Notes under the pieces: model-generated | Seen by the model: only the letters and a program-made list of their open reading frames with translations | What the model was told of the DNA's origin: nothing | The model's database searches: none | Shown: positions 1 through 64,000 of the stretch, piece after piece | How positions within the stretch are numbered: the first letter of the stretch is position 1 | Layout of the letters: every line of letters begins with the position of its first letter | Program-made: the position numbers and the translations under genes | IMG/VR virus record: IMGVR_UViG_3300029305_003510 | Location: 166,856 to 230,855 of that record | Reading direction: 5' to 3' (one strand) | DNA: 64,000 nucleotides | From: a virus | Lineage: Duplodnaviria > Caudoviricetes

Positions 1-1329
1 CCTCTGGATGATAGGGTTGCAGAGATCAACTCTGTAAGTGATGATGCAACTGAAGTTCTGAAAACTGTCAATTCTGGTGATATTAAGAAAACTGTTGAAG
101 ATGTGAAGGCTGAAGCTCGTGCTAATGCGATTCAGGCTTTTCGTCAGCTCTCTGTCACCGATCAGGAGTTGAGTGATGAAGAGATTATTGAAGTCAACAA
201 TGCCGGTCTGGAAGCTGTGCAGAAGTATTTGAAAGTTGATCGAATCAATTCTGATGAAGTGATTCAGAGACTTCGTAAACTCTCTCTCCGCGATTTCCAG
301 GAATTCCTTCCTGAAAAGTTCATCAGCATTTATGTGAACCCTAGCGAGATTGCCGCTAATAACTATAAGGCGAAGGAACGTCTTCTGGCTAGTATTGCAT
401 ATCTGACTGCAACGGGCCCTGAGATGGATTATCTAAATGAATATATTGATAACGAGCATCGACTGATGGCTGTTTCTCAGCAGCTGATGAAGTGTCAGGT
501 TGATTTTGCTGATATGCTGAAGGATCCGAAGAAGATTTCTGAGATTGCAGCTGAAGCGGCGCAGATTGAAGCTCCCGATGAGACTATCTGGAGCAAGTAT
601 ATTAGAACTGATCCTAAGCGTGTGCATAATGAGTTTGCACAGAGAGCTGTAATTTGTTCTAAGTATAAAGAAGCATATCAGTCTGTACTGGAAGAGCATA
701 AGGGTGAGCCTGATGCGGTTGAAATTATACAGGAACAGATTGACGAATGCGATGCAAAATATGCTGTCTATACCAGCGTGACGAATCTGGAACTGATGAA
801 GTCTCTGTGGGACATTATGACAGAGAGATTTAAGTCTGGTAAGAATAGCTACAAAAATCTCGTCCGTGAAGGTGTTGCTGCTATTGATCGTATTCGTCGT
901 AGTAAGCAGAATGTACCTTTCCCGGTATATGATGAGAAGCTAGCTAAGCGTCCGGAGGAACTCTTTAAGCTTTATATGAAGCAGTATCCTGCTATGATCA
1001 AGCAGTATAATAGCGCAGTGATGCTGGTTAAGCAGAAAGAACCCGATGAAGTAGCGAAGACAGATATCCAGATGATTACCATTGAGGGTAAGTTTGAAGA
1101 TACTGTTGCATCCTATTTCTCTTTGTTACTTCTGATCCTGTACGGTCGTATTATGAAAAAGCTCACCGACAATACGATGACAAAATATGATGCAATCATG
1201 CTCGATGCATATTTCCAGTGCTACTGTAAGATGGGTAGTGATATCTATCTACTGACTGATGTCTGGAATATCATGAAGGACTTTGTTGCATATGCTATCG
1301 ATACCTGGCCTGTTACTGGTAAGAGGTAA
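1..1329 (+). CDS. Hypothetical protein, 5'-truncated by the window edge
   Basis: Frame 1 is open from base 1 to TAA 1329; helical and charged, no recognisable motif. Confidence 0.75.
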   Translation, partial: PLDDRVAEINSVSDDATEVLKTVNSGDIKKTVEDVKAEARANAIQAFRQLSVTDQELSDEEIIEVNNAGLEAVQKYLKVDRINSDEVIQRLRKLSLRDFQEFLPEKFISIYVNPSEIAANNYKAKERLLASIAYLTATGPEMDYLNEYIDNEHRLMAVSQQLMKCQVDFADMLKDPKKISEIAAEAAQIEAPDETIWSKYIRTDPKRVHNEFAQRAVICSKYKEAYQSVLEEHKGEPDAVEIIQEQIDECDAKYAVYTSVTNLELMKSLWDIMTERFKSGKNSYKNLVREGVAAIDRIRRSKQNVPFPVYDEKLAKRPEELFKLYMKQYPAMIKQYNSAVMLVKQKEPDEVAKTDIQMITIEGKFEDTVASYFSLLLLILYGRIMKKLTDNTMTKYDAIMLDAYFQCYCKMGSDIYLLTDVWNIMKDFVAYAIDTWPVTGKR

Positions 1330-1335
1330 ACTGAT

Positions 1336-1590
1336 ATGAAGGGTGAAGTAGTATACACAGTCTGGTATATTCTTGCCGGATTAGCTGCAGTTGGAACATT
1401 ACTCTACTTCATCAGTAAAATTGCCAAAGATTTCAGACTGTACCCTTCGTCTAAGAAAAAGTACAGTCTGAATATCTGGCTTTTACGTTTTATATGGGCA
1501 TTCTTGCTCATATTTGAAACTGCTGGTGGAGTTGTTTTAGTTTATTTTACATACTGGCTAGTAAAGTCGGTAGGGAAGATGGTGGTATAA
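1336..1590 (+). CDS. Small membrane protein (2 TM)
   Basis: 84 aa with two hydrophobic stretches; AAGAGG RBS; operonic spacing. Confidence 0.6.
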   Translation: MKGEVVYTVWYILAGLAAVGTLLYFISKIAKDFRLYPSSKKKYSLNIWLLRFIWAFLLIFETAGGVVLVYFTYWLVKSVGKMVV

Positions 1591-1592
1591 AT

Positions 1593-1799
1593 ATGAAGAT
1601 AGCATTAATCATTGAAGCGATACTGATTATTACCCTATTCATTTCTATCCTTAAGGATATGATAGGTGATGCAAATGAAGCAAAGTGTCGTGGTGAAGAC
1701 CCTAATACTTTTGGTGTATATTTCACCTGGTTCTTTCTATCTCTCCTGATTCTTTATGAAGGGATGAAGATCTATTGGGCGCTTTTCGTTTTAAAATGA
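1593..1799 (+). CDS. Small membrane protein (2 TM)
   Basis: 68 aa with two hydrophobic stretches; abuts the previous gene. Confidence 0.6.
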   Translation: MKIALIIEAILIITLFISILKDMIGDANEAKCRGEDPNTFGVYFTWFFLSLLILYEGMKIYWALFVLK

Positions 1800-1828
1800 C
1801 ACCATTATAAAAGGTGGTGAAACTAAAC

Positions 1829-2614
1829 ATGTTTGTTCTCGATAAATCTCGCATGCTTGTCGACTGTTATGCCCTTGAAGTTTATCTCCCATACGACTAT
1901 CGAGAGGCTGCATACCGCGGAAGCCCATACTATTCCATATTAGGAACGAAGGTAAAATATCTGGCAGTTGGTAATATGCGATTCTTTAAGACAGAAAAAG
2001 AGTTACAGTCTCCAGAGTCAGTAAAGTGTCACCCGCTTGGAATTCCGATGCTGATTATGTCCGAGCCTTCAGAGATTGATGTTCGTGATGTAAGATTTTC
2101 AAAGGGTGGTCCTCTCCGTAAATGTATTGTGCTTACCTATATGAAGGGCGACGCTTTCATGGTAAATAACGAGACAATTAAATCTACTGATGCGATGATG
2201 ATGATTCTCTCTCGCTTGGAGCAAGGTAAACTTGATCATCTCCCTCCTGAAGTAGTTGTACAGATTGTTCGTGACTGTGAAATAATGAATGGTATTAGTC
2301 TTCGTATTCCTTCTGAGGAAATGGAGATCTTCGTAGCTGAACGATACAGAGACCCTGATCACCCTACGCGTAAATATCGTTTCCATACCGGTGCGGCTGA
2401 TCCTGATTCTATGGTTTCTCATAATATGAGAACTGATGCTGTTCAGGGCACAACCTATCAGGCTGTAATGCATGAAGATATTAATAATTCTCTGATTGCT
2501 GCAGCTAATCGACATAATTCTGGTCATATTGATGAACCTACTACAGTAGAGATGGTAGTACGAGGACTGGATATGTCCCGTTTGAAAGAGGAAGATTTTC
2601 CTACAGAAAATTAA
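1829..2614 (+). CDS. RNA polymerase beta'-like C-terminal fragment (probably virion RNAP)
   Basis: EMEIFVAERYRD and TTYQAVMHEDINNSLIAAA resemble beta' HIEVIVRQM and SFISAASFQETTRVLTEAA; preceded by GACA-N6-TA at 1798. Confidence 0.55.
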   Translation: MFVLDKSRMLVDCYALEVYLPYDYREAAYRGSPYYSILGTKVKYLAVGNMRFFKTEKELQSPESVKCHPLGIPMLIMSEPSEIDVRDVRFSKGGPLRKCIVLTYMKGDAFMVNNETIKSTDAMMMILSRLEQGKLDHLPPEVVVQIVRDCEIMNGISLRIPSEEMEIFVAERYRDPDHPTRKYRFHTGAADPDSMVSHNMRTDAVQGTTYQAVMHEDINNSLIAAANRHNSGHIDEPTTVEMVVRGLDMSRLKEEDFPTEN

Positions 2615-2618
2615 GACT

Positions 2619-2652
2619 ACATGCAGGGGCAATCCCTGCATGTGTTCTTTTT
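2619..2652 (+). terminator. Intrinsic terminator
   Basis: ACATGCAGGG-gcaat-CCCTGCATGT followed by a T tract. Confidence 0.8.
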
Positions 2653-2658
2653 ATATCA

Positions 2659-2670
2659 AACATAGTTATA
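2659..2670 (+). promoter_or_regulatory. Late-type promoter AACA-N6-TA
   Basis: AACAtagttaTA upstream of the sheath; the same motif recurs before many structural genes. Confidence 0.7.
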
Positions 2671-2789
2671 ACCATTAATCGTTAGGGGTAACGATGCGAT
2701 GGTTATGGGGTAATTTTTCTTTCGAACGAGAAGTACAGAAACACCGCAAAAACAAATCTTTTGATCAAAAGGAAGGTGACATATCGACC

Positions 2790-4691
2790 ATGATTATTCT
2801 CGATCAGGCCAATACCTATGGCTTCTCGAATACCGTGGTGAAAGTCATCGATCAGACCTACGAGGAGACCGCAACTGAGATTTATCCCGTTCCGGTTCCT
2901 GATTTTAACGTGCTGATTCCTACTGTTCAGGATATTGGTATCACGAATAGTCTGGAATTGTATCAGCCCGGTGAAGTCAGCAAGTATCTGAAGAACCATG
3001 GTAATCCCAATGCTCTGAAGTATGGCTTCGGCCCTGACTTTATTCATGGGGTTCTGGAACGCGGCGATTCCGGTGTTGGTGTTTACACCATTAACCTCCG
3101 CGGGGCGTCTGCCACGATGGCAAACATCATCGTACTGATGAAGTATCGCATTGAGAAGTCCGTTCCTTATGTGGATGCCGATGGCAACCAGTATTACAAG
3201 GACGAAAATAACCAGATCACCACTGACCCTGTTGAGGGTGGTGCGATCACTCGTGACGTTCTGCATGTCCGTTTTGAGACTGCCAATGTTGAAGAGTGCA
3301 AGAAGTGGACCGATCTGCATAAGGGCATGAATGCCATCTATAATGAGCAGGAGGATGACGAGGGTTATAAGACCATTCCTTGGTTTGGTGTTATGTATCG
3401 CGGCGCTTCTGCTTACGGCAATAACATCTACTTCAGTCTGATTCCTACCCGTGCTGAGTACGACGGTAATATGTATTACAAGGTTGCGCTGTTCGATGGC
3501 AAGACTATGCATACCACCGATCCTACTTATAGCTTCGACATCGATTCTGGTGCTCGTTATCAGACTACCTACTACTTCGAGAACGTCTTCAATGAGAACT
3601 TTAAGACCATGCGGTTCATGACTGCTGAGGATTCTCAGGCGATCGTTGATCTGTTCAACAAGTATCTCTACACTGTGGACGAGTATGTTCTGGGCACCTA
3701 TGAGACCCCTGGTACTCAGTTCCCGGCTGTTGATCCCTTCAATGTGGATTCTTTTGCAATTCAGGTTGATACTGGTTCTCTGAATCCGCAGATCACCAAT
3801 GCCTTCCGCCTCCAGGGCGGTTACGATGGCACTGAGACTCGCGATGAGCTCTTCCGCATGTTCTTTGCTGGTGAGATCCTGGGCGATATCACCTCTCCCC
3901 TGCGGTATCGTGTCAACTATATCCCTGACGTTAACTATGACGACGCTACAAAGCGTGCGATTGCCAGCCTGGTACAGAAGCGTATCCGCATGACTTCTGC
4001 CACCGTTATGCTCGGCGGCACTGATGGTTTTGTATCTGCTCTGATCGATCACCAGGCTAACTGGTACGAGACCATGCCTAACATTCGTCAGCTGGCTAAG
4101 TACCAGTCTCCGATGATGTATAATCAGTTTACTCGTCGGACTATGACCTATCCTGGCACCTACTTCGATACCATGGCGATGATGGAACATTTCGCCAAGT
4201 GGGGCAACTATTTCCAGCCGTTCGCTGGTGCAGAAGCCCGCTGGACTGGTTACATCGAAGATACGATGCCCTATCCTGCTGAGTCTCCTCAGTACCTGCA
4301 GTCTCTCCAGACTAGCCGCATCAATGTGGTTATGAAGGATGCTAAGGAAGGTGCTTACCTGGCTGACCAGCAGATGAATACTGTTCTGACTTCTGATCAG
4401 ACTGAGTTTAATAATGCTTTCCTCATCTCTTGCATGCTATATGATCTGGTGGATCTGATTCACTACAATCATTTCAAGTTCAATGAGGCTGAGGAAGTTC
4501 GTCAGTTCAATGAAGCTGTGAACGATTGCATTAACTCCAAGTACGCGATCCATTCTGCCTCTATCTCCGCTTCTGTGGAGCGTGTTGGTACGATTGGTCG
4601 TTCCAAGTCCATGAATAAGATTACCGTCGTGGTGGATCTCAAGGATATCAATAAGTTCACTGATATCGAGCTCTACCTTGTCGATGAATAA
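2790..4691 (+). CDS. Contractile tail sheath protein
   Basis: About 633 aa from ATG 2790 after AAGGAAGGTG; LQGGYDG and a sheath-like C-terminus (RINVV...FKFN...ITVVVDLKDINKFTDIELY); strong codon bias; upstream of a tube-like gene. Confidence 0.75.
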   Translation: MIILDQANTYGFSNTVVKVIDQTYEETATEIYPVPVPDFNVLIPTVQDIGITNSLELYQPGEVSKYLKNHGNPNALKYGFGPDFIHGVLERGDSGVGVYTINLRGASATMANIIVLMKYRIEKSVPYVDADGNQYYKDENNQITTDPVEGGAITRDVLHVRFETANVEECKKWTDLHKGMNAIYNEQEDDEGYKTIPWFGVMYRGASAYGNNIYFSLIPTRAEYDGNMYYKVALFDGKTMHTTDPTYSFDIDSGARYQTTYYFENVFNENFKTMRFMTAEDSQAIVDLFNKYLYTVDEYVLGTYETPGTQFPAVDPFNVDSFAIQVDTGSLNPQITNAFRLQGGYDGTETRDELFRMFFAGEILGDITSPLRYRVNYIPDVNYDDATKRAIASLVQKRIRMTSATVMLGGTDGFVSALIDHQANWYETMPNIRQLAKYQSPMMYNQFTRRTMTYPGTYFDTMAMMEHFAKWGNYFQPFAGAEARWTGYIEDTMPYPAESPQYLQSLQTSRINVVMKDAKEGAYLADQQMNTVLTSDQTEFNNAFLISCMLYDLVDLIHYNHFKFNEAEEVRQFNEAVNDCINSKYAIHSASISASVERVGTIGRSKSMNKITVVVDLKDINKFTDIELYLVDE

Positions 4692-4705
4692 GGAGGTGCG
4701 CAATA

Positions 4706-5602
4706 ATGGCAAATGCTAACCCGAATCCTATGTATGGTCTCAAGGCCGATGGCGCGCCGACCTATGTGTCTCGTATGGAGACCTCTCGCACTCTGTATGA
4801 TGTCGAGTCGCAGCTGCTGAGAGGTACTATGTCCTTCTCTAAGGATAAGCTGCAGGAGCTGGATCCTTCCTACACTGGTTACACACATGTGTTTGTTCTG
4901 AGACTTCCTCCTGTTATGACCGCTCCTGCCAATGGTCGTCAGATCGCCGGCTTCGAGGAGAATGGTGTACTGAATGCTCAGAACCATTGTCGTAACCTGA
5001 AGGCTCTCTTTGAGATGGGCTGTACGTCTTATTCTGGCACCCCTGATCTGACCCTGAACACTTCTGAGGTCAATGTGGGTTGGTCTGAGCGTTCCTATCC
5101 CGCTCCCACCACTTCTGCTTATGATGGTAAGCAGTTCACTCTCCGTTGTCTGGAGACCCGTGGTGAGCCTCTGCGTCGTGGCGTTGAGTATTATATCTCC
5201 GCTATTACCGATCCTAATGTTAAGGCTGCTATGATGAATGGCGCTCTGAATATGGACGGCACGCTGATGGAGCCTACTCTGCCCAACTTCACCTGGTCTT
5301 TCATGATCGTTCAAACTGACCAGACTCTGCTGAACATCCAGGATATCTCTATTTGGCAGAACTGTATCATTACCAACATGGATCGTTCTAACCTTGACTG
5401 GGAGAACGGTACGGTTGATATCATTCAGCCTAAGGATGTTCAGTTCTCTGGCGTCTATATGCCTGATGCTCGTAATCAGTATATCGATGCCATGGCTCAG
5501 AAGCTGCTCGGAAGCCGTCTCAAGTGGTATAAGAGATTCTCTGATCTTGGATCTGATGAACTCTCTACTGCTTCTTGGCAGGGTCCTGGCGCTGCCTATT
5601 AA
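4706..5602 (+). CDS. Tail tube protein
   Basis: 298 aa directly after the sheath with AAGGAGGT RBS; beta-rich; high-expression codon bias. Confidence 0.65.
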   Translation: MANANPNPMYGLKADGAPTYVSRMETSRTLYDVESQLLRGTMSFSKDKLQELDPSYTGYTHVFVLRLPPVMTAPANGRQIAGFEENGVLNAQNHCRNLKALFEMGCTSYSGTPDLTLNTSEVNVGWSERSYPAPTTSAYDGKQFTLRCLETRGEPLRRGVEYYISAITDPNVKAAMMNGALNMDGTLMEPTLPNFTWSFMIVQTDQTLLNIQDISIWQNCIITNMDRSNLDWENGTVDIIQPKDVQFSGVYMPDARNQYIDAMAQKLLGSRLKWYKRFSDLGSDELSTASWQGPGAAY

Positions 5603-5640
5603 GACAGAAGATCTTTCGTCAAACTTCCATTTATGAGAAT

Positions 5641-5681
5641 TTTGGGAACCGGCCTATGTGGTCGGTTCCCAAATTCTTTTT
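5641..5681 (+). terminator. Intrinsic terminator
   Basis: TTTGGGAACCGGCC/GGTCGGTTCCCAAA stem followed by a T tract. Confidence 0.8.
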
Positions 5682-5783
5682 AGTTTATATAAACTAATAT
5701 GTGTAATTAAATAATATCATGTCGACAAGCATATAAGAGATCTCCAGTAATGCCCAATATCCACAATTTTAGCAAAATACAAA

Positions 5784-5818
5784 TTTCCGATTTGACGAGA
5801 AAAGGAGGTATATATTAT
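5784..5818 (+). promoter_or_regulatory. Early-type bipartite promoter TTTCCGATTT-N15-TATATATTAT
   Basis: One of five copies with the same 15-nt spacer (5784, 9750, 32684, 46367, 52466). Confidence 0.7.
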
Positions 5819-5886
5819 ATCTATGAAGTGGAGATCTTCAAATCCCTTCCCCTAAATCCAATAAAAAGAAAAAGGAGTTAGTACAA

Positions 5887-6375
5887 ATGATGAATCAAAA
5901 ATCTACTTCAAGCAACCAATGTGATGCATGCGGGAAATGTGCAGCATCGAACCTCGCGGGCGTAATCTCTACAGAAACCCGCATCGAACAAGTGTACAAT
6001 CAGTTTATTGAAGTTGCCAATGACGAACTGCTTCCCGATTTGATCTTTATCGGCGGAGAGGATATCCTTGAAGATATCTATCAGGAAACTGCTGTGATCG
6101 TTATGGAGCTTCTGAGCCGTCTTCCGACCGGCGTTGTTCCGAGCCAGAACGATATATACATGGCGGCAGAGGAATATCTTCGTGAATGGATCAAATCTCA
6201 GGTTGCCCAGCGTTGTGGCTGCGGCTTTAGCTATAGCGAGCTTGTGAGGCTTGCTGGTCTCGGTGAAGAGGACTACGATGATGGCTGGAACGGGAATGTT
6301 ACCAGAGCCAAATTCGGAACCATACATACGATCCATTTTAACAGCAATGATGGAAGCATCTTTCTGAAGTTCTAA
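5887..6375 (+). CDS. Hypothetical protein (early-type promoter)
   Basis: AAAGGAG RBS; 162 aa; CxxC-like motifs. Confidence 0.7.
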   Translation: MMNQKSTSSNQCDACGKCAASNLAGVISTETRIEQVYNQFIEVANDELLPDLIFIGGEDILEDIYQETAVIVMELLSRLPTGVVPSQNDIYMAAEEYLREWIKSQVAQRCGCGFSYSELVRLAGLGEEDYDDGWNGNVTRAKFGTIHTIHFNSNDGSIFLKF

Positions 6376-6398
6376 TAAAAGGGAAAAAAGAAAAGAGA

Positions 6399-6428
6399 AT
6401 ACACCCCGGGGATATCCCCGGGGTGTAT
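6399..6428. terminator. Bidirectional terminator, perfect 30-bp palindrome
   Basis: ATACACCCCGGGGAT|ATCCCCGGGGTGTAT between convergent genes, with A-rich left and T-rich right flanks. Confidence 0.8.
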
Positions 6429-6431
6429 CTT

Positions 6432-6791
6432 TTATGTTTCTGTAGATTGTTCTTTTTCTTCCTCTTCTTCCATAAATGGGTCTACAACACCATCAGCAGG
6501 CTGTTTCTGCTCCACTTGAATGGTCATATTATATCCATGGAAGGTAAGCAACCGATAGAGTTCCTCGACTTTAATATGTTCGAGCTTCACGATATTATTC
6601 TGGATACCCATTATCGTATACTTATCAACTTGTACCTGTTTTGCATATTCTGCAATAGGAAGATTATTGCTCTTCATATATGCATTCATACTGGTGACAA
6701 GTGCCATTTGAATCATAGCAGGAGCTGTCGGTGTGACAGCTCCACTAAGTTTCAGAAGATATGGAATCTCAACTGGAACCAATGTTGACAT
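6432..6791 (-). CDS. XRE-like helix-turn-helix protein
   Basis: YMKSNNLPIAEYAKQVQVDKYTIMGIQNN...IKVEELYRL matches the XRE HTH pattern. Confidence 0.55.
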   Translation of the reverse strand: MSTLVPVEIPYLLKLSGAVTPTAPAMIQMALVTSMNAYMKSNNLPIAEYAKQVQVDKYTIMGIQNNIVKLEHIKVEELYRLLTFHGYNMTIQVEQKQPADGVVDPFMEEEEEKEQSTET

Positions 6792-6815
6792 ATCTCTGAT
6801 CGTCCTTTCTATAGA

Positions 6816-7553
6816 TTAATAGTGCAACAAATAACCCCAATATTGCTCAATAATACCACGTTTTGCATACTGAAATGAATAGATATAGATATCAGATAGT
6901 GTAGACTCTTGGATACTGAGATATAGAGAATCTACATCCTTTAAACCACTGAACATAGATCGGAGAAGTGGTACTCTGATTTTTTTACCAGCATAGCGAA
7001 TAATGAACTGATAAATCTCTGGACACTCAAGAGTTTTATTCTGGAGATCATATTTCAACCCATCAAATAGCAAACAGGCTCCTCCAGGCTTAATCCGTTT
7101 CAACAGATTCGTATAAGATTCTATACAAGTCTCTACAACTGTTGCTGTTGGATCTACCGGATAGTCAAGTTTATAAGTTTCAGTGGTTACAAGTTCTTCC
7201 TGCAAATAGTAGAGGAATTTGAGTTCTGCTCCATGATTTTTCACCAAGAAGCAGAACTCTTCTTTTACATCTTTTGATTTCAGTCCAGCTGCTTTCTTTT
7301 TCTCGTCTACAAGTTTATGTCCTCTATTGTAGCGACTTAAGATTGCAGACGAATTGAGAATAAGTGTCTCATTATAGAACGAATCCTTATACTCTTCAGT
7401 ATCGGGGATGAAGAGCAAATAGTTGAGACCAACTTCACTATCAATATCCACAGTATAGCACATCATCAGCATTCTGTTATTCATAATGACATTACTGTAG
7501 CGACAACGAGTTGCGCGCCGAAGCAGGTTGATAAAGGGTTTTACTGCTAACAT
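6816..7553 (-). CDS. Hypothetical protein, coupled to the DNA polymerase N-half
   Basis: 245 aa; start overlaps the stop of the 7553..9652 gene. Confidence 0.75.
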   Translation of the reverse strand: MLAVKPFINLLRRATRCRYSNVIMNNRMLMMCYTVDIDSEVGLNYLLFIPDTEEYKDSFYNETLILNSSAILSRYNRGHKLVDEKKKAAGLKSKDVKEEFCFLVKNHGAELKFLYYLQEELVTTETYKLDYPVDPTATVVETCIESYTNLLKRIKPGGACLLFDGLKYDLQNKTLECPEIYQFIIRYAGKKIRVPLLRSMFSGLKDVDSLYLSIQESTLSDIYIYSFQYAKRGIIEQYWGYLLHY

Positions 7554-9652
7554 TATTCTTCATCCTCCTTTTCTTTACTATTTAACCGTTCCTGGAGTTT
7601 CTTATTCATTTCAGTAACAGTCGGAAGATTGAACCACACGTTGCCAAAAGAGATAATATCATGGCTCAGATAATCTGCAGTGAATTCCGCACCTGGGAGA
7701 TACGAATTGATCTCTTCAATACGTTTCTCTTGTCCCATTGGGAGAACATTCTGCCGATCACTAATTTTCTCAGGGATGATCAATCTACCGATTTGTGTAG
7801 ACTTACTTAAAGATCTGGTAAACTTTGCCCAAGGATACTCAGACGCAAAGTCCATATCCATTTCATCATCAAACACGTGTTTACTTGGGACGCCGGGGAT
7901 TAATTCAACACCAGTAGCCGTATTAAAGTCTGGATTACCAACTAGACCACCAGGAAGTATCAATTTTTTCTGAATAGAGTCATTATAAATTGAGAGAAGA
8001 TCACCAGCTACAGTTTCTGCTGCCTGCTGTGAAGTTTCATCAAATTCCTCATCACTATCAGAATCATCAACTTCTACTTCAACAGGATCAGATTCGGCAA
8101 CAGCTTCATCGTCATCAAACCCCTCATTATCTAACTCAGCTCGCATTGCTCTGGCTGCTCGGATTTCCTCCATTCGTTCCAAATAATCTTCTGTCTCACC
8201 ACGGATATAGTTGACATTTGGATTATTGCCCGGAACAAAACCCTTACGGAGATACCAGGTATAGTAGATCTGTCGCTGATAGCGAGTCTGCTTAAACAGA
8301 TTTTCAAGCGGGCAGTTCTGCTGATTCATATCATAAATCATTGACATGCAGTCATTCGTGACAATATCAATCTGAACCTGTCTCACAACGTCAGAAATGT
8401 TATAGAAGACAAAGTTCCAGTAGTCTTTCATTGCAGCATTTGTAACATCAATACCTTTCTCGAATTGATGTTTACCAACACCAAGTTCAATACGAGCAAT
8501 GTTATCGAGTTTGTTAGAACCATATGCTTTACGACCTTTACGAATGCCTGCATATGACTGCATCTGGTCTATCCAGCAGGTGGTAGATGCCATGCGGATA
8601 AAAGTTTTTCTATCAGCGATATCGATCTCCGCACGGTTATCCACATTCAGTTCTACAAAACGATATTCCTGTGGAAATGCGGGATCACACATGCAGTCTA
8701 CATAGTTAAGACCATTCATTTCCATTCTTGCTGCAAGTTTAGGAATATCGTAACCGATATTCCAGACACTCATCGTATCCGGACGCACTTTATTGATGGT
8801 TTGAAATATTGCCATTAACAGATCACTTTCATGATCGAAAAGTTGAATATGATATTCTGCCTCCAGATCAATAACACGCTTTTTACCATCTTTTTCAACT
8901 TCCTGATGGTCAAACGTATCATGACATTGTTGGATGAATTTATCCAGATTTGCTTCAAAATGTGCCTGCTGTGGATATCGTTTATGATCTCTCAACAAGA
9001 ATGTGAATACGTGCGGTTTCATCTTCTCTTTCCGGTTAGAATCAAAATTGAAGATCAACGTACATGCATTCACTTTATCTAAGTTTGCTGCTTGTTCAGT
9101 AGAACTCAGACCAAAGATATCAGCCTCGATATCGAGATATCCTTTATCGATGATATGATTTCGCATTGTATTGTAGTGATACCCGAGCATAACCCGATAG
9201 TAATCTTCAACGGACATATCAGACATACACGTATACGGCCATTTGAAGATCTCTTTAGCAGAGCTGCTATTGCCAGTTGCATAAGACTGATCGTAAATAG
9301 CTTTCATCACCTGAGAGGGTCTATCAGTGCAATCTTTCAGTTCCTCGTAGATTGTACGAAGAACCTTCTTTGCTTTTACAGTTTTCGAATATGTTTTATC
9401 GATTTCGATATATTCTCTAGGCGTCATGAAACCAGTGCGTTCTTCAGGTTTAATGAAATAGATCTCCATTTCTGGATCTTTAATAATACGGACTTTTTTC
9501 TTATCTTCCGCATCTTTATATACAATAAACAGGGTATCATCTTTCCCTGTGTTTCGGTGTTTATACTGCTGATACAGTTGTACAGAAAAGATTGTGGCCT
9601 GACTTCCTTCAGGCTCACGCAGAATATTATTCATTCCCATAAATTGCACCAT
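7553..9652 (-). CDS. Split family B DNA polymerase, N-terminal part (3'-5' exonuclease plus motif A)
   Basis: ExoI YLDIEAD, ExoII WNIGYDIP, ExoIII FYNISDV, palm motif A DMDFASEYPW. Confidence 0.85.
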   Translation of the reverse strand: MVQFMGMNNILREPEGSQATIFSVQLYQQYKHRNTGKDDTLFIVYKDAEDKKKVRIIKDPEMEIYFIKPEERTGFMTPREYIEIDKTYSKTVKAKKVLRTIYEELKDCTDRPSQVMKAIYDQSYATGNSSSAKEIFKWPYTCMSDMSVEDYYRVMLGYHYNTMRNHIIDKGYLDIEADIFGLSSTEQAANLDKVNACTLIFNFDSNRKEKMKPHVFTFLLRDHKRYPQQAHFEANLDKFIQQCHDTFDHQEVEKDGKKRVIDLEAEYHIQLFDHESDLLMAIFQTINKVRPDTMSVWNIGYDIPKLAARMEMNGLNYVDCMCDPAFPQEYRFVELNVDNRAEIDIADRKTFIRMASTTCWIDQMQSYAGIRKGRKAYGSNKLDNIARIELGVGKHQFEKGIDVTNAAMKDYWNFVFYNISDVVRQVQIDIVTNDCMSMIYDMNQQNCPLENLFKQTRYQRQIYYTWYLRKGFVPGNNPNVNYIRGETEDYLERMEEIRAARAMRAELDNEGFDDDEAVAESDPVEVEVDDSDSDEEFDETSQQAAETVAGDLLSIYNDSIQKKLILPGGLVGNPDFNTATGVELIPGVPSKHVFDDEMDMDFASEYPWAKFTRSLSKSTQIGRLIIPEKISDRQNVLPMGQEKRIEEINSYLPGAEFTADYLSHDIISFGNVWFNLPTVTEMNKKLQERLNSKEKEDEE

Positions 9653-9749
9653 CCTATGTGTGTATTCATGTATATAATTTATACCTTATAAGGATGTATG
9701 AAAGATTGTGAAAATGTAAGAGAAATAGCCAAAAATGGGCATATTAAAA

Positions 9750-9784
9750 TTTCCGATTTTGCGACATTTTGAGATATATACTAT
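9750..9784 (+). promoter_or_regulatory. Early-type bipartite promoter
   Basis: TTTCCGATTT-N15-TATATACTAT. Confidence 0.7.
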
Positions 9785-9920
9785 AATTGTAGAGCAGGAT
9801 AGATGAAGAGTTTCAAATTCGTCTGTCTTGCTCTACAATTATCTATTTTCGCTATGATGGAAGCGATTACAAATAATCCATCGTCAACTGCACAAAAAGG
9901 TGCAGAAGAAAGGACTTATT

Positions 9921-10607
9921 ATGAAGATCATGATCAATACTAACGAGACTGAAATCCGCACCATTATGAGCACTGTGACTGATACCATCCGTGTCTTCGA
10001 ACCCAACGCTGTCGATGCTCATGAGATCGATCGCGTAACCCATGAACTCACTTCCACGGATAGTGTCTACCACTTTGCTCAGAACTGCACCTGCACCCGC
10101 AACCACAGTAACTTCACCATCGACATCGATGAGAAGATGGTTCAGGACCTTGCTCCTGTGATCATCAAGGTTGCCAAGTTGGTTGCACCCATCTATCATG
10201 GCGGCAAAGCGTTGCTGATGACGATCAAAAACCTTTGTGAGACACTTCCCGAAAGCCTGAAGGTTATTGGAAAGGAGTTTCATGATAAGTGGGCTCTTCG
10301 TAAGAATTATCAAGTAGTTCGGCTTGAGAATGAAGACCTGAATCTCTTGGACATCGTAGTCCTCGAAGACGATGGGAAGAATGATCCTGAGATCACGGAT
10401 ATCTTCCATATTAGCGAAGTCTATGAGAACATGACGGTCCAGCGTCACATGGTAGCTAAGATGACTCTCGACAAGTCTACCATTGAGACTCACGATGAGG
10501 CTATCAAGGTTGCTCGGAAGATGCGTGATAATCTCCGGAAGGATCTGGAGGCTATGGCTGAGGCTACTGATAGCGATGTCGCTACTGACGAGAAGATCGA
10601 ATTCTAA
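9921..10607 (+). CDS. Hypothetical protein (early-type promoter)
   Basis: ATG 9921 after GAAAGGA; host-like codon bias. Confidence 0.75.
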   Translation: MKIMINTNETEIRTIMSTVTDTIRVFEPNAVDAHEIDRVTHELTSTDSVYHFAQNCTCTRNHSNFTIDIDEKMVQDLAPVIIKVAKLVAPIYHGGKALLMTIKNLCETLPESLKVIGKEFHDKWALRKNYQVVRLENEDLNLLDIVVLEDDGKNDPEITDIFHISEVYENMTVQRHMVAKMTLDKSTIETHDEAIKVARKMRDNLRKDLEAMAEATDSDVATDEKIEF

Positions 10608-10668
10608 CAAAACTCGAGTGCGGCAAGGCGCCTCGAGTTAATTTAACCCAAGAAGGAGTACGAACAAG

Positions 10669-10890
10669 ATGTTTACCTACTATGATGTAGAACATGAGAT
10701 GCGAATGGATAAGCTTCGTACGAAGCAACTTGAGGCGCATGCCCGCAAAATTAAGTTGGAGAAACTTCTTAGTAAGCACAGTCATAAGACTCCTGACGAG
10801 ATCAAGGATTTGTGCAGTATCATTGAGAAGTGTAAGCGTGATGGAGCAAAGGCCAAGGACGATATGATCCATTGTCTGGCGTCGATGTAA
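10669..10890 (+). CDS. Hypothetical protein
   Basis: AAGGAG RBS; 73 aa. Confidence 0.65.
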   Translation: MFTYYDVEHEMRMDKLRTKQLEAHARKIKLEKLLSKHSHKTPDEIKDLCSIIEKCKRDGAKAKDDMIHCLASM

Positions 10891-10914
10891 TAATAGAAAG
10901 AGAGGATAACAACA

Positions 10915-11088
10915 ATGAAACATAAGCTCCAGAGAATCAAAGAGGAATCTCGTCAGATCTGCACTGAGATTAGTAATGATCTCACACAGTCGAAGAAAGA
11001 ACTGGATCAGGTTGGCTGCAACTATCACAATCAGCGTGAGCAGGTTCTGCGCAAGATCCATGGTGACAACTATTATAAATACATGTAA
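10915..11088 (+). CDS. Small hypothetical protein (57 aa, not in ORF track)
   Basis: GAGAGG RBS; MKHKLQRIKEES...YYKYM*. Confidence 0.55.
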   Translation: MKHKLQRIKEESRQICTEISNDLTQSKKELDQVGCNYHNQREQVLRKIHGDNYYKYM

Positions 11089-11103
11089 GAGGAGGAACAT
11101 GAT

Positions 11104-11211
11104 ATGGGTTACAGAGATGTCAGTTATATTGAACAACTCTGGTACATCCTAAAATGGTTTGTCACAGGGAAAGACCGTAAGCTTCGTAAACAACTGAAAG
11201 ATTCTAAATGA
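11104..11211 (+). CDS. Small hypothetical protein (35 aa, not in ORF track)
   Basis: GAGGAGG RBS; MGYRDVSYIEQLWYILKWFVTGKDRKLRKQLKDSK*; followed by a hairpin at 11219-11250. Confidence 0.55.
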   Translation: MGYRDVSYIEQLWYILKWFVTGKDRKLRKQLKDSK

Positions 11212-11281
11212 AAAAGAAGACCGGGTGGGAACTTGATGTCCCACCCGGTCATATCTTCAACACACAGTTTATTTTTTTGTT

Positions 11282-11830
11282 TTACTTCTTATCCTTCTTG
11301 CTGTCAACAACAGCAGAAACCTTGGCAGATTTCTGAGTCTGAGCCCACAGCTTCTTGGCAAGACGCTCGGCCTTCTGACCAAACAACTTCTTCAGCTCAG
11401 CCATGTTCTCCTTCTTGATCTTCTGACCCAGCTTATACTTCTTATAAGCTTTGTGGTTAGCCTTCCTGCCCATCTTCAGAGTGATGATAGTAGTCAGACG
11501 GTTGATCTGGGCGTTCTTGTTCAGATGAACGACATTCAGCTTAGGATTGCTGATATGTACGGCAGCAGCCTCAGAGATGATACCCTGACCAATCAGATAA
11601 TCCTGAGCAGTCAAATATGCGTCGATAACTGCCTCATCCAGATTATCAGCAGACTCATCCATGAGCATCATCTGCAGCATAGTAGGCATGCAGGCATCTG
11701 CGCACTCGCGCATAAACTCTGCATCTTCCTCGTACATAGCAATATCCTCATCAGTCACAGTGCTGCTCTGCAGTGCAGACTCACTGATGGAACCGTTCGC
11801 GAACTTGCGAAAATTTTCCATGAAGTTCAT
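11282..11830 (-). CDS. Probable internal head protein: acidic propeptide plus basic C-terminal domain
   Basis: ISE|SA, MDE|SA, LDE|AV and ISE|AA motifs in an acidic N-half; Lys-rich C-half. Confidence 0.5.
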   Translation of the reverse strand: MNFMENFRKFANGSISESALQSSTVTDEDIAMYEEDAEFMRECADACMPTMLQMMLMDESADNLDEAVIDAYLTAQDYLIGQGIISEAAAVHISNPKLNVVHLNKNAQINRLTTIITLKMGRKANHKAYKKYKLGQKIKKENMAELKKLFGQKAERLAKKLWAQTQKSAKVSAVVDSKKDKK

Positions 11831-12052
11831 TTGTTAGGAGTCCTCCTTCTAAATTATTTTGGATGCAAAAATACGTATTTAAGCATTGTGTCATCTCTCG
11901 AGTATGGCACTGGAGTCCAATCAGCGCCACAATGACTCTGCTTATAGGTATGTTTGGTAAATCTATCATGATTATAATGTTATCTATGCATATAACGCAC
12001 TTACGTTTTGATATATGGTTTGATACATATATACAAGTGCTGAAATATAGAG

Positions 12053-14101
12053 GTGATGATGAGAATTATGAGTAAGACAATGACTGGAAAATATCTACAA
12101 GAGAATTGGATACGCGAAATGACTGATATGCTCGAACGCCTAAATCCTGATATGGATCGTAGTGCGATCGAGGATTTTGTTATTGAGCAGTATATGGAAC
12201 ACTACAGAGATCATGATGCTGTAGTATATAATAGCTACGAAAATACCGTAGCGCATACTTCACTTGGGCAAGTGGTTGATTGGATCCAAACTGATAGACC
12301 ATTGATTGCTGAGTCTGGAGTTTTCTTCTATCCGAAAGATAAAAAACGGAATGTGAATATCGAGATCATCAAAGAGTGTATGCTCGATGCTCGTACGATT
12401 CATAAGAAGGAAAAGTTCAAAGCAATGGAAGCTGGCGATATCTTTACAGCAGCTGTTAAGGATATCCAGCAGGCCAATGATAAGAAAGCTGCAAACTCTG
12501 GATATGGCGCTGAAGGTCAGTCATCCTCGTTTCTGTTTAATGTGCATTCAGCCATGTCGGTTACAGCATGTGGACGTGGTCAGTTGTCTACCGCAATTCT
12601 TTGTTATGAAAATCTTCTTGGAGACTTTGTAAAGTTTTTTGACATGGATGAATTCCATAACTTCATCCAACATATTGTGAATGAAAAAAAAGACTGGACT
12701 TTCGAGACGTTTGATGTAATTGATCGTATCCCAAGTAAGAAAGACTGGATTAATCGTTTTGAAGCCAAGTTTCTTCATCCATCTCTTTTGGATCATAAGC
12801 AGATTGAACTGATCTATGATTCTCTATCCAATGAAGAGAGAGCGAGAACTTTTTATAAAGCAAATATTAGAGACTTTATCTCTAAGAATAGGATGTTAGT
12901 GGAATTATTTACTGATATTTCTGAGACGAAGGTTGAATTCATTGACCCGAATGAAGTTCCGGAAGCGATTAAAAATGATGTGAAACTTATTTGTGCACTG
13001 GTTACGGAGTTTGTGAACTATAAGTACAGTTGGTTCCGTTATGAAGATCGCGCACGTTACCAGAGACGTGCCGTTGTGACAATCAGTGATACTGACTCTT
13101 GTTTCTTGTCATATGGGCCAATGTTGAAATTCCTGTATGACAAAGTCATTCCAATGAAACTTTGGAAGAGATCAGATAGCGATGCAAAGAAATCTCATAA
13201 GATCAAGATGTTAAATGTTTTGTCATGTTGTTCATCTGCAGCGATTGAGAATACTCTGTTTAATTACCTTGGATATGCCAATGTTGCAGATGAAGATAAG
13301 CCATATATTAAGATGAAAAACGAGTTCTATTATGAACGAGTTATTGTCACATATGCAAAGAAATCTTATATCGGTTTGATGACAAGACAGGAAGCGGTTG
13401 TTCTTAAAAAACCGAAGATGGACGTTAAGGGTGTTAATTTCTTTAAGTCTACAGCAAGTGAGAAGACATCTGAGTTTATCTATGATAAGGTACTCATGGG
13501 GCAACTGTTAAGACCAGAAGATGGAAAAATTTCTCTGCGAAGAACGTATAAGACAATCTCCGATTTCCAAGAACAAATTGCGCATGAGATTAAGCAGGGT
13601 GAAATGGGATTCCTAAAGCGTTCGATTAGAGTAAAATCTGTTGATGCTTATAAAGATCCTATGCGTATCAGTGCATATAAAGCAGCATATGTTTGGAACT
13701 ATGTGAATGATGATAAGGATCGTATTGAACTCCCCGCAACAACGACTCTTGTCAAAGTGAAATTAAAGGATCAGAAAGATATTGCGGCATTAGCACCATG
13801 GCCGAAAATCTATGAGCGAATGATGAAACTCTTCGAGACGGATCCCAACTTTGGTGATCATGAAGTTGAGAAAGATGGTAAAGTTCGTAAAGTAAAGGGC
13901 GCTGGTGTTAATGCGATTGCTCTTCCGGATGATTATGACGAAGTACCTGAATGGATCCTAGCAATCATCGATGTACAGACTTTGGTGAATGATAATATGA
14001 GACTATTCAGCCAGTTGTATCTTCCTCTTGGTTTGTCTTCTGGAACTGCAAAAGGCACAGGTTCTCAGGCGAAATATTACACGAGCATTGTTCGTATTTA
14101 A
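12053..14101 (+). CDS. Split family B DNA polymerase, C-terminal part (motifs B and C)
   Basis: KKAANSGYG (motif B), ISDTDSCF (motif C), KKSY and MDVKG. Confidence 0.88.
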   Translation: MMMRIMSKTMTGKYLQENWIREMTDMLERLNPDMDRSAIEDFVIEQYMEHYRDHDAVVYNSYENTVAHTSLGQVVDWIQTDRPLIAESGVFFYPKDKKRNVNIEIIKECMLDARTIHKKEKFKAMEAGDIFTAAVKDIQQANDKKAANSGYGAEGQSSSFLFNVHSAMSVTACGRGQLSTAILCYENLLGDFVKFFDMDEFHNFIQHIVNEKKDWTFETFDVIDRIPSKKDWINRFEAKFLHPSLLDHKQIELIYDSLSNEERARTFYKANIRDFISKNRMLVELFTDISETKVEFIDPNEVPEAIKNDVKLICALVTEFVNYKYSWFRYEDRARYQRRAVVTISDTDSCFLSYGPMLKFLYDKVIPMKLWKRSDSDAKKSHKIKMLNVLSCCSSAAIENTLFNYLGYANVADEDKPYIKMKNEFYYERVIVTYAKKSYIGLMTRQEAVVLKKPKMDVKGVNFFKSTASEKTSEFIYDKVLMGQLLRPEDGKISLRRTYKTISDFQEQIAHEIKQGEMGFLKRSIRVKSVDAYKDPMRISAYKAAYVWNYVNDDKDRIELPATTTLVKVKLKDQKDIAALAPWPKIYERMMKLFETDPNFGDHEVEKDGKVRKVKGAGVNAIALPDDYDEVPEWILAIIDVQTLVNDNMRLFSQLYLPLGLSSGTAKGTGSQAKYYTSIVRI

Positions 14102-14180
14102 ATCCACGATCTCAGTGGGTGTCTATTATATTTGGTGCCCACTGAGTTTATTTTTATATCTCTTAATATGAGGAGGAGAG

Positions 14181-15212
14181 TTGATAATGATAGAAAGCCC
14201 GTTTAAGTTCCATACCCGACTGAGTCCCGATGAGGCTCAGAAGCATACCAAGGTTCTGGTAGATACGATCAAGGCACCTATTCTCCAGGCCGGTGTTGGT
14301 ACAGAAATCAACCTCAGTACCGTATTCCCACTCACTACTGTCAATAATCCATATCCAATCATTGTAATCCTGAATGGAGTTGGTGGTAGCGGTAAAGGAA
14401 CATTTGCATCTATGGTTGCTAAGTATGCTGAAGATCCTATTCTTGAGATCTCTGTTGTTGATCCTCTGCGAGAGATTGCGGACAAATTAATCCATACACA
14501 TGTGGACAACTACATAGACCTCTATAAGGATAGACCTAAGACTTCTGACGAACATGCTGCTGAGAAGTCTGATCAATGGCGGTCTCTGATGCATGATCTA
14601 AAGATGTCCTGGCAGAATCTTGATGATGGTCCTAATCTTTACTGTCTTGGTCAGATTATCCGTATGGTGACGGTTGATAACAAGGATGAGATCCCTGGTA
14701 TCATCTTTGTAAATATTCGAGAAGAGGAAAATATCAATCGTTTTAAGGATTATTGTCACAGTATGGGATTGATTTGTTTCAGTCTTCTTATTGATGGCAA
14801 AATCGATTCTTCTCAGTTCACAAATGAGGGAGATGCTCTAGTCAATACATTCGAGTATGATGTAACAATTCCCAATAAGGGTAACTTGGATGATCTTTCT
14901 ATTACAGCATTTATCTTCTACAAGTTTATCAACCGTGCAAATCATATGTATGGTGTTGGAATCGAAGAAGATGATAAAGCAACGCTCGGGTCTAATACTG
15001 AAGTAACGGATCCCCCCGATGATGAAACTACTACACCGCCGAATACTGTCGGCCAGGCTGCGAAGGAGGACAGTAGCGGTGATACCGCAACCTCCTTTCT
15101 TCACAAGGGCAATGATACTGACCTCGCTGGGTCTAACGAATGTGAGCTTCAAAGTGAAGATCATAATCGGAATGATACAACTAGCGGGAGCAGTAGTACG
15201 AATGGTGATTAA
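14181..15212 (+). CDS. P-loop nucleotide (dNMP-like) kinase with an acidic tail
   Basis: IILNGVGGSGKGTF Walker A; VDPLREIA; FVNIRE. Confidence 0.6.
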   Translation: MIMIESPFKFHTRLSPDEAQKHTKVLVDTIKAPILQAGVGTEINLSTVFPLTTVNNPYPIIVILNGVGGSGKGTFASMVAKYAEDPILEISVVDPLREIADKLIHTHVDNYIDLYKDRPKTSDEHAAEKSDQWRSLMHDLKMSWQNLDDGPNLYCLGQIIRMVTVDNKDEIPGIIFVNIREEENINRFKDYCHSMGLICFSLLIDGKIDSSQFTNEGDALVNTFEYDVTIPNKGNLDDLSITAFIFYKFINRANHMYGVGIEEDDKATLGSNTEVTDPPDDETTTPPNTVGQAAKEDSSGDTATSFLHKGNDTDLAGSNECELQSEDHNRNDTTSGSSSTNGD

Positions 15213-15285
15213 ACGTATCCTGGCTTCTAAATCGATTCCGCAAAAAACATTACAATAACTCAAAACCGAAAGGTGGACATGAATT

Positions 15286-16266
15286 ATGGCCTACAATAAT
15301 AACTATCAGAATAACCAGGGAGGATACCCCCAGAGAAGGTCTACTGGAGCACCTCGTAACAGTGCTCCTCGTACTCAGCAGCGTGAACCTCAGGAGCAGA
15401 GCACTGGTCCCACTCTCTACAATGAGCGTGCTGGCAAGTTTCTAAATTTCAATTACTGGGGACGTTACGCCAGTATCGAGATTGGTATCGTCCAGCCTGG
15501 TAGCGCTATGAACTGGGATGCTCGTAAGAATGCTCAGAAGGTTACTCAGGTTGTAGCCTTTGAGAATCTGAGCGAGATTTGGGATATCTGTGAGGAGGTT
15601 CTGGATTCTTTGAAGAATACCGGCACCTTTACTTCTGCTGGTATTCGTGTCGGCATGAAGCAGGATGCTATGGTCGAGATCAATAACGGCTCTACGATCA
15701 ATATGGCTCCTGGTATCTATCTGGTTATTTACAAGAATCTGGATAGTGGTAATCGTACCAATAATCTGGAGATCTATCCTTTTGAGGATGTTCGTATTGT
15801 TCGCGGATATGATCATAGCTCTGGTATGGCCAAGGATGATATCAGCAAAGTTGGTCAGTTCAAGAAGTTCTATCGATTGATCAGAGAAGCCGCCAAGGCC
15901 TTTACCATGGCTCAGGTACATGCTCTGCAGGTCGTTACTAAGTCCGATCGTCTGGGCACTTTCAAAGCACTGACTTCCATTTCTCAGGCTCTCGGTGTAG
16001 ATATCTCTTCTGAACTGAATAAGCTCAGCGGCAATCCCAATAAGGGTAATAATAATGGTGGCGGTTATAACCGTCAGGGTGGTGGAGGATACAATGCTCC
16101 TCGCGGTAACTGGCAGAGCAGTGGTTCTCCCCGTAGCGCTACTTTTGAATCTGGTGCAGATTCCTACAAGGCTCAGCAGCAGATTATGTCCACTCTGGAT
16201 GATCCCGTGGATATTAACCTCTCTATGGAGAGCCTCACGAACGTTGACATGAGTCAGTTCAAGTAA
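15286..16266 (+). CDS. Hypothetical protein, possibly ssDNA-binding
   Basis: N/Q/G-rich disordered ends around a beta-rich core; strong codon bias; AACA-N6-TA at 15246. Confidence 0.4.
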   Translation: MAYNNNYQNNQGGYPQRRSTGAPRNSAPRTQQREPQEQSTGPTLYNERAGKFLNFNYWGRYASIEIGIVQPGSAMNWDARKNAQKVTQVVAFENLSEIWDICEEVLDSLKNTGTFTSAGIRVGMKQDAMVEINNGSTINMAPGIYLVIYKNLDSGNRTNNLEIYPFEDVRIVRGYDHSSGMAKDDISKVGQFKKFYRLIREAAKAFTMAQVHALQVVTKSDRLGTFKALTSISQALGVDISSELNKLSGNPNKGNNNGGGYNRQGGGGYNAPRGNWQSSGSPRSATFESGADSYKAQQQIMSTLDDPVDINLSMESLTNVDMSQFK

Positions 16267-16282
16267 TCAAGAGGCGCTACAT

Positions 16283-17107
16283 ATGAGAGTAACGGAAGAT
16301 AAGGGATTTCTTACTGAGATGTTTCCCAATGTAATGAAACGTACACGTCTTTTGATCATCGATCATGATGTGACGCGTTATCACAGTTATGATCTTCTGA
16401 GATACCAACTCTTCCGTGATACGCAGACTGGAGATAAAGAACATTTCATGAGCATTAAACCGGGTTATCAATATTTACTCAGATCTGGAACTGAACTCGC
16501 TGATCGAGTCAGATTTGCTCAAAATGGAATTGAAGAGTTTAATATCTATGAATGCTTTAATAAAGATTTGGGTATAAATACTCCGGAGAAGTATACAGTA
16601 AAGCTTCATGAAATGTTCCAAGATCCAGCTTCTCGTGTTACTGAAACTGATGTTGGTAGTTCAAGATTCGATATGATCTTTGATCGCCCAGCGATCGATG
16701 GATTTCTGTTACGATATAAAGGAGATCCACATCTTCCTTCCTGTTACGAGAGATTGACAGTATACGAGGCCGAGAATCTTCTCGACCTCAATACTGCCTC
16801 AGCAATTATTCATCAAGATCAAATCAATGCTGTTATGATCTGTAGCACAGAACTTGCTGTTAGGTTAGCAACAAGGCTCTATCAGGAAGGATATAAAAAT
16901 TCAATTACAATGATTATTGCTCGATATGCATACAATTTTGTCTACAGTGATGAGGGGTTAATGGTATATCCGAAGTTCGGGGAGGAACTCGGTGTACTGG
17001 AAACTTCTTTGAAACATGAATTTGGATTCTTTGATCCTTTCAGTGGTCTTACATATCGAGCACGATTTATCGAAGAAAATGAGGTGCAACCATATGAGCA
17101 AGAATGA
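16283..17107 (+). CDS. Hypothetical protein
   Basis: 274 aa; AAGAGG RBS. Confidence 0.7.
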   Translation: MRVTEDKGFLTEMFPNVMKRTRLLIIDHDVTRYHSYDLLRYQLFRDTQTGDKEHFMSIKPGYQYLLRSGTELADRVRFAQNGIEEFNIYECFNKDLGINTPEKYTVKLHEMFQDPASRVTETDVGSSRFDMIFDRPAIDGFLLRYKGDPHLPSCYERLTVYEAENLLDLNTASAIIHQDQINAVMICSTELAVRLATRLYQEGYKNSITMIIARYAYNFVYSDEGLMVYPKFGEELGVLETSLKHEFGFFDPFSGLTYRARFIEENEVQPYEQE

Positions 17108-18971
17108 TCGACCCAAGGTACAAATTCAGAGTAATTCTCTTCGTGGAGAATATATGCATGAAATCGCAGATCGAGTAGTCAATGAAATTTATGCAGATGT
17201 TTCTCCTATGTTCGGTCCTGGTGCAAGTGATGCGGTGATTACAAAAGACGGTCAGCCGTATTATACCCGTGATGGTAAAGAGGTTATGGAGTCTCTTACA
17301 TTCGATAACGAGCTGGCAAATTATGTTCATCATTTCCTCTATCAGGCGGCATATCATCAGGGTAAAGATGTCGGTGATGGTAGTACCACTCTGATCATGC
17401 TGTACTGCAATCTGTATAAGAGAATTCGTGAACGAATTCTGGATCCCAATATCAGTAAGCATGGCAATGCTCTTCAGAATCTAAACATCAACGGAGTTCG
17501 TAGTACATGGAAGAAGATCACCAATGCGATTGTAGATAAACTAAAAGAAAATGCCGTTCCTCTCACTGATGATCTTCTGAAGTCCAATCTCTATACCTGT
17601 ACACAGGATGCAGAGTTAACAGCTAAAATCTATGAAAGTCTGCATGATGCTATCATGGCCGGTGCATACATCGTTCCCAGAAAGAGTAATATCGCTACCG
17701 ATTTTAATGTGACTACATACCACCGTCCTCTGCTGAAAGTAGTACGTCAGTTCTCTCTAAAAGCTATGCAGGATGAACCTGAGAACTGTGTGATATTTTA
17801 CTGCAATGGAATGATGAATCTAGCTCATCCTGAGGTTCTGGTCGCAATGTCTGGTATTTCTACTGTTGGTGCTAATGGGCAGAAAGTTCATCCAAACATT
17901 GTATTCCTCTGCCATGGCGTGACAGAACTTACTCGTGATACGATTCGTCGATATTCAAAGATGGTTAAAGATAATGGTTGGAGTATCGATCAGTTGAATA
18001 ATATTGCTATCTATACTATGACTGATTATCGAATTATGTCTTCCGAAGAATTGGAAGATATCGGTACGATTATTACCGATGAGCCCGGTCTTGGCGGTTT
18101 GGTACAGCCTATTACTTTTGAGGCGCTTCTCTACAAGACTTTTGTCGACACAAATGCTCTTGGCATTGAGCCCATTGAAGAGCTGGAGATGTTTGATGCT
18201 GATCTGCATCTCTGTGATAAGATGAAGAATATCTTTTTCAAGCCTTATCGTCTAATCTTCGATGATGTTGAAGGTATGGCTATCGATAAACCTTTTGGTC
18301 CTGTAGCACAGAAGAGATATGATGATCTCCGTAAAGCCATCGAGGAAGAGAAATCTCCTGTAAAGAAAGTGGAGCTGAACAAGCGTCTACGTCGAACCTA
18401 TGGTATGTTTATTGATGTAGAAGTTGGTTCTACTCTTCTGAAGGATAGTCAGCGTAAGTTTGAACTGATTCTTGATGCGTTAATATCTTCTACAGAAGCC
18501 GCTCGTAGTGGCGTGCTGTTGGGTAATGGTATGCTGCATGCTTTAAGTGCTATCGGCAATTCAGATCAGTCTATTGCGCCAAAGTTCCGAGATGCATATG
18601 ATATTCTTTGGACTGCCATTGGTGATACGTTGGTAGAGCTTATGGAGAATTATGGCCGTTCTATCGGTATGGATCGTAGTGAGTTTATGTCTTGTACAGT
18701 AAATGCTGAGTATGATCCTGCTGACTTTAACCTTCGTGGTATTGAAGTATGGCCGAAGAAGGATTCTACCGAAGCTATGGCCACTCGTAATCAGTTTATT
18801 ACGATTACTGATTCTACTGGTAGTGATATGGAGATCAATATCCAGGTTATTGAGCCTATGAGTGTGATGAAGTCTATCATTGAACACTCTGTCCTTGCAG
18901 TTGAGCTTGCTCGTACAGAAGTTTTCCATATCTCCGGTCAGCGTGGATACATGGGTAACTATATTGATTAA
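17094..18971 (+). CDS. GroEL-like phage chaperonin
   Basis: MFGPGA, YTRDG and VGDGSTT ATP-binding motifs; GVLLGNG; VIEP; ATG 17094 after GAGGTG. Confidence 0.85.
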   Translation: MSKNDRPKVQIQSNSLRGEYMHEIADRVVNEIYADVSPMFGPGASDAVITKDGQPYYTRDGKEVMESLTFDNELANYVHHFLYQAAYHQGKDVGDGSTTLIMLYCNLYKRIRERILDPNISKHGNALQNLNINGVRSTWKKITNAIVDKLKENAVPLTDDLLKSNLYTCTQDAELTAKIYESLHDAIMAGAYIVPRKSNIATDFNVTTYHRPLLKVVRQFSLKAMQDEPENCVIFYCNGMMNLAHPEVLVAMSGISTVGANGQKVHPNIVFLCHGVTELTRDTIRRYSKMVKDNGWSIDQLNNIAIYTMTDYRIMSSEELEDIGTIITDEPGLGGLVQPITFEALLYKTFVDTNALGIEPIEELEMFDADLHLCDKMKNIFFKPYRLIFDDVEGMAIDKPFGPVAQKRYDDLRKAIEEEKSPVKKVELNKRLRRTYGMFIDVEVGSTLLKDSQRKFELILDALISSTEAARSGVLLGNGMLHALSAIGNSDQSIAPKFRDAYDILWTAIGDTLVELMENYGRSIGMDRSEFMSCTVNAEYDPADFNLRGIEVWPKKDSTEAMATRNQFITITDSTGSDMEINIQVIEPMSVMKSIIEHSVLAVELARTEVFHISGQRGYMGNYID

Positions 18972-19056
18972 AATAAGAGAGCAGTGGGATTATCCCACTG
19001 CTTTTCTTTTTCGATTAGCATGCAAACACTTCAATAATGGAGGAGGTGTCAGAAGG

Positions 19057-19431
19057 ATGATATGGATAAAACGATTTTTCCATAATATTTATTTGAATTA
19101 TAATCGATATGAATTCAGACGCTGGATGAAGTTTATTTTTACATGGATTACCATCATTGTACTTTGCATTGCTATCATAGGTTGTATTATCATTATTATT
19201 CATCGTGATGCTAATATTGATAAAGAATCTATTGGATTCTATGGCGAAGTTATATACAATGAAAACAATATCGAATATCGAAGAGATTTGGTAACAGATC
19301 AGGTCTTTATTGTTCGACATTCAATGTATAGTACCACAATAAAGGATATTATCGATCCAGATACAGGTCTACCAATGCTCTATGATAAATTTATGGAAAT
19401 AGTAAAAAGTCGGGGAGGCTTTATTGAATGA
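19057..19431 (+). CDS. Membrane-anchored hypothetical protein
   Basis: GGAGGAGGT RBS; one TM helix; AACA-N6-TA at 19025. Confidence 0.65.
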   Translation: MIWIKRFFHNIYLNYNRYEFRRWMKFIFTWITIIVLCIAIIGCIIIIIHRDANIDKESIGFYGEVIYNENNIEYRRDLVTDQVFIVRHSMYSTTIKDIIDPDTGLPMLYDKFMEIVKSRGGFIE

Positions 19432-20300
19432 AACTGAAAGCTTTCATGGCTGATACTTTTAGTGTCAGCAAAGGTGCTGTTCGAATTAGTACAAAGGGAA
19501 TCATCGAAGATTATCGTGAACGCTATGATACTATGGTTAAAGACCAGAAGAAGATTCCTCATGCTGATACATACACTGTAACTCCTGGAAATCGAGTTAT
19601 GGTTCACGTAAAAATCCCCTCAGAAACAGTAGAGGGATTCTTCTATGATGTTCTTCTTGAGCTGTCTGCAGAGAAAACTGCAGTAAGTTTCGAAGAGTGT
19701 GATATCAAGATCTTTTCTAATTCTCCGTCTTTTGTTTATTCTGTTGCATATATTTTCGCTCACTGGGATCCAGATGCACAAAAGCCGACAGAAAAAGGAA
19801 AGGGAATGATGATTGATACTCTGAAAGGTAAGCTCCCTCGTGACAGAATGCTTATCCCAGGAGTAGAAAAGAAACTCGGCAGAAAGCCGATTCATGATCC
19901 CCCAGAAATTCGCAACCCTATGGGTCTCCCTCTTTTCGATAAGTCTATCTACTTTGCTATTTTTTATCTGATGGATAATATGGCTTTTCACCAGGTCATG
20001 CATAACCATCGGTTCCGCACGGCTCAGCAGGTTTTCAATAGTGTTGCTGAATTTGATAAACTGATGATGGAACGAAAACGCATGGAAAATCGTCAGAAAG
20101 AAAGAAAGACGAAAAAACAAGCAGATATTGAAAAAGACATGAGAGCAAAGGAACGTGGGGTTGATAAGATCAATCGTTCTGGTCTTATGCAACCAGAGCG
20201 TTCATCTGCTATGAGAACGACTATGTCCACACCGAAGTCTACTCGTAGTACCAATTCAATGAAATCTACTCGAAGAGTGACAAACAAATCTGGAGAATAA
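19428..20300 (+). CDS. Hypothetical protein
   Basis: 290 aa; overlaps the previous stop; basic tail. Confidence 0.75.
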   Translation: MKLKAFMADTFSVSKGAVRISTKGIIEDYRERYDTMVKDQKKIPHADTYTVTPGNRVMVHVKIPSETVEGFFYDVLLELSAEKTAVSFEECDIKIFSNSPSFVYSVAYIFAHWDPDAQKPTEKGKGMMIDTLKGKLPRDRMLIPGVEKKLGRKPIHDPPEIRNPMGLPLFDKSIYFAIFYLMDNMAFHQVMHNHRFRTAQQVFNSVAEFDKLMMERKRMENRQKERKTKKQADIEKDMRAKERGVDKINRSGLMQPERSSAMRTTMSTPKSTRSTNSMKSTRRVTNKSGE

Positions 20301-20346
20301 TTTTCATGTCTATATATTATAGGTATAGCATCAGAGAACGGAGGTT

Positions 20347-22161
20347 GTGCTGATGAGCAAAAAGAAAAAGGACAAAAAGAAAATTGCCATGGACATCCTT
20401 GGGATTGGAACGCCCGAGGATGTCTCTGAGCCCAAAGAAAAGGAGGTTAAGAAACCTGCATCTTGTATTTTAGAACGCAGACTTGAGGATCGAAAGATCC
20501 CATTGGTAGATGCGGGTATTAAAGATAAAGATATCAAGAATCCGCCAGCTGATGTAACGGAGGCTTGGTATCAGTCTGCGCATGTAGGAAAATATGTTCA
20601 CATGGAACAGGTCACAAAAGATGGCCACTCCTATACCACAAAGCGAGTTCAGTTTGAGTTTGGACGTATGCTAAAAGGTTATGGAGATAATTTGGATGAT
20701 CGAGGCGTAAACCCTGTCATTGAGCGACTTTCGTTTGCTACAATGAATAAGGTCTCGTTCATTAACAATATTGCAAACCCCCTTCGCTATATCAACTATT
20801 TCATCGAGTATTTTGATGATGATGATGAACTCATGAGGGCTTACTTCCATGTGATGTTCCAGATTATGTTGGATGACATCGATCTTGATCCCACTGCATT
20901 TATCGAGACTGTCTATGCGGCATTTACTACGGATAGTATGATTGAAAAACTTGTCCGTATGGTAGAATATAATACAGATGACGGTTTGGTAAAGAAAGCG
21001 GATCGAGTATATGATGAATCTATCCAGCTGACGATTGAACATTTGAAAGCAATAATGGGTGTAAGTTGTCTGCACAAGTTTGTTATTCCCCTGGTATCTC
21101 ATTATTATAATACACGCACGCGGCTGTTAGATGAAGCTCATATGACGGATAAGGATTTATACTATTATATGTTCACGTCCTTTATTCCGATCTTCGATGA
21201 GACCTATGACATATGCCTGTATAACAAGTTGTATCACACGAGTACGACGCGTATCACTAAAACCATTAACCAGGAGTCTGGTATGTGGGATCGTCGGCGT
21301 CGTGTTGGTACGACACCTACATCCTATACCAATGAGCTGATGCGTGACTTCGTTATCGACATTTCACAAAAGGCTGTCTTCAGTAAATCTGCTATTGTAT
21401 TTATTCACGTCTGTATGGACAAGGCAATACGCAATACCTTAATCCAGCCGGATAAATACGACTATACAGAAATGACAATGGAGGCATCCGACTCTGTCAA
21501 TGAAACGATATCCCGATTCGATCGTTGGCAGACTGATAAATCTTTCCACAGTCAGAGAGATCGTATTCGATCCTATGTATCGATCAAAGAATCTTTAGAC
21601 CGTTTTGGTCGAGATGTTGGATTGGATTTCAAGAAGATGCGATCTGACAAGAAGAAAGATATAGAAGCAACCAGAGAACTGAGAGAAGAGTTTGTGTATT
21701 ATCGTGATAATATCGTTCAACCTATGAATGATGCACAGCTTTATCTTATCCAGTTGTACTATTCCTCTCTGGTAGGCAATACGGAGGATGGCCGTACAAT
21801 GGAAACTTCGGATATCATTAAAGTTATCATGATCATGAAGCGCGACTTTGAAAGAAGGAACTATAGCTATCTCCCATTCTTCATTAGTGGTAAGGTTGAT
21901 GTTGCGGCTGGTAAAAAATACAATCGCAAACGTGTCGAGAAACTTATCACTTCACACCCTTTGTATGAGGATTGGGTTGCGGAATATGAATTCACGGAGG
22001 GCTTGCTGAACAAGGAGAAGATGTACGGCGAGATTAAAACCGTGGTTGCATGTCCGATCGTGGTAATTGATTATGAGCATCCGGAGATGTGCGGTCAATT
22101 AATGAAACCTGTAGAGGTATGTGTAGTGGATGAGATCATGAGGTTCTATTGTTCGCTGTAA
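20347..22161 (+). CDS. Hypothetical protein; candidate promoter-specificity subunit of the non-virion RNAP
   Basis: 604 aa, helical; lies between the chaperonin and a beta'-C gene; TATATATTAT upstream. Function inferred from position only. Confidence 0.3.
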   Translation: MLMSKKKKDKKKIAMDILGIGTPEDVSEPKEKEVKKPASCILERRLEDRKIPLVDAGIKDKDIKNPPADVTEAWYQSAHVGKYVHMEQVTKDGHSYTTKRVQFEFGRMLKGYGDNLDDRGVNPVIERLSFATMNKVSFINNIANPLRYINYFIEYFDDDDELMRAYFHVMFQIMLDDIDLDPTAFIETVYAAFTTDSMIEKLVRMVEYNTDDGLVKKADRVYDESIQLTIEHLKAIMGVSCLHKFVIPLVSHYYNTRTRLLDEAHMTDKDLYYYMFTSFIPIFDETYDICLYNKLYHTSTTRITKTINQESGMWDRRRRVGTTPTSYTNELMRDFVIDISQKAVFSKSAIVFIHVCMDKAIRNTLIQPDKYDYTEMTMEASDSVNETISRFDRWQTDKSFHSQRDRIRSYVSIKESLDRFGRDVGLDFKKMRSDKKKDIEATRELREEFVYYRDNIVQPMNDAQLYLIQLYYSSLVGNTEDGRTMETSDIIKVIMIMKRDFERRNYSYLPFFISGKVDVAAGKKYNRKRVEKLITSHPLYEDWVAEYEFTEGLLNKEKMYGEIKTVVACPIVVIDYEHPEMCGQLMKPVEVCVVDEIMRFYCSL

Positions 22162-22207
22162 TCTCAAGCATATATTATAACAGAGAACCTTATGAAGGAG
22201 GTATTAT

Positions 22208-24376
22208 ATGAGCGATAAGTCACTTGATCCTCGAGAATATCGAGGTCGACACATGGAAAACTACCGGACGGAAAAAGAGAGGAAGCAGGATTGGATCCAT
22301 AAGATCTTTCTCTTCAGTCCGGAGAAATCTGAAGATATAGATTTCATGAACTCTAAGCTCAGTCAGATTGTGAACATTTATGAACACAATATGGCAGATT
22401 TTGAATTTAATGCCAAGAAGATCATCAAGCATTATAAGAGGTGCTATGGCGATACAACTCTTGGTATCTACACACTTGGACAGTCAATCGTATTCCGAGT
22501 GTACAAGGGACAGGAGGAACCCTACCATCTGTCTCTGTATAAGTTCTTGATGAACTACACTATGCTGGTTCTTCCCATCACGGTTGGTTGTGATATGAAG
22601 GATTGGCAGCCATGGTCTCCTCACCGTTGGACCACTGATGGTTGGGTGGATCAGATGAATAAGTATATTGAGCAAGCAAGACCCGAAGCTAATATGCGAC
22701 TGATCTGCGAATGTCTGGAGCTATCTAAATATCTTATGAATCTCTGGGTGGCAGAAGCTGGTGATCGTCTTGGTTTGAGTATTTCTAATAATGACTTCAT
22801 TGAAGTCATGAAGAGAAGTGAAGATGCTTATAAGTCGATCACCTGCACATTTGATATCCCCGATGGAATTAGTCCTACTGATCTTGAGAAGATGACATCA
22901 GAACGAACCAATAAACTTCTGTCGTTCATTAGTGATCAGGTGGATCTTCCTATCTCTGTATATGCACGGAATAAGCTGTTCAATCCTGCACAGTTCCGTG
23001 AGTATGCAGTCCACATTTGTCACAAGCCGGATCTTGGCGGTAACACTATTCCGTATACGTATCCGACAAATATCATCATGGGCATTAAAGATCCTCGTGC
23101 ATTCTCTGTCGATGCTCATGGTGGTAGAAAGGCTGAAATTACCAAGCTTAACGTATCCGATGCAGGTACACTAGAACGAGCGTTGATGATGATGATGTCT
23201 CCTGTCCGCTTTGTTGATAATGACTATGAGTGTAACAGTAAACATTTCCGTAAACGCTATGTTGCTAGCCCTAAAGATCTGGTAAAATTGGATGGGCGTG
23301 TATATACACTTGATCCTGAATCTGATGAATATTGGATCTGCGATCCATCTGATACTAGTCTTATCGGAAAAACGATTTATCTCAAAACTCCGATTACGTG
23401 CACACATCCCAAACGCAATGAAGGTGTTATATGTTCTGCCTGTTATGGTAAGCTGATGTCTTCGCTGAACTGTGATGTGCATGTTGGTCGTCTGGCCGCA
23501 GCAGAGTCTGCTGATGAGATTGAACAGAAGCTTCTGTCGGCAAAGCATGCTCTTCAGACGAATACTGTGCGTGTAGAGTTTGATGATATGTTTGCACAAT
23601 ATTTCGATCTCGGTAATGGTCAGATTTCCCTCGGTTCTGATATGATCGAAGAGTCTATGGAACATGATAGCGATTTCCACCATCTCCATCTGGAGTTCTA
23701 TCCTCATACAATGGGGAAACATCAGGATGGTGAGTCCAGACATTTCGATCGATCTTTCACTGAGATCGTGATTTATGATGATCGTGATGGTAGCCGTATC
23801 ACTATCTCCGAGAAGAATGGAACAAAGTTATATCTCAGTCCGGAGTTCAATGATGATCACTTTCTCCCTGCACTTAACTACAGGGATACGAAGGATTATA
23901 TCCGAATTCCGTTCACTGAAATTTGTGATGCAGGTGAAGTTCTGACACAGGTGCTGTTCGAGTTTGCTTTCAAGAATAATGAATTGGCAAGCCCGCTTCT
24001 GACGTTGGAACGAATCATGTTCAACTGTGAAACCATTAATCAATTTAGCGGATATGATGACTGTCTGGATACTCTGATTCCGCTGTTCATTAAGGGTGGT
24101 ATCTATATCCCTGACTATCAGACGGAGATGCTGGTATCTCAGATGATCACATCCCCTACTGGAGAACCTGTAGACTGGAATGATCCTAATCCGGAATATG
24201 TGTTCAACAGTATCAATAAGTCGATCCAGAAAAATGCATCAGCACTAACAAGTATACTCTATAGAGAGTCTGGTGCACAGATCGCAGGTGCTTACGACAC
24301 CTATAACAAATCGGGCACATCCTCGTATGACTGGTTTATCCTGGAACGAGGTGCTAATAGCGTGTGGAGCGAATAA
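22208..24376 (+). CDS. RNA polymerase beta'-like C-terminal subunit (probably non-virion RNAP)
   Basis: Bridge helix VSDAGTLERAL; Zn site TPITC...ICSACYG; trigger loop VGRLAA...EQKLLSAKH; QTEMLVSQM. Confidence 0.85.
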   Translation: MSDKSLDPREYRGRHMENYRTEKERKQDWIHKIFLFSPEKSEDIDFMNSKLSQIVNIYEHNMADFEFNAKKIIKHYKRCYGDTTLGIYTLGQSIVFRVYKGQEEPYHLSLYKFLMNYTMLVLPITVGCDMKDWQPWSPHRWTTDGWVDQMNKYIEQARPEANMRLICECLELSKYLMNLWVAEAGDRLGLSISNNDFIEVMKRSEDAYKSITCTFDIPDGISPTDLEKMTSERTNKLLSFISDQVDLPISVYARNKLFNPAQFREYAVHICHKPDLGGNTIPYTYPTNIIMGIKDPRAFSVDAHGGRKAEITKLNVSDAGTLERALMMMMSPVRFVDNDYECNSKHFRKRYVASPKDLVKLDGRVYTLDPESDEYWICDPSDTSLIGKTIYLKTPITCTHPKRNEGVICSACYGKLMSSLNCDVHVGRLAAAESADEIEQKLLSAKHALQTNTVRVEFDDMFAQYFDLGNGQISLGSDMIEESMEHDSDFHHLHLEFYPHTMGKHQDGESRHFDRSFTEIVIYDDRDGSRITISEKNGTKLYLSPEFNDDHFLPALNYRDTKDYIRIPFTEICDAGEVLTQVLFEFAFKNNELASPLLTLERIMFNCETINQFSGYDDCLDTLIPLFIKGGIYIPDYQTEMLVSQMITSPTGEPVDWNDPNPEYVFNSINKSIQKNASALTSILYRESGAQIAGAYDTYNKSGTSSYDWFILERGANSVWSE

Positions 24377-24430
24377 ATATCGCTTCACCAAGCCAACCAA
24401 AATATGCATAAGAAGAAAGGATGCAACACA

Positions 24431-24889
24431 ATGGCTAACTACGAGAAGAACAACAACAAGACCGGCAACAATCGTCCTCCCAAGCCCGATCCTCATCCCG
24501 TCGCCGTGCTTCTGCGCGACAACATTAGTAATCAAATGCTCGATTTCTTGAGAGCTACTCCCGAGGATCGTTTCAACATGTGTAGAGATTTGTTCAAGGT
24601 TGAGGCTTTCCCCAGCGATCTGGCGGGCTGTGAGGGTGCTGAAAACTACAGTGTCTTCCAGATTGAGCGTACTACTCGTATGCGCAAGGAAGATGTCGAG
24701 AACAATGAGATTCCTCGCATGTCTGTTGCTATTATCCTGATCGATAAGACTACCCATAAGCCGGCGTTCTATCTCAATGGATATATTACTCCTAGAGCTA
24801 CTGCTTCTATCACCATCTACTGCATGGGTGAGAACGGTCCTGACTATCGCCAGACTGTGCGCTGGAGCTCCCGTGAGTTCGGCTTCTAA
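24431..24889 (+). CDS. Hypothetical protein
   Basis: AAAGGATG RBS; strong codon bias. Confidence 0.7.
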   Translation: MANYEKNNNKTGNNRPPKPDPHPVAVLLRDNISNQMLDFLRATPEDRFNMCRDLFKVEAFPSDLAGCEGAENYSVFQIERTTRMRKEDVENNEIPRMSVAIILIDKTTHKPAFYLNGYITPRATASITIYCMGENGPDYRQTVRWSSREFGF

Positions 24890-24994
24890 TAGCCGATACA
24901 TATAAGGAGTACGACAAAGGGTGGGCCTTCGGGTCCACCTTCTCCTTTTCGCGAACATTCCTATACAATTACATACAGAAAGGATTGCGATACC

Positions 24995-25351
24995 ATGAAT
25001 ACGCATTTTAACCCGTATGAGGAGCTGGCCAACGCAATCATTGTACAGGCGGCTAAGGACTACAAAGACGTTCTGAAAGGATGTGTCGAGAGTAATACGA
25101 AGAACAGGAAAGAACTGGAACAATTCTTCCATTCTGAGTATTTCATAACTCTTACAAATCTGGATGGTAAAGTTCTGATGGAACGTCTTCGTCAGACCGT
25201 GCACGAGGAAGAGGAAGCTAAGCGTAAGAGAGCAGTAAGCCGACATCGTAAATCCACAGTAGAAACCAAAACAGAGGATATAACTCTTCATAAAGAAAAT
25301 GTCTTTCGTTACAAGAATTACATAGCTGGAGAGTATAAAGTCTCCGCGTAA
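24995..25351 (+). CDS. Hypothetical protein of a type common in Firmicutes phages
   Basis: YEELANAIIVQAAKDY...LEQFFHSEYF; AACA-N6-TA at 24954. Confidence 0.7.
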   Translation: MNTHFNPYEELANAIIVQAAKDYKDVLKGCVESNTKNRKELEQFFHSEYFITLTNLDGKVLMERLRQTVHEEEEAKRKRAVSRHRKSTVETKTEDITLHKENVFRYKNYIAGEYKVSA

Positions 25352-25439
25352 ATAGAAATGATAGTCAGCCCGGGATAAAACTCCCGGGCTGATATTTTTT
25401 GATTAGTCTCAGAACGTAAGAATAAGAGGTGATAAGAAA

Positions 25440-26987
25440 ATGGAACCTAACACTGAAACTTTTTATCAGTTAGTGCCGAAGAAGCATACGACGAAACTGA
25501 GACTGAATAGAGTAAAAGACAATGCGATCATATTTCGTCATGGTCACATTGCTATTACTAATTATGAGTTAGGACAGAACCGTGAATTCGAAAAATCAAT
25601 ATCCACATGGGAAGAGATGCAATGGAGATATGATCGCAAAGTTGGTTATTATGTTCCAGAATTAAAAGAATTTCGCATTCCTCGCGGATTTAATACTGAG
25701 CAATTAGCACAGTATTTTAAAGGATATAATGTTCGAGTAGACAATAATGCGGTTTATCCTGCAGATAAAATCAAAATAGATCTTCTTACACCACCCCGCG
25801 ATGATGAGCAGCGGGTGGGCCTTTCTTTTCTGTGCTGTCAGGGAGAATTCACAAGAAACGCTCGTTATACTACTTTAATGCTAGATTTAACGACCGGGTC
25901 TGGAAAGTCGTATACAGCAGTAGCTGCCACATGCTTTATGCAAGCGCGTACGTTAATAGTTGTTCCATTTAGCAAACTGCTTGATCAATGGAAGATGTCG
26001 TATTTAAATTTCACTTCTCTTAAAGAAGATGAAATTCTTATCGTTCAAGGTAGTAAGACATGTGAAAAGATTATTGCGGGAGAATATACGCATATAAAAG
26101 TATTTATCATGATGTGTGATACCTTGGACTCTTTCAATAAACGTCATGGTGATTTAGAAACTATTGAACTTCTTCGATCTACAAATGCTTATGTGAAGAT
26201 TATTGATGAAGTTCATAGAGATCTGAAAATCATTTCTAAAATTGAAGCTCTCAGCAACTTTCACATGAACTTTTATCTTTCGGCTACTCCAGGTAGAACA
26301 CAAAGAAAAGAAAACTGGATCTTCAAAACATGTTTCTATCATGTACCCAAGTTCGGCTCAAAGTTTAAGACAAAAGAAGAGAAACATCTCAATGTGATTG
26401 TTAAGAGGTATTCTTTTGTACCAACGCCGGCGCAGATTAGTCGCATGGTTCATAGACAGAAGAAATGGCTTAATGGTAAGAGCTATGAAAAAGAGCTTAT
26501 GTATGCACCAGATGAACAAAAAGCGGATTTTGTCAACAGTCTAAAAGCTATGCTTAAATGGAGCAAAGGTCTACTCAAGGATGGGAATAAGATTCTTATC
26601 CTCAGTGAGACTATTGATGGTACAGAGTTTACTCGTCATATTGCAGATGAGATCTTTCCAAATAAGTGTGCACGATACTATGGGCAGATGAAAGATGCTG
26701 ATAAAGAAGAGGCGTTAAAAGCCACTGTTATTTGTGCAACAATATCTTCTCTTGGTACTGGAGCTGATATGCCAGGAATTCAGCATGTATACAATATTAC
26801 GACATATTCTAGTCAGATTACAGCTATACAAACTGCCGGTCGTGGAAGAAAACTAAAAGATGGTGTTAGCGTCTTCTATATTGAGCTAGTAAATCTAAGT
26901 TATCTGAAAACGCTGCGCCAGTATGAGAAGAGAAAACCTAATCTGATTAAGATTTCTAAAACCGGAAAGATAATGGTCATAGATTGA
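25440..26987 (+). CDS. Superfamily 2 DExH helicase (UvsW-like)
   Basis: LTTGSGKS, IIDEVH, LSATP, LGTGADMP, QTAGRGR. Confidence 0.9.
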   Translation: MEPNTETFYQLVPKKHTTKLRLNRVKDNAIIFRHGHIAITNYELGQNREFEKSISTWEEMQWRYDRKVGYYVPELKEFRIPRGFNTEQLAQYFKGYNVRVDNNAVYPADKIKIDLLTPPRDDEQRVGLSFLCCQGEFTRNARYTTLMLDLTTGSGKSYTAVAATCFMQARTLIVVPFSKLLDQWKMSYLNFTSLKEDEILIVQGSKTCEKIIAGEYTHIKVFIMMCDTLDSFNKRHGDLETIELLRSTNAYVKIIDEVHRDLKIISKIEALSNFHMNFYLSATPGRTQRKENWIFKTCFYHVPKFGSKFKTKEEKHLNVIVKRYSFVPTPAQISRMVHRQKKWLNGKSYEKELMYAPDEQKADFVNSLKAMLKWSKGLLKDGNKILILSETIDGTEFTRHIADEIFPNKCARYYGQMKDADKEEALKATVICATISSLGTGADMPGIQHVYNITTYSSQITAIQTAGRGRKLKDGVSVFYIELVNLSYLKTLRQYEKRKPNLIKISKTGKIMVID

Positions 26988-27035
26988 GTATATATTATAG
27001 TATGGAAAGAAACGAGAAAGGAGGATTCAATTCCT

Positions 27036-27266
27036 ATGCCTAATATGCAAGTAGAGATCATGGTCGCCGTAGCTGGTATTCTGATTACAGCACTGTTGGT
27101 GGTCCATTTGATCGTACACTGTAGACTATTTGAGAGAAAAGCGAAACTTCAGGAAGATCTGGTTAATATCTATACACCAGATATTCTGAAGGGGACAGTG
27201 GCGGAAACGCCTGAGCTGGCACATCTGGAACTAAAAGAGGTTGGCTCGAAAAAGGAGACAGAATGA
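27036..27266 (+). CDS. Small membrane protein
   Basis: AGGAGG RBS; N-terminal TM; TATATATTAT upstream. Confidence 0.6.
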   Translation: MPNMQVEIMVAVAGILITALLVVHLIVHCRLFERKAKLQEDLVNIYTPDILKGTVAETPELAHLELKEVGSKKETE

Positions 27267-28000
27267 AACTGATCACCACTATCTTTCCGGCTGATGAAAT
27301 AGAGGTTGTATTAACCATACAATCTCGCGTCAGTCGGAATGCAAAAGACCAACCAAATAATGAACCTTTGATAACCAGATATCGGTCTAAAATTGGTAAT
27401 GAGTCTTTGATCTTTAACCCAAGTGTCGCGTTGATACTAAAGAGCCGAGTAATTCGTGAAACCATTACAGACGCTCTGATTCCACTTAATCTGATCTATC
27501 GTTTCACTGCATCTGTATCAGCCGTATATCAGAAACTTCAATCGGAGAAACTGTTTCTGGCCGATGGAAGTAGCTTATATGTAGATCAGAAACAAGCATT
27601 ACAACATTCACGTAAGATATCCCTGTTTCGAAATAGTCTGACCATCACACCGGGTGTGGCATCAGATCGAACAGGGAAATTAATCAAAGGAATAACCTTC
27701 AATATTGAAGGCAATCCAATCGGAACAATGCACCATGGAGAAGTGCTTGGGCTATTGGATGTGATGGATCATCTTGATATCAGCTCATTTACATTATTGG
27801 CTGGTGTTGTAGATGAAATAGCAAGTATGAACCTGAAGATGGATACAGTTTTGACAAAACTGGATAACATCGAAAATCTGCTCAAGCAATTCAATAGCAC
27901 TGGAATTAGTGTTGATAAACCTGTAGTATCTGTAGCTGCACCTCAGATACCAATGGGCGGATTTAATTGGCAAGTAGCTGACCCTGGTATGTTTACCTAA
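27263..28000 (+). CDS. Hypothetical protein
   Basis: 245 aa; AAGGAG RBS. Confidence 0.7.
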   Translation: MKLITTIFPADEIEVVLTIQSRVSRNAKDQPNNEPLITRYRSKIGNESLIFNPSVALILKSRVIRETITDALIPLNLIYRFTASVSAVYQKLQSEKLFLADGSSLYVDQKQALQHSRKISLFRNSLTITPGVASDRTGKLIKGITFNIEGNPIGTMHHGEVLGLLDVMDHLDISSFTLLAGVVDEIASMNLKMDTVLTKLDNIENLLKQFNSTGISVDKPVVSVAAPQIPMGGFNWQVADPGMFT

Positions 28001-28027
28001 TGACAGAAGAAAGGATGTGAGAATGAA

Positions 28028-28918
28028 ATGAGCAAATCACTGGCAACCACTATGGCCTATCTCGAGGGTACACCATTTCGCGTAGAAGATTATCCTTGGG
28101 ATATAGTCGAACGCGATGGGCCTAGTGCACTAAAGAAAGGTATTGCTTATCGGTATGAAAAGAAAACCAAGTTTGGCGATACCTGTCTGATTACGTCTGG
28201 GTTGTTTCCATTCCGAGGCGTAACAAAAGATGACTTCTCGTATTCCACAGCAAAAGTAGGTTTCTGGTCAAGAAAGATTTCACATGATGAGTATAAGCTG
28301 ATTCTTGTGAGACCTCGATCGATGCAGGAACGAGAAGAATATCGAATTGGAAAGGAACAAGATCTGGTAGCAGCCACATTGAATCATTCCTTTACCATCG
28401 ATCAATTTACAGATAATAACCTGTATCAATCGGATATTGGCGTAGATGTATATATGCCACCGATTCATGCTGATGACGATCCTCTGAACATGTTGATGAA
28501 AATGTTCATACGTCTGAAGCATGCTCCATTTGAACCATATGGAGCGAGATTGAAGGCGCTTGCGGTGGATAAAAAGAAAGGCGTTGAAGGTTCCAACATT
28601 GTAAATAACAGCAAGCGGAGTCTTCGATTGAACCGAGCTATGTCTCCTACGAAGTTCATGCAATATGATGACACTTGGCAGGGAGAAGCAGCGTTTATCA
28701 TTAAAGATATTCCAACTGCAATGCATAAAATGAGTATACCTGAAGGTAAGATGTTGGTAATCTATCCGAATGGTATGCCGTTTGAAATCAATCAGGATAA
28801 TCTGATTGATATTAGCCCAATGGTTGCGGAAGCTATTTCTACAACCTTAGATAATGAAACCCATCCTAAGAAACAGAGAAAGTCCGACGAGGGCGAGGAG
28901 GAAGAGTTCGATGAATAA
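28028..28918 (+). CDS. Hypothetical protein
   Basis: 296 aa; acidic tail. Confidence 0.7.
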   Translation: MSKSLATTMAYLEGTPFRVEDYPWDIVERDGPSALKKGIAYRYEKKTKFGDTCLITSGLFPFRGVTKDDFSYSTAKVGFWSRKISHDEYKLILVRPRSMQEREEYRIGKEQDLVAATLNHSFTIDQFTDNNLYQSDIGVDVYMPPIHADDDPLNMLMKMFIRLKHAPFEPYGARLKALAVDKKKGVEGSNIVNNSKRSLRLNRAMSPTKFMQYDDTWQGEAAFIIKDIPTAMHKMSIPEGKMLVIYPNGMPFEINQDNLIDISPMVAEAISTTLDNETHPKKQRKSDEGEEEEFDE

Positions 28919-29786
28919 CCATACAGTTATGACATTTCTGATAGTATATAGCGTTCTGGTGCTGGTCTTGTTGATCAGCACCATTTTCATGGTCAGAAAA
29001 ATGCACCGACAGAATCGTATTTGGCGTATGATGATCGCAGATCTGGCAACAAGAAATAAACTTCTCACGGATGCAAGAGATCGTCATAGAGAGGTTGGTC
29101 AAATCTTTTCAAAGGTCCTATTTGATCTGGCGAATAGTAATAATCCGGAAACAATCCAGTGGAAACTGATGTCTATCCGTCAGGTGAAAGATGCACTGGT
29201 TCACCATTCCGGTGCCATGCATTACTATGATGCCAACTACCATAATTGGTTAATTGATATCCTTACCCGTGCAACGCCGCAATGTAAGCAGGATGTTATA
29301 GCGATTATACGTAAGTGGACCAAGGGTTATTATGTAATGGATCCTGATACAGGTGAGAATATTACAAACCTGATCGAGAAACTGATGGATGTAGAATCCG
29401 CGCGGAAAGGTGATGAAAAGGTGTGGCTTCAACAGGTCAATGAATTCACAAAATTCGTCCAAGAATCGCACTTCAACTTCCCAATCGTTGATACAAAATC
29501 CAAGGAGAAAGAACCTATCAGAAAGATCTCATTCGAGGAGATCCTTGCAGAGATCAACTCAGATCCCAACTTGTGGGGTCCAGACACAGCTGAGGAGGTG
29601 ACAACCGATGGCAGTTCCGAGTCCGATTCGGGGACCGAAGAGTACACTGCAGAATATGCAGACATACAAATCGCAGAGTTACAAGGGCAAGAAGAACAAT
29701 CTGTTTACTCCGAAGACTCAGCCGAAGACGAACCTGTTCCGGAGGGGACCGAAGTAATTATCATGAGCGGTAGTAAAGCCGTATAA
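28911..29786 (+). CDS. Membrane-anchored hypothetical protein
   Basis: ATG 28911 after GAGGAGG; N-terminal TM; acidic C-terminus. Confidence 0.65.
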   Translation: MNNHTVMTFLIVYSVLVLVLLISTIFMVRKMHRQNRIWRMMIADLATRNKLLTDARDRHREVGQIFSKVLFDLANSNNPETIQWKLMSIRQVKDALVHHSGAMHYYDANYHNWLIDILTRATPQCKQDVIAIIRKWTKGYYVMDPDTGENITNLIEKLMDVESARKGDEKVWLQQVNEFTKFVQESHFNFPIVDTKSKEKEPIRKISFEEILAEINSDPNLWGPDTAEEVTTDGSSESDSGTEEYTAEYADIQIAELQGQEEQSVYSEDSAEDEPVPEGTEVIIMSGSKAV

Positions 29787-29886
29787 AGAAGGAAGAGAAG
29801 AAGAGGAGAGACCAGGGTATATCCCCCTGGCTCTTCTTTTTTGGTATTTCCTTTAACACCTTAATACTTGGAGGTGGTATACCTGT

Positions 29887-32640
29887 ATGTATAAACTGGT
29901 ACGATTTGAAGCTACAAATGTAACCGGCTTCTACGCTGGATTGAATAAAAAGACTATTGAGATTGATCTCCGGGATTATGCCGATAAGGATATTTTCGTT
30001 CTTATTGGTGATAATGGTGTCGGAAAATCGACGCTTCTTAGTTTAATCCATCCTTGGGGTTCTCCTACTGATGGTAGAAATAAGTTCATTCTCTCTGGTA
30101 AAGAAGGTGTTATCAAGCGTGAATATATCGGAGATGATGGAACGACTCTTATTTCCAAATGTGTATATTCACCGAAAAAAGGTGAAGGTCACGTTGGTAA
30201 GTATTTTTTGGAACTCACAAGAGAAGATGGTGAGAAAGTTGAATTAAATCCGAATGGTAATCTTTCTTCTTATCAGAGTCTTCTTTATACATACTTTGGA
30301 ATCAATAAGGATTTCTTATCCTTTGCATCATATAATACAGCTGTATCAAGCATTGTTAATATGACCGATTCAGAGAGAAAAGCGGCTGTAGATTCTCTTA
30401 TCCCTAATGTGAAACGATATGAAGTAGCATATGGGATTTTAAATGAGAAGTATAAAGAGCTCAATACAATGATTCGAAATATTGCTCAGAAGATTGTATC
30501 TTTAAGAGATGAGGAATCTCTGGAAGCTGATTTCAAAAGACTTACTGATGAGATGCAAAAATTTACTGAAGAGCGAGAAGATCGAATTAAGAAACTTTCT
30601 AAAATGGAAGGGCGTTTAAGAGAACTTACTTCTGGTTCTGATGTAGATGAGATGATTGATCGATACAATGCAATGGTCGTAAACCTTGCATCGTTTGATA
30701 GCGAAATTGATCGCATCTATGCGGATTTGATGAGAGTATATGATAAACTGGGTATAGAGCCTGAACGGAATGGTAGTATCAACTTCAAAGGTATTGACTC
30801 TATCTCGTCTAATATCATGAAGTATGAAAGAAAAATAGCTGCTTCTGAAGGAGCTCTTACTGGGTATAAGAGTCGAATGGAACAGCTCCGTTCTGAATTA
30901 AATCAGACAGAGAACGATATCGGTGAAACGGAATCCGTTCTCTATAGTATCCAAACGCAGGATATCAAAGAGCTTGAGAAGACAAAGAAAGCTTATCTGG
31001 AACAACTGGAGTCTCTTCGATATACCTATATGAAAGATAAGTTCGAAGGAATGACATACGATGAAGCCATACAGTTTTCTCGGGCTATTGTCATTATGGA
31101 TCAGATGATACAGGCTCTATATGATGAGTATGGTGAAATCGCATCTCAATATTTTAGTGCTGATGATTGGTCTGGTTATACCCAATATAGCACTGAGAGA
31201 GTTCAAACTCTGACAGCGACTATTCAAACATCAACAGCAAAGAAAGATCAGATCTATCGGACGCTGATCGAGAAAGAGCAATATCAACAGATTCAATCCA
31301 TTCTGGATAAACGGCCCAGAAACTGTACGATTGATTCTTGTCCATTTATTGCAACAGCATTAAAGTATCAGGGTGTTGTTGGTGAAATCGCATCTCTTCG
31401 TGAACAGTTACAAAATATCTCTATTCAACTGACTGATCTCACGCACGAATGTAGAGATGCCGAGAAAGCTGTAGCTATTCATAGTGATGCACAAAAACTT
31501 ATCCAATACCTACAGGGTAATGCAAGCTTGTTGAAGAAATATCTTGGTATTAATGAGCTTAAACCCCTCTATAAGGCTATTGGGAATGGAACTTGGGGGA
31601 ATCTTCTTGATATCATGAAGATTAAAGAGACTGCAGCAATTCTGTCAGAGAAAGAGTTGTATCTTCAGATTACAAGACAGCGAATTCCTGAGATTGATCA
31701 CGCAATAGAACTTGCAAAGGTATATGGAACTAATAGAGATTTATTAATGCATCAGTTAGATAGATTGAATCATACCCGACAGATACTGAGAGATGAACTC
31801 AATCTTCACAAGATGCATATCTCAATCAGTGAACAGCAGATGGATCGATATACAAAAACTTTATCTCTCTGGAGAAGAGTGTCTGATAATGTCGATAGAT
31901 ATAGAAGACTTATCACAGAACAACTGGAAACACAGGCTCAAGTCAATGAGCAAGATGAGAAGATCAAAAAGATTAAGGAGTTGATAGATAAATGCAAAGA
32001 GCAGAAGTCTTATATCAGAGAGCTTGATGATCTTATTCGTGCTCGTAACCCTAAACGAGAACAAGTTAAATTGGATCTAGATGCGGTTCGGAGACTGAAG
32101 ATTGAGAAACTTGAAGTAGAACGAGATTTTACAGTGATCAATGTTATTCGTTCTATTGTGGCTCCTGGTAAAATGATTCGCAGAGAACTGATCGATATCT
32201 ATATGTATGATATCTGTACGATTGCCAATCAGCTGCTGTTGAATACGTTTGATGGGAAGCTATATCTAAAAGAGTTCTTGATTTCTGATAAACAGTTCAC
32301 AATACCGTATGTTTATAACGGTAGTGAGGGTACAGATATCTCATATGCATCTTCGTCACAGCAGTCTACAATTGCATCAGCAATCAGCTTAGCGATACTT
32401 TCAAAGCTTGTAGATAAATATGGTATCTATACAACAGATGAACAAGATGGCCCTCTTAATCCAAAGAATAAGGGTGCATTTGTCCATATTCTAACAAGTC
32501 AGATGAAGTATGTAGGTATCAATCAGGCATTCATTATTACACAGGAACCTTCGTACTATGAGCCGTATGATCCATGTTTCCTCCAGTTCCCCGGCGGTGA
32601 GTTAAAGGGTAAAAACTTGGATGTTGTTAAAATTGAATAA
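29887..32640 (+). CDS. SbcC/Rad50-like SMC ATPase
   Basis: Walker A GDNGVGKST; long coiled coils; central CTIDSCPF hook; signature ASSSQ; Walker B TTDEQDG. Confidence 0.9.
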   Translation: MYKLVRFEATNVTGFYAGLNKKTIEIDLRDYADKDIFVLIGDNGVGKSTLLSLIHPWGSPTDGRNKFILSGKEGVIKREYIGDDGTTLISKCVYSPKKGEGHVGKYFLELTREDGEKVELNPNGNLSSYQSLLYTYFGINKDFLSFASYNTAVSSIVNMTDSERKAAVDSLIPNVKRYEVAYGILNEKYKELNTMIRNIAQKIVSLRDEESLEADFKRLTDEMQKFTEEREDRIKKLSKMEGRLRELTSGSDVDEMIDRYNAMVVNLASFDSEIDRIYADLMRVYDKLGIEPERNGSINFKGIDSISSNIMKYERKIAASEGALTGYKSRMEQLRSELNQTENDIGETESVLYSIQTQDIKELEKTKKAYLEQLESLRYTYMKDKFEGMTYDEAIQFSRAIVIMDQMIQALYDEYGEIASQYFSADDWSGYTQYSTERVQTLTATIQTSTAKKDQIYRTLIEKEQYQQIQSILDKRPRNCTIDSCPFIATALKYQGVVGEIASLREQLQNISIQLTDLTHECRDAEKAVAIHSDAQKLIQYLQGNASLLKKYLGINELKPLYKAIGNGTWGNLLDIMKIKETAAILSEKELYLQITRQRIPEIDHAIELAKVYGTNRDLLMHQLDRLNHTRQILRDELNLHKMHISISEQQMDRYTKTLSLWRRVSDNVDRYRRLITEQLETQAQVNEQDEKIKKIKELIDKCKEQKSYIRELDDLIRARNPKREQVKLDLDAVRRLKIEKLEVERDFTVINVIRSIVAPGKMIRRELIDIYMYDICTIANQLLLNTFDGKLYLKEFLISDKQFTIPYVYNGSEGTDISYASSSQQSTIASAISLAILSKLVDKYGIYTTDEQDGPLNPKNKGAFVHILTSQMKYVGINQAFIITQEPSYYEPYDPCFLQFPGGELKGKNLDVVKIE

Positions 32641-32683
32641 ATAAAGAGAGAATGGGTAGATATTTAAAGTCTGCCCATTCTCA

Positions 32684-32718
32684 TTTCCGATTTGAGAGAA
32701 CTTCTAAGTATATACTAT
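32684..32718 (+). promoter_or_regulatory. Early-type bipartite promoter
   Basis: TTTCCGATTT-N15-TATATACTAT directly after a terminator. Confidence 0.7.
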
Positions 32719-32774
32719 AATTGTGAAGATATAATCTTCAATAGTAAAGAAATATAAAATTGGAGGTAATATAA

Positions 32775-33920
32775 ATGAGTTGGACGTTTAATACTGATAA
32801 GGTTATTTTCAAAGAGTGGGTTGAGGCTGACGATCCCAACATCTTTCGGTTCCATATCAGCCATACAGATCTTGATGGTTATGGCTGTCAGGTTGTTTCT
32901 CAGTGCGCATTAAGATCTATCAACATCATTAAGTATCCCGTCGTTTTCTCCAATGTCCGTCCCGGGTGTGATTATGAAGTTATCGATGACTTCTTACGCT
33001 CTGAGAAGACTCGCCCCTATATTAAGGGTGAAAGTCAGTTATTCATTCTCATTAGCGATCTTGGTTCTATCGATCTTTCCTATTATGCTGCTATGATTGA
33101 TGCTGGTCATATCATTCGACTGATTGTTGTCGATCATCATGTAACTACATTCAAAAACATGACCGATGAGGATGTACATAAAGGTTACACAATGACATAT
33201 TTCGGAACAAGTGTAATGTCTTCTACATTACAGATGTGGCATTTGTTGCTCTGGTCTAAAATTAATATTAACAGTAAAGTTATAGGACCACTTAAAGCCT
33301 ACTGTCAGGCTGTGTCCAAATATGACACCGGAGACTGGGATAATGAATGGTACGAACGGAATAAGTCGGAACGTAATGTAATGTTTAAGTATATTCCTAC
33401 GGAAATCTATGAACAGCTTCGGTTCATCGCATATCGTAAGAATAAGAAGATAAATATGTACATACACGATATGGTATACTTCCTTGCCGTTAAGAAACCT
33501 TCTGGGCTCACAGTCAAGAATATTGACATTCGCAGAGAGCATGATAATCTCTGCGAAGAGTATGAACGCTTTATTTCAAATATTATTGACTTTACGAAAA
33601 GTAAACCTACGGTTCCTGTGTTGTCATATACCAACCATGAAGGTATTGTTTGTGATATGTATGTACCAAACTATGTGGTTAAAGGAGTTATTATTAATTC
33701 TCCTGAGGAAGATTATAACTACTTCAGTTTGATATCTTCTCGTGTCTTAGAATATGGATATGACGACATCAATGAAGATATTGATATTCTGATTCTCATT
33801 AACCACGTTCGTCATAATATCGAACTGCGTACAGATAGGGATGATCTTAATCTCGCTAGAATCGCGAAGCTGAATGGTGGAGGCGGTCATCCCAAGGCTG
33901 CTGGATTTCCTATTAAATAA
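32775..33920 (+). CDS. DHH/DHHA1 phosphoesterase (NrnA/NrnB-like)
   Basis: SHTDLDG, ISDL, VDHH, GGGGHPKAAG. Confidence 0.85.
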   Translation: MSWTFNTDKVIFKEWVEADDPNIFRFHISHTDLDGYGCQVVSQCALRSINIIKYPVVFSNVRPGCDYEVIDDFLRSEKTRPYIKGESQLFILISDLGSIDLSYYAAMIDAGHIIRLIVVDHHVTTFKNMTDEDVHKGYTMTYFGTSVMSSTLQMWHLLLWSKININSKVIGPLKAYCQAVSKYDTGDWDNEWYERNKSERNVMFKYIPTEIYEQLRFIAYRKNKKINMYIHDMVYFLAVKKPSGLTVKNIDIRREHDNLCEEYERFISNIIDFTKSKPTVPVLSYTNHEGIVCDMYVPNYVVKGVIINSPEEDYNYFSLISSRVLEYGYDDINEDIDILILINHVRHNIELRTDRDDLNLARIAKLNGGGGHPKAAGFPIK

Positions 33921-33938
33921 CCGAGAGGATGATATCAT

Positions 33939-34073
33939 GTGATCAAGCGTTTGTTAAACTGGATCTATATGTGGTTACATCCACCCTGCGAGAACTGTGA
34001 ACATAGTCTTTCCATTAGCAACCATAGTTTGTGCTACGAATGTAAGCGATATAACAAGTTTGAACCAAGATAG
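33939..34073 (+). CDS. Small Cys-rich protein (44 aa)
   Basis: GAGAGG RBS; GTG start; CENC and CYEC motifs. Confidence 0.45.
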   Translation: MIKRLLNWIYMWLHPPCENCEHSLSISNHSLCYECKRYNKFEPR

Positions 34074-34118
34074 TCAAGTAAGAAAGAGGGAGGCGTTGTG
34101 CCTCCCTCTATTCTTTCT

Positions 34119-34457
34119 TTATTTCTTTTTCTTCTTCCAATCATATGGGAACTGTCCATGGCGATAACTCTCACGTATAAGAGTCAACTGCTTACTGTTA
34201 TGGATATGATAGATATATTTATCATATACCCACATATCTTTCCCGTTGATTTGTTCACGCCAGTGAATAGTCATATTGAAACTACCTGTAGGTATATCTC
34301 TCACTTTACCCTCAATCAGAAGATTATCCGTCCTCTTAAAGGTCTTCATCAGCAAAGATATATCCTCAGGTCTTTTACCGGTTTTGATCCATTTGTTTGC
34401 CCACTTAGAAACTCTCCATCTCCAGTATCGGAATCGTAGTGAATTCTCAGGTATCAT
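34119..34457 (-). CDS. Hypothetical basic protein
   Basis: AAGGAG RBS; 112 aa. Confidence 0.6.
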   Translation of the reverse strand: MIPENSLRFRYWRWRVSKWANKWIKTGKRPEDISLLMKTFKRTDNLLIEGKVRDIPTGSFNMTIHWREQINGKDMWVYDKYIYHIHNSKQLTLIRESYRHGQFPYDWKKKKK

Positions 34458-34484
34458 GCATTTTCATTCTCCTTATTCAATTTT

Positions 34485-36589
34485 TTATACAGCATATTTA
34501 GGTGCTATTACATTACAATCTTCAGTCAGATATTTTGTATTAGCGATATTGGTCAGAAGATACTGAGTCAACAAAAAGTCCTTACTCATATCACGCATAC
34601 ATTTACCTTGCATATTAAGAACGTATGCATTAGAATTGATATATCTTTCTGCATCTTCATTCGACTCTTTTGACCAACATGCTTTTACAGATACAGTATC
34701 TCCATCGTTATTTGATCCCCATCCGGTAAACGTATCACCATATACCAGATGAGATTTTGTGGACTATCTCTTCACCCTGGGTTCCGTTACTCTCAGGGGA
34801 CCTGCGCTTCGACTTATAGCCGCAACCATAAGCCTACTACTTAGTCTCTACATCCTACTCGGGTACATTCCTGTATCCCTTTCTGACACGGTATTCCCGT
34901 CTGGCCTCTCTCCTTCGGGGGAGAGGCTTCAGGCTCTCTTAGTCATCGCATTCAGCTATTTTAAACCATGTGGAATAGCATAGGTGGGATATTCCTATAC
35001 CTAGCCTTATTATAGATGATACCGTTAGCATATAGAATTCTAGATTCTATACACACCGCTTGTTAGGCGTTCACAGGTGTATTCTTTTGAGGGATTACTC
35101 CCAAAGCGACTCCGAAGGTGATACTATACCTCAAGTCCGCTCCCATCTGGCCAATCATTGTATTACTGAACTGGCCAGTTGCCATGAATACATTCAACGG
35201 ATCTCCTTTGATCACCGGATAGTATTCATAGACTTTATCGCCGATTGTGACAGGTTGTGTCTCATTAGTCGTAGATACAAGAATTCGATACGGATTCTGG
35301 CCGTTTGGATTATCAAGAGGATAACGAGTAATGAACACATGTTTATCACTTGCTACACGTTCTGCTACAATATAGAGTATGTCTGTATAAGTAGCAGCTC
35401 GAGTAAATGTAGTGTTATCCTTATTGAATCTTCCTGTTACAGCCATATTGTATCTCTGACCATTTACATCGAGAGGAGTCTTTACAGGATCAAATCGTGT
35501 ATTCGGTGAATTAATAAACTTATTTATCATTCCTGTAATCTGGCTCTCATCATAAGACTCTGTGAAAGTTGTATAGGCTATATTCCCGTCTTGTCCAATC
35601 ACTGGAACTTTACCACCCTGGATAAACTGTGCTTCAAAATATGCTTTCAGTTCATGTACCATAAACGGCATAAAGAGTGAGCAAATGTATGCAAGAGGAA
35701 TAGTAGCATAACCAAACTTCACCTGTACGCGGTCAAGAGAAGTCTTATTTAAATTCGGTGCAGTAATGACAAGACGTGCCGTGTATGGAAGATTCTTACC
35801 CGCCATTGAACGACGAAGCATACCGAACTTAGAAGGCTGACCTTTAACTGTCTTTATCATCAACTCCTGATAGATATCTACCAGAAGTGTCTGTACACGA
35901 GCTTGTGTGATACGGGTCATGCCAGAAAATGTATCCGTATACTGCGAGATAGACTGCGTATAAGAAATGATGTTATTATATTTGCTATTGATGATATTGG
36001 AACTCTTGGACGAGCTTGTAGTAGAAATATTGATATCTCTGTAGAACGGAGGAATCACCGGGAACTTTGTGCAGAAAAGTTTATCTCGGGAATTCTCAAA
36101 GAACTTCTGAATTTCTTTAGTAGTTTCAGTGGTTTTCTCTCTAACTTTAACTTTACCCCAAATCTTGTAAAGAAACTCAGGACCGGAATCGCCATTTTCA
36201 TCTTCAACCAGAGCACCTTCAGTGGTGAGCTTATACTTACCACGAGCATACAGAACATCACAAAGAGTTCTGTCATATGCGGCAAGCTTTACTGCAGCCA
36301 GCGGATACATATAGTGCCCATGAAGATCAATGTAGGCGAAACGGTTTCGTCGATCATATTGAGAAATACCAAAGATCTCATTACTGAGGATACCATCTGA
36401 CGTATATGCTTGCCGATCAAGCATAACTGCGTTTGTACATTCCTGTAGATTGTTTACACGTACAAACTTCTCTACATCCAAAAGATTAGTCCAAAGACCT
36501 TTTTGTGAAGGTTTTGATACTGCAGTTGCCTCATCTAAAGTGTCAGATGGCGACATTTCATATTTCAAACGTCCAATACCGACGGCCAA
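34485..36589 (-). CDS. RNA polymerase beta'-like catalytic subunit (probably virion RNAP), spliced: join(36589..35133, 34707..34485), 559 aa
   Basis: AYIDLHGH, FPVIPPFYR, KFGMLRRSMAGKNLPYTARLVIT, ITRYPL; joining GAC TT to C GAT GGA GAT restores GADFDGD; exon 2 is open for 74 further codons to TAA. Confidence 0.85.
34708..35132 (-). ncRNA. Group I self-splicing intron, 425 nt, no ORF
   Basis: R element GUAGAGACUAA (34851-34841); S element GAAGAGAUAGUCC (34773-34761); IGS at 35125-35106 pairs with both exons; U.G pair at the 5' splice site; P9 hairpin at about 34754-34715. Confidence 0.85.
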
Positions 36590-36675
36590 CGTCTATCACC
36601 TCTCTTATTGTTAGTTTATATACTTGTCGACCAAAATAAGAGTGGGAGGGGTTAGAACTCCCCTCCCAACTCCAT

Positions 36676-37062
36676 TTATTCAACATCGTCCATATCGGAA
36701 TCCTCATCGGGTTCGATCTCAGATACTTCTGCTACGAGATGTTTATCTCGTACTTTTAGCTTCACCTTATACCGCTTAGAGCCGTATCGGACAATCTCTT
36801 TGTTACAGAGCTCCTTTACTTCTTTAGCAGTATTCTTACTGTAAAAAGTGACTGCGATCGATTCCCCATCATTATACATTGCTTCTACATCATCCGGATG
36901 GATATCTGCTTCCATCAAAACAGTGTAAACACAATAGCATAGGGGTGTCGTATCATGGAGGGACTTTTTCATATTTTGCATGGTGAGTGCATCTACATCT
37001 CCTCCAGACATCAGATTCAATAAGAATTCCGGACGGGTTACATTAAGTTTGTGTCTTTTCAC
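36676..37062 (-). CDS. Hypothetical protein
   Basis: 128 aa in the baseplate operon. Confidence 0.65.
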   Translation of the reverse strand: MKRHKLNVTRPEFLLNLMSGGDVDALTMQNMKKSLHDTTPLCYCVYTVLMEADIHPDDVEAMYNDGESIAVTFYSKNTAKEVKELCNKEIVRYGSKRYKVKLKVRDKHLVAEVSEIEPDEDSDMDDVE

Positions 37063-37253
37063 CGTCTCATCCTTCTTTGTTGTAGATTCTGCTGAGTACG
37101 CTGACGTTTACCTTCAAGCTCTGCCTGCAGACGAGCATTTTCCTGACGCCGAGCGATTTCTTTCAGCTTAGGCTGGAACTTCTCTATCTCATCAAAAAGA
37201 CCGCGTATCGGCATTCCAGTAATTTCTTCAAATGTATAATAGTCCCGAAGCAT
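37059..37253 (-). CDS. Small tail/baseplate assembly protein; possibly the -1 frameshift extension of the upstream gene
   Basis: YTFEEITGMP motif; frame open upstream to 37379. Confidence 0.5.
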   Translation of the reverse strand: MLRDYYTFEEITGMPIRGLFDEIEKFQPKLKEIARRQENARLQAELEGKRQRTQQNLQQRRMRR

Positions 37254-37324
37254 TGTATGCGCATTATATGCCAGTGTGAAATACTCCCTCTCGGTCTTTT
37301 TGACTTTCTCTACCCACGCATCTA

Positions 37325-39028
37325 TCAGCTTTCGGGATTGTTCAGATAACTGCTGACCGTGGTGTGGTAAAAAAGCAGATCAAGGAGTCCTTCATAAGCA
37401 ATGTCTTTTACGACCTGCTTACAATGAGGACAGGTGACTTCACGGATGCCGAACTTGGGTTCAATGACATCTTTATTCATATCATTAACTTCACGGTTGA
37501 TCTTTTCCAAATCTTCCTGGGCCAGCAGCTGAAGAGCCTGATAGTTCTGGAAGATATTAGCAGCCGTTACATCATTGGGGAGCTTGATCTTCCGTACCAT
37601 ATTCAGCAACTGGAGCATAGACTCAAAGCGATGTGCATCAGCGGCAGTCATATTCTGACTATAGCTTTGGAAGGAACGGATACAACGAATCAGTTCTGCA
37701 TAGGAAGGATGACCAATGGTAACTTCGATACCAATGGAGGTGTATACTGTACGGTTACGAGACATCAGAGAGTATGCTTCAATATTAGGAGCATTCTCAA
37801 TCTGGATACGACGCTCCTGCATATCATCCATATTGATCAGAAGATCATTGGGACGGCTGGTAATACGAAACGCCTTACCACATTCGGTACAGTTAGCGAC
37901 AGTCTCAACAGTCTTCATAGTAGCGCAGATATGACCAAATGCCAGAATCATGAAGTCTCTGTGATGGATCATATTCGCTAGATCACGAGGATCAACCCTA
38001 GGACTGGTACCAGTGACGTTCTTAATAATAGTTCTCATCTGCTCCAGCTGATAATCATAGGTAGTCATATTCTGATCTACGTTCATGTACAGATTTGTCA
38101 GATCAACTACACCAGTACCAACAATGTCACAAGTGAAACCGCTGTTGGGAAGAACGACAGTAACCTTACCAAACTTATCCTTCTTGAACTTCGTGATAGC
38201 ATTCAGAAATGCCTGATCGCCAAGAGGCTGGTTGTTGCGCTTGCGGCCAGAATCGGTGATTTCCACAACAGGATCACGAATCGTTTTGACAACATTAGCG
38301 TCAGATTCAGGAAGAGTGACGACTTCCATCTCACGGATAAACTGACCATACTCGGCATCATTGGGATTAGGATCAGTTTCTTTCTTCTCATCAGTGGAAG
38401 GAGATTCGTCCTCATCGACTTCATCCTCACTGTAAGCGGGCATAAGATCATAAGGATCAATCTCAGGATCAGTAGAACGGCGACTATCCTTCTTACGCTC
38501 AGCCAGACTGATCTGATCATAAGTCACAGTACCAGAAGGCTGGCTGGTAGTATTACCGAGAAGCTCTTCACGAGCTTCTTCATCAGCCAGTGTTGCATCA
38601 GCACGTTCAAGACGATCTTCCTCTGCAGCCATAGCTTCCTGGAACATTGCCATAGTCTCCTGCTGCTTAGCAGTCTGCTGTTCATGGAAACGTCTATTCT
38701 CCTGAGCAAACTGCTCCTGTACAACATCGATCTTCTTACCACCAGAAGTATCAATACCCATGGCGGCTACATCTTCAGCGGACAGAATCTGCTGACCGCC
38801 ACCGGGAATGATAGGAATCGGATTCGTAGTAGGAGTAGATACAGGGCGAACTACAACGGGTTCTACGGACTTAGGAATTTCATCCAGAGGTGTTGCAATG
38901 GGAGGGATGGGTTTTGTATCGGAAAGTACCATACGCTCCGGATCTACCGCAGTACCGGTAGCATTTTCAAGCATTGCTGCCGGATCAGGGATCTGCTTTC
39001 CGGTCATGCTGCTCAGATTCTCATTCAT
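37325..39028 (-). CDS. Baseplate hub assembly / tail assembly chaperone-like protein (T4 gp26/gp51-like C-half)
   Basis: VVLPNSG, CTECG, CPHC, terminal LLF; disordered acidic N-half. Confidence 0.55.
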   Translation of the reverse strand: MNENLSSMTGKQIPDPAAMLENATGTAVDPERMVLSDTKPIPPIATPLDEIPKSVEPVVVRPVSTPTTNPIPIIPGGGQQILSAEDVAAMGIDTSGGKKIDVVQEQFAQENRRFHEQQTAKQQETMAMFQEAMAAEEDRLERADATLADEEAREELLGNTTSQPSGTVTYDQISLAERKKDSRRSTDPEIDPYDLMPAYSEDEVDEDESPSTDEKKETDPNPNDAEYGQFIREMEVVTLPESDANVVKTIRDPVVEITDSGRKRNNQPLGDQAFLNAITKFKKDKFGKVTVVLPNSGFTCDIVGTGVVDLTNLYMNVDQNMTTYDYQLEQMRTIIKNVTGTSPRVDPRDLANMIHHRDFMILAFGHICATMKTVETVANCTECGKAFRITSRPNDLLINMDDMQERRIQIENAPNIEAYSLMSRNRTVYTSIGIEVTIGHPSYAELIRCIRSFQSYSQNMTAADAHRFESMLQLLNMVRKIKLPNDVTAANIFQNYQALQLLAQEDLEKINREVNDMNKDVIEPKFGIREVTCPHCKQVVKDIAYEGLLDLLFYHTTVSSYLNNPES

Positions 39029-39044
39029 TATTTATTCCTCCTTG

Positions 39045-39440
39045 TTATACCGTCTTCGGTAATATTTGAGTTGCCAATTTATCGGAATCCGACGAAGCCT
39101 GCAGTCGGAATTCCTGATTGTCAATCATACAATCCATATAGATGATAAGGATTTGATCCTGAAAAATTGCCACTATATTTAGTGGCACAATGTCTGTATA
39201 AGCATACAACTGTTCAACAATCTTTGCCTCATACTCGGTGTCCCTCTCACCGTTTACATGAGGCCTCTTGGCTCTGGTTGTAATATCCAGACCCATGTTC
39301 TTCTCATAGTCATCAGTGCCAGGAACCATATAGAGTAATCGCTGAAAAGTGTTGCAAATACTCTCTCCATTTCTGGAGACAATGGCTTCTCCGGTGCGAG
39401 TAGTCATGCGAAACGTAAGGTCGCTTTTGGATAGCTTCAC
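39045..39440 (-). CDS. Baseplate wedge gp25-like protein
   Basis: 131 aa; RLLYMVPGT...MGLDI pattern; GACA-N6-TA upstream at 39482-39471. Confidence 0.5.
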   Translation of the reverse strand: MKLSKSDLTFRMTTRTGEAIVSRNGESICNTFQRLLYMVPGTDDYEKNMGLDITTRAKRPHVNGERDTEYEAKIVEQLYAYTDIVPLNIVAIFQDQILIIYMDCMIDNQEFRLQASSDSDKLATQILPKTV

Positions 39441-39571
39441 TTGGGATTCACCCCTCTTCTTTTATGAAGTTATACTGATGTCGCCCTAATCTTTTATGAT
39501 TAGAAAAAGAATTAGAGTATGAAAATTTCAGGGACATTCATATAATGTTAATTAAGAAGAGGTGAAAACGC

Positions 39572-40810
39572 ATGGCGAATTGCCCTTATTGTCGAAAATA
39601 TTTTTCTTTGAAAAAGGATGCAATTTCACACATTGAAAAATATCATAGTCGAGAACTTGAGCAATCTGAAATGGATGCGGCTCAGTCTCTATATTTTTCC
39701 GTACATGGTAAGTTGAGCAGTAAATGCCAATGTGGCTGCGGGAAAGATACTGAATGGAATCCAAAAACTGGTAAACCTTATAAGGTATCTCCCGACCCCG
39801 AGTGTAGAGCTCGTCTTCGTAAGATTGCACAGGCAAACCTTATGAGTGCTCGTGGTATCGATCAGCATACATTGATGAGTGATATGGCACATCAGAAAGA
39901 AATGCAAAAGAATCGAAAGATTTCTGGTAAATATACTTTCAAGACAGATGGAGGGTCTGTCGAGTATATGGGTAAACTGGAACTTAACTGGTTAAAGTTC
40001 TGCGATACTGTATTGGATCTTCCCTCGAGATGTATTCAGGATCCTCCTCAGAATTTCACTTATTATGACAGCAAGGATAAAGTTGAGCGAACCTACATGC
40101 CCGATTTCTATATGCCGGATTATAATCTCATTGTAGAGATCAAGGATGGAGGGGATCATCCGAATGGTAATCCTAAATTCATCGAAGAGACGAAGTATAA
40201 GGTTGCCATGAAGGATGAATTGATGAAGAAGCAAACCGACTTCAACTACATCCGTATTAGTGGCACTAATTATGGTCCGTTCCTGGAAGCTCTCTATCAG
40301 ATCGTTCATGAACAGAAAGATGACGATATGAAAAAACGTAAAGCTGTTATCGTTATCACTGAATCTGCTTGTAGTGAACCAATGGAAGATATCGATTGGA
40401 ACCAGGAAGAAGAGATTGATGTAGATCGTATTCGTCTTTTGGTTGGGTATGTTGAAGGTACTACTATGCCCGCATATTATGCTATTTCTGATTCTCGTAT
40501 CGGCGCAAGCTGGTATGTCACCGACCGTATGAATCTAAGACTGTATCAAGCAGCACATGATGATCCTATCTTTGCTGAGGGTGGATATAGAATCTACAAA
40601 TATGTCGGTAACAAGAAGGATATGCAGGATGCTTTCCGTACTATCATTAAAGTAGTGGAGGCTCCACATGAATTCAATGATATCCTTGCCATTATGGGCG
40701 GATTTGGTATCTGCTTTGATGACAGTTTAGGAAACTCTAATAATTTGATCCATAAATCTCATTTTATTCTCTTAGAAGAATATTTTATGACTGGAGGTGA
40801 AGAAGAATGA
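39572..40810 (+). CDS. C2H2 zinc finger plus PD-(D/E)XK endonuclease-like protein
   Basis: CPYC...HIEKYH; CQCGCG; YMPDFY...IVEIKD; ITE|SA before a separate C-terminal domain. Confidence 0.65.
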   Translation: MANCPYCRKYFSLKKDAISHIEKYHSRELEQSEMDAAQSLYFSVHGKLSSKCQCGCGKDTEWNPKTGKPYKVSPDPECRARLRKIAQANLMSARGIDQHTLMSDMAHQKEMQKNRKISGKYTFKTDGGSVEYMGKLELNWLKFCDTVLDLPSRCIQDPPQNFTYYDSKDKVERTYMPDFYMPDYNLIVEIKDGGDHPNGNPKFIEETKYKVAMKDELMKKQTDFNYIRISGTNYGPFLEALYQIVHEQKDDDMKKRKAVIVITESACSEPMEDIDWNQEEEIDVDRIRLLVGYVEGTTMPAYYAISDSRIGASWYVTDRMNLRLYQAAHDDPIFAEGGYRIYKYVGNKKDMQDAFRTIIKVVEAPHEFNDILAIMGGFGICFDDSLGNSNNLIHKSHFILLEEYFMTGGEEE

Positions 40811-42627
40811 GTGTATTTCATCAGATGGCTGTACATCCGAAGAATTCATTGGTAACAAGAATTGATGTTGCTGAGGAAGATATCTCTCTTCTGGATGTAG
40901 AAGATGAGGAGTCTGTAACTCCTGAGAATGAACCCGTTGCTGATATCCTACAAAATGAGAATGCGCAGTGGGATCTAATCGGTGATAGTAAACCAAGTGT
41001 TGTCGTGGTAGATGTAATTAATCCTGATAAGATCTCTTTGCTCGATCGTACTCCAGATGAAGGTCTTGACATTGAGGAAGAAATGGAGGGGCCTTCCGGT
41101 ATTATGGAGTATTATAATGAAGCAGCGCTAAAGAGTAAGGATCGAAATGCTCTTCCTGATGACGCATTCGGTATTCCTCGTCTCCGCGCATATCCTCTGA
41201 ATGATAAAGCGCATGTCCAGCAGGCTATTCGAATGTTCGGACACTGCAAAGATAAGAAAGATAAGAAACAACTTGCCTCTCGTATTTTTGCGGCTATGGA
41301 AAAGTTCGATGTAAATACAAAGATCGGAAAGAACAATGCTCTCTATGAATATGCACCGGAAGCTCTACGAGAGACAGATGAGGTACCGAAGATGGTTATT
41401 ACTGGTCTTGGTACACCTATCACGAAGAGAACACGTAAACAGGTAGTAGAAGAACATATGCGACTCAATCGTGCATATTACAATAATATCTTCTATGGCC
41501 CTGAGTTCGCTAAATCGGTGCAGGCTTTGAAAGAGTTCTCATTCTTGGATTACTTCTGGCCGGATCTTCAGAGAATGACATTCTCTACCAGATTGGAAAC
41601 AGTCTGCGGTGGTATGGCTTCTGCAGCTGTAGCTGATACGATGTTCCATAATCTTGGAATTAGAAAGCCCCTTTGTACCGATTTTACAAAACCTCTTGGT
41701 TGGGCTGATATCACAGATAAGGATTCTCATGACGATATCAGTGAAGTCCTGTACTACACGGAATATGATACAGAAGCTAACTGGTTCAAGGCTGATCTGA
41801 GTAAAGATCTAAACCATAATTTCTTCTGTATGCGACTGTATAGTATTATGGGAGAAATTCTGTTGGATCCCAATTTTGATCCCTCTGTGAATCTGACTGG
41901 TAAACACCATGCATTGCTGATGGATTGGAGCCAGAAAGTATCATATCACTATGACCTCTATTTGGATGCTAAACCGGATAGTCAGGAGCAGATCAACCAG
42001 ATGCAGTATCTCTGGGATCTCTTCTGGTGTTATCTGGATAGCCCGTATACAAAAGAGTCGATGTATACAAATCTGATCCATCTGATTCAGAATATGGCTT
42101 GCATTCGTGATAAAGTTGTCAGTATGAATGAGGCTAATGATCCTGGTGAACTAGTGAGTAGAGATCGTTGCTCTGCGTATCTGGTACATGAGCTTGGCAT
42201 GCCGGATAGTATCTTCTTGCTTCCGGATACGATGGAGTATCCAATCATCGATAGGACTTCTGTTAGATTGGCGATGGATATGGTTAGTCGTATTCCTGCA
42301 GATCAAGTTGAGCAATATGTGAAGAATCTGAATCAGAAGTATAAAGAACTAGGATGCAACTTCTCCATCAGTGTGGATCATCCCTTTGCTCGATATGCCG
42401 ATGAAAATATTATCGAGCATATGAGCCATATGTTGCTGGAAGATAATACAGCTGTGGATGATGAGGGAACAAGCACTGGTAGACCAGAGCGAGTTACTCA
42501 GCCTTGGTATAAGAGACTGGATCATAATAAAGGTCTTGATATCAATGTGCTGGATAATCATGAGCTTGGCCCTAATCAGAAGAAAGTTGCAGATCCCGAA
42601 TACACTGTACATACTTCGATTCTGTAA
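40807..42627 (+). CDS. Probable virion protein with two DUF6582-like repeats
   Basis: LKSKDRNALPDDAFGIPRLRAYPLNDKAHVQQAIRMF and the degenerate copy MPDSIFLLPDTMEYPIIDRTSVRLA; acidic N-terminus ending YNE|AA. Confidence 0.6.
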   Translation: MSVFHQMAVHPKNSLVTRIDVAEEDISLLDVEDEESVTPENEPVADILQNENAQWDLIGDSKPSVVVVDVINPDKISLLDRTPDEGLDIEEEMEGPSGIMEYYNEAALKSKDRNALPDDAFGIPRLRAYPLNDKAHVQQAIRMFGHCKDKKDKKQLASRIFAAMEKFDVNTKIGKNNALYEYAPEALRETDEVPKMVITGLGTPITKRTRKQVVEEHMRLNRAYYNNIFYGPEFAKSVQALKEFSFLDYFWPDLQRMTFSTRLETVCGGMASAAVADTMFHNLGIRKPLCTDFTKPLGWADITDKDSHDDISEVLYYTEYDTEANWFKADLSKDLNHNFFCMRLYSIMGEILLDPNFDPSVNLTGKHHALLMDWSQKVSYHYDLYLDAKPDSQEQINQMQYLWDLFWCYLDSPYTKESMYTNLIHLIQNMACIRDKVVSMNEANDPGELVSRDRCSAYLVHELGMPDSIFLLPDTMEYPIIDRTSVRLAMDMVSRIPADQVEQYVKNLNQKYKELGCNFSISVDHPFARYADENIIEHMSHMLLEDNTAVDDEGTSTGRPERVTQPWYKRLDHNKGLDINVLDNHELGPNQKKVADPEYTVHTSIL

Positions 42628-42640
42628 GTGAGGTATACCT

Positions 42641-45600
42641 ATGAATAGAATCTGGATTGGTGCTGACTGGCACTTATACAATATCAGCAATGATGTTCGT
42701 CATCCATTCTATTCACGTTACAAGATTGGTAAGTTTGCAGAAAACTTTGCACAGAACATCCAGGATGATGATCTTCTCATCTTCCTGGGTGATCTTTGTG
42801 ATCCTGCAGTAACTAAGCTTGATGATGTGGCTAGTGTCATTCGTGAGATTCCTTGTTATAAGATTATGTGCAGAGGAAACCACGATATACAGGATGATGA
42901 TTTCTATAAAGAGATCGGGTTCGATGAAGTAACAGAGGTGCTTCGAATCCATAATATGCTTTTCTCCCATAAACCGATGAAGGTAGCTCCAGATGAAATC
43001 AATATCCACGCACATCTTCATACCGAAAAATTAGTAACCAGTGGATATCAGCATATCAATGCATATGCAGCTAACTGGAATGAAGATGGTGGACTGATTC
43101 TTCTGGAAGATCTTCTAGATGCTGCTTCGAATCAGCAGATTGAAATTAAGCCCAGAGAAGTCTCTCATATTCAGGAGAAGTTCGAAAAATATACAACAAT
43201 CGAGAGCGACGTATATACAAAGATTCGTGATATCTCTGATGAGTTTATGCTCTGCCCGATTGATGAAGCTTCTAGCATGCTTAAACTGCCCGATTTTAAG
43301 TCTCCCGAAGAACTTAGCCGGTGGATGAAAGCTAATATCAAATATGCCAATTTCAGTAAAATGAAAACGGCTGATAAGGTGCTGAGGGATAGACGCGGTT
43401 CTTGTCATGATCAGGTTGTTTTAGCATATCCTCTTCTGAAAGGTATGGGATTATATCCAAAGATTCTTTTCTTTGTTGCATATAAAGATGGGGAACCTGG
43501 CGGTGGTATGACTCATACTCTCATATACTGGGAAGATGGCAATAAAATCAAATGGTTTGAGAATGCTATGGGTGGTATGGAAGGAATTCATACTTTCAAT
43601 TCCGTTGATGACATGAAAGATGAAATCCGTAAAATCTATGCTAATATGCCCGATAGTAAAAAATATCCTGAACTATATTTCAAAAATATCAGCATCGGTC
43701 AATTCTATCCGGATTGTAATTTGGGTGAATTTGTAGAAGATATCGTCGATGATAAACTTGATGAAGCTCAAGATGAACCTCTTGATGAGATTCTCTTCCC
43801 TGATGTAGAGTCTACTAAGTATTGGCTGAACGATGATAAATCTTTCCGTAAGAAAGCGGATAAAGGAGATGCAGAAGCGGCTGATACTGCTGGTGTAGCT
43901 ATTGATGAATCTGTAACACTCTATAGATACACATATAACGGTAGAGGTATTTATAACGAGTTAAAAGATGCTATGCCATTTGAAGATTGGAAAAAGCTGA
44001 AAAGAACGAATACTTTATCTTGGCTCCCCGTTCCTGATGTATACGATCAGTCTGATGTAAAATATACGTCATTCTTCACAGATGTAGGTAAACGTACATT
44101 TGACCGCAAGGTACTCCCTCTTATTGATAAATATCTGGATAGCAATAAAGTTGCTCTTACAAGCTATGATCTAAAAGATAGTGATGATATTGCCTATTCT
44201 GATAAATATCAAACCGTAATTCCTGCTGATAGAGTTACAAATTGTACTACTATCAATGAGGCTGTTGCTGATACACATTCGCTTGACCGTGAACAGAAGA
44301 AAGAGGTCGCCGATAAGTACGGTCTTCGTAATGTAGGCGCATCTTCTGAGGCTGAAGAGGAAGAACGAAAGGCCAATGAGGAAAAAGAAAAGCATAAGAA
44401 AGAAGAAGAGCGTATTAAAGTGCTTGAGAAGAAACGTAAAGATCATCTCAAGAATTTGAAAAAGGCTCGTAAAGCTAAAAAGAGAAAGGCGTTCAAGAAA
44501 AAGGTTGCTTCTAAACTTCCTGGGATTATCCATGAGAGTGTAGATACTGGAGATGCTAAGTATCTCGATTATCCTGAGGTAGATCATACTGAACTCTGGG
44601 GTGATCGTATTCAGTTCTTTGAACCGAAAGAACGATATGAGAACCCTAGAGCAGTCGATGAGACTAAATCTATCCAGGAGTCCTATATATTCGAAATGAC
44701 TGAGCATATTCAATTCTTCGATCGGATAAACGAATCGTATTCAAATGATAAGCTCTATCCGGTCTATATTATGCTAATGCACTCTGGTACTGCGCTAGCT
44801 AATGCGATTAAGAAAGTAACTCAATCGCAATTCTCTCACTGCAGTATTAGCTTTGACTCTTCTATGCATCAGATGTATTCCTTTGGTCGTAAGTTTGATC
44901 TTAATCCTTTCATCGGTGGATTTAAGAAAGAAGATATCAGAGCAGAATTCTTCCAAAATAAACAGATTCCATATGCCCTGTATGTAGTGCCTTGTACACA
45001 GGATCAGATTGCAGCAATGAAGAAGCGTCTTGAATACTTTGTCAAGAATGCTACAAAATTCCGATACGACTTCACTGGTCTGTTGAAGAACTACTTTGGT
45101 ATTGCTGATAATCCTGAGTATAAATGGTTCTGCAGCCGTTTCGTTGCAGATATTCTAAATGCAGGTAGACCTTCTCCAGAGCCATATATCGTTGAACCAT
45201 CACTGATGAAGCCTGAAGACTTCCGTTACACCACTTTTGCTCAATATGTAACGGGTGGTTATCTGAGCAATTATCACCAGAAGTTTGTAGATAATGTAAC
45301 AAAACGGATTCTGCGAACCGAGATGATGAAGCAGCAGAAGATAACTAAGATCGAAGATCAGTTCAATGAAACTGCATATGGTCTGGATAGAGATAATCCC
45401 TGGGCGATCGACGTATTGAACTATCAGCTCACTATAATGGATGAGTCGGTAATAGACACATTCCTTCAGTATCTACAGTCATTTAAAATCCGATTCAGTA
45501 AGAATGGTGACATTCTTGTCACTAGACGGGAATATGATCAACTTGATACTCACTTCAGGAACTCACTGAAGATGATCAAGGCTCATGAGAAAGCTGGTAA

Positions 45601-45904
45601 TGTAGATGGTGTGAAAGATGAGCTTTGTAAGATCTACTATATGATCGATCTCATCAATAAATATTATCTGCGTGATGATGTAAAGAATATGAGACCGAAT
45701 GCAAAAGATGTTCGCAAGGATATGTTGGATCTTCGGTCTGTTATGCTAAATGTCTTCCAGCAACATCTCAAGTATGTTACCACACGTGAACCGAGGTGGA
45801 ATTTCAATACGTACTATGATAATAGTAAATATGGAAAAAATGTTACCATTCCTCAGAAGGTTATTACCTCTGTTGGCAAGGCTATTGTCACTGTACTAAA
45901 GTAA
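42641..45904 (+). CDS. Multidomain protein: metallophosphoesterase, transglutaminase-like, unknown, Lys-rich, permuted NlpC/P60 (YiiX-like) and helical domains
   Basis: GADWH/GD/GNHD/SH/HAHLH; GSCHDQ...THT...WFE; FSHCSI...WFCSRFVA. Confidence 0.75.
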   Translation: MNRIWIGADWHLYNISNDVRHPFYSRYKIGKFAENFAQNIQDDDLLIFLGDLCDPAVTKLDDVASVIREIPCYKIMCRGNHDIQDDDFYKEIGFDEVTEVLRIHNMLFSHKPMKVAPDEINIHAHLHTEKLVTSGYQHINAYAANWNEDGGLILLEDLLDAASNQQIEIKPREVSHIQEKFEKYTTIESDVYTKIRDISDEFMLCPIDEASSMLKLPDFKSPEELSRWMKANIKYANFSKMKTADKVLRDRRGSCHDQVVLAYPLLKGMGLYPKILFFVAYKDGEPGGGMTHTLIYWEDGNKIKWFENAMGGMEGIHTFNSVDDMKDEIRKIYANMPDSKKYPELYFKNISIGQFYPDCNLGEFVEDIVDDKLDEAQDEPLDEILFPDVESTKYWLNDDKSFRKKADKGDAEAADTAGVAIDESVTLYRYTYNGRGIYNELKDAMPFEDWKKLKRTNTLSWLPVPDVYDQSDVKYTSFFTDVGKRTFDRKVLPLIDKYLDSNKVALTSYDLKDSDDIAYSDKYQTVIPADRVTNCTTINEAVADTHSLDREQKKEVADKYGLRNVGASSEAEEEERKANEEKEKHKKEEERIKVLEKKRKDHLKNLKKARKAKKRKAFKKKVASKLPGIIHESVDTGDAKYLDYPEVDHTELWGDRIQFFEPKERYENPRAVDETKSIQESYIFEMTEHIQFFDRINESYSNDKLYPVYIMLMHSGTALANAIKKVTQSQFSHCSISFDSSMHQMYSFGRKFDLNPFIGGFKKEDIRAEFFQNKQIPYALYVVPCTQDQIAAMKKRLEYFVKNATKFRYDFTGLLKNYFGIADNPEYKWFCSRFVADILNAGRPSPEPYIVEPSLMKPEDFRYTTFAQYVTGGYLSNYHQKFVDNVTKRILRTEMMKQQKITKIEDQFNETAYGLDRDNPWAIDVLNYQLTIMDESVIDTFLQYLQSFKIRFSKNGDILVTRREYDQLDTHFRNSLKMIKAHEKAGNVDGVKDELCKIYYMIDLINKYYLRDDVKNMRPNAKDVRKDMLDLRSVMLNVFQQHLKYVTTREPRWNFNTYYDNSKYGKNVTIPQKVITSVGKAIVTVLK

Positions 45905-45910
45905 AGATTA

Positions 45911-45950
45911 TATCCCCGGAGAATCTGATTCTCCGGGGATATTCTATTTT
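45911..45950 (+). terminator. Intrinsic terminator
   Basis: TATCCCCGGAGAAT-ctg-ATTCTCCGGGGATA followed by a T-rich tail. Confidence 0.75.
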
Positions 45951-45991
45951 GAATCATATAGGAACTTTATTATGAAAGAAGGGAAAGATAC

Positions 45992-46378
45992 GTGTTATAC
46001 ACAAGATTACATACATCACATAATAGAACCGGAATAGAATGGATTGATCTAATTGGTAAAGATCCAAGAACCGGTATACTTATACACCAAAATCAGTTAT
46101 TCGGAGAACTAAATCCTGGACTAACTTTACCGCGACGTCCAGTTGACATTGTTTTATCTAATACAGTTATTTCAATTAAAGACTTCTTTGTCGAAAGAGA
46201 TCGTTCTGTATATATGGGGTACGAGTGGTTAAACTCTGTGTTGGCTGAACAAGCATTCGAAGAGTATACCAAACGTACATCGGATTGGTTCTTTCTTCCA
46301 CGTATCATTAGCGGTGGCAGGTTTCGCGAATCCTTTATCACAGTAGATGTATTCAGCTATTATGTGAATCCGATTTGA
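45992..46378 (+). CDS. Hypothetical protein
   Basis: 128 aa; GAAGGG RBS. Confidence 0.55.
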   Translation: MLYTRLHTSHNRTGIEWIDLIGKDPRTGILIHQNQLFGELNPGLTLPRRPVDIVLSNTVISIKDFFVERDRSVYMGYEWLNSVLAEQAFEEYTKRTSDWFFLPRIISGGRFRESFITVDVFSYYVNPI

Positions 46379-46401
46379 TCATAATTTGGAATATATACTA
46401 T
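46367..46401 (+). promoter_or_regulatory. Early-type bipartite promoter
   Basis: AATCCGATTT-N15-TATATACTAT. Confidence 0.65.
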
Positions 46402-46451
46402 ATATGTGAACGAGGAAATTCGTTCAATAGAAATAAGGAGGAATAAATCCT

Positions 46452-46889
46452 ATGCAAGACAATAAAAATGATTGGTATGTATGCCACCCATTGTTCACCG
46501 GTGAATTTATGGAGGAGTATTCTACCACATGCCAGAAAGTATCGTATGCAGCAAGAATTGAAAAACTTGCCGAGGAATCGGCTGAACTTGCAGCTGCAGC
46601 AAGTAAACTCGCACGAATTGTTCGTGATGAATACCCGAGTAAAATGAGTGAAAATGATGCTCGTAATGCAATGATGGAAGAAGTTGTCGATGTCGTGGCG
46701 GCTATTCATTCGCTGGCTATAATGCCAGATCTACCAAACATTTATACCACTGATACCAATGACCAGCTCTTCATGCAGGAACATGCATATCACCAAATGC
46801 TCAAATTTATCCGACGAATGGAAGCACTTGATCATTTAAAAGATAATCCCATGCGTGATGCGATCGCAGAGGATCTCTGCGATGATTAG
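46452..46889 (+). CDS. MazG-like NTP pyrophosphohydrolase
   Basis: LAEESAELAAAASK...MEEVVDV (ExxE...EExxD). Confidence 0.6.
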   Translation: MQDNKNDWYVCHPLFTGEFMEEYSTTCQKVSYAARIEKLAEESAELAAAASKLARIVRDEYPSKMSENDARNAMMEEVVDVVAAIHSLAIMPDLPNIYTTDTNDQLFMQEHAYHQMLKFIRRMEALDHLKDNPMRDAIAEDLCDD

Positions 46890-47044
46890 TCATATAACAA
46901 AACTCTTGTTCCAGAAAAGAATGGATCAGATAACAAAGCTTCCGAAAGATGCTTTGTATATCAAGTTTGATATGGCGCATTATTTCCCAAAAGCAAATGC
47001 GCACAAGAATAGAGAAATTGAAAACACAAAGGAGAATCAAGATT

Positions 47045-47881
47045 ATGGCAAACACTGAAATTGCAACCGTTGCTGTAAAAATGAACAGCGAAGGTAATCC
47101 CGTCGAACACATCACTTATGCACCTAATGGTACCAGCCATGCTCTGCAGAGAAAGATCAGTGAATTCATGCATGAGCTGGTTAAATCTGTTGGCAAGTTT
47201 ACGCTGAGCGAGCTCGGTTATCTGCATATTAATACCCTGACATATAACCAGGAGACTGGCGCACTGAACCTGCGGATCTACTTCGATATCCGTCTGGCCG
47301 CACGTGCCGTTCAGTCTACTACCAATAAGTCTAAGATGATCGTCCCCGTACAGGAGCTGGAGATCTTCAAGGATTACTTCTATGTAGGTAAACTACAGGA
47401 TGTGGTAACCTATGAGAAAATCATGGCTCCCAAGACTAAGGTCGTTGAAGATGAAATGCATCGTGCAAGCCTGCAGTTTAAGGACTCCAATAAGTATATC
47501 GAGACTGATGTACTGGTTCTGAACTGCAATTTGGCAATCACCATGGCAGCGATTCATGACATCAGTCTGACTGATCAGGAATTCACTGTCCGTTGTTCCA
47601 CTGTTGGTAAGGGTGGTAAGAATGCAGTAAAGAGCATTATCACAACTGCCAATATGAAGGAAGTTCCTGTAAGTGTTACCATCGTTCATAACGCTAACAG
47701 TGGTGGCATTAATGGGTACGAACCTGACGATGCTATCTCTTATCTGACTGCACTGCAGGAGGAACAGTATCGAATCGCTAAGAATCGAGATAAGGTTCAG
47801 CAAAAGGTCCGCAAGGATGCAAAGGATAAAAAGAAGTCCGTTGAATCCAAGAACTCTAAGGGCTTCAATAAGTATTCTTAA
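47045..47881 (+). CDS. Hypothetical protein
   Basis: ATG 47045 after AAAGGAG; strong codon bias. Confidence 0.7.
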   Translation: MANTEIATVAVKMNSEGNPVEHITYAPNGTSHALQRKISEFMHELVKSVGKFTLSELGYLHINTLTYNQETGALNLRIYFDIRLAARAVQSTTNKSKMIVPVQELEIFKDYFYVGKLQDVVTYEKIMAPKTKVVEDEMHRASLQFKDSNKYIETDVLVLNCNLAITMAAIHDISLTDQEFTVRCSTVGKGGKNAVKSIITTANMKEVPVSVTIVHNANSGGINGYEPDDAISYLTALQEEQYRIAKNRDKVQQKVRKDAKDKKKSVESKNSKGFNKYS

Positions 47882-47905
47882 TCATCACTAAGGAGGCGGA
47901 CTATC

Positions 47906-48142
47906 ATGCCTAAGATCAATCGAAGCAAAACATCATATAAGAAACTACCGGAGGGTTTGAAAACCGCCTCTATTCCGGATGCGAAGCTTTCCGCTAGTAT
48001 CACTGTAACTGTTCCGAAAGGAATGGAGAAGAAAGCGGAAAAATTCATATCTGAAGCACATAAGTATCTGGAAGATGGTTTTCAGTCCTTCGTCAAGAAG
48101 GAGATAAAGAAATATGAAAAGAACATCGAGTCAGACGAATGA
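47906..48142 (+). CDS. Small basic protein
   Basis: AAGGAGG RBS. Confidence 0.6.
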   Translation: MPKINRSKTSYKKLPEGLKTASIPDAKLSASITVTVPKGMEKKAEKFISEAHKYLEDGFQSFVKKEIKKYEKNIESDE

Positions 48143-48326
48143 TCCTGAAGGCCCGAGGAGGGAACTGGAAATAGATGAGACTGAACTTGCAGTCGAAGAT
48201 TCCTATGATGGACCTGATCTGACTCTCGAAGATAAGGATGAGGGCGATAGTGATGACGGCTATCGCCCTTTCTACTGGTACAATCGAGATTATAATATCC
48301 CTGATGAATGCCGGTTTTATCTATAG
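48114..48326 (+). CDS. Small acidic protein
   Basis: AAGGAG RBS; overlaps the previous gene. Confidence 0.5.
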   Translation: MKRTSSQTNDPEGPRRELEIDETELAVEDSYDGPDLTLEDKDEGDSDDGYRPFYWYNRDYNIPDECRFYL

Positions 48327-48350
48327 AGAAATTATCGGAGGGATAAATAA

Positions 48351-48713
48351 ATGGAAATGAATTTGGTCGAAATTATTGAAACTCCTGGCAATACAAGTAA
48401 TTTTGGTATATATGAGCTTAGCAAAACTCTTTCTGAGAAATATGGTGGTGAATATTTTCTCACACAAGGAATTATTAGAGACAGATTGCTCGCTGATTTA
48501 AATAAATGTGATGATATTATACATCGCGCATTATATGACCTTGCTGGATATGATGATATATACACCACAAAGCTCGAAGCTCATATGGCTGCTAAATTAG
48601 TTTGCCAGCAAATCGTCATTAATGGGCTCAGGAATCGAATTAAAGAGCTCGCAGAATACCCAATCGCCGATATTAGCTGGGATCTTCTAAAGGATAGTAA
48701 GAAGAGGAGATAA
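48351..48713 (+). CDS. Hypothetical protein
   Basis: GGAGGG RBS. Confidence 0.65.
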   Translation: MEMNLVEIIETPGNTSNFGIYELSKTLSEKYGGEYFLTQGIIRDRLLADLNKCDDIIHRALYDLAGYDDIYTTKLEAHMAAKLVCQQIVINGLRNRIKELAEYPIADISWDLLKDSKKRR

Positions 48714-48717
48714 AGTT

Positions 48718-49077
48718 ATGGCTAAGAAAGATAAAAAGAGTGAAGTCACATTCAAGATCCATAAAGTATATGGCTTCCTCTCAGCTAAAGAGGATAAAGT
48801 CTTCGTTCGTGTTTCCTGGAACGATGGTGAACCCAGAGACGAAGTCCGAAAGTGTTGGAAAGATAAAGATTCTGGAGAGCTCAAACTCGGAAAGGGTATC
48901 GATTTGAGCGAAGAAGAAATCGATATGCTCAAAGGATTCTGCAAAAACAAACCAAAGCCCGTTGACTTTCAGGCCGTTTTCGACAGCTCTGTCGGTATTA
49001 TGGAGAAACGAGCTGCCGGATTCCAAACTGAAGACGGTTTCACTGTGCTCCGGCGCAGAAACAATCTGAAGCTGTAA
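48718..49077 (+). CDS. PC4/YdbC-like ssDNA-binding protein with a C-terminal extension
   Basis: VSWNDGEPRDEVRKCW...KLGKGIDLSEEE matches the YdbC pattern; ends QTEDGFTVLRRRNNLKL. Confidence 0.7.
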   Translation: MAKKDKKSEVTFKIHKVYGFLSAKEDKVFVRVSWNDGEPRDEVRKCWKDKDSGELKLGKGIDLSEEEIDMLKGFCKNKPKPVDFQAVFDSSVGIMEKRAAGFQTEDGFTVLRRRNNLKL

Positions 49078-49117
49078 ACAAATCGCATGTCCAATAAATA
49101 GAGAAAGGATTGATATT

Positions 49118-49738
49118 ATGAACACTCAGTACAAGATCTTTAATGAGCCCTATATCGATAATCCGACTCTGCTGTATAAGTCCGGATTTACCGGTCCGGT
49201 TTTCTGTAGCAAAAAGCATAAACCCTTCAATACTCGTGGTCTGTACAAGATCGTACACGAAGGATTTGATAAGAGAGGCAAACCGTTTGCCATCGCTGAA
49301 CCGGTATTTGCTATCGGTGAAGGAAAATTCTATCTGGAATCCCTGATCAATGTCGTAATCAGTAGTACCATGTTTGGTGAGTATTCCCGTGTCATGGTCC
49401 GGTTCAACTACATCTATGGGTATAATATTAAGCACATAGTGACGATTGACGACATCATCAAAGCCGTCAAGATGGATACTGTAAAGGTTCTCAATGATCA
49501 GTTGAGCAGGCCCATCGTCATTCCTGACATGGATTTCGAGCTTGAAATTTCGGAATATGCTCGGAATAAAAAGTACCAGCATGGTGATGAAGTATCTATC
49601 ATTTACGTTAATGGTATTCCAGAATTCCATACAGCCAGCTGGGTATTAAAGAACCGTGAACATCTGGTGAACTGGGAAATCGCCGTGTATGGTGATAAGG
49701 TAGAAAACCTTTACATGATGTTTACCGAAGTTAGTTAA
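49118..49738 (+). CDS. Hypothetical protein
   Basis: 206 aa; AAAGGA RBS. Confidence 0.7.
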   Translation: MNTQYKIFNEPYIDNPTLLYKSGFTGPVFCSKKHKPFNTRGLYKIVHEGFDKRGKPFAIAEPVFAIGEGKFYLESLINVVISSTMFGEYSRVMVRFNYIYGYNIKHIVTIDDIIKAVKMDTVKVLNDQLSRPIVIPDMDFELEISEYARNKKYQHGDEVSIIYVNGIPEFHTASWVLKNREHLVNWEIAVYGDKVENLYMMFTEVS

Positions 49739-49756
49739 CAGAGAGGAATAAGTATC

Positions 49757-49936
49757 ATGGGCGTTTTTACTGAAATCGGGACATATATCCGAATTGTTAA
49801 GATGTGCATTAACTGTCCTGAAAATACACTATGCGGAGAGAACCCTCATCTCTGTGAGAATATCCAGTACAATGCGGACACTAATACAATCTCATGCGGT
49901 AAACTTAAACAGGGGGATCTTTCTTGTGTTCGGTAG
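49757..49936 (+). CDS. Small Cys-rich protein (59 aa, not in ORF track)
   Basis: GAGAGGA RBS; MGVFTEIG...CINCPENTLC...C. Confidence 0.5.
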   Translation: MGVFTEIGTYIRIVKMCINCPENTLCGENPHLCENIQYNADTNTISCGKLKQGDLSCVR

Positions 49937-50297
49937 ATATAAAGTAGCACATCTCTTAGGTATTACTCGAGAACATGAAAATCAATTCCGTTGTGTTGAA
50001 CAGGAATTAGCTAAATCTGGATATATATGCTTCAGACCGGCTATTTACGATTTTGAGGTTTACAAACAATATGCTGATATGCTTGATGAGATGTGCTATC
50101 AGAAATTGTTGGTTTGTGACTTCTGTGTTATCGTCACTCCCGAGCACATCGGTAAATCAACATCACATAGAATTCAACAATCTTTTGATTTAGGCAAGCC
50201 TGTATACACATGGGATTCTGAAAAGAAAGAATTAGTTGAATTCTCAAATAAAGAGAAAGGTGGTAAAGACCACTATGAAAACATTCCAACCTATTGA
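49926..50297 (+). CDS. Nucleoside 2-deoxyribosyltransferase-like / DUF4406-like protein
   Basis: FRCVEQELAKSGY...KLLVCDFCVIV..HIGKST..IQQSFDLGKPV; GTG start at 49926. Confidence 0.5.
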   Translation: MFGRYKVAHLLGITREHENQFRCVEQELAKSGYICFRPAIYDFEVYKQYADMLDEMCYQKLLVCDFCVIVTPEHIGKSTSHRIQQSFDLGKPVYTWDSEKKELVEFSNKEKGGKDHYENIPTY

Positions 50298-50640
50298 TCC
50301 CGATGGTGCTGTTGTAATTGCAACTTATATCGGCACTCATCCGGAAGCAACACATAGAGAAGTCGCCGAGGCTTATGATATCAGTGTCCCTACAGTGAAC
50401 AAAATGCTGTTTGAAGGATCGATTATCATTCTCGACGACTGTCGTATTCAACCTGAGGATGACACGATAACCATCTGCCAGAAAGTTCATGAAACAAATA
50501 AGAACCTGCTTTTATATCAGCAGGAATATGATCTGGATATGGTCATGTGTTTATTCCACAAGCTTATGTATTCTCGAAGCGCCGCTCGCCGAAATAAAGC
50601 GAAAGAAATTCTTCGGGATATTAAAGCTTCCTATACCTAA
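50275..50640 (+). CDS. Helix-turn-helix DNA-binding protein
   Basis: IATYIGTHPEATHREVAEAYDISVPTVNK. Confidence 0.6.
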   Translation: MKTFQPIDPDGAVVIATYIGTHPEATHREVAEAYDISVPTVNKMLFEGSIIILDDCRIQPEDDTITICQKVHETNKNLLLYQQEYDLDMVMCLFHKLMYSRSAARRNKAKEILRDIKASYT

Positions 50641-50673
50641 TCAACCATATAAAACAAAAGGAGAACGATCACT

Positions 50674-50883
50674 ATGAGTAAGACTATGATGGAAATGCTG
50701 GATAAGGCTAAGAGCAACAATTCCCAGATCACAATCATCACCGCCAATGGATACCAGATGAACGGATCTGTTGTGAAGTATGATACTGACTGTATCGTAT
50801 TCTCTGATGCCAAGACCAAACGCGTCCAGATTATCTGCCTCAGTAATATCTCTACTATTAGTATGCCCGTCGAGGTTGCCTAA
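50674..50883 (+). CDS. hfq: Hfq-like Sm-fold RNA chaperone
   Basis: ITIITANGYQMNGSVVKYDTDCIVF...QIICLSNISTI aligns with Hfq VTVFLxNGFQLRGxVxxFDxFTVLL...QLIYKHAIST. Confidence 0.7.
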   Translation: MSKTMMEMLDKAKSNNSQITIITANGYQMNGSVVKYDTDCIVFSDAKTKRVQIICLSNISTISMPVEVA

Positions 50884-51068
50884 TGATCATACTTCTGCGT
50901 ATTATCACTCATCTCGTAGCCACAGTTCTCATGTATGCAGGTATGCTGTGGTTCATGTTCCTGGGTGATATCACTAAATATAAACGCCAAATAAAGACTG
51001 TGAAATTCCATGTTCTAACGATAGGAGTCATAGTCATTGTGCAGTTAATGATCTCTGCCTGGTGGTAG
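50883..51068 (+). CDS. Small membrane protein (2 TM)
   Basis: Hydrophobic; coupled to the hfq-like stop. Confidence 0.55.
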   Translation: MIILLRIITHLVATVLMYAGMLWFMFLGDITKYKRQIKTVKFHVLTIGVIVIVQLMISAWW

Positions 51069-51192
51069 AGCGGAGAAACCCTGGGTGTTACTCAGGGTTT
51101 CTTTTTATATTCAACATTGCTATAATGACGGAAGATCTGTCATTGAGAATATTCTCAACGAAAAATCGTATACGAAAGGTGGTAATTTACAC

Positions 51193-52410
51193 ATGACGAT
51201 TGCAGTCGCAAAGCTTGGCTGTACGCTCAAGCTCGATGACGGTAGAAGTTTCGTTGTGTTTGAAGGGGATGTCATCAATGACCTGACCTTCAAGGCCGGA
51301 ACTTCGGAGAAAACCATTACCGGCGCAGTTCGTGTAATCTGCGCAACCACTAAGGCCCAGTCTGATGGTCCTGATGAGTGTCCTCCCGAGCCTTATGTCT
51401 ACAAAAGCATTAGCACTGCTCAGCTGGTCATTGACAGCTCTGATGAGAACCATGCTATCCTGGATCGTGTCAATGTTTCTGACATTCTGGATATCGGCTC
51501 TGTTCGCACCGCTAAAGAGGTTGCCGAAGAGGGTATGATCGTCACCGGTGCTGGTGACCAGTATAAGCCTCTGGCTGAGGTTCTGGCCTCTGCTCCTGCT
51601 GGCTCTGTGATCAAGCTGGTTGGTGGCACCTATGAAACTCCTATGACTCTGGATAAGGACATTTCCATCTGTGCCGACGGTGATGTCACTCTGGCCTGCC
51701 AGATCGATCTGAAGAAGACCGCTGATGGTGCTGGTCCTAAGGTAAACCTGGACGGTCTGGTTCTCTCTGATGCTGCTGTCATTACTTCTGCCGGTACTGC
51801 TGAGCTGACTCTGACCAACTGTATTATCGGCGGTTTCGATCCCGAGAAGAGCACTCAGCCTATCCATTTCCTGAATAGCAATCCTGATCCCATTCTGGTG
51901 ACTATTGAGGACTGTGAATTCCTGGCCAACAATGAGAACTGCTACAACCTGATCAACATCTATGCTCCCTTTAAGGATGGTTCCAGCATTTCTCGTAACA
52001 TCTTCCGTAAGGGTTGCATCACTCATAACGTCATCAGCTTCTTTGCTGTTGAGGATGGTGCCACTGTTTACTTCAGTGACAACCTGTGCGAGTATTCTGC
52101 CAACATGGTTCATGTCCAGATTCCCGGTAGCCCTGTCTGTACCATCATGATGGAGGGTAATACCTATCTGGAGACTGATCCCACTGGCGAGTATGGTGGT
52201 CTGTTCATTGTCCAGCCCTTTGCTGACAAGACTGTCACCTATGAGGGTGTCACCATTCATTGTAATGACACCAAGAATGAGACCGACAATCCTCAGATCG
52301 GCTATATCTACATGCACAGTAAGAACACTCAGCTCACTGAAGAACAGTATCCCACTGTGTTTATGGATGGTGTTCAGGTTAAGCTGCCTGTGTGCATTGT
52401 TACCGAGTAA
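51193..52410 (+). CDS. Virion protein with a right-handed beta-helix (pectin lyase-like) domain
   Basis: YKPLAEVLASAPAGSVIKLVGGTY...LDKDISI followed by Asn-ladder repeats; strong codon bias; AACA-N6-TA at 51113. Confidence 0.6.
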   Translation: MTIAVAKLGCTLKLDDGRSFVVFEGDVINDLTFKAGTSEKTITGAVRVICATTKAQSDGPDECPPEPYVYKSISTAQLVIDSSDENHAILDRVNVSDILDIGSVRTAKEVAEEGMIVTGAGDQYKPLAEVLASAPAGSVIKLVGGTYETPMTLDKDISICADGDVTLACQIDLKKTADGAGPKVNLDGLVLSDAAVITSAGTAELTLTNCIIGGFDPEKSTQPIHFLNSNPDPILVTIEDCEFLANNENCYNLINIYAPFKDGSSISRNIFRKGCITHNVISFFAVEDGATVYFSDNLCEYSANMVHVQIPGSPVCTIMMEGNTYLETDPTGEYGGLFIVQPFADKTVTYEGVTIHCNDTKNETDNPQIGYIYMHSKNTQLTEEQYPTVFMDGVQVKLPVCIVTE

Positions 52411-52465
52411 GATCTTCCAGAACCGAAATACTCCCTTCCCATACACCGGGAAGGGAGTTTTCAAA

Positions 52466-52500
52466 TTTCCGATTTGAGAGAGATTTTAGATATATACTAT
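52466..52500 (+). promoter_or_regulatory. Early-type bipartite promoter
   Basis: TTTCCGATTT-N15-TATATACTAT directly after a terminator. Confidence 0.7.
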
Positions 52501-52612
52501 AACTGTAGAAAGAGGAAATAATATATCCTTATTTCTACCCAGAAAACCTATGATGGTCTTCGTCTGGGGCGTCTACAAAATCAAAACCATAGAAACAGAA
52601 AGGAAACTGATT

Positions 52613-52726
52613 ATGCATAATGAAACCACTATGAAGAAGATCTCTCTGGATGAGGCCGTTACTATTTGTGAGAAGAACGGTTACACTGCAGTCCAGCCGC
52701 AAGATTTCCGATTTTCGGTTATTTGA
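52613..52726 (+). CDS. Small hypothetical protein (37 aa)
   Basis: GAAAGGA RBS; first ORF after the early-type promoter. Confidence 0.4.
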   Translation: MHNETTMKKISLDEAVTICEKNGYTAVQPQDFRFSVI

Positions 52727-52756
52727 TAACTAAAAAAGAGAGAGAGGTAAAAATCT

Positions 52757-53347
52757 ATGAAAAGAATGTATCTGGTTCAGAGAGGGACTTTCCGTGAGGA
52801 TGTTATCAAAAATAATGAAACCAAAAATGTTCCTCTGACCGGCCGTGACGGTCTCATTTCTCTCGACTATATGGGATCTGCAGAATATGAGTTCGGTGCT
52901 GTCCACTACTCCTACTGTATGATTTTCCATGATAAAGATAAGTATGATAATTACCATCTGCGTGAAACCGAGATCACAAACGCTAATGGTGTTCCGCTCA
53001 TTGTATACTGCCGCGATGATCAATTCGATGATATTGTTGCAAATCTTCAGACCTATCTGGCAGGAAATGATCCTATAAAAGTTTCTACCTATAGACTTAA
53101 GGAACACATTTCATTTGCCAATAAATGCTACGGATTTAAATCAGCATTTGGTTATAGGTCTGATAATTTCTGGTGGGATATCCAGAATGATTTCATGTTC
53201 TTCTTTGCAGGATTCAAAAGTAATCGTACTCGTATGTTCCTGGAATGTCTGCTCAATGACTACGAAAATATGTGGCTCTGTTTGACTGAGGAAGAGAAAG
53301 CTGAAAAGTATAAGCGGGCACATAACTCGATGTATGGTAGATACTAA
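52757..53347 (+). CDS. Hypothetical protein
   Basis: GAGAGGT RBS; LDYMGSAEYEFGA motif. Confidence 0.7.
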   Translation: MKRMYLVQRGTFREDVIKNNETKNVPLTGRDGLISLDYMGSAEYEFGAVHYSYCMIFHDKDKYDNYHLRETEITNANGVPLIVYCRDDQFDDIVANLQTYLAGNDPIKVSTYRLKEHISFANKCYGFKSAFGYRSDNFWWDIQNDFMFFFAGFKSNRTRMFLECLLNDYENMWLCLTEEEKAEKYKRAHNSMYGRY

Positions 53348-53364
53348 AAAGAAAGAGAGAGGAA

Positions 53365-53631
53365 ATGCAAATGATCGAACTCAATTACACCGTTAAGGCC
53401 ACCAAGTTCTACCCCTATAGAACAGCACATGCTCGTAATGTGTTCCTGAAAGTCGACCGCTACAGTGAAAGTTCTTCGGCCTTTGAAACCAATCTTGCCC
53501 GTCAGTGTGGCGTTGCTGCTGATAACCACACCACGTACAGAATCGAGAATTCTGACGGAATGGTCATGTATATCACTTGCTCTGACCGGTATTTCTACAT
53601 CGGGTTGTCGGTCGAGGTTCGCAACTGGTAA
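53365..53631 (+). CDS. Hypothetical protein
   Basis: GAGAGG RBS. Confidence 0.6.
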   Translation: MQMIELNYTVKATKFYPYRTAHARNVFLKVDRYSESSSAFETNLARQCGVAADNHTTYRIENSDGMVMYITCSDRYFYIGLSVEVRNW

Positions 53632-53656
53632 ATGTATAGAAAGAGAGGAAATAATC

Positions 53657-54088
53657 ATGCCCACTATTAAGACTACCAACTTCGAGGGGACCGCCGAGGT
53701 CATGCTCAATGAGCTTATCGAGAACGACCGTGACACTACCCTCAAAATGTGCTGCGAGCGCGCTTTTAAAATGGCTCTCAGCGAGTATGACTTCAGCACT
53801 CTCACGGATATCACGCTGGATCATATCGGTCCCAGTAACATTACTGAGGATATCATCAAGTTCCACGTTACCGCTAAGATCGTAGAGGAGATTAACGAGG
53901 ATGCTGATAATGATCTCATGAGCTTGGATGCTCTTCAGTGGTTGAAGTCGGTGAACTATGGCGACAAGAACCACGAGGAGCGCATGGCTCTCATCAAGGC
54001 TGCTAGGATCCTCTACCCCAATACCGATAGCGATGATGATGAGCTCAACATGACCCGGCGTTTCTTCGCTACTCTCGGTATGGCCTAA
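53657..54088 (+). CDS. Hypothetical protein
   Basis: ATG 53657 after GAGAGG; followed by a terminator at about 54101-54133. Confidence 0.65.
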   Translation: MPTIKTTNFEGTAEVMLNELIENDRDTTLKMCCERAFKMALSEYDFSTLTDITLDHIGPSNITEDIIKFHVTAKIVEEINEDADNDLMSLDALQWLKSVNYGDKNHEERMALIKAARILYPNTDSDDDELNMTRRFFATLGMA

Positions 54089-54191
54089 ACCATACTAAAG
54101 GAAATCGGGAGCTTCGGCTCCCGTTTCTTTTTTCTGCCGAACATCCATATAACCATGCCAAATTTCGGTTATAGAAAGGATGTGAGACCGG

Positions 54192-56414
54192 ATGAAAGCA
54201 TATAACAAACAGACACTTACTACATATCATGTGCATCTTAAGACGAAAAATTCATCGTTTTTAAAGATGACATTACTCCTGAAGGAAATGGGAATAGAGA
54301 ACTGTTACTTTCATCTGAAACTTATTGATAAGGGTCTCAAAGATATAGATCCTTATGATCCTGATCTTTCTGATGCTATGAAATTCCGAGTTATGCGCGA
54401 GTGTGCGGATAACCGGTGGTATTTTTATCGTGAAGTATTTCGTGTTAGCGAAAACGGTGCTGGTACTGGTATCGGTGGTGGTAGTCCATTTATACTGAAC
54501 CGTGGTAACTTGGCATATCTATGGGCTATGGAGATGAACATCTCTACATATCTGATTATGCCTCGTCAGACTGGTAAGACTTGGGCTGCTATCGCTGACT
54601 TTACATGGACACATCAGTTCCAGAAAGGTTCTACGATGCTTCACTTCAATAAAAATCAGAAGGATGCTAATGAGAACCTTGGTCGTATCCAAGCAGCTAT
54701 CCGCATGCTTCCTGGATATCTGCAACACTCCAGTATTGATAACCTTGAATCTGCAGATAAACGTAGAGTTAAGAACAATGAAAAGACGATCAAAAATATC
54801 ATCGACTCTACGATCGAAGCAATGGCTTCTGCTGGTAACGAGAGTAAGGCTGACGCGCTGGCTCGTGGTCGTACATCAAGTAAGATCTGGTACGACGAGA
54901 TGGCGTTTATTTTCTTCAATGAAACCATTTACTCGGCTGCTACTCCTGCATACGAAAAGGCAACTGAACTTGCTATCAAGAACGGCGCACCTTATGCTAT
55001 CAGTATTACTACAACGCCTGGCGATCTTGCTACACCTCATGGCGCCTTTGCATATAAGATGATGCAAGACTCTGTTGTGTTCCATGAGCACTTCTATGAT
55101 ATGGGCCGTAATAAGCTCTATGATCGTGTACGGAATACTCCAGATAAGATCCCGTTCGTCTTCATTCAGTATACCTATTTGCAGTTAGGTGAAACGGAAG
55201 AGTGGTATCTGAAGCGTTATAAAAATCTGAATAATCCATTAAGAGCGCGTCGTGAGTACCTGCTTGAATGGATGAATAGTAACGGTAATAGTCCGTTCGA
55301 TCCGGATGATGTCGAACTTGTCGGCGAGCTTGCACGTCAGCGTGATATGAAAGCTGAAGTGTATAAACTGAACAAGTATTTCGATATGACTATCTATGAT
55401 GAATATCATGGTAAGAAACCGGTTCTGATTGGTGTCGACGTCGCTGGTAGTATCGGCCGAGACAGCAGCGCAATCGTTGTCGTACACCCAGAGACACTGC
55501 ATCCTATTGCAATCTTTAAGAGTAATATGATCGAACTCAGTAAACTACGGAAACTGATTCAAACCATTGTAAAGAAGATGTATCCGAATTGTGTACTGGC
55601 GATCGAAAATAACTCTGTTGGTAAAGGTTTGATCGATGAGCTCCGTGAAACGCCTGTCAGTCGTGTGTTGTATAAAGAGAAGAAAACGCGAAAGATCGAT
55701 ATGGGTGTCAGCAATGCAACGCGGAAGAAGACGATTGAGTCTATGGAGTATGGTTACAATACCAACCAGGTTACTCGTGATCAGATGATGGAAACTCTAG
55801 AATCCATTGTCCATAATAGCCCGAGTCATGTTGGTTATCGTGAACTGTATGAAGAGATTCGATTCCTTGAACTCAAGAACGGTCGTATCGATCATAGCAG
55901 TGCAACACACGATGACGTTGTCATGGCTTACATGGGTGTACTGTGGATTGTTCGTTATGGTAAAGGTCTTAAGGGTAAAGGTATCTACTATAGTATCAGT
56001 GATGGTTCTGAAGATTATGATGAGATCACATATGATACTATGGAAAGTATCCGACTCATCAATACACTTCTCAGAGGTGGTAAGGATGAAAAGAAGGATG
56101 TCGAGGATGAACTCCTTGACTATATGCTTCGTGATCATCCTGTATATACCTCTGACGATCTTGCTAAAAAAGAAAAAGAGAATTACTTCCGAGCAATGGA
56201 TCGCGTAGAAGGAATTACTGATGATGACGATATCGATTTCCAAGTATCTGACCCGACTAAGAATCTGCTGCTGAAGAACTATCATCAAATGCTTCGAATG
56301 GACTTGTATAGTGATGATCCGATGGAATCTTTGCTGCGACCAGTCGGAATGAGAGATTCTGGGTTTGGTATGCCTGGTTTCGGTAATGATTGGTCTGATG
56401 ATTATAAATTCTAA
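54192..56414 (+). CDS. Terminase large subunit
   Basis: PRQTGKT Walker A; IWYDE Walker B; ITTTP; IGVDVA...DSS; IENN; HDDVVMA nuclease motifs; AACA-N6-TA at 54140. Confidence 0.9.
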   Translation: MKAYNKQTLTTYHVHLKTKNSSFLKMTLLLKEMGIENCYFHLKLIDKGLKDIDPYDPDLSDAMKFRVMRECADNRWYFYREVFRVSENGAGTGIGGGSPFILNRGNLAYLWAMEMNISTYLIMPRQTGKTWAAIADFTWTHQFQKGSTMLHFNKNQKDANENLGRIQAAIRMLPGYLQHSSIDNLESADKRRVKNNEKTIKNIIDSTIEAMASAGNESKADALARGRTSSKIWYDEMAFIFFNETIYSAATPAYEKATELAIKNGAPYAISITTTPGDLATPHGAFAYKMMQDSVVFHEHFYDMGRNKLYDRVRNTPDKIPFVFIQYTYLQLGETEEWYLKRYKNLNNPLRARREYLLEWMNSNGNSPFDPDDVELVGELARQRDMKAEVYKLNKYFDMTIYDEYHGKKPVLIGVDVAGSIGRDSSAIVVVHPETLHPIAIFKSNMIELSKLRKLIQTIVKKMYPNCVLAIENNSVGKGLIDELRETPVSRVLYKEKKTRKIDMGVSNATRKKTIESMEYGYNTNQVTRDQMMETLESIVHNSPSHVGYRELYEEIRFLELKNGRIDHSSATHDDVVMAYMGVLWIVRYGKGLKGKGIYYSISDGSEDYDEITYDTMESIRLINTLLRGGKDEKKDVEDELLDYMLRDHPVYTSDDLAKKEKENYFRAMDRVEGITDDDDIDFQVSDPTKNLLLKNYHQMLRMDLYSDDPMESLLRPVGMRDSGFGMPGFGNDWSDDYKF

Positions 56415-56667
56415 ATCAGAAAATAAAATGCTTGGGAACACCTCTAAATGGGGTGTTCCCAGCTTTTCTTTTTCAATTACTTAGATATACTTTAACCTTA
56501 GTATTTGGCAGATCTGTAAAATAACTAAAACTACCTATGAGGGGTGTTTAGAGCAAAAATACTGTCAAAAGTGGTAGTTTACCACACTGCCACTTTTTGA
56601 CACACATGAGTTTTAAGAGATAAGAAAGCGGTGATTTCGTATCAAAACTTTAATACTGAAAAATGGT

Positions 56668-56955
56668 ATGAAATTCAATATTCTCGATTGCCATAGCTAT
56701 GATAAGATCATTAAGAGAAAATTTTATGATATCATGGATTTCAGGATCGATCCCCAGAGCTATAAATTAAAAGATATTGTGCATGCTTTTCTTAAAGACA
56801 AACCGTCTATATTCAAAATACAATCTGTAGTATATGATGAATATGGAATACCGTATATCTCAAACTATAGATTTCAAGGAAAGTGTTTTGATGTTAGACG
56901 GTTTGTCCATTTAAATACTGATCAAATTTCTGTACGAGTAATTCGTAACTCGTAA
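56668..56955 (+). CDS. Hypothetical protein
   Basis: 95-aa AT-rich ORF in operon with the fibre gene. Confidence 0.5.
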   Translation: MKFNILDCHSYDKIIKRKFYDIMDFRIDPQSYKLKDIVHAFLKDKPSIFKIQSVVYDEYGIPYISNYRFQGKCFDVRRFVHLNTDQISVRVIRNS

Positions 56956-56977
56956 TAATATAGAAGGAGGGATTATT

Positions 56978-58108
56978 ATGGCTATTCTCAAAGAGCGTCT
57001 GAAGCGACGTAATGAGTCTGGTGGATACGATACTATTTACCTCGAAACTAATAGTAGTGTCGTCCTTATGAGCGATGGAACGTCACTTGAAACTAAATTT
57101 AATGAGATTTCAAATGAGATAAAAAATATATCCAGCGGTCCAGCTCTTAGTGATACTGCGCCATTGATTAATGGAACTGCATCTGCCGGAACCGCAACTA
57201 CAGCTTCACGTTCTGACCATGTACATCCTACGGATACAACAAGAGCCGCATCTTCACACAATCATGCAGCTTCTGATATAACTTCTGATACACTTGTTAT
57301 ATCAAGAGGTGGCACTGGACTAACAGCCAGTCCCTCTATGCTTACTAACTTAGCTAGCACAACTGCAGCTAATATTTTAGTAGCATCGCCTCGTCCAGGA
57401 GTAACAGGAACTCTTCCATTAGCCAACGGTGGTACCGGCAAGACTACATCACCTCTGGCACTGTATGCACTGATCAATGGCAGCACTGCATTGGCTTCTA
57501 CTGGTCTTGCTGATGGAGACTACATTCCCATCGGCGATGTTAGCGCTTCTACTGGTAAGAAGGTCACACTTGCTAATTTAAAGGCATATCTCAAAACATC
57601 AGGTGCATTAGTTTTTGATGATGATGTTGCATCTGTAGAAATTGGCAGTATAATAAGCTGGGCCGGATATAACTGGTTGGTTGTTCACAGAAATACTAGT
57701 AATAATACAATCACATGTTGTCTAAATAAAGTTACAACTTCTACGAAATCTAATATTAAACTTAGCACTCTTCAAAGTTTTATTGAGACTTTACCACAAT
57801 CTTCACTAACACGAGCAGTATCAAAATCGGTTAAGTATTATCATGGCACATACGATGATGATGGTAATGAAGATTATACAACTTACAATTCAAAAGTTTG
57901 GTTTGCGTCATATAGTGAAATATATAATAATACGTTTTCATATTTTACAACTCTTAATAATCGTATTGCTACTACTGAGACTGGGATTACCAACGCATCT
58001 TGGCATTTAGCTGATAGTGCCTACGTCACTGGTACTGGCGCATTACAAAGTAACACTGGCGCTGGTAGTTATTATATACGTCCATTTGTTACACTCTCTG
58101 CATCTTAA
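56978..58108 (+). CDS. Tail fibre/adhesin with a C-terminal C-type-lectin-fold (DUF6273-like) domain; paralog of the DGR target
   Basis: ASRSDHVHP, HNHAASDI and GGTG fibre repeats; C-terminus KVWFASYSE...NNRIA...WHL...YV...G...IRPFVTLSAS aligns with the target at 63767. Confidence 0.7.
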   Translation: MAILKERLKRRNESGGYDTIYLETNSSVVLMSDGTSLETKFNEISNEIKNISSGPALSDTAPLINGTASAGTATTASRSDHVHPTDTTRAASSHNHAASDITSDTLVISRGGTGLTASPSMLTNLASTTAANILVASPRPGVTGTLPLANGGTGKTTSPLALYALINGSTALASTGLADGDYIPIGDVSASTGKKVTLANLKAYLKTSGALVFDDDVASVEIGSIISWAGYNWLVVHRNTSNNTITCCLNKVTTSTKSNIKLSTLQSFIETLPQSSLTRAVSKSVKYYHGTYDDDGNEDYTTYNSKVWFASYSEIYNNTFSYFTTLNNRIATTETGITNASWHLADSAYVTGTGALQSNTGAGSYYIRPFVTLSAS

Positions 58109-58219
58109 ATCATTTTCGATCAGATCCTCCTGATCCCAACATTATTATAGAATACCATTGGTATCGATCTTACCAAGGGTGTCCGCCAAAAATCATAAAA
58201 CAAGAAGGAGGCAATCGAT

Positions 58220-58756
58220 TTGAAGACTATTCTCTTCGCGAACGGTACTTCCGTAGAGTACGTTCAGCGTATCGAAGATTCTGATTATATTCAGGGCGCT
58301 GATCGTTCCATCCTGGAGTTCCGTTTCGATCCTACCAAGATGACCCTCGATCAGATTGACAAGCTCTTTACTACCGAGGGTTGCGCTCGTCTGCGTCTCT
58401 CTGAAACCTACACTATTCCCGTTCCTGTCTATGAGGATCAGGATGTTGAGGTTCCCGTCCTGGATGAGGAGGGTAACGAGACCGGTGAGACTACTACCGA
58501 AACTCAGTCTGTCCTGGTTCGTACTGACGAGGAGGAGCATACCGACGAGTTCGTCTATGACGGCTATTGTGTCCGTTGTATCCTGAGTCGTCAGCTGTTC
58601 CCCACTCATACCGATAAGGGTCTGGTGGACAAGGAGTTCATCAATGTTCGTATGGCTCAGCGCACCTATGCTGAGGAGCAGATCGCTCTGTTGGCTGATG
58701 AGAACACCAATACTCAGCTGGCGCTGGTTGAAGTCTACGAAATGATGCTGGGCTAA
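58220..58756 (+). CDS. Tail-fibre-associated protein
   Basis: AAGGAGG RBS; C-terminus TQLALVEVYEMMLG typical of genes preceding CD1375/XkdX-like genes; AACA-N6-TA at 58138. Confidence 0.6.
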   Translation: MKTILFANGTSVEYVQRIEDSDYIQGADRSILEFRFDPTKMTLDQIDKLFTTEGCARLRLSETYTIPVPVYEDQDVEVPVLDEEGNETGETTTETQSVLVRTDEEEHTDEFVYDGYCVRCILSRQLFPTHTDKGLVDKEFINVRMAQRTYAEEQIALLADENTNTQLALVEVYEMMLG

Positions 58757-58780
58757 TTCAATAAGGAGGTACCTACAATT

Positions 58781-58885
58781 ATGGCTAAGATTTATGCCGA
58801 TCTGATCCGTAAGGGTCTCAAGACTATTGACCAGGTGCCCGCCCGCATTCGTGCTGAGGTTGAGGCTCTTCTGGCAGGGGAGTGA
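58781..58885 (+). CDS. CD1375-like small protein (34 aa)
   Basis: MAKIYADLIRKGLKTIDQVPARIRAEVEALLAGE; AAGGAGGT RBS. Confidence 0.7.
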   Translation: MAKIYADLIRKGLKTIDQVPARIRAEVEALLAGE

Positions 58886-58894
58886 GAGTAAGTC

Positions 58895-59071
58895 ATGTGG
58901 ACTAAACTCAAACTCTATATTCTCACCTATCTTGTAAGAAAGGAGATTAAAGACATGGCAGTTGTGTACGCTACTCTGATCGTCAAGGGCAAGAAGACCC
59001 TGGACCAGGTTCCTGCTCTGATCCGTCCTCAGGTCGAGGCGATCCTGGCTGATCTGGAAGTCGAGGTCTAA
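58895..59071 (+). CDS. CD1375-like small protein, second copy (alternative start 58955)
   Basis: MAVVYATLIVKGKKTLDQVPALIRPQVEAILADLEVEV. Confidence 0.7.
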   Translation: MWTKLKLYILTYLVRKEIKDMAVVYATLIVKGKKTLDQVPALIRPQVEAILADLEVEV

Positions 59072-59137
59072 TCTCTTCGCCCGCCACCCATTGTGGTTAA
59101 ACTATCCCACTATGGTATTTGGCCAAGTATCAAAGAA

Positions 59138-59172
59138 GACACCCCGGGGATTGTCCCCGGGGTGTCCTTTTA
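59138..59172. terminator. Bidirectional terminator
   Basis: GACACCCCGGGGA-ttg-TCCCCGGGGTGTC between convergent genes. Confidence 0.8.
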
Positions 59173-60507
59173 TTTCAATCTATCAATTTCAACTGTTCCA
59201 GCATATCTTTTCTCTCTACCTTCGCGGATCAGATTGATCGGCTGCAGATTAAGATAAATATTCGCTGTATAAAGCTTATTCATCTTAGGATTCAACAACT
59301 CCAGTGTACCATCTTCATGGAGAATGATTCCCGTTTCGATCATAGATCCATTTGGGTAAACACGGAGATGAATCATATCAGCAATCTTTCCTCCCTGATC
59401 GATCCATTCTTTGATCACTGCATAGATATCTTTATCAAAATCAGCAATGAAAGGAAGGATATTAATTTTCGGATCATCGCCTTCCTGAACTTCAAGATCA
59501 ATTCTATTGGAAAGAGTGTAACCATTGATCTCTGTAGGCCAGTCCATATCCGCATAGATTGGAGAAATAAAGGTAACAGCTTCAGGATCTTCAGGAATCC
59601 CTTTATCAAATTTACCCACATATTCTTTTCGGGTCAAGAACAAAAATTCTGCAGGAAGATCGGCAGTCAGGATAAAGGAATCAACAATACGTGCACCCCA
59701 TTCAATCGCTTCACTGTTCTCAGTGGAATCAGCAGAAGGGAAGCTTGGAACTTCTACATGGATATTCAATTCCTGCTCAAAATAGAACTGACATTGTCCA
59801 TTGACTAAAACTCGTTTAGTGATTGGGTATCGAGAATGTTGATTGACAAAGGTCATAAACTCTTCTGATTTCCAATCAAGCCCATGGAAGTTAGCGATAT
59901 TCTGAATGTGCCTCATTGGAATCATGAATGGTACTCTTCGAGAGAGACTGAATCGAGAATTATGTCGAATATCCATAATCAGCTTATTCCGTGTATTTGC
60001 CTGCCGATTAGTCGATTCCTCCATGATCATAACGTCAAATTCAATTCGAATGCGATTTCGGCGATACCAAAGCTCAAGAAGATCTGTTTTCATAATCTCA
60101 AGAGAGTATAGAAGTTTGGCACCAATATGATCATTAAGAGGATCGATGAAGTTATAACGGTTCAACATATTCTGTGCGAATAGGGAGTCGTCTACAACTT
60201 CAGGCTGCCGTGGATCGATAACTAAGAATGGTTTATCTTGCTTATAGATAGCTTTCATAAAGCTTTTGAACTCTTTGAAACTTGACTGAGTTTTAATTCG
60301 AACCAACTTAAAATAGTCCGGTTCAAAGAAAGACTGAAACCATTCTGTAAATACAGCCACCATATTGGCTGTATTATACGAGAATTTCTGAATCTTTCTA
60401 TCGAAAACAATATCAGTGTCATCAGGTTTATCCTCAATTGGATAAACCCGGCCATTATTACCGTCATCAGGAATAAAATCTCCTGGAGCATAAATTCGTA
60501 GTGCCAT
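59170..60507 (-). CDS. Probable virion structural (neck/tail completion-like) protein
   Basis: ATG 60507 after AAGGAGG; about 445 aa, beta-rich; function is inferred. Confidence 0.45.
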   Translation of the reverse strand: MALRIYAPGDFIPDDGNNGRVYPIEDKPDDTDIVFDRKIQKFSYNTANMVAVFTEWFQSFFEPDYFKLVRIKTQSSFKEFKSFMKAIYKQDKPFLVIDPRQPEVVDDSLFAQNMLNRYNFIDPLNDHIGAKLLYSLEIMKTDLLELWYRRNRIRIEFDVMIMEESTNRQANTRNKLIMDIRHNSRFSLSRRVPFMIPMRHIQNIANFHGLDWKSEEFMTFVNQHSRYPITKRVLVNGQCQFYFEQELNIHVEVPSFPSADSTENSEAIEWGARIVDSFILTADLPAEFLFLTRKEYVGKFDKGIPEDPEAVTFISPIYADMDWPTEINGYTLSNRIDLEVQEGDDPKINILPFIADFDKDIYAVIKEWIDQGGKIADMIHLRVYPNGSMIETGIILHEDGTLELLNPKMNKLYTANIYLNLQPINLIREGREKRYAGTVEIDRLK

Positions 60508-60541
60508 AATAGTAAACCTCCTTATCTTTATATCTGTGTCC

Positions 60542-62047
60542 TCAACTATCTGTATCATAGATAGCGTCGAATAGCATGTCCCCGGAAGATCTCAATGCAC
60601 TCTTTGCTTTAGACTTCTTTCCAGGTTTACGACGTTTCTTAATATTAGCTGGGTGGAATGGATTATCATAATCATTATTATGATTAGCAAGAAAACTTTG
60701 AAATCCGGCCATCAGATAATATTCAGGATTATTCTTAACCCGTTCACGTTTATCAGCCTCCCAAGCTTCTCTCTTTGTAATCTTACGAGGCATAAGCTGC
60801 ACAAACCCATCCACATCCCGCAGAGTATTATCTTCTCGGATTTTAAGCTTAAAGAAACCATCTTCATCAAGGTTTGTCCAATCGATACAAAGGTCTCGGT
60901 AAGATTCGACAATTCCCTCTTGTTCAGCGATCATCTTTTGCGCTTTAGCATATGCATTTTTGGCTTTATCACTATTACCATGAATCGCATACGCATGCCA
61001 TGATTGAAGAGAATCTTTTACATTGTCAGTCGTAATGCGACCGTGCTTAATCATCTTTACTTGGCGCTTTGTTCTTTTCAACATTTTATTGATACTCTTA
61101 CTACGGATATATGTATTAACCTGATGTGTATTAGCATCATACACTACATGATATCCCAGGAAACAAACACCCTGAGCAAATGGATGAATATGAGTCTTTG
61201 GATTCAATTTCATGAGAAGAATATCTTCAACATATTTCTTAATTTCTTTATAGCAATACTCAAGATATTCTCGACTCTCATGAATCATATAGAAATCATC
61301 CATATAACGACCGTAGCACTTAATATGTAGTTTCTCTTTGATAAAATGATCGAGCACGTTTAAGTAATATACAGCAAGCCACTGAGATGTCTGAAATCCA
61401 ATACATAACCCTTTACCAGGCTTTTCTACATATGGATTGATATCAGCTGTACATGCATCGATTACCAGTCGAATTAGTCTTGATAATTTCTTATCTACTG
61501 GTAGATTCTTAACCATACTCCAACAGACTTCATGATCAATATTGTAGAAAAACTTTGTAATATCACATACTAGAACCCATCCCCTGTCGGTCCAGTCTAC
61601 ACTCTTTGCATGGATTCGCATAAATCGTTCCAATCTTTGTAGACCAAGATGTGTACCTTTCTTTGGCTGACTGGCATAGTTATCGTATATCATCTTATTA
61701 CCAAGAAGATGTCTCAATACATTCTTGGATAATAAGTCTTGTACAATTTTATCTTCAAATCCATCGGCAACAACTTCCCGTTCTTTTGGCTCATATACTT
61801 TGAAACGATTCAGATCACCAAATTCATATTTCTCACCACATAGCTTCTTATAAAGCTTACGAAGATTTTGATACATGTTCATATGATACTGAATCGTAGA
61901 AGTTCGATATATTTTACCCTTACGAACGTGTTTATATGATTTCAACAGATTCTGAAAAGTGACGACATCCTCAAATCGTATCACTTCACCATTCTTTAAT
62001 CGCTGAAGAGGAATCGGAACTTCCTCACGTTTTGAATATTTGCCCAT
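60542..62047 (-). CDS. DGR reverse transcriptase with a C-terminal extension
   Basis: KEREV, YASQPKKGTH, CDITKFF, GLCIGFQTSQ (DGR-type GxxxSQ), RYMDDF, FLGY. Confidence 0.95.
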   Translation of the reverse strand: MGKYSKREEVPIPLQRLKNGEVIRFEDVVTFQNLLKSYKHVRKGKIYRTSTIQYHMNMYQNLRKLYKKLCGEKYEFGDLNRFKVYEPKEREVVADGFEDKIVQDLLSKNVLRHLLGNKMIYDNYASQPKKGTHLGLQRLERFMRIHAKSVDWTDRGWVLVCDITKFFYNIDHEVCWSMVKNLPVDKKLSRLIRLVIDACTADINPYVEKPGKGLCIGFQTSQWLAVYYLNVLDHFIKEKLHIKCYGRYMDDFYMIHESREYLEYCYKEIKKYVEDILLMKLNPKTHIHPFAQGVCFLGYHVVYDANTHQVNTYIRSKSINKMLKRTKRQVKMIKHGRITTDNVKDSLQSWHAYAIHGNSDKAKNAYAKAQKMIAEQEGIVESYRDLCIDWTNLDEDGFFKLKIREDNTLRDVDGFVQLMPRKITKREAWEADKRERVKNNPEYYLMAGFQSFLANHNNDYDNPFHPANIKKRRKPGKKSKAKSALRSSGDMLFDAIYDTDS

Positions 62048-62321
62048 AGTATATTGATTCCTCCTTATAAGTCAATGCGGCAGTAAAAGTCCCTACCATC
62101 CCACACTAACACCGAGGTGTCAGGTAGGACGGTAAGAAACAACCACACATGGTACGCGTGGGCGGATAGAACCGTCCAGGTTTGCATGCATGTGCCAAGA
62201 GTTAATTCCCCGAACATATTTCAGCTCAGGAAGGATAAAGCTCCCTTCGATACTCAACCGATTTCGGTGTTCCGGCCGCCCCGGATAACACCTACTTTTT
62301 CTATAAGCACCGAATCAACCA

Positions 62322-62412
62322 GGGGCCGGAACCCATTAGAATTGCTGGGATTGTTGTTGTTGATGCTGCCGTCAGTATTCACGTTGTACACGTTACTAGA
62401 GCTGTTGGCGGT
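62322..62412 (-). repeat. DGR template repeat (TR)
   Basis: 91 bp with 10 AAY codons and 29 adenines on the minus strand; matches the VR at every non-A position. Confidence 0.95.
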
Positions 62413-62524
62413 TTTGTTGAGCCAAACCCTTTATAACCATGTTATCAGTTTCCAACCGCCAACTATACAGCATCAACAACGTATAAATATCACGAGCCCC
62501 TGGTTGATCAGACTATCTTGGTTA

Positions 62525-63505
62525 CTATTCATGCGATGGTACTTTATAAATCCCACGAAGATCTTCTGCACTGATATTAATTGGAGCCGAAATACAAGCT
62601 TCTTTCACAACAGCACTGCGATTAATCAAATCTGCTACGATATTATCAGAAGGATCATCACTTGTCTGTAAATCAAAAATACGATCGGCTACATAGTTAT
62701 TATAGTCCTCATCAGACATACCCATTTCACCGGCAAACATTCGCGGCAGAATAAAAGGCGTCTTTCGACGCTTCAAAACAAAGAATCCTTCACGATCATA
62801 CGCACTACCGTAATAATGTTGCTCAAGAGCTTTATGACGAAAACGATCATCGAAAATAGTTGTCAGAGAATCATCATTATCAAGACCATCGTCCTCATCA
62901 GCTATACTGAGATCGATATCAAACATATCAGGACTAATTTCGATCTTTTCAGTAGCTCTCTTTGTTTTATCCACAATTTTATTAACACTCTCGATAACAT
63001 CTTCTCCAGTGACAAGTTTCGGAGGCTGACCATTTAATACAAGTTCTTCCTCTTTACGTTTCATCTCACGGATCTCTTCTTTTCGTGTTGCTTTCTTAGC
63101 TGCACGGCGGGTGTTACGAGTCCAACGCTTAAAGGAATCTGTCGCTTCATCATACAAAGCAGCTAGATGTCCAGGGTTGTTAATTCGAACAATGCCCAGT
63201 GATATAACCATCAGTGCTTTCACATTCAAAAGATGCTGTAGTGCAGCATTTTGGAACTTGAGAACTCGCTCATAATCAGCAGGTGTGACAATACGTTTAT
63301 ATGCACCATTGTAAACATGACAACAGAGATCGATACAGTTATTTCTCAACGCACTACTTAAGGTATATCGATATGCTTTTGGGAACTGTTTCTCGTTACT
63401 TGTGATTTTGAAGATATATTCAGTCAACTTCTCGCAGGATATGACTACCGAAATACCAGATGGTTTCTTGTTGCTCATATATTTCGGTATAGACATAAAA
63501 TTCAC
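62525..63505 (-). CDS. avd: Avd-like DGR accessory protein (four-helix bundle) with a long C-terminal extension
   Basis: FPKAYRYTLSSALRN...R..FQNAAL..L...W pattern; lies between target and TR; 326 aa. Confidence 0.8.
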   Translation of the reverse strand: MNFMSIPKYMSNKKPSGISVVISCEKLTEYIFKITSNEKQFPKAYRYTLSSALRNNCIDLCCHVYNGAYKRIVTPADYERVLKFQNAALQHLLNVKALMVISLGIVRINNPGHLAALYDEATDSFKRWTRNTRRAAKKATRKEEIREMKRKEEELVLNGQPPKLVTGEDVIESVNKIVDKTKRATEKIEISPDMFDIDLSIADEDDGLDNDDSLTTIFDDRFRHKALEQHYYGSAYDREGFFVLKRRKTPFILPRMFAGEMGMSDEDYNNYVADRIFDLQTSDDPSDNIVADLINRSAVVKEACISAPINISAEDLRGIYKVPSHE

Positions 63506-63522
63506 GCTCCTTTAGTAAATTT

Positions 63523-63534
63523 TACTAAAGTGTT
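63523..63534 (-). promoter_or_regulatory. Late-type promoter AACA-N6-TA upstream of avd-TR-RT
   Basis: AACActttagTA upstream of the avd RBS. Confidence 0.55.
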
Positions 63535-63604
63535 ACAGTGGTGATCATTAAATAATAAATGAAAATTTTTTCGGCGGGCGCTCCGCGCATAAAAATAGTA
63601 AAAG

Positions 63605-63643
63605 ACGGTTCATCCCACATCAACTAAGAGTGGGATGAACCGT
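63605..63643 (-). terminator. Hairpin downstream of the DGR target (terminator and/or DGR recognition hairpin)
   Basis: Perfect 14-bp stem ACGGTTCATCCCAC/GTGGGATGAACCGT with an 11-nt loop; T tract on the minus strand. Confidence 0.65.
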
Positions 63644-63766
63644 AAATGTGTTTATATGTGTTATGCTATATTAGGCTTCTCTTCGCTGCAAAGTCCATTG
63701 TGATTGTCCTTTGGGCCAACCACGACTTTGCCACTCGATTCGCCTGTAAGAGTCGTTACACTCCTC

Positions 63767-64000
63767 TTACGATGCTGCTAAAGCAACATGGGGCCGGAAC
63801 CCAAGAGAAGTGCTGGGAGCGCTGCTGTAGACGCTGCCGTCAGTACGCACGTCGTACACGCCACCAGAGCTGCGGGCGGTAGCAAGCCACCACACTGTGG
63901 CGGTGCCGCTATAATTTGCCACTCTATTAGTAGCAGACATCGCATAGTACAAGAATGTGCTGGAAGCCTGAGTATACGTAGGAATCCAAATCTTATTAGA
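63767..64000 (-). CDS. DGR target protein (CLec-fold C-terminus), 5'-truncated by the window edge
   Basis: Frame open from 64000: SNKIWIPTY...VWWLATARSSGGVYDVRTDGSVYSSAPSTSLGFRPHVALAAS*. Confidence 0.9.
   Translation of the reverse strand, partial: SNKIWIPTYTQASSTFLYYAMSATNRVANYSGTATVWWLATARSSGGVYDVRTDGSVYSSAPSTSLGFRPHVALAAS
63790..63880 (-). repeat. DGR variable repeat (VR)
   Basis: Ungapped 91-bp match to the TR with 17 mismatches, all opposite TR adenines. Confidence 0.95.

Follow-up and report, generated by a model that had tools for sequence, protein, structure and literature searches.

The window, the whole stretch of 64,000 nucleotides that was analysed, comes from the 231-kb genome of an uncultured gut jumbo phage and contains an uninterrupted ORF coding for a protein of 1087 aa, P0001. 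A GAGG sequence lies 8-9 nucleotides 5' of its ATG, and the gene is the last of a three-gene operon delimited by a promoter motif and a hairpin terminator. The features of this operon are as follows (window coordinates):

39533..39545, + strand: late-type promoter motif GACATTCATATAA (RACW-N4-TATAA), 27 nucleotides 5' of the first operon gene
39572..40810, + strand: operon gene 1, endonuclease-like, 412 aa (phrog_15137 at 3.5e-34)
40807..42627, + strand: operon gene 2, DUF6582-like, 606 aa
42641..45904, + strand: putative polyprotein gene P0001, 1087 aa (uninterrupted ORF)
45910..45942, + strand: hairpin terminator with a 15-bp stem, directly 3' of the P0001 gene, operon end

The synteny of operon genes 1 and 2 is conserved in a 249.6-kb relative. 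The RACW-N4-TATAA motif is found 41 times in the genome, 28 of the copies being positioned 3-112 nucleotides upstream of a gene start, and among the genes that follow such a copy are the terminase, the scaffold-like/capsid operon and one coding for a virion structural protein. The P0001 and scaffold/capsid operons have this late-type promoter motif in common. Such late-type expression fits equally well a late function in the cytoplasm, where an unpackaged polyprotein would be cut outside the prohead by a head-type or other protease and its enzymes would act late in the cell.

P0001 can be divided into the following parts, most of which end at a short motif with a putative cut (arrow) after a Glu residue:

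42641..43267, + strand: module 1, metallophosphoesterase, residues 1-209, ending IDE↓A (PF00149, phrog_547)
43268..43765, + strand: module 2, transglutaminase-like Cys-protease/NAT fold, residues 210-375, ending LDE↓A (fold, PF01841)
43766..43909, + strand: spacer with one long helix (389-416), residues 376-423, ending IDE↓S (model)
43910..44260, + strand: module 3, alpha/beta, residues 424-540, ending INE↓A (variable cassette position)
44261..44536, + strand: module 4, Lys-rich single long helix (569-625), residues 541-632, ending IHE↓S (model)
44537..44734, + strand: long disordered linker, residues 633-698, with sites VDE↓T, IQE↓S and INE↓S (model)
44735..45370, + strand: module 5, permuted papain-like (YiiX/C92-type NlpC/P60), residues 699-910, ending FNE↓T (fold)
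45371..45901, + strand: C-terminal part, residues 911-1087, with a short helix, MDE↓S (933-936) and a helical domain (model)

The three enzyme folds named in the sequence-only reading are borne out, that of module 2 as a probable assignment. Module 1 scores 26.6 bits against PF00149 (cut-off 21.5) and its residues 1-163 match 1xm7 with a Z of 15.3 (rmsd 2.8 over 154 residues); the metal-binding motifs DxH, GD, GNHD and HxH are seen as GADWH, GDLCD, GNHD and HAHLH. Module 2 scores 20.6 bits against PF01841, under the cut-off of 23, and its predicted structure points to a transglutaminase-like Cys-His fold, with matches to CPR-C4 (Z 11.4), vasohibin (Z 10.1) and PeiW (Z 9.5) and a resemblance to arylamine N-acetyltransferases (Z 9.2). 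The A2 consensus of this module retains a G-x-C-x-D motif and a His. Module 5 matches no Pfam profile and was assigned to NlpC/P60 by fold, its model resembling 3kw0 (Z 12.5, 153 aa, rmsd 3.1), YiiX (2if6, Z 12.2) and TseH (Z 9.1), with a Foldseek probability of 1.00. The predicted permutation agrees with the order of the residues, His733 preceding Cys831, and both are invariant in 78/78 sequences. The label 'enoyl-CoA hydratase-like' given by phrog_1128 to residues 699-842 disagrees with the predicted fold and was not adopted as a family name.

The spacer 376-423 recurs alone in homologs. Module 3 is retained in only ~11-14 of 120 close homologs and recurs elsewhere in distant proteins; its model stands on a thin alignment, because 9/10 added homology fragments stayed misaligned (13-21% identity), and fold searches gave no diagnostic match in hit lists filled by larger domains. 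The C-terminal domain gave only generic three-helix-bundle matches (Z 7-9.6), again in lists filled by larger domains. Scans of P0001 and four long homologs against Pfam and PHROG listed no zincin; a divergent one may lie within module 3 or the C-terminal domain.

The motif [ILVFM][DNHQ]E[SAT], which the sequence-only reading had placed at nearly every domain boundary, occurs ten times in P0001 at the positions then given, the earlier coordinates marking the first base of each copy. Only 0.63 copies are expected, none of 5000 shuffles of P0001 contained ten, and the Poisson P is 1.6e-9 over the 220 ORFs of the genome, where the runner-up protein has 3 copies versus 0.36 expected. Among 120 homologs, 650 copies were counted versus 110 expected. 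In an unbiased scan of gapped tetrapeptides in ~225 homologs, I-x-E-S was the most enriched, with LxES, LxEA, VxES and MxES also ranking highly; A-x-E-S is enriched as well in distant clades. Positions outside the selection are biased too (Pro 2.9x at P4, Asn/Asp ~2.5x at P2, Ala 4.1x at P2'), and the sites can be written as [P/A/T/S]-[M/I/L/V]-[N/D/Q/T]-E↓[S/A]-[A/V/T]. Chance or a post hoc choice of the motif was rejected as an explanation, since the same signal emerges from the unbiased scan and from a site matrix for which homologs alone, with P0001 left out, were the training set. The sites at 632, 674 and 910 are lineage-specific and not conserved, and each of the other seven is found in at least roughly half of the aligned homologs, examples being MDE↓S (49/65 rows) and the site preceding module 5 (51/58 aligned rows), whose E698 is conserved in 60/62 sequences.

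In the AlphaFold2 models, nine of the ten P1 Glu residues are found in linkers between confidently predicted domains, in segments with pLDDT<50, which make up ~10% of the chain and include 208-212 between modules 1 and 2, 374-387 after module 2, 530-545 around the INE↓A closing module 3, 631-644 after the module 4 helix, 660-686 and 689-700 in the long linker, and 908-912 between module 5 and the C-terminal part. The exception is MDE↓S (933-936), at a helix-helix junction with a pLDDT of ~73. The two halves of P0001 were aligned and folded separately, a single whole-length fragment alignment having been discarded with most N-terminal fragments misplaced (identities 9-15%). Because homology segments went into the alignments and some of these segments stop at a site, the AlphaFold2 confidence there could be lowered; many rows nevertheless span each site. 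The placement of the motif in inter-domain linkers also appears in the homologs: high-scoring sites fall inside module cores in 0/780 cases (378 expected) and 7/302 cases (118 expected), and in the four long homologs they flank the Pfam domains, with none inside them.

P0001 relatives include 196 cluster representatives at E<=1e-30, and no cultured-phage homolog, even of a single module, was found at E<=1e-5 when whole P0001 was compared by tblastn with 50,697 phage records. Domain swapping between conserved sites was borne out by the homologs, which exchange GNAT, NUDIX, AAA and DUF362 modules; GNAT, NUDIX, AAA_33 and DUF362 are extra domains detected by Pfam in the long homologs. Of 698 breakpoints of homology inside these proteins, 524 (75%) are no more than 10 aa away from a site on either side (128, 18%, expected). 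Distant members have their modules in other orders, and about 40 architectures were seen overall, in which the metallophosphoesterase is usually N-terminal and the C-terminal domain keeps its position at the C-terminus in nearly all architectures containing it. This arrangement suggests a constraint of assembly rather than a set of free enzymes and argues against the cytoplasmic polyprotein mentioned above. Moreover, making late cytoplasmic enzymes as one chain to be cut brings no obvious benefit, and the characterised gp21/gp175-type proteases work inside the assembled prohead (PMC9026906, PMC10052503). We consider a cytoplasmic polyprotein quite improbable.

The sites might also be an uncleaved linker feature, such as a docking or head-targeting peptide or a signature carried by the modules, in which case P0001 would be one multi-enzyme chain; some polyvalent proteins are indeed packaged uncut, for example the N4 virion RNA polymerase (PMC5512222). 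However, the constraint is limited to about six residues in otherwise unrelated linkers, with a fixed Glu followed by small residues, which as a sequence pattern is that of a protease site. The same pattern is present where removal of head-protein propeptides is expected (see below), and an uncleaved feature thus seems unlikely.

A candidate head protease of 291 aa is encoded at genome positions 157135-158010 (- strand), where it neighbours the genes for the capsid and scaffold-like proteins. It was identified through synteny and PHROGs and assigned on PHROG only, with matches to phrog_207 (2.4e-12) and phrog_3014 (2.3e-9), both annotated 'head maturation protease'; against Pfam Peptidase_S80 it scores 18 bits, under the cut-off of 23.4. 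A six-frame genome search with Pfam S77 (PF03420), the T4 protease family, and a tblastn search of the genome with the AR9 protease exons gave no match, nor did a sequence search of solved structures with the 291-aa protein. The PHROG annotations support its assignment to the head proteases of the gp21/gp175 type.

Per 1000 aa, the site matrix finds 3.5 sites in the four head proteins (protease, scaffold-like, capsid and portal) and 0.39 in the rest of the proteome, a 9-fold enrichment (P = 1.7e-5), compared to 6.4 in P0001. Operon genes 1 and 2 each contain one high-scoring site, E264 (VIVITE↓SACS) and E442 (VVSMNE↓ANDP), respectively. In the capsid protein, a site at E97, L-(N/S)-E↓S-A, directly precedes the conserved core and is shared by 101 of 120 homologs; its counterpart in AR9 carries ILQE↓S at a similar position. 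Capsid genes homologous to that of this phage occur in MAG bins of Muribaculaceae, Duncaniella and Ruminococcus. The capsid-protein sites of this genome have Ser or Ile at P2, outside D/N/H/Q. In the portal, the matrix scan found three sites within the first 325 residues; a propeptide of 254 residues is removed from the SPN3US portal (PMC10052503). In the capsid, portal and scaffold-like proteins, the signal is thus seen where processing is expected.

These copies also bear on whether P0001 could process itself, an embedded Cys-peptidase fold cutting the linkers in cis or in trans, with or without packaging. Modules 2 and 5 are both predicted Cys-peptidase folds with conserved catalytic Cys and His, the closest structures of module 2 include the true proteases CPR-C4, LapG and vasohibin, and the papain-like module is found in nearly all recovered relatives. 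Autoproteolytic release has in addition been proposed for polyvalent proteins, the parallel there being a zincin domain (Iyer et al., PMC5512222). However, the protease, scaffold-like, capsid and portal proteins contain neither domain and are still enriched in the motif, which evolution has also kept at the boundary of the capsid propeptide. The enrichment also stays in proteins without the papain-like module (P0163, 18 versus 5.2 expected; P0217, 10 versus 3.6) and in the 20 members without the transglutaminase-like module, and cutting after hydrophobic-x-Glu is a known habit of gp21-type proteases (PMC9026906). Self-processing is therefore rather unlikely.

We propose, with a probability of about 0.6, that P0001 is a packaged polyprotein cut by a head protease of the gp21/gp175 type. 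It would most likely be packed and cut in the head, because its linkers carry a signal common to the capsid, portal and scaffold-like sites. The idea that one gene yields several packaged enzymes, put forward from the sequence, gains from the position of the motif in linkers, the exchange of modules between sites, the head protease gene, the matrix-enriched head proteins and the site at the capsid propeptide boundary, and it stays a probable reading, in which we infer packaging, cleavage, ejection with the DNA and the targets of the enzymes.

In the proposed mechanism, P0001 would be made late, alongside the head proteins, in this jumbo phage related to AR9, PBS1 and phiKZ, and would be built into the prohead. 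There the gp21/gp175-type head maturation protease would cut it after Glu at the linker sites, releasing the metallophosphoesterase, the transglutaminase-like Cys hydrolase, the small alpha/beta module, the Lys-rich helix, the permuted NlpC/P60 hydrolase of YiiX type and a C-terminal helical fragment. As the site is short and located in linkers, GNAT, NUDIX, AAA and DUF362 cassettes could be inserted between sites without disturbing the release of the other modules.

The closest experimental parallel is T4, in the head of which enzymes such as Alt and anti-restriction proteins are packed, trimmed by gp21, which cuts after L/I-X-E, and ejected with the DNA (PMC9026906). T4 and P0001 sites are alike in having hydrophobic-x-Glu followed by a small residue, and this phage has a protease gene of related type, according to PHROG, beside its capsid gene. 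However, the T4 packaged proteins are products of separate genes, from which short terminal targeting peptides are removed, whereas P0001 is one chain with ~7-10 sites between whole folded enzyme domains, and the protease of this phage matches PHROG head-protease families without a Pfam S77 match. In the phiKZ group (phiKZ, 201phi2-1 and SPN3US; gp175/gp245, MEROPS S80), capsid and portal proteins have long propeptides that undergo several cuts, and the head also takes up many ejection proteins (PMC10052503). Wider markers of this group (split PolB, chaperonin) are present in our phage, and its terminase is 30-36% identical to those of PBS1, Staphylococcus jumbo phages and Erwinia phages. Cutting after Glu would be shared, but the phiKZ and SPN3US proteases prefer S/A/G-X-E (PMC10052503), with Ala, Ser or Gly at P3, where P0001 has a hydrophobic residue. 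Of the likeness to both T4 gp21 and phiKZ-type sites initially suggested, the T4 part thus holds, with its hydrophobic P3 (L/I-X-E), and the phiKZ part is imprecise. The literature search for this comparison found no report of a multi-enzyme polyprotein.

For polyvalent proteins, Iyer, Burroughs, Anand, de Souza and Aravind (2017, PMC5512222) predicted delivery together with the DNA and processing into separate units. P0001 resembles them in its many unrelated enzyme domains per polypeptide, domain shuffling and phage late-gene context, with three enzyme folds in P0001 itself and shuffled architectures among its homologs. That class, in contrast, centres on a zincin-like metallopeptidase as the proposed processor (PMC5512222), whereas P0001 has a head-protease-type site recurring in every linker; the words 'Calcineurin' and 'transglutaminase' are absent from the text of PMC5512222. 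AR9 gp078 is also comparable, an HD phosphohydrolase and a virion RNA polymerase subunit forming one chain that is split by proteolysis, but it consists of just two parts and is unrelated to P0001 in sequence. According to its record note, the RNA polymerase part alone is found in virions.

What the finding means depends throughout on the inferred cleavage and packaging. If true, one mechanism would join the polyvalent proteins, a computational prediction, with the experimentally described trimming of head proteins in T4 and the phiKZ group, the capsid maturation protease turning a single gene into a set of packaged enzymes. The sites would reveal head cargo and the mature ends of enzymes in phages that cannot be cultured, with phosphoesterase, GNAT, NUDIX, P-loop and Cys hydrolase modules as a catalogue of candidate injected enzymes, and a possible packaging rule would suggest a straightforward way to load foreign proteins into the heads of jumbo phages. 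More tentatively, and at somewhat less than even odds, the head-protease site might be a universal connector throughout a large, uncultured lineage of gut jumbo phages, any cassette between two sites being packaged, released and delivered with the genome. The motif of the distant clades would then track the specificity of their own protease, and the locus would be a plug-and-play site for injected counter-defence or takeover enzymes.

P0001, the candidate virion polyprotein, is encoded by the last gene of a late-type operon that ends in a terminator. The genes of this operon are, in window coordinates and in order:

within 39572-42627, + strand, endonuclease-like gene, 412 aa, one high-scoring site (E264)
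within 39572-42627, + strand, DUF6582-like gene, 606 aa, one high-scoring site (E442)
42641-45904, + strand, polyprotein ORF (P0001), 1087 open codons

The polyprotein gene has GAGG as its ribosome-binding site, and a hairpin terminator with a 15-bp stem lies directly 3' of it. The putative late-type (AR9-type) promoter motif RACW-N4-TATAA was found 41 times in the genome, 28 of them at 3-112 nt upstream of a gene start. Copies precede the scaffold-like/capsid operon, the gene of a virion structural protein, the terminase gene and the polyprotein operon (window 39533). In a 249.6-kb relative the order of these three operon genes is conserved, and two small genes separate the DUF6582-like gene from the polyprotein. 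The endonuclease-like and DUF6582-like proteins may be packaged too. That P0001 is a cytoplasmic polyprotein is the least probable of the readings considered here, and less likely than a packaged one.

The sequence-only reading had placed ten copies of the motif [ILVFM][DNHQ]E[SAT] in P0001, and all ten were recovered at exactly those positions, versus 0.63 expected from composition; none of 5000 shuffled versions of the protein reached ten. P0001 holds 10 of the 64 copies of the genome in 1.6% of its residues (220 ORFs; Poisson P = 1.6e-9), the second-best ORF having three. Every a-x-b-c pattern was also scored in an unbiased scan of ~225 family members, each distinct 11-mer context being counted a single time. 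The top pattern was I-x-E-S (252 versus 60 expected), LxES, LxEA, VxES and MxES ranked close behind, and the remaining top patterns were catalytic motifs of conserved domains. With the Glu before the putative cut as P1, unselected positions were biased as well: Pro, Ala, Thr and Ser were favoured at P4, Asn, Asp, Gln and Thr at P2, and Ala, Val and Thr at P2', where Asp, Glu, Pro and Arg were avoided. This bias resembles that of a recognition site spanning some six residues. In the 120 closest homologs the strict motif occurs 650 times versus 110 expected. The possibility that the motif was an after-the-fact choice was rejected, as the scan, the unselected-position bias and the 120 homologs all support a real signal.

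The two halves of P0001 were modelled with AlphaFold2 from alignments of homologous segments (mean pLDDT 79.8 and 80.1). Confident blocks comprise residues 1-207, 213-373, a helix at 389-416, 424-540, 569-625 (a single long Lys-rich helix), 706-907 and ~922-1076 (a helical domain). Segments with pLDDT<50 (208-212, 374-387, 415-423, 465-471, 530-548, 631-644, 660-686, 689-700, 908-912 and 1077-1079) make up ~10% of the chain. Nine of the ten P1 Glu fall in these segments (209, 375, 423, 540, 632, 674, 680, 698 and 910), where local pLDDT may be depressed by alignment rows that stop at sites where homology stops, many rows spanning every site. The sole exception, E935 (pLDDT ~73), is situated where two helices meet. 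The motif could instead be a linker feature that is never cleaved, a reading that we regard as improbable and less likely than a packaged polyprotein. The three enzyme domains proposed from the sequence (metallophosphoesterase, transglutaminase-like and permuted NlpC/P60) hold on the following fold evidence:

residues 1-209, module 1, metallophosphoesterase: PF00149 above cut-off, 1xm7 Z 15.3, metal-binding motifs present
residues 210-375, module 2, transglutaminase-like Cys-protease/NAT fold: CPR-C4 Z 11.4, vasohibin Z 10.1, PeiW Z 9.5
residues 699-910, module 5, YiiX-type permuted papain-like domain: 3kw0 Z 12.5, YiiX Z 12.2, T6SS effector TseH Z 9.1

In module 5, His733 precedes Cys831, and both are invariant in 78 sequences. 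Neither module 3 (residues 424-540) nor the C-terminal domain could be assigned a fold, and Pfam and PHROG scans detected no zincin in P0001 or in four long homologs.

An exhaustive profile search returned 3104 cluster representatives at E<=0.001 (196 at E<=1e-30), most of them 1000-2900 residues long. The usual layout has the metallophosphoesterase at the N-terminus, the helix, papain-like domain and C-terminal block at the other end, and a variable middle. Long homologs contain insertions of GNAT (one or two copies), NUDIX, AAA_33 P-loop, DUF362 or additional transglutaminase-like domains, with high-scoring sites at the flanks of Pfam domains and none inside them. HMMs of five modules revealed ~40 architectures, including reversed orders and duplications. 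High-scoring sites in module cores numbered 0 of 780 in canonical members (378 expected) and 7 of 302 in other members (118 expected). Domain swapping between sites, as the sequence-only reading had envisaged, is borne out by the BLAST segments, 524 of whose 698 internal ends lie <=10 residues from a site (128 expected). At least about half of the aligned relatives retain sites 209, 375, 423, 540, 680, 698 and 935; 632, 674 and 910 are lineage-specific. In the distant, reordered homologs without the C-terminal domain (P0159-P0251), A-x-E-S is enriched (51 versus 16), as is I/V-x-E-S, which hints that the linker motif may track the protease specificity of each clade.

Two head genes were located by comparison with the annotated AR9 genome and tblastn (genome coordinates):

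160239-161903, capsid gene
14728-16977, portal gene

Immediately upstream of the capsid operon, and on the other strand as in AR9, lies the gene of a 291-aa candidate head protease. This protein matches two PHROG head maturation protease families and, weakly, Pfam Peptidase_S80, the family of phiKZ gp175. The whole proteome was scanned (score >=10) with a position matrix built from the homologs' sites without P0001. The pooled protease, adjacent scaffold-like protein, capsid and portal contain 3.5 sites per 1000 residues versus 0.39 in the rest of the proteome (P = 1.7e-5), 0.24 in shuffled sequence and 6.4 in the polyprotein. These sites are placed as head maturation would require. One lies close to the C-terminal end of the protease (E212), and C-terminal peptides are lost by gp21, gp175 and gp245 alike. 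In the scaffold-like protein sites cluster at 200-234, the capsid protein has three within its first 97 residues, and the portal three within its first 325; 254 residues are removed from the SPN3US portal (PMC10052503). Of 120 capsid homologs, 101 retain site E97 (consensus L-(N/S)-E|S-A), which directly precedes the highly conserved core; in the AR9 capsid protein, ILQE|S occupies roughly the same position. T4 gp21 cleaves after L/I-X-E (PMC9026906) and the phiKZ group after S/A/G-X-E (PMC10052503), and P3 of the present lineage looks T4-like.

The main rival, processing of P0001 by one of its own two Cys-peptidase folds, finds a basis in the real proteases that are the nearest structures to module 2 and in the autoproteolysis proposed for polyvalent proteins by Iyer et al. 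(PMC5512222). It is nevertheless unlikely: the motif also occurs in head proteins without Cys-peptidase domains, its enrichment persists in members lacking the papain-like or the transglutaminase-like module, and Glu specificity is typical of gp21-type enzymes.

Further proteins with protease-type sites include:

window 11282-11830, - strand, 182 aa, behind a late-type promoter motif: four high-scoring sites (E17, E59, E66, E87)
window 35063-36556, - strand, 497 aa, behind a late-type promoter motif: very strong site at residue 9 (SDTLDE|ATAV)
G000:C1:35395-36579 (whole contig), - strand, 394-aa late protein: three sites in the first 61 residues (E11, E32, E61)

The first, which matched no Pfam family, may be a small head-core or scaffold protein cut into pieces. 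The second may be a further packaged protein, because its site is similar to the short N-terminal peptides that target T4 internal proteins to the capsid. The start of the third is reminiscent of an N-terminal propeptide that is cut repeatedly.

The contig (230,855 bp, G+C 41%), of which the window is the final 64 kb, encodes there a split, divergent family B DNA polymerase, a chaperonin, an SbcC-like ATPase and a T4-type large terminase with 30-36% identity to those of Bacillus PBS1/AR9-type, Staphylococcus jumbo and Erwinia jumbo phages. Gene content and terminase relationship place it, as an uncultured jumbo phage, in the AR9/PBS1/phiKZ-related assemblage. Homologs of its capsid gene lie on 220-260-kb contigs of gut metagenomes, some of which share a bin with MAGs of Muribaculaceae, Duncaniella or Ruminococcus. 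A reverse transcriptase (RVT_1, 8e-14) is encoded close to the window end (60542-62047, - strand), and the largest open frame of the genome has 3565 codons (G000:C1:54326-65023, - strand).

The simplest account, to which we give a probability of about 0.6, is that P0001 is a polyprotein made late, packaged into the head and cut by the head maturation protease. Its nearest known counterparts include the packaged internal proteins and Alt of T4, phiKZ-group head maturation, the polyvalent proteins of Iyer et al., and AR9 gp078, an enzyme-RNA polymerase fusion that, according to the annotation of its record, is proteolysed with only one part left in virions. P0001 differs in that seven to ten head-protease-type sites separate whole folded enzyme domains, not terminal propeptides, in one chain, and its family in that cassettes are swapped between sites throughout a large uncultured lineage. 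A literature search found no paper on such a combination, in which the novelty lies; the central steps of packaging, cleavage and ejection are those we infer. P0001 would be incorporated into the prohead, possibly via its positionally fixed C-terminal domain or its N-terminal module, and cleaved by the head maturation protease, and its products would be ejected. Going by the folds, we guess that nucleotide signals or other phosphoesters could be substrates of the phosphoesterase, that peptidoglycan or host proteins could be targets of the two Cys hydrolases, and that the Lys-rich helix might be positioned on the packaged DNA.

Follow-up and report, generated by a model that had tools for sequence, protein, structure and literature searches.

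The best-studied diversity-generating retroelements (DGRs) are those of small temperate phages and crAss-like phages. The end of the window (the whole stretch of 64,000 nt of viral DNA analysed here) raises the question of whether a complete and active element of this kind can reside in a jumbo phage that has its own RNA polymerases. The answer that we favor, with high confidence, is that the locus is a complete, currently working DGR of the BPP-1 type, resident in the 230,553-bp circular genome of a jumbo phage related to AR9 and PBS1.

Organization of the cassette

On the minus strand, the elements follow one another in the order target gene with its variable repeat (VR), terminator, avd, template repeat (TR), structured RNA and reverse transcriptase (RT). 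The features of the locus are:

60542-62047, minus: DGR reverse transcriptase, 501 aa (RVT_1, phrog_1423 and bRT matches)
60794-60817, minus: RT tail tag DVDGFVQL, conserved in the RT alignment (A1)
60845-60868, minus: RT tail tag DEDGFFKL, conserved in the same alignment (A1)
62048-62321, minus: structured non-coding region that separates TR from RT, ~270 nt, equivalent to the BPP-1 spacer
62322-62412, minus: TR, 91 nt, with 29 adenines and 10 AAY codons; encodes TANSSSNVYNVNTDGSINNNNPSNSNGFRP
62322-62334, minus: GC block at the 3' end of the TR, GGGTTCCGGCCCC, 13 nt, identical in TR and VR
62525-63496, minus: Avd homologue, 323 aa from the ATG at 63496 (phrog_3206, Avd fold)
62774-62797, minus: Avd tag DREGFFVL, a single copy, unchanged across four diverged Avds
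63605-63643, minus: terminator-like site between the target gene and avd, with a T-run after a perfect hairpin of 14 bp
63767-64000, minus: 3' end of the target gene; the full gene (L001) is G000:C1:69-1196(-), 375 aa
63772-63789, minus: short hairpin with a stem of 7 bp and a loop of 4 nt, immediately 3' of the GC block of the VR
63790-63880, minus: VR, contig-end haplotype, differing from the TR at 17 A sites
C1:92-182, contig start: second VR haplotype, 13 of 13 differences from the TR at A

The preliminary description of this locus had reported an ungapped TR/VR alignment of 91 bp in which all 17 mismatches fall on TR adenines, and this was reproduced exactly when the alignment was redone. 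In the contig-end haplotype, the mismatches comprise 10 A>G, five A>C and two A>T changes, and 17 random mismatches would be confined to the 29 A sites with a probability of 4.5e-11. Neither haplotype presents any non-A difference from the TR across the 91 nt. The A-free identical 3' end also stood, as the 13-nt block listed above; beyond it, the next 13 nt of TR and VR are only partly alike and include non-A differences. The VR is in frame at the 3' end of the ORF at 63767-64000 (minus; ...WWLATARSSGGVYDV...LGFRPHVALAAS*), with 20 nt between the VR end and the stop codon. The search for further VRs that had been proposed, carried out genome-wide with the TR positions other than A, yielded a single VR locus, matched twice through the overlap of the contig ends.

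The hairpin beside the VR is absent beside the TR and its folding is not significant (z -0.76); no clear counterpart was found in the relatives L010 and L090, and it is possibly a weak candidate for a target-recognition element. The stretch between TR and RT is presumably the 3' part of the DGR RNA. It contains a hairpin of ~22 bp directly upstream of the RT ribosome-binding site, and the fold predicted for positions 62040-62530 (minus) has a z of -6.3 relative to shuffled sequences. L010 and L090, in which TR/VR pairs were detected by a diagonal scan, retain 18 of the 34 predicted pairs of the TR-RT RNA through two-sided changes, in an alignment of three sequences that is too small for firmness. 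In another relative (L170) the cassette is cut by the contig end, where a TR/VR pair could not be visible. No Rfam family matched the TR-RT RNA. A candidate AR9-type promoter (AACA-N6-TA) ~35 nt upstream of avd was dropped, since the bare motif is not enriched genome-wide (71 and 60 occurrences per strand vs ~107 expected).

The reverse transcriptase, Avd and the target protein

The RT is made up of a core (residues ~25-360) and a lineage-specific C-terminal extension of ~140 aa. It matches Pfam RVT_1 (E 8e-14) and phrog_1423 (E 1.5e-96), and its best solved match is the Bordetella bRT (8ub7_A, E 5.6e-27; 98 bits vs 36 bits for the next class). The expected GxxxSQ and YMDD motifs were located as IGFQTSQ at residue 216 and YMDD at residue 248, both invariant in an alignment with 25 relatives. 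The RT phylogeny that had been suggested as a check was built, and it places the protein in a separate lineage of DGR RTs. All 17 RTs from contigs of at least 125 kb (up to 329 kb) fall within one 73-member clade (support 99), from which 45 small-phage RTs are separated by a long, fully supported branch. Since this clade holds every RT of the tree that comes from a contig of at least 125 kb, the DGR appears to be an old property of the phage group and not a recent pick-up.

An avd gene between the target and the TR, already proposed from the sequence, was found as a homologue whose 323-aa form is present on 18 contigs in the database. Its sequence corresponds to a four-helix bundle (residues ~15-154) followed by an acidic linker, the tag DREGFFVL and ~80 further residues. 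Residues 23-155 match phrog_3206, the "Avd protein of DGR" (E 5e-9), and no match was obtained in Pfam. The predicted structure presents four long helices at residues 15-154; the top Foldseek matches of the model are 2gsc and 2rld, and the BPP-1 Avd chains 8ub7_C and 8ub8_C are found at TM 0.77-0.81.

The full target gene, cut by the end of the window, was recovered as the 375-aa frame that is read at C1:69-1196(-), and with it the RT, Avd, TR/VR pair and target of a complete cassette are all identified. The target has an N-terminal anchor, low-complexity fibre-like repeats at residues ~56-215 and a C-type-lectin domain at residues 221-375, and the VR corresponds to residues 339-368, the last ~30 codons of the lectin domain. 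This domain, which the preliminary description had taken to be the diversified part, is modelled with a C-type-lectin fold and a pLDDT of 94-99 throughout. The structural alignment (VIA-align) of the model gives a Z of 16.2 to 9qa6_A and of 8.4 to the known DGR target TvpA (2y3c_A), which is among the top four structural matches, and about 40 C-type lectins match it at Z 6-7.3. In sequence searches, the target itself matches only DUF6273 in Pfam, below threshold, and no family in PHROGs; DUF6273 is present in 13 of 29 relatives of the target, which also contain tail-fibre repeat families. The upstream neighbour of the target gene has weak matches to virion proteins. Judging by the model, the target is a tail-fibre-type protein with a C-type-lectin tip at its C-terminus, and this tip may bind a receptor on the host surface.

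The phage genome and the variation of the VR

The genome belongs to an uncultured phage of gut/rumen type and is circularly closed, with the length given above once the end overlap is removed. The contig break falls inside the target gene of the cassette. The first and last 302 nt of the contig are the same sequence save for 20 differences, all of them in the VR at TR-adenine sites, and the parts of the overlap that flank the VR (105 nt and 126 nt) are identical in both copies. Since the end copies differ only at TR-A sites of the VR, two haplotypes of this repeat are present in a single assembly. IMG/VR records the contig as linear and 89% complete, labels that we attribute to the imperfection of the end repeat. 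The phage had been described as a phiKZ/AR9-type jumbo phage with its own RNA polymerases, and its AR9 affinity is borne out at 30-36% identity of the terminase and split RNA polymerase subunits to AR9/PBS1 and Staphylococcus jumbo phages; a phiKZ type in the narrow sense of a nucleus-forming phage is conjectural. TerL is closest to those of PBS1, AR9, Goe21, BpSp and Staphylococcus jumbo phages (33-36% identity). The 64-kb window contains three split RNAP beta/beta' genes (phrog_3015, phrog_25005 and phrog_2986 matches), and the beta'-type subunit is ~30% identical to its counterparts in AR9, Goe21, BpSp and the Staphylococcus and Listeria jumbo phages. By these similarities, the phage is a distant relative of AR9/PBS1 with split RNAP genes. 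Its genome encodes no tyrosine integrase and only one small resolvase-type serine recombinase (346-aa frame). MAG binning, the sole basis here, points to a probable host among Ruminococcus-like Bacillota.

The preliminary description had recognized that misassembly of the cassette onto the jumbo contig would undo the association. The cassette would in that case come from a small temperate phage or from a host, and two observations could suggest it: the contig breaks within the cassette's own target gene and, among the best 85 of 129 matches in deposited phage genomes, the nearest RTs all come from phages <140 kb. Yet the RT gene and the phage gene next to it share 17 nt, the GC content of the cassette (35-39%) equals that of its flanks, and independent assemblies also place the cassette on contigs of ~230.7-230.8 kb. 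The RT is letter-identical on 14 contigs, related RTs are found on contigs of 226-329 kb, and a related phage of 287.7 kb (G001; TerL 60% identical) carries the same cassette gene order in its interior, at 123-137 kb. The short tag that RT and Avd share with about ten other proteins across the genome also argues for residence, and a foreign origin of the cassette is extremely unlikely.

The variation itself was assessed in 15 distinct target proteins from independent JGI and ENA assemblies, among which there are 12 VR haplotypes. Residues 1-340 of the same proteins are invariant apart from two singleton changes. Within the VR, 16 of the 19 A-bearing codons vary, vs none of the 11 A-free codons (Fisher 6.7e-6), and every VR residue observed is reachable through adenine changes alone. 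The A-bearing codons T339, S342 and Y347 are constant in all 15 proteins, which selection on structural residues may explain. Within a sample, the variation is that of the two assembled haplotypes, and across samples it is that of proteins only. An exact-pattern scan of IMG/VR with the VR flank returned no match, in a set that excludes near-identical records. The recent activity that had been surmised is backed by the two haplotypes of a single assembly and by the 12 haplotypes of the target proteins. As judged from these assemblies, VR diversification is ongoing at the level of the phage population, on a constant background.

Two further scenarios may explain the coexistence of several VRs. 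One is that the DGR is a fossil and that the VR differences are old alleles inherited by separate strains. The comparison did use assembled sequences, and some haplotypes recur across assemblies; the contig-end one, for instance, is found again in P0136. Nevertheless, old alleles would be expected to have gathered changes outside the VR and, within it, non-A changes. The VR has none of the latter, the 12 haplotypes stand against two singleton changes in ~340 residues and an identical RT on 14 contigs, two haplotypes coexist in one assembly, and RT, Avd and TR are all intact, which leaves the fossil scenario very improbable. The other scenario holds that each contig end carries a physical VR copy of its own, either in a terminal repeat of a linear genome or in paralogous targets. 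The linear label of the record and the length of the overlap, 302 nt, which exceeds the usual k-mer overlap of assemblers, would be in line with it. Against it, the differences are confined to the VR between identical flanks, the phage closes at a similar length in other assemblies (230,846 and 230,676 nt), and far more than two haplotypes exist across samples; the existence of two copies therefore has a very small probability and, even so, both would be DGR-diversified. A single resident and working DGR is thus the reading retained below.

Relation to known systems and significance

The cassette has the same gene order as the BPP-1 DGR (mtd - avd - TR - spacer - brt). Like in BPP-1, the differences between TR and VR are restricted to adenines, the VR makes up the final codons of a tail-fibre protein with a C-type-lectin fold, and the two repeats diverge beyond an identical GC-rich 3' block, in the manner of IMH and IMH*. 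Both systems also have an Avd with a four-helix bundle and an RT with I/LGxxxSQ and YMDD. By analogy with BPP-1, avd, TR and RT would be transcribed as one unit, and the RT-Avd complex would turn the TR RNA into cDNA with misincorporation opposite adenines. This cDNA would then replace the VR, probably guided by the common GC-rich 3' block. As a result, the last ~30 codons of the 375-aa target are rewritten at 19 adenine-bearing codons, with a potential diversity of up to ~1.5e17 protein variants and never a stop codon. Contrary to BPP-1, a 42-kb temperate phage of a proteobacterium, the DGR studied here resides in a 230.5-kb AR9-like phage that has its own RNA polymerases and lacks a tyrosine integrase. 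Its RT is ~170 aa longer than the BPP-1 brt and 28.6% identical to it, its Avd has 323 aa vs ~128 aa in BPP-1, both proteins bear a lineage-specific DxDGFxxL tag, and the hairpin after the VR is weak.

The nearest deposited RTs, among the best 85 of 129 matches, are those of gut Bacillota phages (33-40% identity over the RT core). The DGRs of these phages, which include Faecalibacterium FP_Brigit and FP_Toutatis and uncultured human-gut phages, have the same motifs and the same gut setting. They differ in that the phages are 30-62 kb long and their RTs have 340-375 aa without the C-terminal extension, lie across the long, fully supported branch from the jumbo clade and are devoid of the tag (0/45). 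Cultured Staphylococcus jumbo phages of the AR9-like group (MarsHill gp206 and relatives) also encode an RT of ~500 aa in an AR9-type jumbo phage. These RTs are described as retron-like, with a long N-terminal domain and without Avd, TR, VR or IMH (bioRxiv 10.1101/2020.12.14.422802; PMC10638138). No Staphylococcus phage is present among the best 85 of the 129 phage-genome matches to our RT, and the MarsHill-type RT is a different retroelement from the present DGR. On the side of the target, Treponema denticola TvpA (PDB 2y3c) shares the C-type-lectin/FGE-like fold and the C-terminal position of the variable residues (119 residues aligned at the Z of 8.4), but the two proteins are 13% identical and TvpA, instead of being a phage fibre, is a lipoprotein of a bacterium. 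In structure, the target is closest to 9qa6_A, a domain of an IgA peptidase from Thomasclavelia ramosa (24% identity).

DGR-type lectin (FGS) domains were not reported in a comparison of 224 jumbo phages (PMC7824862). Neither a 2021 global survey of DGRs nor a 2026 paper on gut jumbo phages connects DGRs with jumbo phages, and our literature search found no report of a DGR in the AR9-like group. The mechanism is already known; the new part, as far as this search goes, is its presence in AR9-like jumbo phages.

The DxDGFxxL tag is found in 51 of the 76 RTs on the jumbo side of the tree. It is common to RT, Avd and ~ten or more other, unrelated DNA/RNA enzymes spread over the genome. A clamp-like hub was sought beside the DNA-polymerase genes (ORFs of 245 aa and 247 aa; protein atlas), with no usable match. 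A tentative interpretation, which we consider rather doubtful, is that the DGR is wired into the DNA-handling network of the phage and that docking of the tag brings the RT-Avd particle to replicating DNA. If so, tag docking would couple mutagenic retrohoming to phage replication, and this coupling would explain how a lytic phage devoid of a lysogenic stage fixes new VR alleles in the course of a single infection cycle. Through the tag on RT and Avd, a connection between retrohoming and the replication apparatus of the phage can be put to the test.

Assembly breaks at the hypervariable VR, which also masks the end repeat, with the result that such genomes are recorded as linear and incomplete. 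For the biology of the group, the finding means that a whole lineage of phages of 180-330 kb, equipped with its own machinery for transcription, directs hypermutation at a fibre tip. The evidence of activity is direct, and the finding provides a concrete handle on the evolution of host range in gut jumbo phages.

The retroelement cassette and its repeats

The diversity-generating retroelement (DGR) comprises a target gene ending in the variable repeat (VR), the accessory gene avd, the template repeat (TR) and a reverse transcriptase (RT) gene.

Features of the cassette in the window
60542-62047, minus: RT, 501 aa, RVT_1, phrog_1423 (E 1.5e-96), motifs IGFQTSQ and YMDD
62048-62321: TR-to-RT stretch
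62322-62412, minus: TR, 91 nt, 29 A, 10 AAY codons
62525-63496, minus: avd, 323 aa, phrog_3206 ("Avd protein of DGR") over residues 23-155
63790-63880, minus: VR, contig-end copy, 91 nt, aligned to the TR without gaps

The contig-end VR differs from the TR at 17 of 91 nt, and all 17 differences (10 A>G, 5 A>C and 2 A>T from TR to VR) fall on TR adenines; the probability of 17 mismatches all falling on the 29 A sites by chance is 4.5e-11. The final 13 nt, GGGTTCCGGCCCC, are the same in both repeats. Beyond them the likeness is partial and the differences include non-A changes, a pattern like that of IMH and IMH* in the Bordetella phage BPP-1. The preliminary description of this pair (coordinates, ungapped 91-nt match, adenine-only mismatches, identical 3' end) was exact in every point, and its RT with DGR motifs and its avd gene were likewise recovered, the former by IGFQTSQ and YMDD and the latter by the phrog_3206 match and a predicted four-helix bundle. 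The VR lies in frame at the end of an ORF (63767-64000, minus), and the TR permits about 1.5e17 protein variants, a stop codon being unreachable from any of its codons. Among solved structures, the RT is best matched by the Bordetella bRT (8ub7_A, E 5.6e-27), with group II intron and retron RTs far behind. The best matches in a fold search with the Avd model were two pentamers of the Avd family (2gsc, 2rld); for BPP-1 Avd the TM was 0.77-0.81.

The region around the TR-to-RT stretch folds far more stably than shuffled sequences (z = -6.3), with a predicted helix in which the 3' end of the TR pairs with sequence upstream of the TR and a predicted hairpin of about 22 bp ahead of the RT start. 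A thin comparison of three sequences hints that helices may be conserved; the RNA matched no Rfam family. A perfect 14-bp terminator-like hairpin lies 3' of the target stop codon, and a small hairpin seen immediately 3' of the VR was not significant. A 462-aa gene (59170-60558, minus), whose sole match is phrog_21946 (unknown function), has a 17-nt overlap with the stop end of the RT gene and may therefore share a transcript with the cassette. The sequence AACACTTTAGTA (63530-63545, minus), some 35 nt ahead of avd, has the AR9 late-promoter form AACA-N6-TA, which carries little weight since the bare motif showed no enrichment in a genome-wide count.

Genome closure and variation of the VR

The window makes up the final 64 kb of one virus record of 230,855 nt (G000:C1), whose positions 1-302 repeat 230554-230855 (window 63699-64000) with 20 differences. 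All 20 lie within the VR at TR-adenine positions, and the flanks of 105 nt and 126 nt show none. The start copy of the VR differs from the TR at 13 A sites and the end copy at 17, with no non-A differences in either. Since the ends overlap by 302 nt, imperfectly in the VR alone, the genome is circularly closed at 230,553 bp, and the assembler passed the VR twice, each time with another population variant. The end overlap, made imperfect by these two variants, explains the label of linear and 89% complete that the record bears. DGR hypervariability can therefore mask terminal repeats and also interrupt assemblies within the target gene. When the junction is joined, the full target gene (G000:C1:69-1196, minus) encodes 375 aa.

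Variation across samples was studied in the 15 distinct sequences, drawn from assemblies at JGI and ENA, of a 90%-identity cluster that contains the exact target protein; their contigs include two of 230,846 nt and 230,676 nt. Residues 1-340 are constant in the 15 aligned targets but for two singleton changes, and 12 different VR peptides occur. Out of 30 TR codons, 19 contain A and 16 of these vary; all 11 A-free codons are constant (Fisher, 6.7e-6), and all residues seen are reachable through adenine changes alone. In contrast to the target VR, the RT shows no letter change across 14 contigs. The variation restricted to TR adenines that had been proposed as a check is found among assemblies, and the recent activity suspected earlier is upheld by the two VR copies of this record and these 15 assembled proteins: the DGR is real, complete and active. 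One extra codon is present in the run of AAY-derived codons in 5 of the 15 targets (residues ~356-359, alignment columns 356-360), which suggests either an extra AAC codon in the TR of some strains or copying slippage on the AAC run.

The target protein

The C-terminal domain of the target (residues 221-375, modelled with pLDDT 94-99) has a predicted C-type-lectin fold. Its structural matches are a Thomasclavelia ramosa IgA peptidase domain (Z 16.2), Legionella Lcl (Z 9.6), the DGR target TvpA (Z 8.4) and about forty classical C-type lectins (Z 6-7.3), so that the variable domain of CLec type described earlier is supported by a modelled fold with Z of 6-16.2 to such structures. The middle part resembles tail-fibre repeats present in thousands of proteins. 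The lineage's targets and fibre-like genes, with unrelated middles, have in common an N-terminal segment, MA(V/T)LK(E/Q)R..R.N..G.YD(T/V), which is probably a virion attachment piece.

Genes with the common N-terminal segment
L001:69-1196, minus: locus with the full target gene
L010:3106-4665: related locus with a TR/VR pair
L090:2552-2848, minus: related metagenome contig

On L090, a second gene with such a segment lies on the opposite strand, downstream of the RT.

The phage lineage and known retroelements

The TerL is closest to those of Bacillus phages Goe21, BpSp and PBS1/AR9 and of Staphylococcus jumbo phages (33-36% identity). Matches to split RNA-polymerase beta/beta' families were obtained for three of the window's genes, one of which shares about 30% identity with the subunits annotated in AR9, Goe21, BpSp, Listeria LPJP1 and Staphylococcus phages. 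Because of these similarities, the earlier assignment to AR9-type jumbo phages with their own RNAPs holds at a distant level. No tyrosine integrase was found in the genome; its one small recombinase has a resolvase-type serine recombinase domain (G000:C1:11262-11696, plus, E 7e-32) within a 346-aa frame. Coding GC of the cassette is 35-39%, the same as its surroundings. About 1 kb at 58200-59250 has ~50% GC (genome ~37%) and rival ORFs on both strands, and matched nothing in PHROGs. An 18-nt near-palindrome (59133-59171) closes this stretch, which may be either a foreign gene or a structured RNA.

Among 5.8 billion proteins searched, there is a family of RTs of 405-650 aa and 42-81% identity, many on contigs of 178-329 kb. 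In a FastTree phylogeny of 121 RTs, midpoint-rooted for drawing only, all 17 RTs on contigs of at least 125 kb belong to a single clade with 73 members (support 99), and the 45 small-phage-type RTs lie on the other side of a long, fully supported branch. The IMG/VR relative G001 (287.7 kb, CheckV-complete; TerL 60% and RNAP subunit 52% identical) has an interior cassette of target with C-terminal VR, avd, TR and RT, with an A-only TR/VR pair, and the 4.9-kb contig L090 has the same target-avd-TR-RT layout. The cassette is thus a lineage-wide feature of these phages. A Ruminococcus flavefaciens MAG (G002) bins related phage contigs (C66 and C9; loci L251, L253 and L255), a weak hint of the host group; two or more related jumbo phages are represented among its contigs (TerL 63%, RNAP subunits 63% and 77% identical).

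The RT has a C-terminal extension with DEDGFFKL and DVDGFVQL, and Avd has DREGFFVL. The ORFs of this genome contain 13 instances of D-x-[DEN]-G-F-x-x-[LIVM], where shuffled sequences would give 0.5. The pattern is unchanged in four diverged Avds; among the RTs of the tree, 51 of the 76 on the jumbo side carry it and the 45 small-phage ones all lack it. It is a putative docking peptide for a clamp-like hub.

Mechanistically this is a BPP-1-type DGR, with the defining RT motifs, adenine-only TR/VR pair, VR at the 3' end of the target with a shared final block, Avd, and several VR variants on a constant background. DGR-type lectin domains are reported from none of 224 jumbo phages in a review (PMC7824862). 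Cultured AR9-like Staphylococcus phages have retron-like RTs, without Avd, TR or VR (bioRxiv 10.1101/2020.12.14.422802; PMC10638138), whereas the RT described here is accompanied by all three. Deposited phage genomes matched by the RT are all <140 kb among the matches listed (85 of 129), and the searchable literature treating both DGRs and jumbo phages gives no report of a jumbo-phage DGR; such cases may well be present, uncommented, in large metagenomic DGR catalogues. The novelty is the host lineage, unreported for DGRs, the mechanism itself being known, and the sole feature that could set this DGR apart from the known kind is the tag on its RT and Avd.

Follow-up and report, generated by a model that had tools for sequence, protein, structure and literature searches.

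A short peptide tag with the consensus (R/Y)-D-x-(D/E)-G-F-x-x-L-x-(P/R), approximately 12 residues long, was found on about 22 proteins of this uncultured jumbo phage when degenerate N-terminal forms were counted, and the many relatives of the phage carry it as well. Nearly all of the carriers are nucleic-acid enzymes. The tag is a clade-wide peptide tag and not a DGR-specific feature. The first-pass annotation of the window, a 64,000-nt stretch of the 230,855-bp genome, had confined the motif to the DGR reverse transcriptase (RT), Avd and a PC4-like protein, which proved far too narrow. Based on sequence comparison, we conclude that the tag is a real peptide-level feature, kept by selection and lying outside conserved folds. 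Literature searches returned no prior description of such a tag, as the first-pass annotation had supposed.

Carriers, form and conservation of the tag

The carriers include the DGR RT (two copies), Avd, the PC4/YdbC-like protein and the beta-N subunit of nvRNAP (non-virion RNA polymerase), the single tagged subunit of that enzyme, which nevertheless carries four copies. Further carriers are a DnaB-like helicase, the NAD ligase, GyrA/GyrB, a ResIII helicase, two HNH endonucleases and several unknown proteins. A degenerate form is found in the following gene.

25440..26987, plus strand: 515-aa helicase (ResIII/DEAD Pfam matches in orthologues) with the degenerate N-terminal tag E-T-F-Y-Q-L-V-P-K

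Among the genome proteins checked, no tag was found on terminase, the giant tail lysozyme protein, NrdD or tubulin. The DNA polymerase parts, the SSB-like protein, UvsX, SbcD, the RecD-like helicase and nvRNAP beta-C also gave no tag, the polymerase being without a clear one. It had been proposed that the tag was added to "imported" proteins. The tag is not specific to such proteins, since it is also present in the AR9-type core, on nvRNAP beta-N, DnaB, ligase and gyrase, and the PC4 family itself belongs to the AR9-type gene set (AR9 gp093).

The occurrence of the motif was well above background. The regular expression of the first-pass annotation yielded four matches in the window and seven in the whole genome, compared with a mean of 0.015 in 200 shuffles. 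A looser 8-residue core matched 17 times (0.73 expected from shuffles), and a tag PSSM gave 19 to 20 genome matches, about one in shuffles and none in the reversed genome. Copies were located at N- or C-terminal ends, with linkers that vary in length by tens of residues; 14 of 20 strong copies lay 40 residues or fewer from a protein end (26.5% expected). Some are not terminal, such as the copy at residue 129 of a 279-aa protein, and those in the RT and Avd of this phage lie 77 to 95 residues from the end.

Invariant positions of the tag are D, G, F and L, and Gln is absent. Arg/Lys runs follow many copies; in half of all copies Leu is followed by Pro instead of Arg and there is no basic run. 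According to the RT structure model, the tag is a tight beta-hairpin, consisting of a strand, a D-x-D-G turn and then F-x-x-L-x-(P/R). Selection acts at the peptide level, as synonymous codons differ among the copies, which use, for example, four different Gly codons.

Orthologue tails vary, but conservation within them peaked at the tag columns, and the tag was kept at 38 to 63% tail identity. Column conservation of the tag core compared with the rest of the tail was 0.90 versus 0.53 for RNAP beta-N, 0.76 versus 0.27 for RT, 0.95 versus 0.24 for Avd and 0.69 versus 0.40 for the PC4-like protein. The nearest homologues outside the clade were without the tag. AR9 gp105 (496 aa) aligns only to residues 1 to 493 of the 616-aa RNAP beta-N subunit, the NAD ligase has a 108-residue N-terminal extension that is absent from AR9 gp095, and the tail of the PC4-like protein is missing from AR9 gp093 (78 aa) and from solved YdbC proteins (79 to 82 aa). 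These absences bear out the earlier claim that the motif lies outside the conserved fold. Moreover, 47 of 47 shorter, more distant RTs did not contain the tag, and a motif profile that matched 17 times in this genome gave no match in AR9 or phiKZ. A scan of IMG/VR with the RNAP subunit found no relatives. Judged from these sequences, the tag belongs to a clade of AR9-related jumbo phages and is absent outside it.

Recurrence above chance on unrelated proteins, conservation amid varying flanks and a position outside folded domains are the properties of a short linear docking motif, with the caveat that the RT tail was modeled with a pLDDT of 72 to 92.

Tagged proteins of the DGR and the PC4-like family

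The DGR at the end of the window and the PC4-like gene comprise the following features.

60542..62047, minus strand: DGR RT, 501 aa, with RVT_1 on residues 98-301 (E 8e-14), identified by ORF, Pfam, AF2 model and orthologues
60833..60871, minus strand: RT tag copy 1, residues 393-405, L-D-E-D-G-F..., with beta-bridges 393/394-399 in the model, kept in orthologues
60782..60820, minus strand: RT tag copy 2, residues 410-422, R-D-V-D-G-F..., from the motif scan, orthologues and AF2 model
62313..62412, minus strand: template repeat (TR) of the DGR, lying between avd and RT, from blastn against the genome
62525..63505, minus strand: Avd-like accessory protein, 326 aa, with a helical core to about residue 130 and then a long tail; weak Avd matches, upstream of TR and RT
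62762..62800, minus strand: Avd tag, Y-D-R-E-G-F..., from the motif scan
63781..63880, minus strand: one allele of the DGR variable repeat (VR); its counterpart occupies genome 83-182, at the contig start
48718..49077, plus strand: PC4/YdbC-like ssDNA-binding protein, 119 aa, with a core to about residue 80, a linker and a conserved C-terminal module of 32 aa that has the tag at its end
49024..49062, plus strand: PC4-like tag, Q-T-E-D-G-F..., from the motif scan

All four motif copies of the first-pass annotation were recovered at these sites; two of its ends were one codon short, the correct 13-mers being 60833-60871 and 49024-49062.

The RVT_1 match, an NCBIfam group-II RT model (E 1e-28, below the cut-off of that model) and a confident fold (AF2 pLDDT 85.8) assign the RT to the DGR/group-II-like RTs. 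Its core ends near residue 340 to 370, because RTs of 343 to 376 aa from outside the clade align to only 67% of the query, and is followed by a tail of about 130 aa, as previously noted. Each tag copy was modeled as a tight hairpin. Since the confidence of the tail model is fairly high (pLDDT 72 to 92), the RT hairpins may pack on their carrier instead of hanging free.

For the Avd-like ORF, position and core size fit the four-helix-bundle accessory protein Avd, with sequence matches that are weak and repeated (bAvd, E 0.043; NF033474, E 0.01 to 0.035 in three orthologues; PDB 2GSC, E 0.41). Its orthologues are only 164 to 185 aa in length, and the tail of this 326-aa protein, remarked on in the first-pass annotation, is therefore unusually long. 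Across five Avd orthologues, the only invariant tail columns were G, F and L of the tag. The tag was always found on Avd and usually on RT. The 100-nt TR was 84% and 80% identical to the two VR alleles (blastn against the genome), with mismatches at TR positions where the coding strand has A, the adenine-linked pattern of TR/VR pairs.

The single PC4-like sequence fell below the Pfam cut-off (20.2 versus 25 bits), whereas its family profile matched solved YdbC/SP_0782 proteins at E values of 1e-14 to 6e-12 and PC4 at 1e-3, which places it in this family. In 40 of 61 PC4-like representatives, the core pattern was located within the last 32 residues, and several more contained near-variants. The conserved C-terminal module of the family, at about 32 residues, is longer than the tag. 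No tblastn match for this protein was obtained in cultured phages. Its suggested role as a DGR cofactor was not borne out: it is one client among many, and nothing singles it out.

Proposed docking to a shared hub and competing explanations

Quite possibly, the portable tag docks its many carriers onto one shared putative reader on replicating phage DNA. This reading has three inferred parts: the tag binds a protein, all copies have a single reader in common, and that reader belongs to the replisome. Phages of the clade would have attached the tag, via variable linkers, to the ends of many unrelated nucleic-acid enzymes. By analogy to the client peptides of sliding clamps, each copy would dock its carrier on a "toolbelt" hub, and the replisome would thereby gather helicase, ligase, gyrase and late RNA polymerase as well as homing endonucleases and small ssDNA binders. 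The four copies on the late RNA polymerase would provide high avidity. The DGR would be one more client, and because Avd is always and RT usually tagged, its cDNA synthesis and retrohoming may be tethered to the phage replication machinery. Untagged replication proteins would be the hub itself or ride along. A single clamp can serve polymerase, ligase and late-transcription factors, as T4 shows, where they reach it by peptides at their ends (T4 gp45 annotation). Here, too, replication, repair and transcription proteins carry the tag terminally, a trait of sliding-clamp clients.

Several observations sit less easily with a hub. The polymerase has no clear tag, unlike T4 gp43, and not every copy is terminal. 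At the model confidence of the RT tail (pLDDT 72 to 92), hairpins may pack on the carrier. The Arg/Lys runs leave room for direct binding of nucleic acids, the conserved PC4-like module of about 32 residues exceeds the tag, and homing endonucleases and Avd would be unusual clients of a replisome hub.

As the contig ends overlap, the genome is probably complete. A search of it with the Pfam clamp families PF00712, PF09116 and PF00705 gave no match at an E value of ≤1, and the classical clamp is absent from this phage group (PMC7824862). The gene after the PolB polymerase part, considered as a clamp-like reader, encodes a weak P-loop-kinase-like protein instead, and the second gene after this part, considered as a clamp, folds as a Whirly/PUR-like ssDNA binder (AF2, Foldseek). 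A 3571-aa protein considered as a scaffold is a tail lysozyme/peptidase protein, and the Pfam matches of ten large unknown proteins, including two after tubulin, yielded no hub candidate. Two untagged candidates were retained.

15286..16266, plus strand: Whirly/PUR-like ssDNA-binding protein, candidate hub (AF2 model, Foldseek to PURA, MRP1/2 and WHY, alignment)
6816..7553, minus strand: 245-aa ORF, candidate processivity factor or reader; its start and the stop of the gene for the PolB exonuclease part overlap, and synteny is conserved

The Whirly/PUR-like protein has disordered arms rich in N/G/Y/R and a conserved acidic C-terminal tip; co-folding of its core with the RNAP tail containing four tags scored 0.00, which speaks neither for nor against binding. 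The 245-aa ORF had no Atlas or NCBIfam match and no meaningful PDB match by profile (the best was KIN17, E 2.3), and hhalign detected no similarity to T4 gp45.

An unlikely alternative is that the tag is a compartment address comparable to a nuclear-localisation or encapsulation peptide, recognised by import or sorting machinery that would bring proteins into, or keep them in, a chimallin-independent replication compartment or condensate. The tagged set of helicase, ligase, topoisomerase, nvRNAP and nucleases overlaps the imports of the phiKZ nucleus (PMC13282480), and this phage encodes tubulin, which AR9 does not. The two DGR proteins and the selfish HNH endonucleases all have tags of their own, as if each polypeptide needed access to phage DNA, and the use of either terminus with a variable linker recalls microcompartment encapsulation peptides. 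However, neither the phiKZ gp054 sequence nor PF25677 gave a chimallin match at an E value of ≤10 in the apparently complete genome, and four copies on one subunit suggest avidity, not sorting. Import in the Chimalliviridae reportedly proceeds via surface patches and not terminal signals (PMC13282480). Hub docking at the replisome is favored over an obligatory entry signal because the DNA polymerase parts, the SSB-like protein, UvsX, SbcD and nvRNAP beta-C are untagged; the untagged RecD-like helicase also speaks against the address. The first-pass proposal of a docking or localisation tag thus holds for a peptide tag under selection, is plausible for docking and lacks support for compartment entry on these grounds (no chimallin, untagged core proteins).

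It is quite improbable that the hairpin and basic tail form a small nucleic-acid-binding element that raises the affinity of its carrier for phage DNA or RNA with no protein reader. Every carrier acts on nucleic acids, R/K runs follow many copies and the four RNAP copies would give additive affinity. Nevertheless, the invariant residues are Asp, Gly, Phe and Leu and not the basic positions, half of the copies have Pro after Leu and no basic run, a DNA-binding peptide would not be expected to have two conserved acidic residues, and tight DNA binders such as the PC4-like protein, gyrase and helicase would gain little.

Still less probable is a regulatory site for a protease, degradation adaptor or modifying enzyme that switches replication and transcription proteins jointly. 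In its favor, the peptide is exposed and conserved and is common to proteins of related function, and the tail or linker position would suit cleavage. About twelve constrained residues and a hairpin far exceed the needs of known phage protease sites, though, four repeats on one tail make no obvious regulatory sense, and the gene neighbourhood links no enzyme. A chance or compositional pattern or a functionless DNA-level repeat, for which only the shortness of the motif speaks, is refuted by the shuffle and reversed-genome controls, the differing synonymous codons, orthologue conservation at 38 to 63% tail identity and the absence from AR9 and phiKZ.

Other identities were rejected as well. An EF-hand or dockerin calcium loop does not fit in residue spacing or chemistry, and the same applies to a YD repeat, a membrane-targeting helix and a prohead-protease site. 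A virion-packaging signal was discarded, as gp105, the AR9 orthologue of the tagged RNAP subunit, is a non-virion subunit.

Relation to known peptide codes

Sliding-clamp clients (PIP box, bacterial QL[SD]LF, and the gp45-binding termini of T4/RB69 gp43, gp33 and gp55) similarly carry short peptides at flexible N- or C-termini, the clients being ligase, transcription proteins and enzymes that work with the polymerase. Many clients share a single reader, as proposed here, and multiple copies bring avidity. Their peptides adopt a 3-10 helix or an extended Q-L-x-L-F, whereas the D-x-D-G-F-x-x-L hairpin has an unrelated consensus; lacking Gln, it fits neither Q-x-x-[LIM]-x-x-[FY][FY] nor Q-L-[SD]-L-F. 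Also in contrast to clamp systems, this phage has no detectable clamp or clamp loader and no clear tag on its polymerase, and its clients include Avd, RT, HNH endonucleases and the PC4-like protein.

In the SSB C-terminal tip interactome (bacterial SSB-Ct; acidic tails of T4 gp32 and T7 gp2.5), one ssDNA-bound hub contacts many genome-maintenance enzymes by a short peptide-pocket interaction. The SSB-like protein of this phage, whose arms are disordered and whose acidic tip is conserved, is similar, but the polarity is reversed, the peptide being on many clients and not on the hub. Microcompartment encapsulation peptides and encapsulin cargo-loading peptides are likewise short, lineage-specific and found at either end of unrelated enzymes with a poorly conserved linker; they bind a shell protein, in the form of amphipathic helices or G-S-L-type tails, and no shell protein is known here. 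The cohesin-dockerin system resembles the tag as a small transferable module on many unrelated enzymes with one scaffold, yet dockerins are folded, extracellular, calcium-binding domains of about 70 residues with no sequence relationship to it. Nucleus import in the Chimalliviridae (PicA/Imp1 and partners) shares the jumbo phage setting, split multisubunit RNA polymerases, tubulin and the same enzyme classes, and differs in that chimallin is not detectable here.

We know of few phage examples of one peptide code that organises a whole replication and transcription apparatus, the T4 clamp clients being the classic one, and of no linear signal in nucleus-forming jumbo phages. It is conceivable, albeit doubtful, that a peptide address code operates in a large clade of AR9-related jumbo phages, uncultured and from gut and rumen. 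With one hairpin tag and one phage-encoded putative reader, the replisome would then be the assembly site of helicase, ligase, gyrase and late RNA polymerase, and also of homing endonucleases and the DGR RT-Avd complex. The reader would be either a processivity or clamp-like factor that has stayed hidden or a replication compartment independent of chimallin. If so, the DGR would be physically coupled to phage replication, and selfish elements would have obtained access by copying the tag.

As a mutable 12-residue handle on about twenty enzymes, the tag offers an experimental route to the organising hub of a phage group without a recognisable clamp. It likewise provides a way to learn how a DGR connects to phage DNA metabolism and whether homing endonucleases copy the address tags of their host phage. 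Furthermore, it would be a ready-made means of directing foreign proteins to phage DNA.

Tag copies and their carriers

The first-pass annotation had described a short motif in tails appended to the DGR reverse transcriptase (RT), an Avd-like protein and a PC4/YdbC-like protein. All three ORFs and four motif copies were confirmed, although two of the end coordinates were one codon short. The motif is a peptide of about 12 residues, (R/Y)-D-x-(D/E)-G-F-x-x-L-x-(P/R), predicted to form a hairpin and, with degenerate forms counted, carried by about 22 proteins, mostly near their ends. In the whole proteome, the originally proposed pattern was observed 7 times versus a mean of 0.015 in 200 shuffles, well above background frequency, and its eight-residue core 17 times versus 0.73 in the control. 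A position matrix gave 19-20 matches, compared with about 1 in shuffles and 0 in the reversed genome. Fourteen of the 20 strongest copies were no more than 40 residues away from a protein end (26.5% expected). Copies differ in the synonymous codons used for the invariant Gly, Leu, Phe and Arg; therefore, the similarity is held at the peptide level. Neither chance nor a DNA repeat accounts for it. Literature searches found no published description of such a tag.

Tag-carrying proteins (coordinates refer to the window unless marked genome)
60542-62047 (-): DGR RT, two copies
62525-63505 (-): Avd-like protein, one copy
48718-49077 (+): PC4/YdbC-like protein, one copy
genome 153701-155551: nvRNAP beta-N subunit, orthologue of AR9 gp105, four copies in a 120-residue C-terminal tail
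genome 116662-118449: divergent DnaB-like helicase, tag in C-tail
genome 148939-151374: NAD-dependent ligase, tag in N-terminal extension
genome 90647-91303: HNH endonuclease, tag in C-tail
genome 124330-125178: HNH endonuclease, tag in C-tail
genome 81735-82580: phrog_21037 protein, tag at N-terminus
various coordinates: about eight proteins without a family match, tag mostly terminal

Degenerate N-terminal tags (an acidic residue, F-x-x-L-x-P and a basic residue) were found on GyrA, the in-window ResIII-type helicase and two small proteins, and GyrB and the polymerase part of the split family B DNA polymerase (PolB) gave doubtful matches only. Apart from the latter, no tag was found on either PolB part, nor on the SSB-like protein, UvsX, SbcD, RecD-like helicase, nvRNAP beta-C, terminase, 3571-aa tail lysozyme protein, anaerobic ribonucleotide reductase or tubulin.

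Conservation and shape of the tag

In nvRNAP beta-N, all four copies are kept in 14 orthologues (tail identity, 38-63%), with changed, indel-bearing linkers between them. Conservation of tag-core versus other tail columns was 0.90 versus 0.53 for this subunit, 0.76 versus 0.27 for RT, 0.95 versus 0.24 for Avd, and 0.69 versus 0.40 for the PC4-like protein; in all four families the tag is retained among orthologues where the rest of the tail varies. The D-G-F version occurs in all relatives examined.

Most RT orthologues from jumbo contigs bear one or two copies at varying tail positions. Among RTs further removed (n = 47; identity, about 43%; length, 328-456 aa and mostly 343-376; contigs of up to about 60 kb), none carries one, and these align to the RT core only. 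The Avd tag is at or near the C terminus in 5/5 phages examined, preceded by linkers of 20 to 100 residues, and its G, F and L are the sole invariant tail columns; the window's Avd is atypical only in tail length.

A family profile that matches solved YdbC-type proteins (E about 1e-14) confirmed the identity of the PC4-like protein. Of 61 cluster representatives (clustering at 50% identity), 40 have the core pattern within their last 32 residues, and several more have near-variants. The conserved C-terminal module spans about 32 residues (48970-49062, +), with V-D-F-x-x-I-F-x-S-S-x-G-I-x-E-K-R followed by the tag. Because this module is longer than the tag alone, the protein may bear a second element. 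The entire module is missing from core-only homologues (74-102 aa), and likewise from AR9 gp093 (78 aa) and solved YdbC-type proteins (79-82 aa). A PC4-family gene belongs to the AR9-type gene set. The suggestion that this protein is a DGR cofactor gained no specific support; it is one of about 22 tagged proteins.

AR9 gp105 ends where the RNAP beta-N tail starts, and the tag-bearing 108-residue N-terminal extension of the ligase is absent from the AR9 ligase. A 17-copy profile recovers 17/17 in the phage genome, whereas neither AR9 (251 kb) nor phiKZ (280 kb) yields a match at a threshold as loose as E<=10. The nearest homologues outside the clade lack the tails, and the tag is clade specific.

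In the predicted RT model, both copies fold into tight hairpins whose turn holds the D-x-D-G-F residues. Bridges connect residues 393/394 with 399 and residue 410 with 416, and the residues after the tag Phe are beta-prone. With a pLDDT of 72-92 and two conserved helices coming next, the tail is not simply a floppy string, and the hairpins might rest on their carrier until bound. The stretch after the two tags (60560-60780, -) holds these helices (residues 425-454), which are confidently modelled and contain a conserved N-P-x-x-Y motif, and then a Lys/Arg-rich end.

The phage and its DGR

The window covers the final 64 kb of a single 230,855-bp contig (41% G+C). The first 260 bases of this contig repeat the last ones exactly, save at DGR variable positions, which makes a complete and circular or circularly permuted genome very probable. 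Its distant kin by tblastn (about 25% identity) are Bacillus phages AR9 and PBS1, Staphylococcus S6-like phages and Yersinia phiR1-37, all jumbo phages whose multisubunit RNA polymerases are split and which have no chimallin (10.1101/2023.02.24.529968). AR9 homologues were found for 38 phage proteins. Protein searches of ENA, Logan and NCBI metagenomes revealed a large uncultured clade of 220-260-kb contigs, some mis-binned as Ruminococcus flavefaciens or Muribaculaceae. A tubulin-family gene lies at genome 138784-139971 (phage stretch L018; Pfam Tubulin, E 4e-16), with no homologue in AR9 at E 1e-5. PolB is split into an exonuclease-part gene (7553-9652, -; 699 aa, with an acidic insert) and, on the opposite strand, a polymerase-part gene (12053-14101, +; 682 aa); an HNH gene splits the latter again in some relatives (L034:5789-8955, a stretch of one of them).

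RT has a Pfam RVT_1 core and a confident predicted fold. Avd was assigned from weak but repeated family matches in three orthologues, gene position and a verified TR/VR pair, whose differences are adenine specific. The contig ends (window 63700-63960 versus genome 1-260, phage stretch L001:1-260) differ only at VR positions matching TR adenines. The assembly probably broke on two alleles of this one hypervariable site, which is population-level evidence of an active DGR. The target gene is as follows.

genome 69-1196 (-): DGR target, 375 aa

The C terminus of a 376-aa tail-fibre-like protein (56978-58108, +) is similar to the end of the target; blastn of its gene against TR gave no match, and it is therefore probably a non-diversified paralogue.

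Proposed docking, rival import and candidate readers

The docking or localisation role first proposed for the tag remains its natural reading; judged by which proteins carry the tag and which do not, a hub is favoured over an entry signal. No tag was found on the polymerase or the SSB-like protein, although both have to be present at the DNA, only one late RNA polymerase subunit is tagged, with four copies, and the GyrA tag is degenerate and the GyrB match doubtful. Such a distribution would be expected for clients of a replisome-bound hub. Phage T4 offers a precedent, in which polymerase, ligase and late-transcription factors share one clamp via terminal peptides.

Compartment entry keeps some weight, since the phage has tubulin and since each homing endonuclease and each of the two DGR proteins bears a tag of its own, but it leaves unlabelled two proteins needed wherever DNA is. 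According to a 2026 review (PMC13282480), terminal signals are not used for import into the nucleus of phiKZ-type phages. Direct nucleic-acid binding by the tag, or a regulatory site, is less likely.

Sequence searches of the genome detected neither chimallin nor a clamp, the latter in agreement with the published view that a classical clamp is missing from this polymerase group (PMC7824862). Directly behind the PolB polymerase part lies a gene for a weak P-loop protein. The protein encoded by the next gene (15286-16266, +; 326 aa) has a Whirly/PUR/MRP-like ssDNA-binding fold rather than that of a clamp, and is found only in the clade. Its arms are disordered, of low complexity and rich in N/G/Y/R, and it ends in a conserved acidic peptide (D-D-P-V-D-I-N-L...F); with these features, it looks like a non-OB SSB with an SSB-Ct-like tip. 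Co-folding of its core with the RNAP tail weighs neither for nor against binding. A 245-aa ORF (6816-7553, -), matching no family by sequence searches, fits a candidate clamp subunit by size. It is translationally coupled to the PolB exonuclease-part gene, whose stop its own start overlaps, and the synteny is kept in relatives (stretches L033:1233-1955 and L034:1175-1912).

The free-standing HNH genes directly adjoin GyrB (genome 124330-125178 beside 125168-127537) and NrdD (90647-91303 beside 91502-93151). Both endonucleases end in the tag, and selfish elements seem to have taken up the phage's address peptide.
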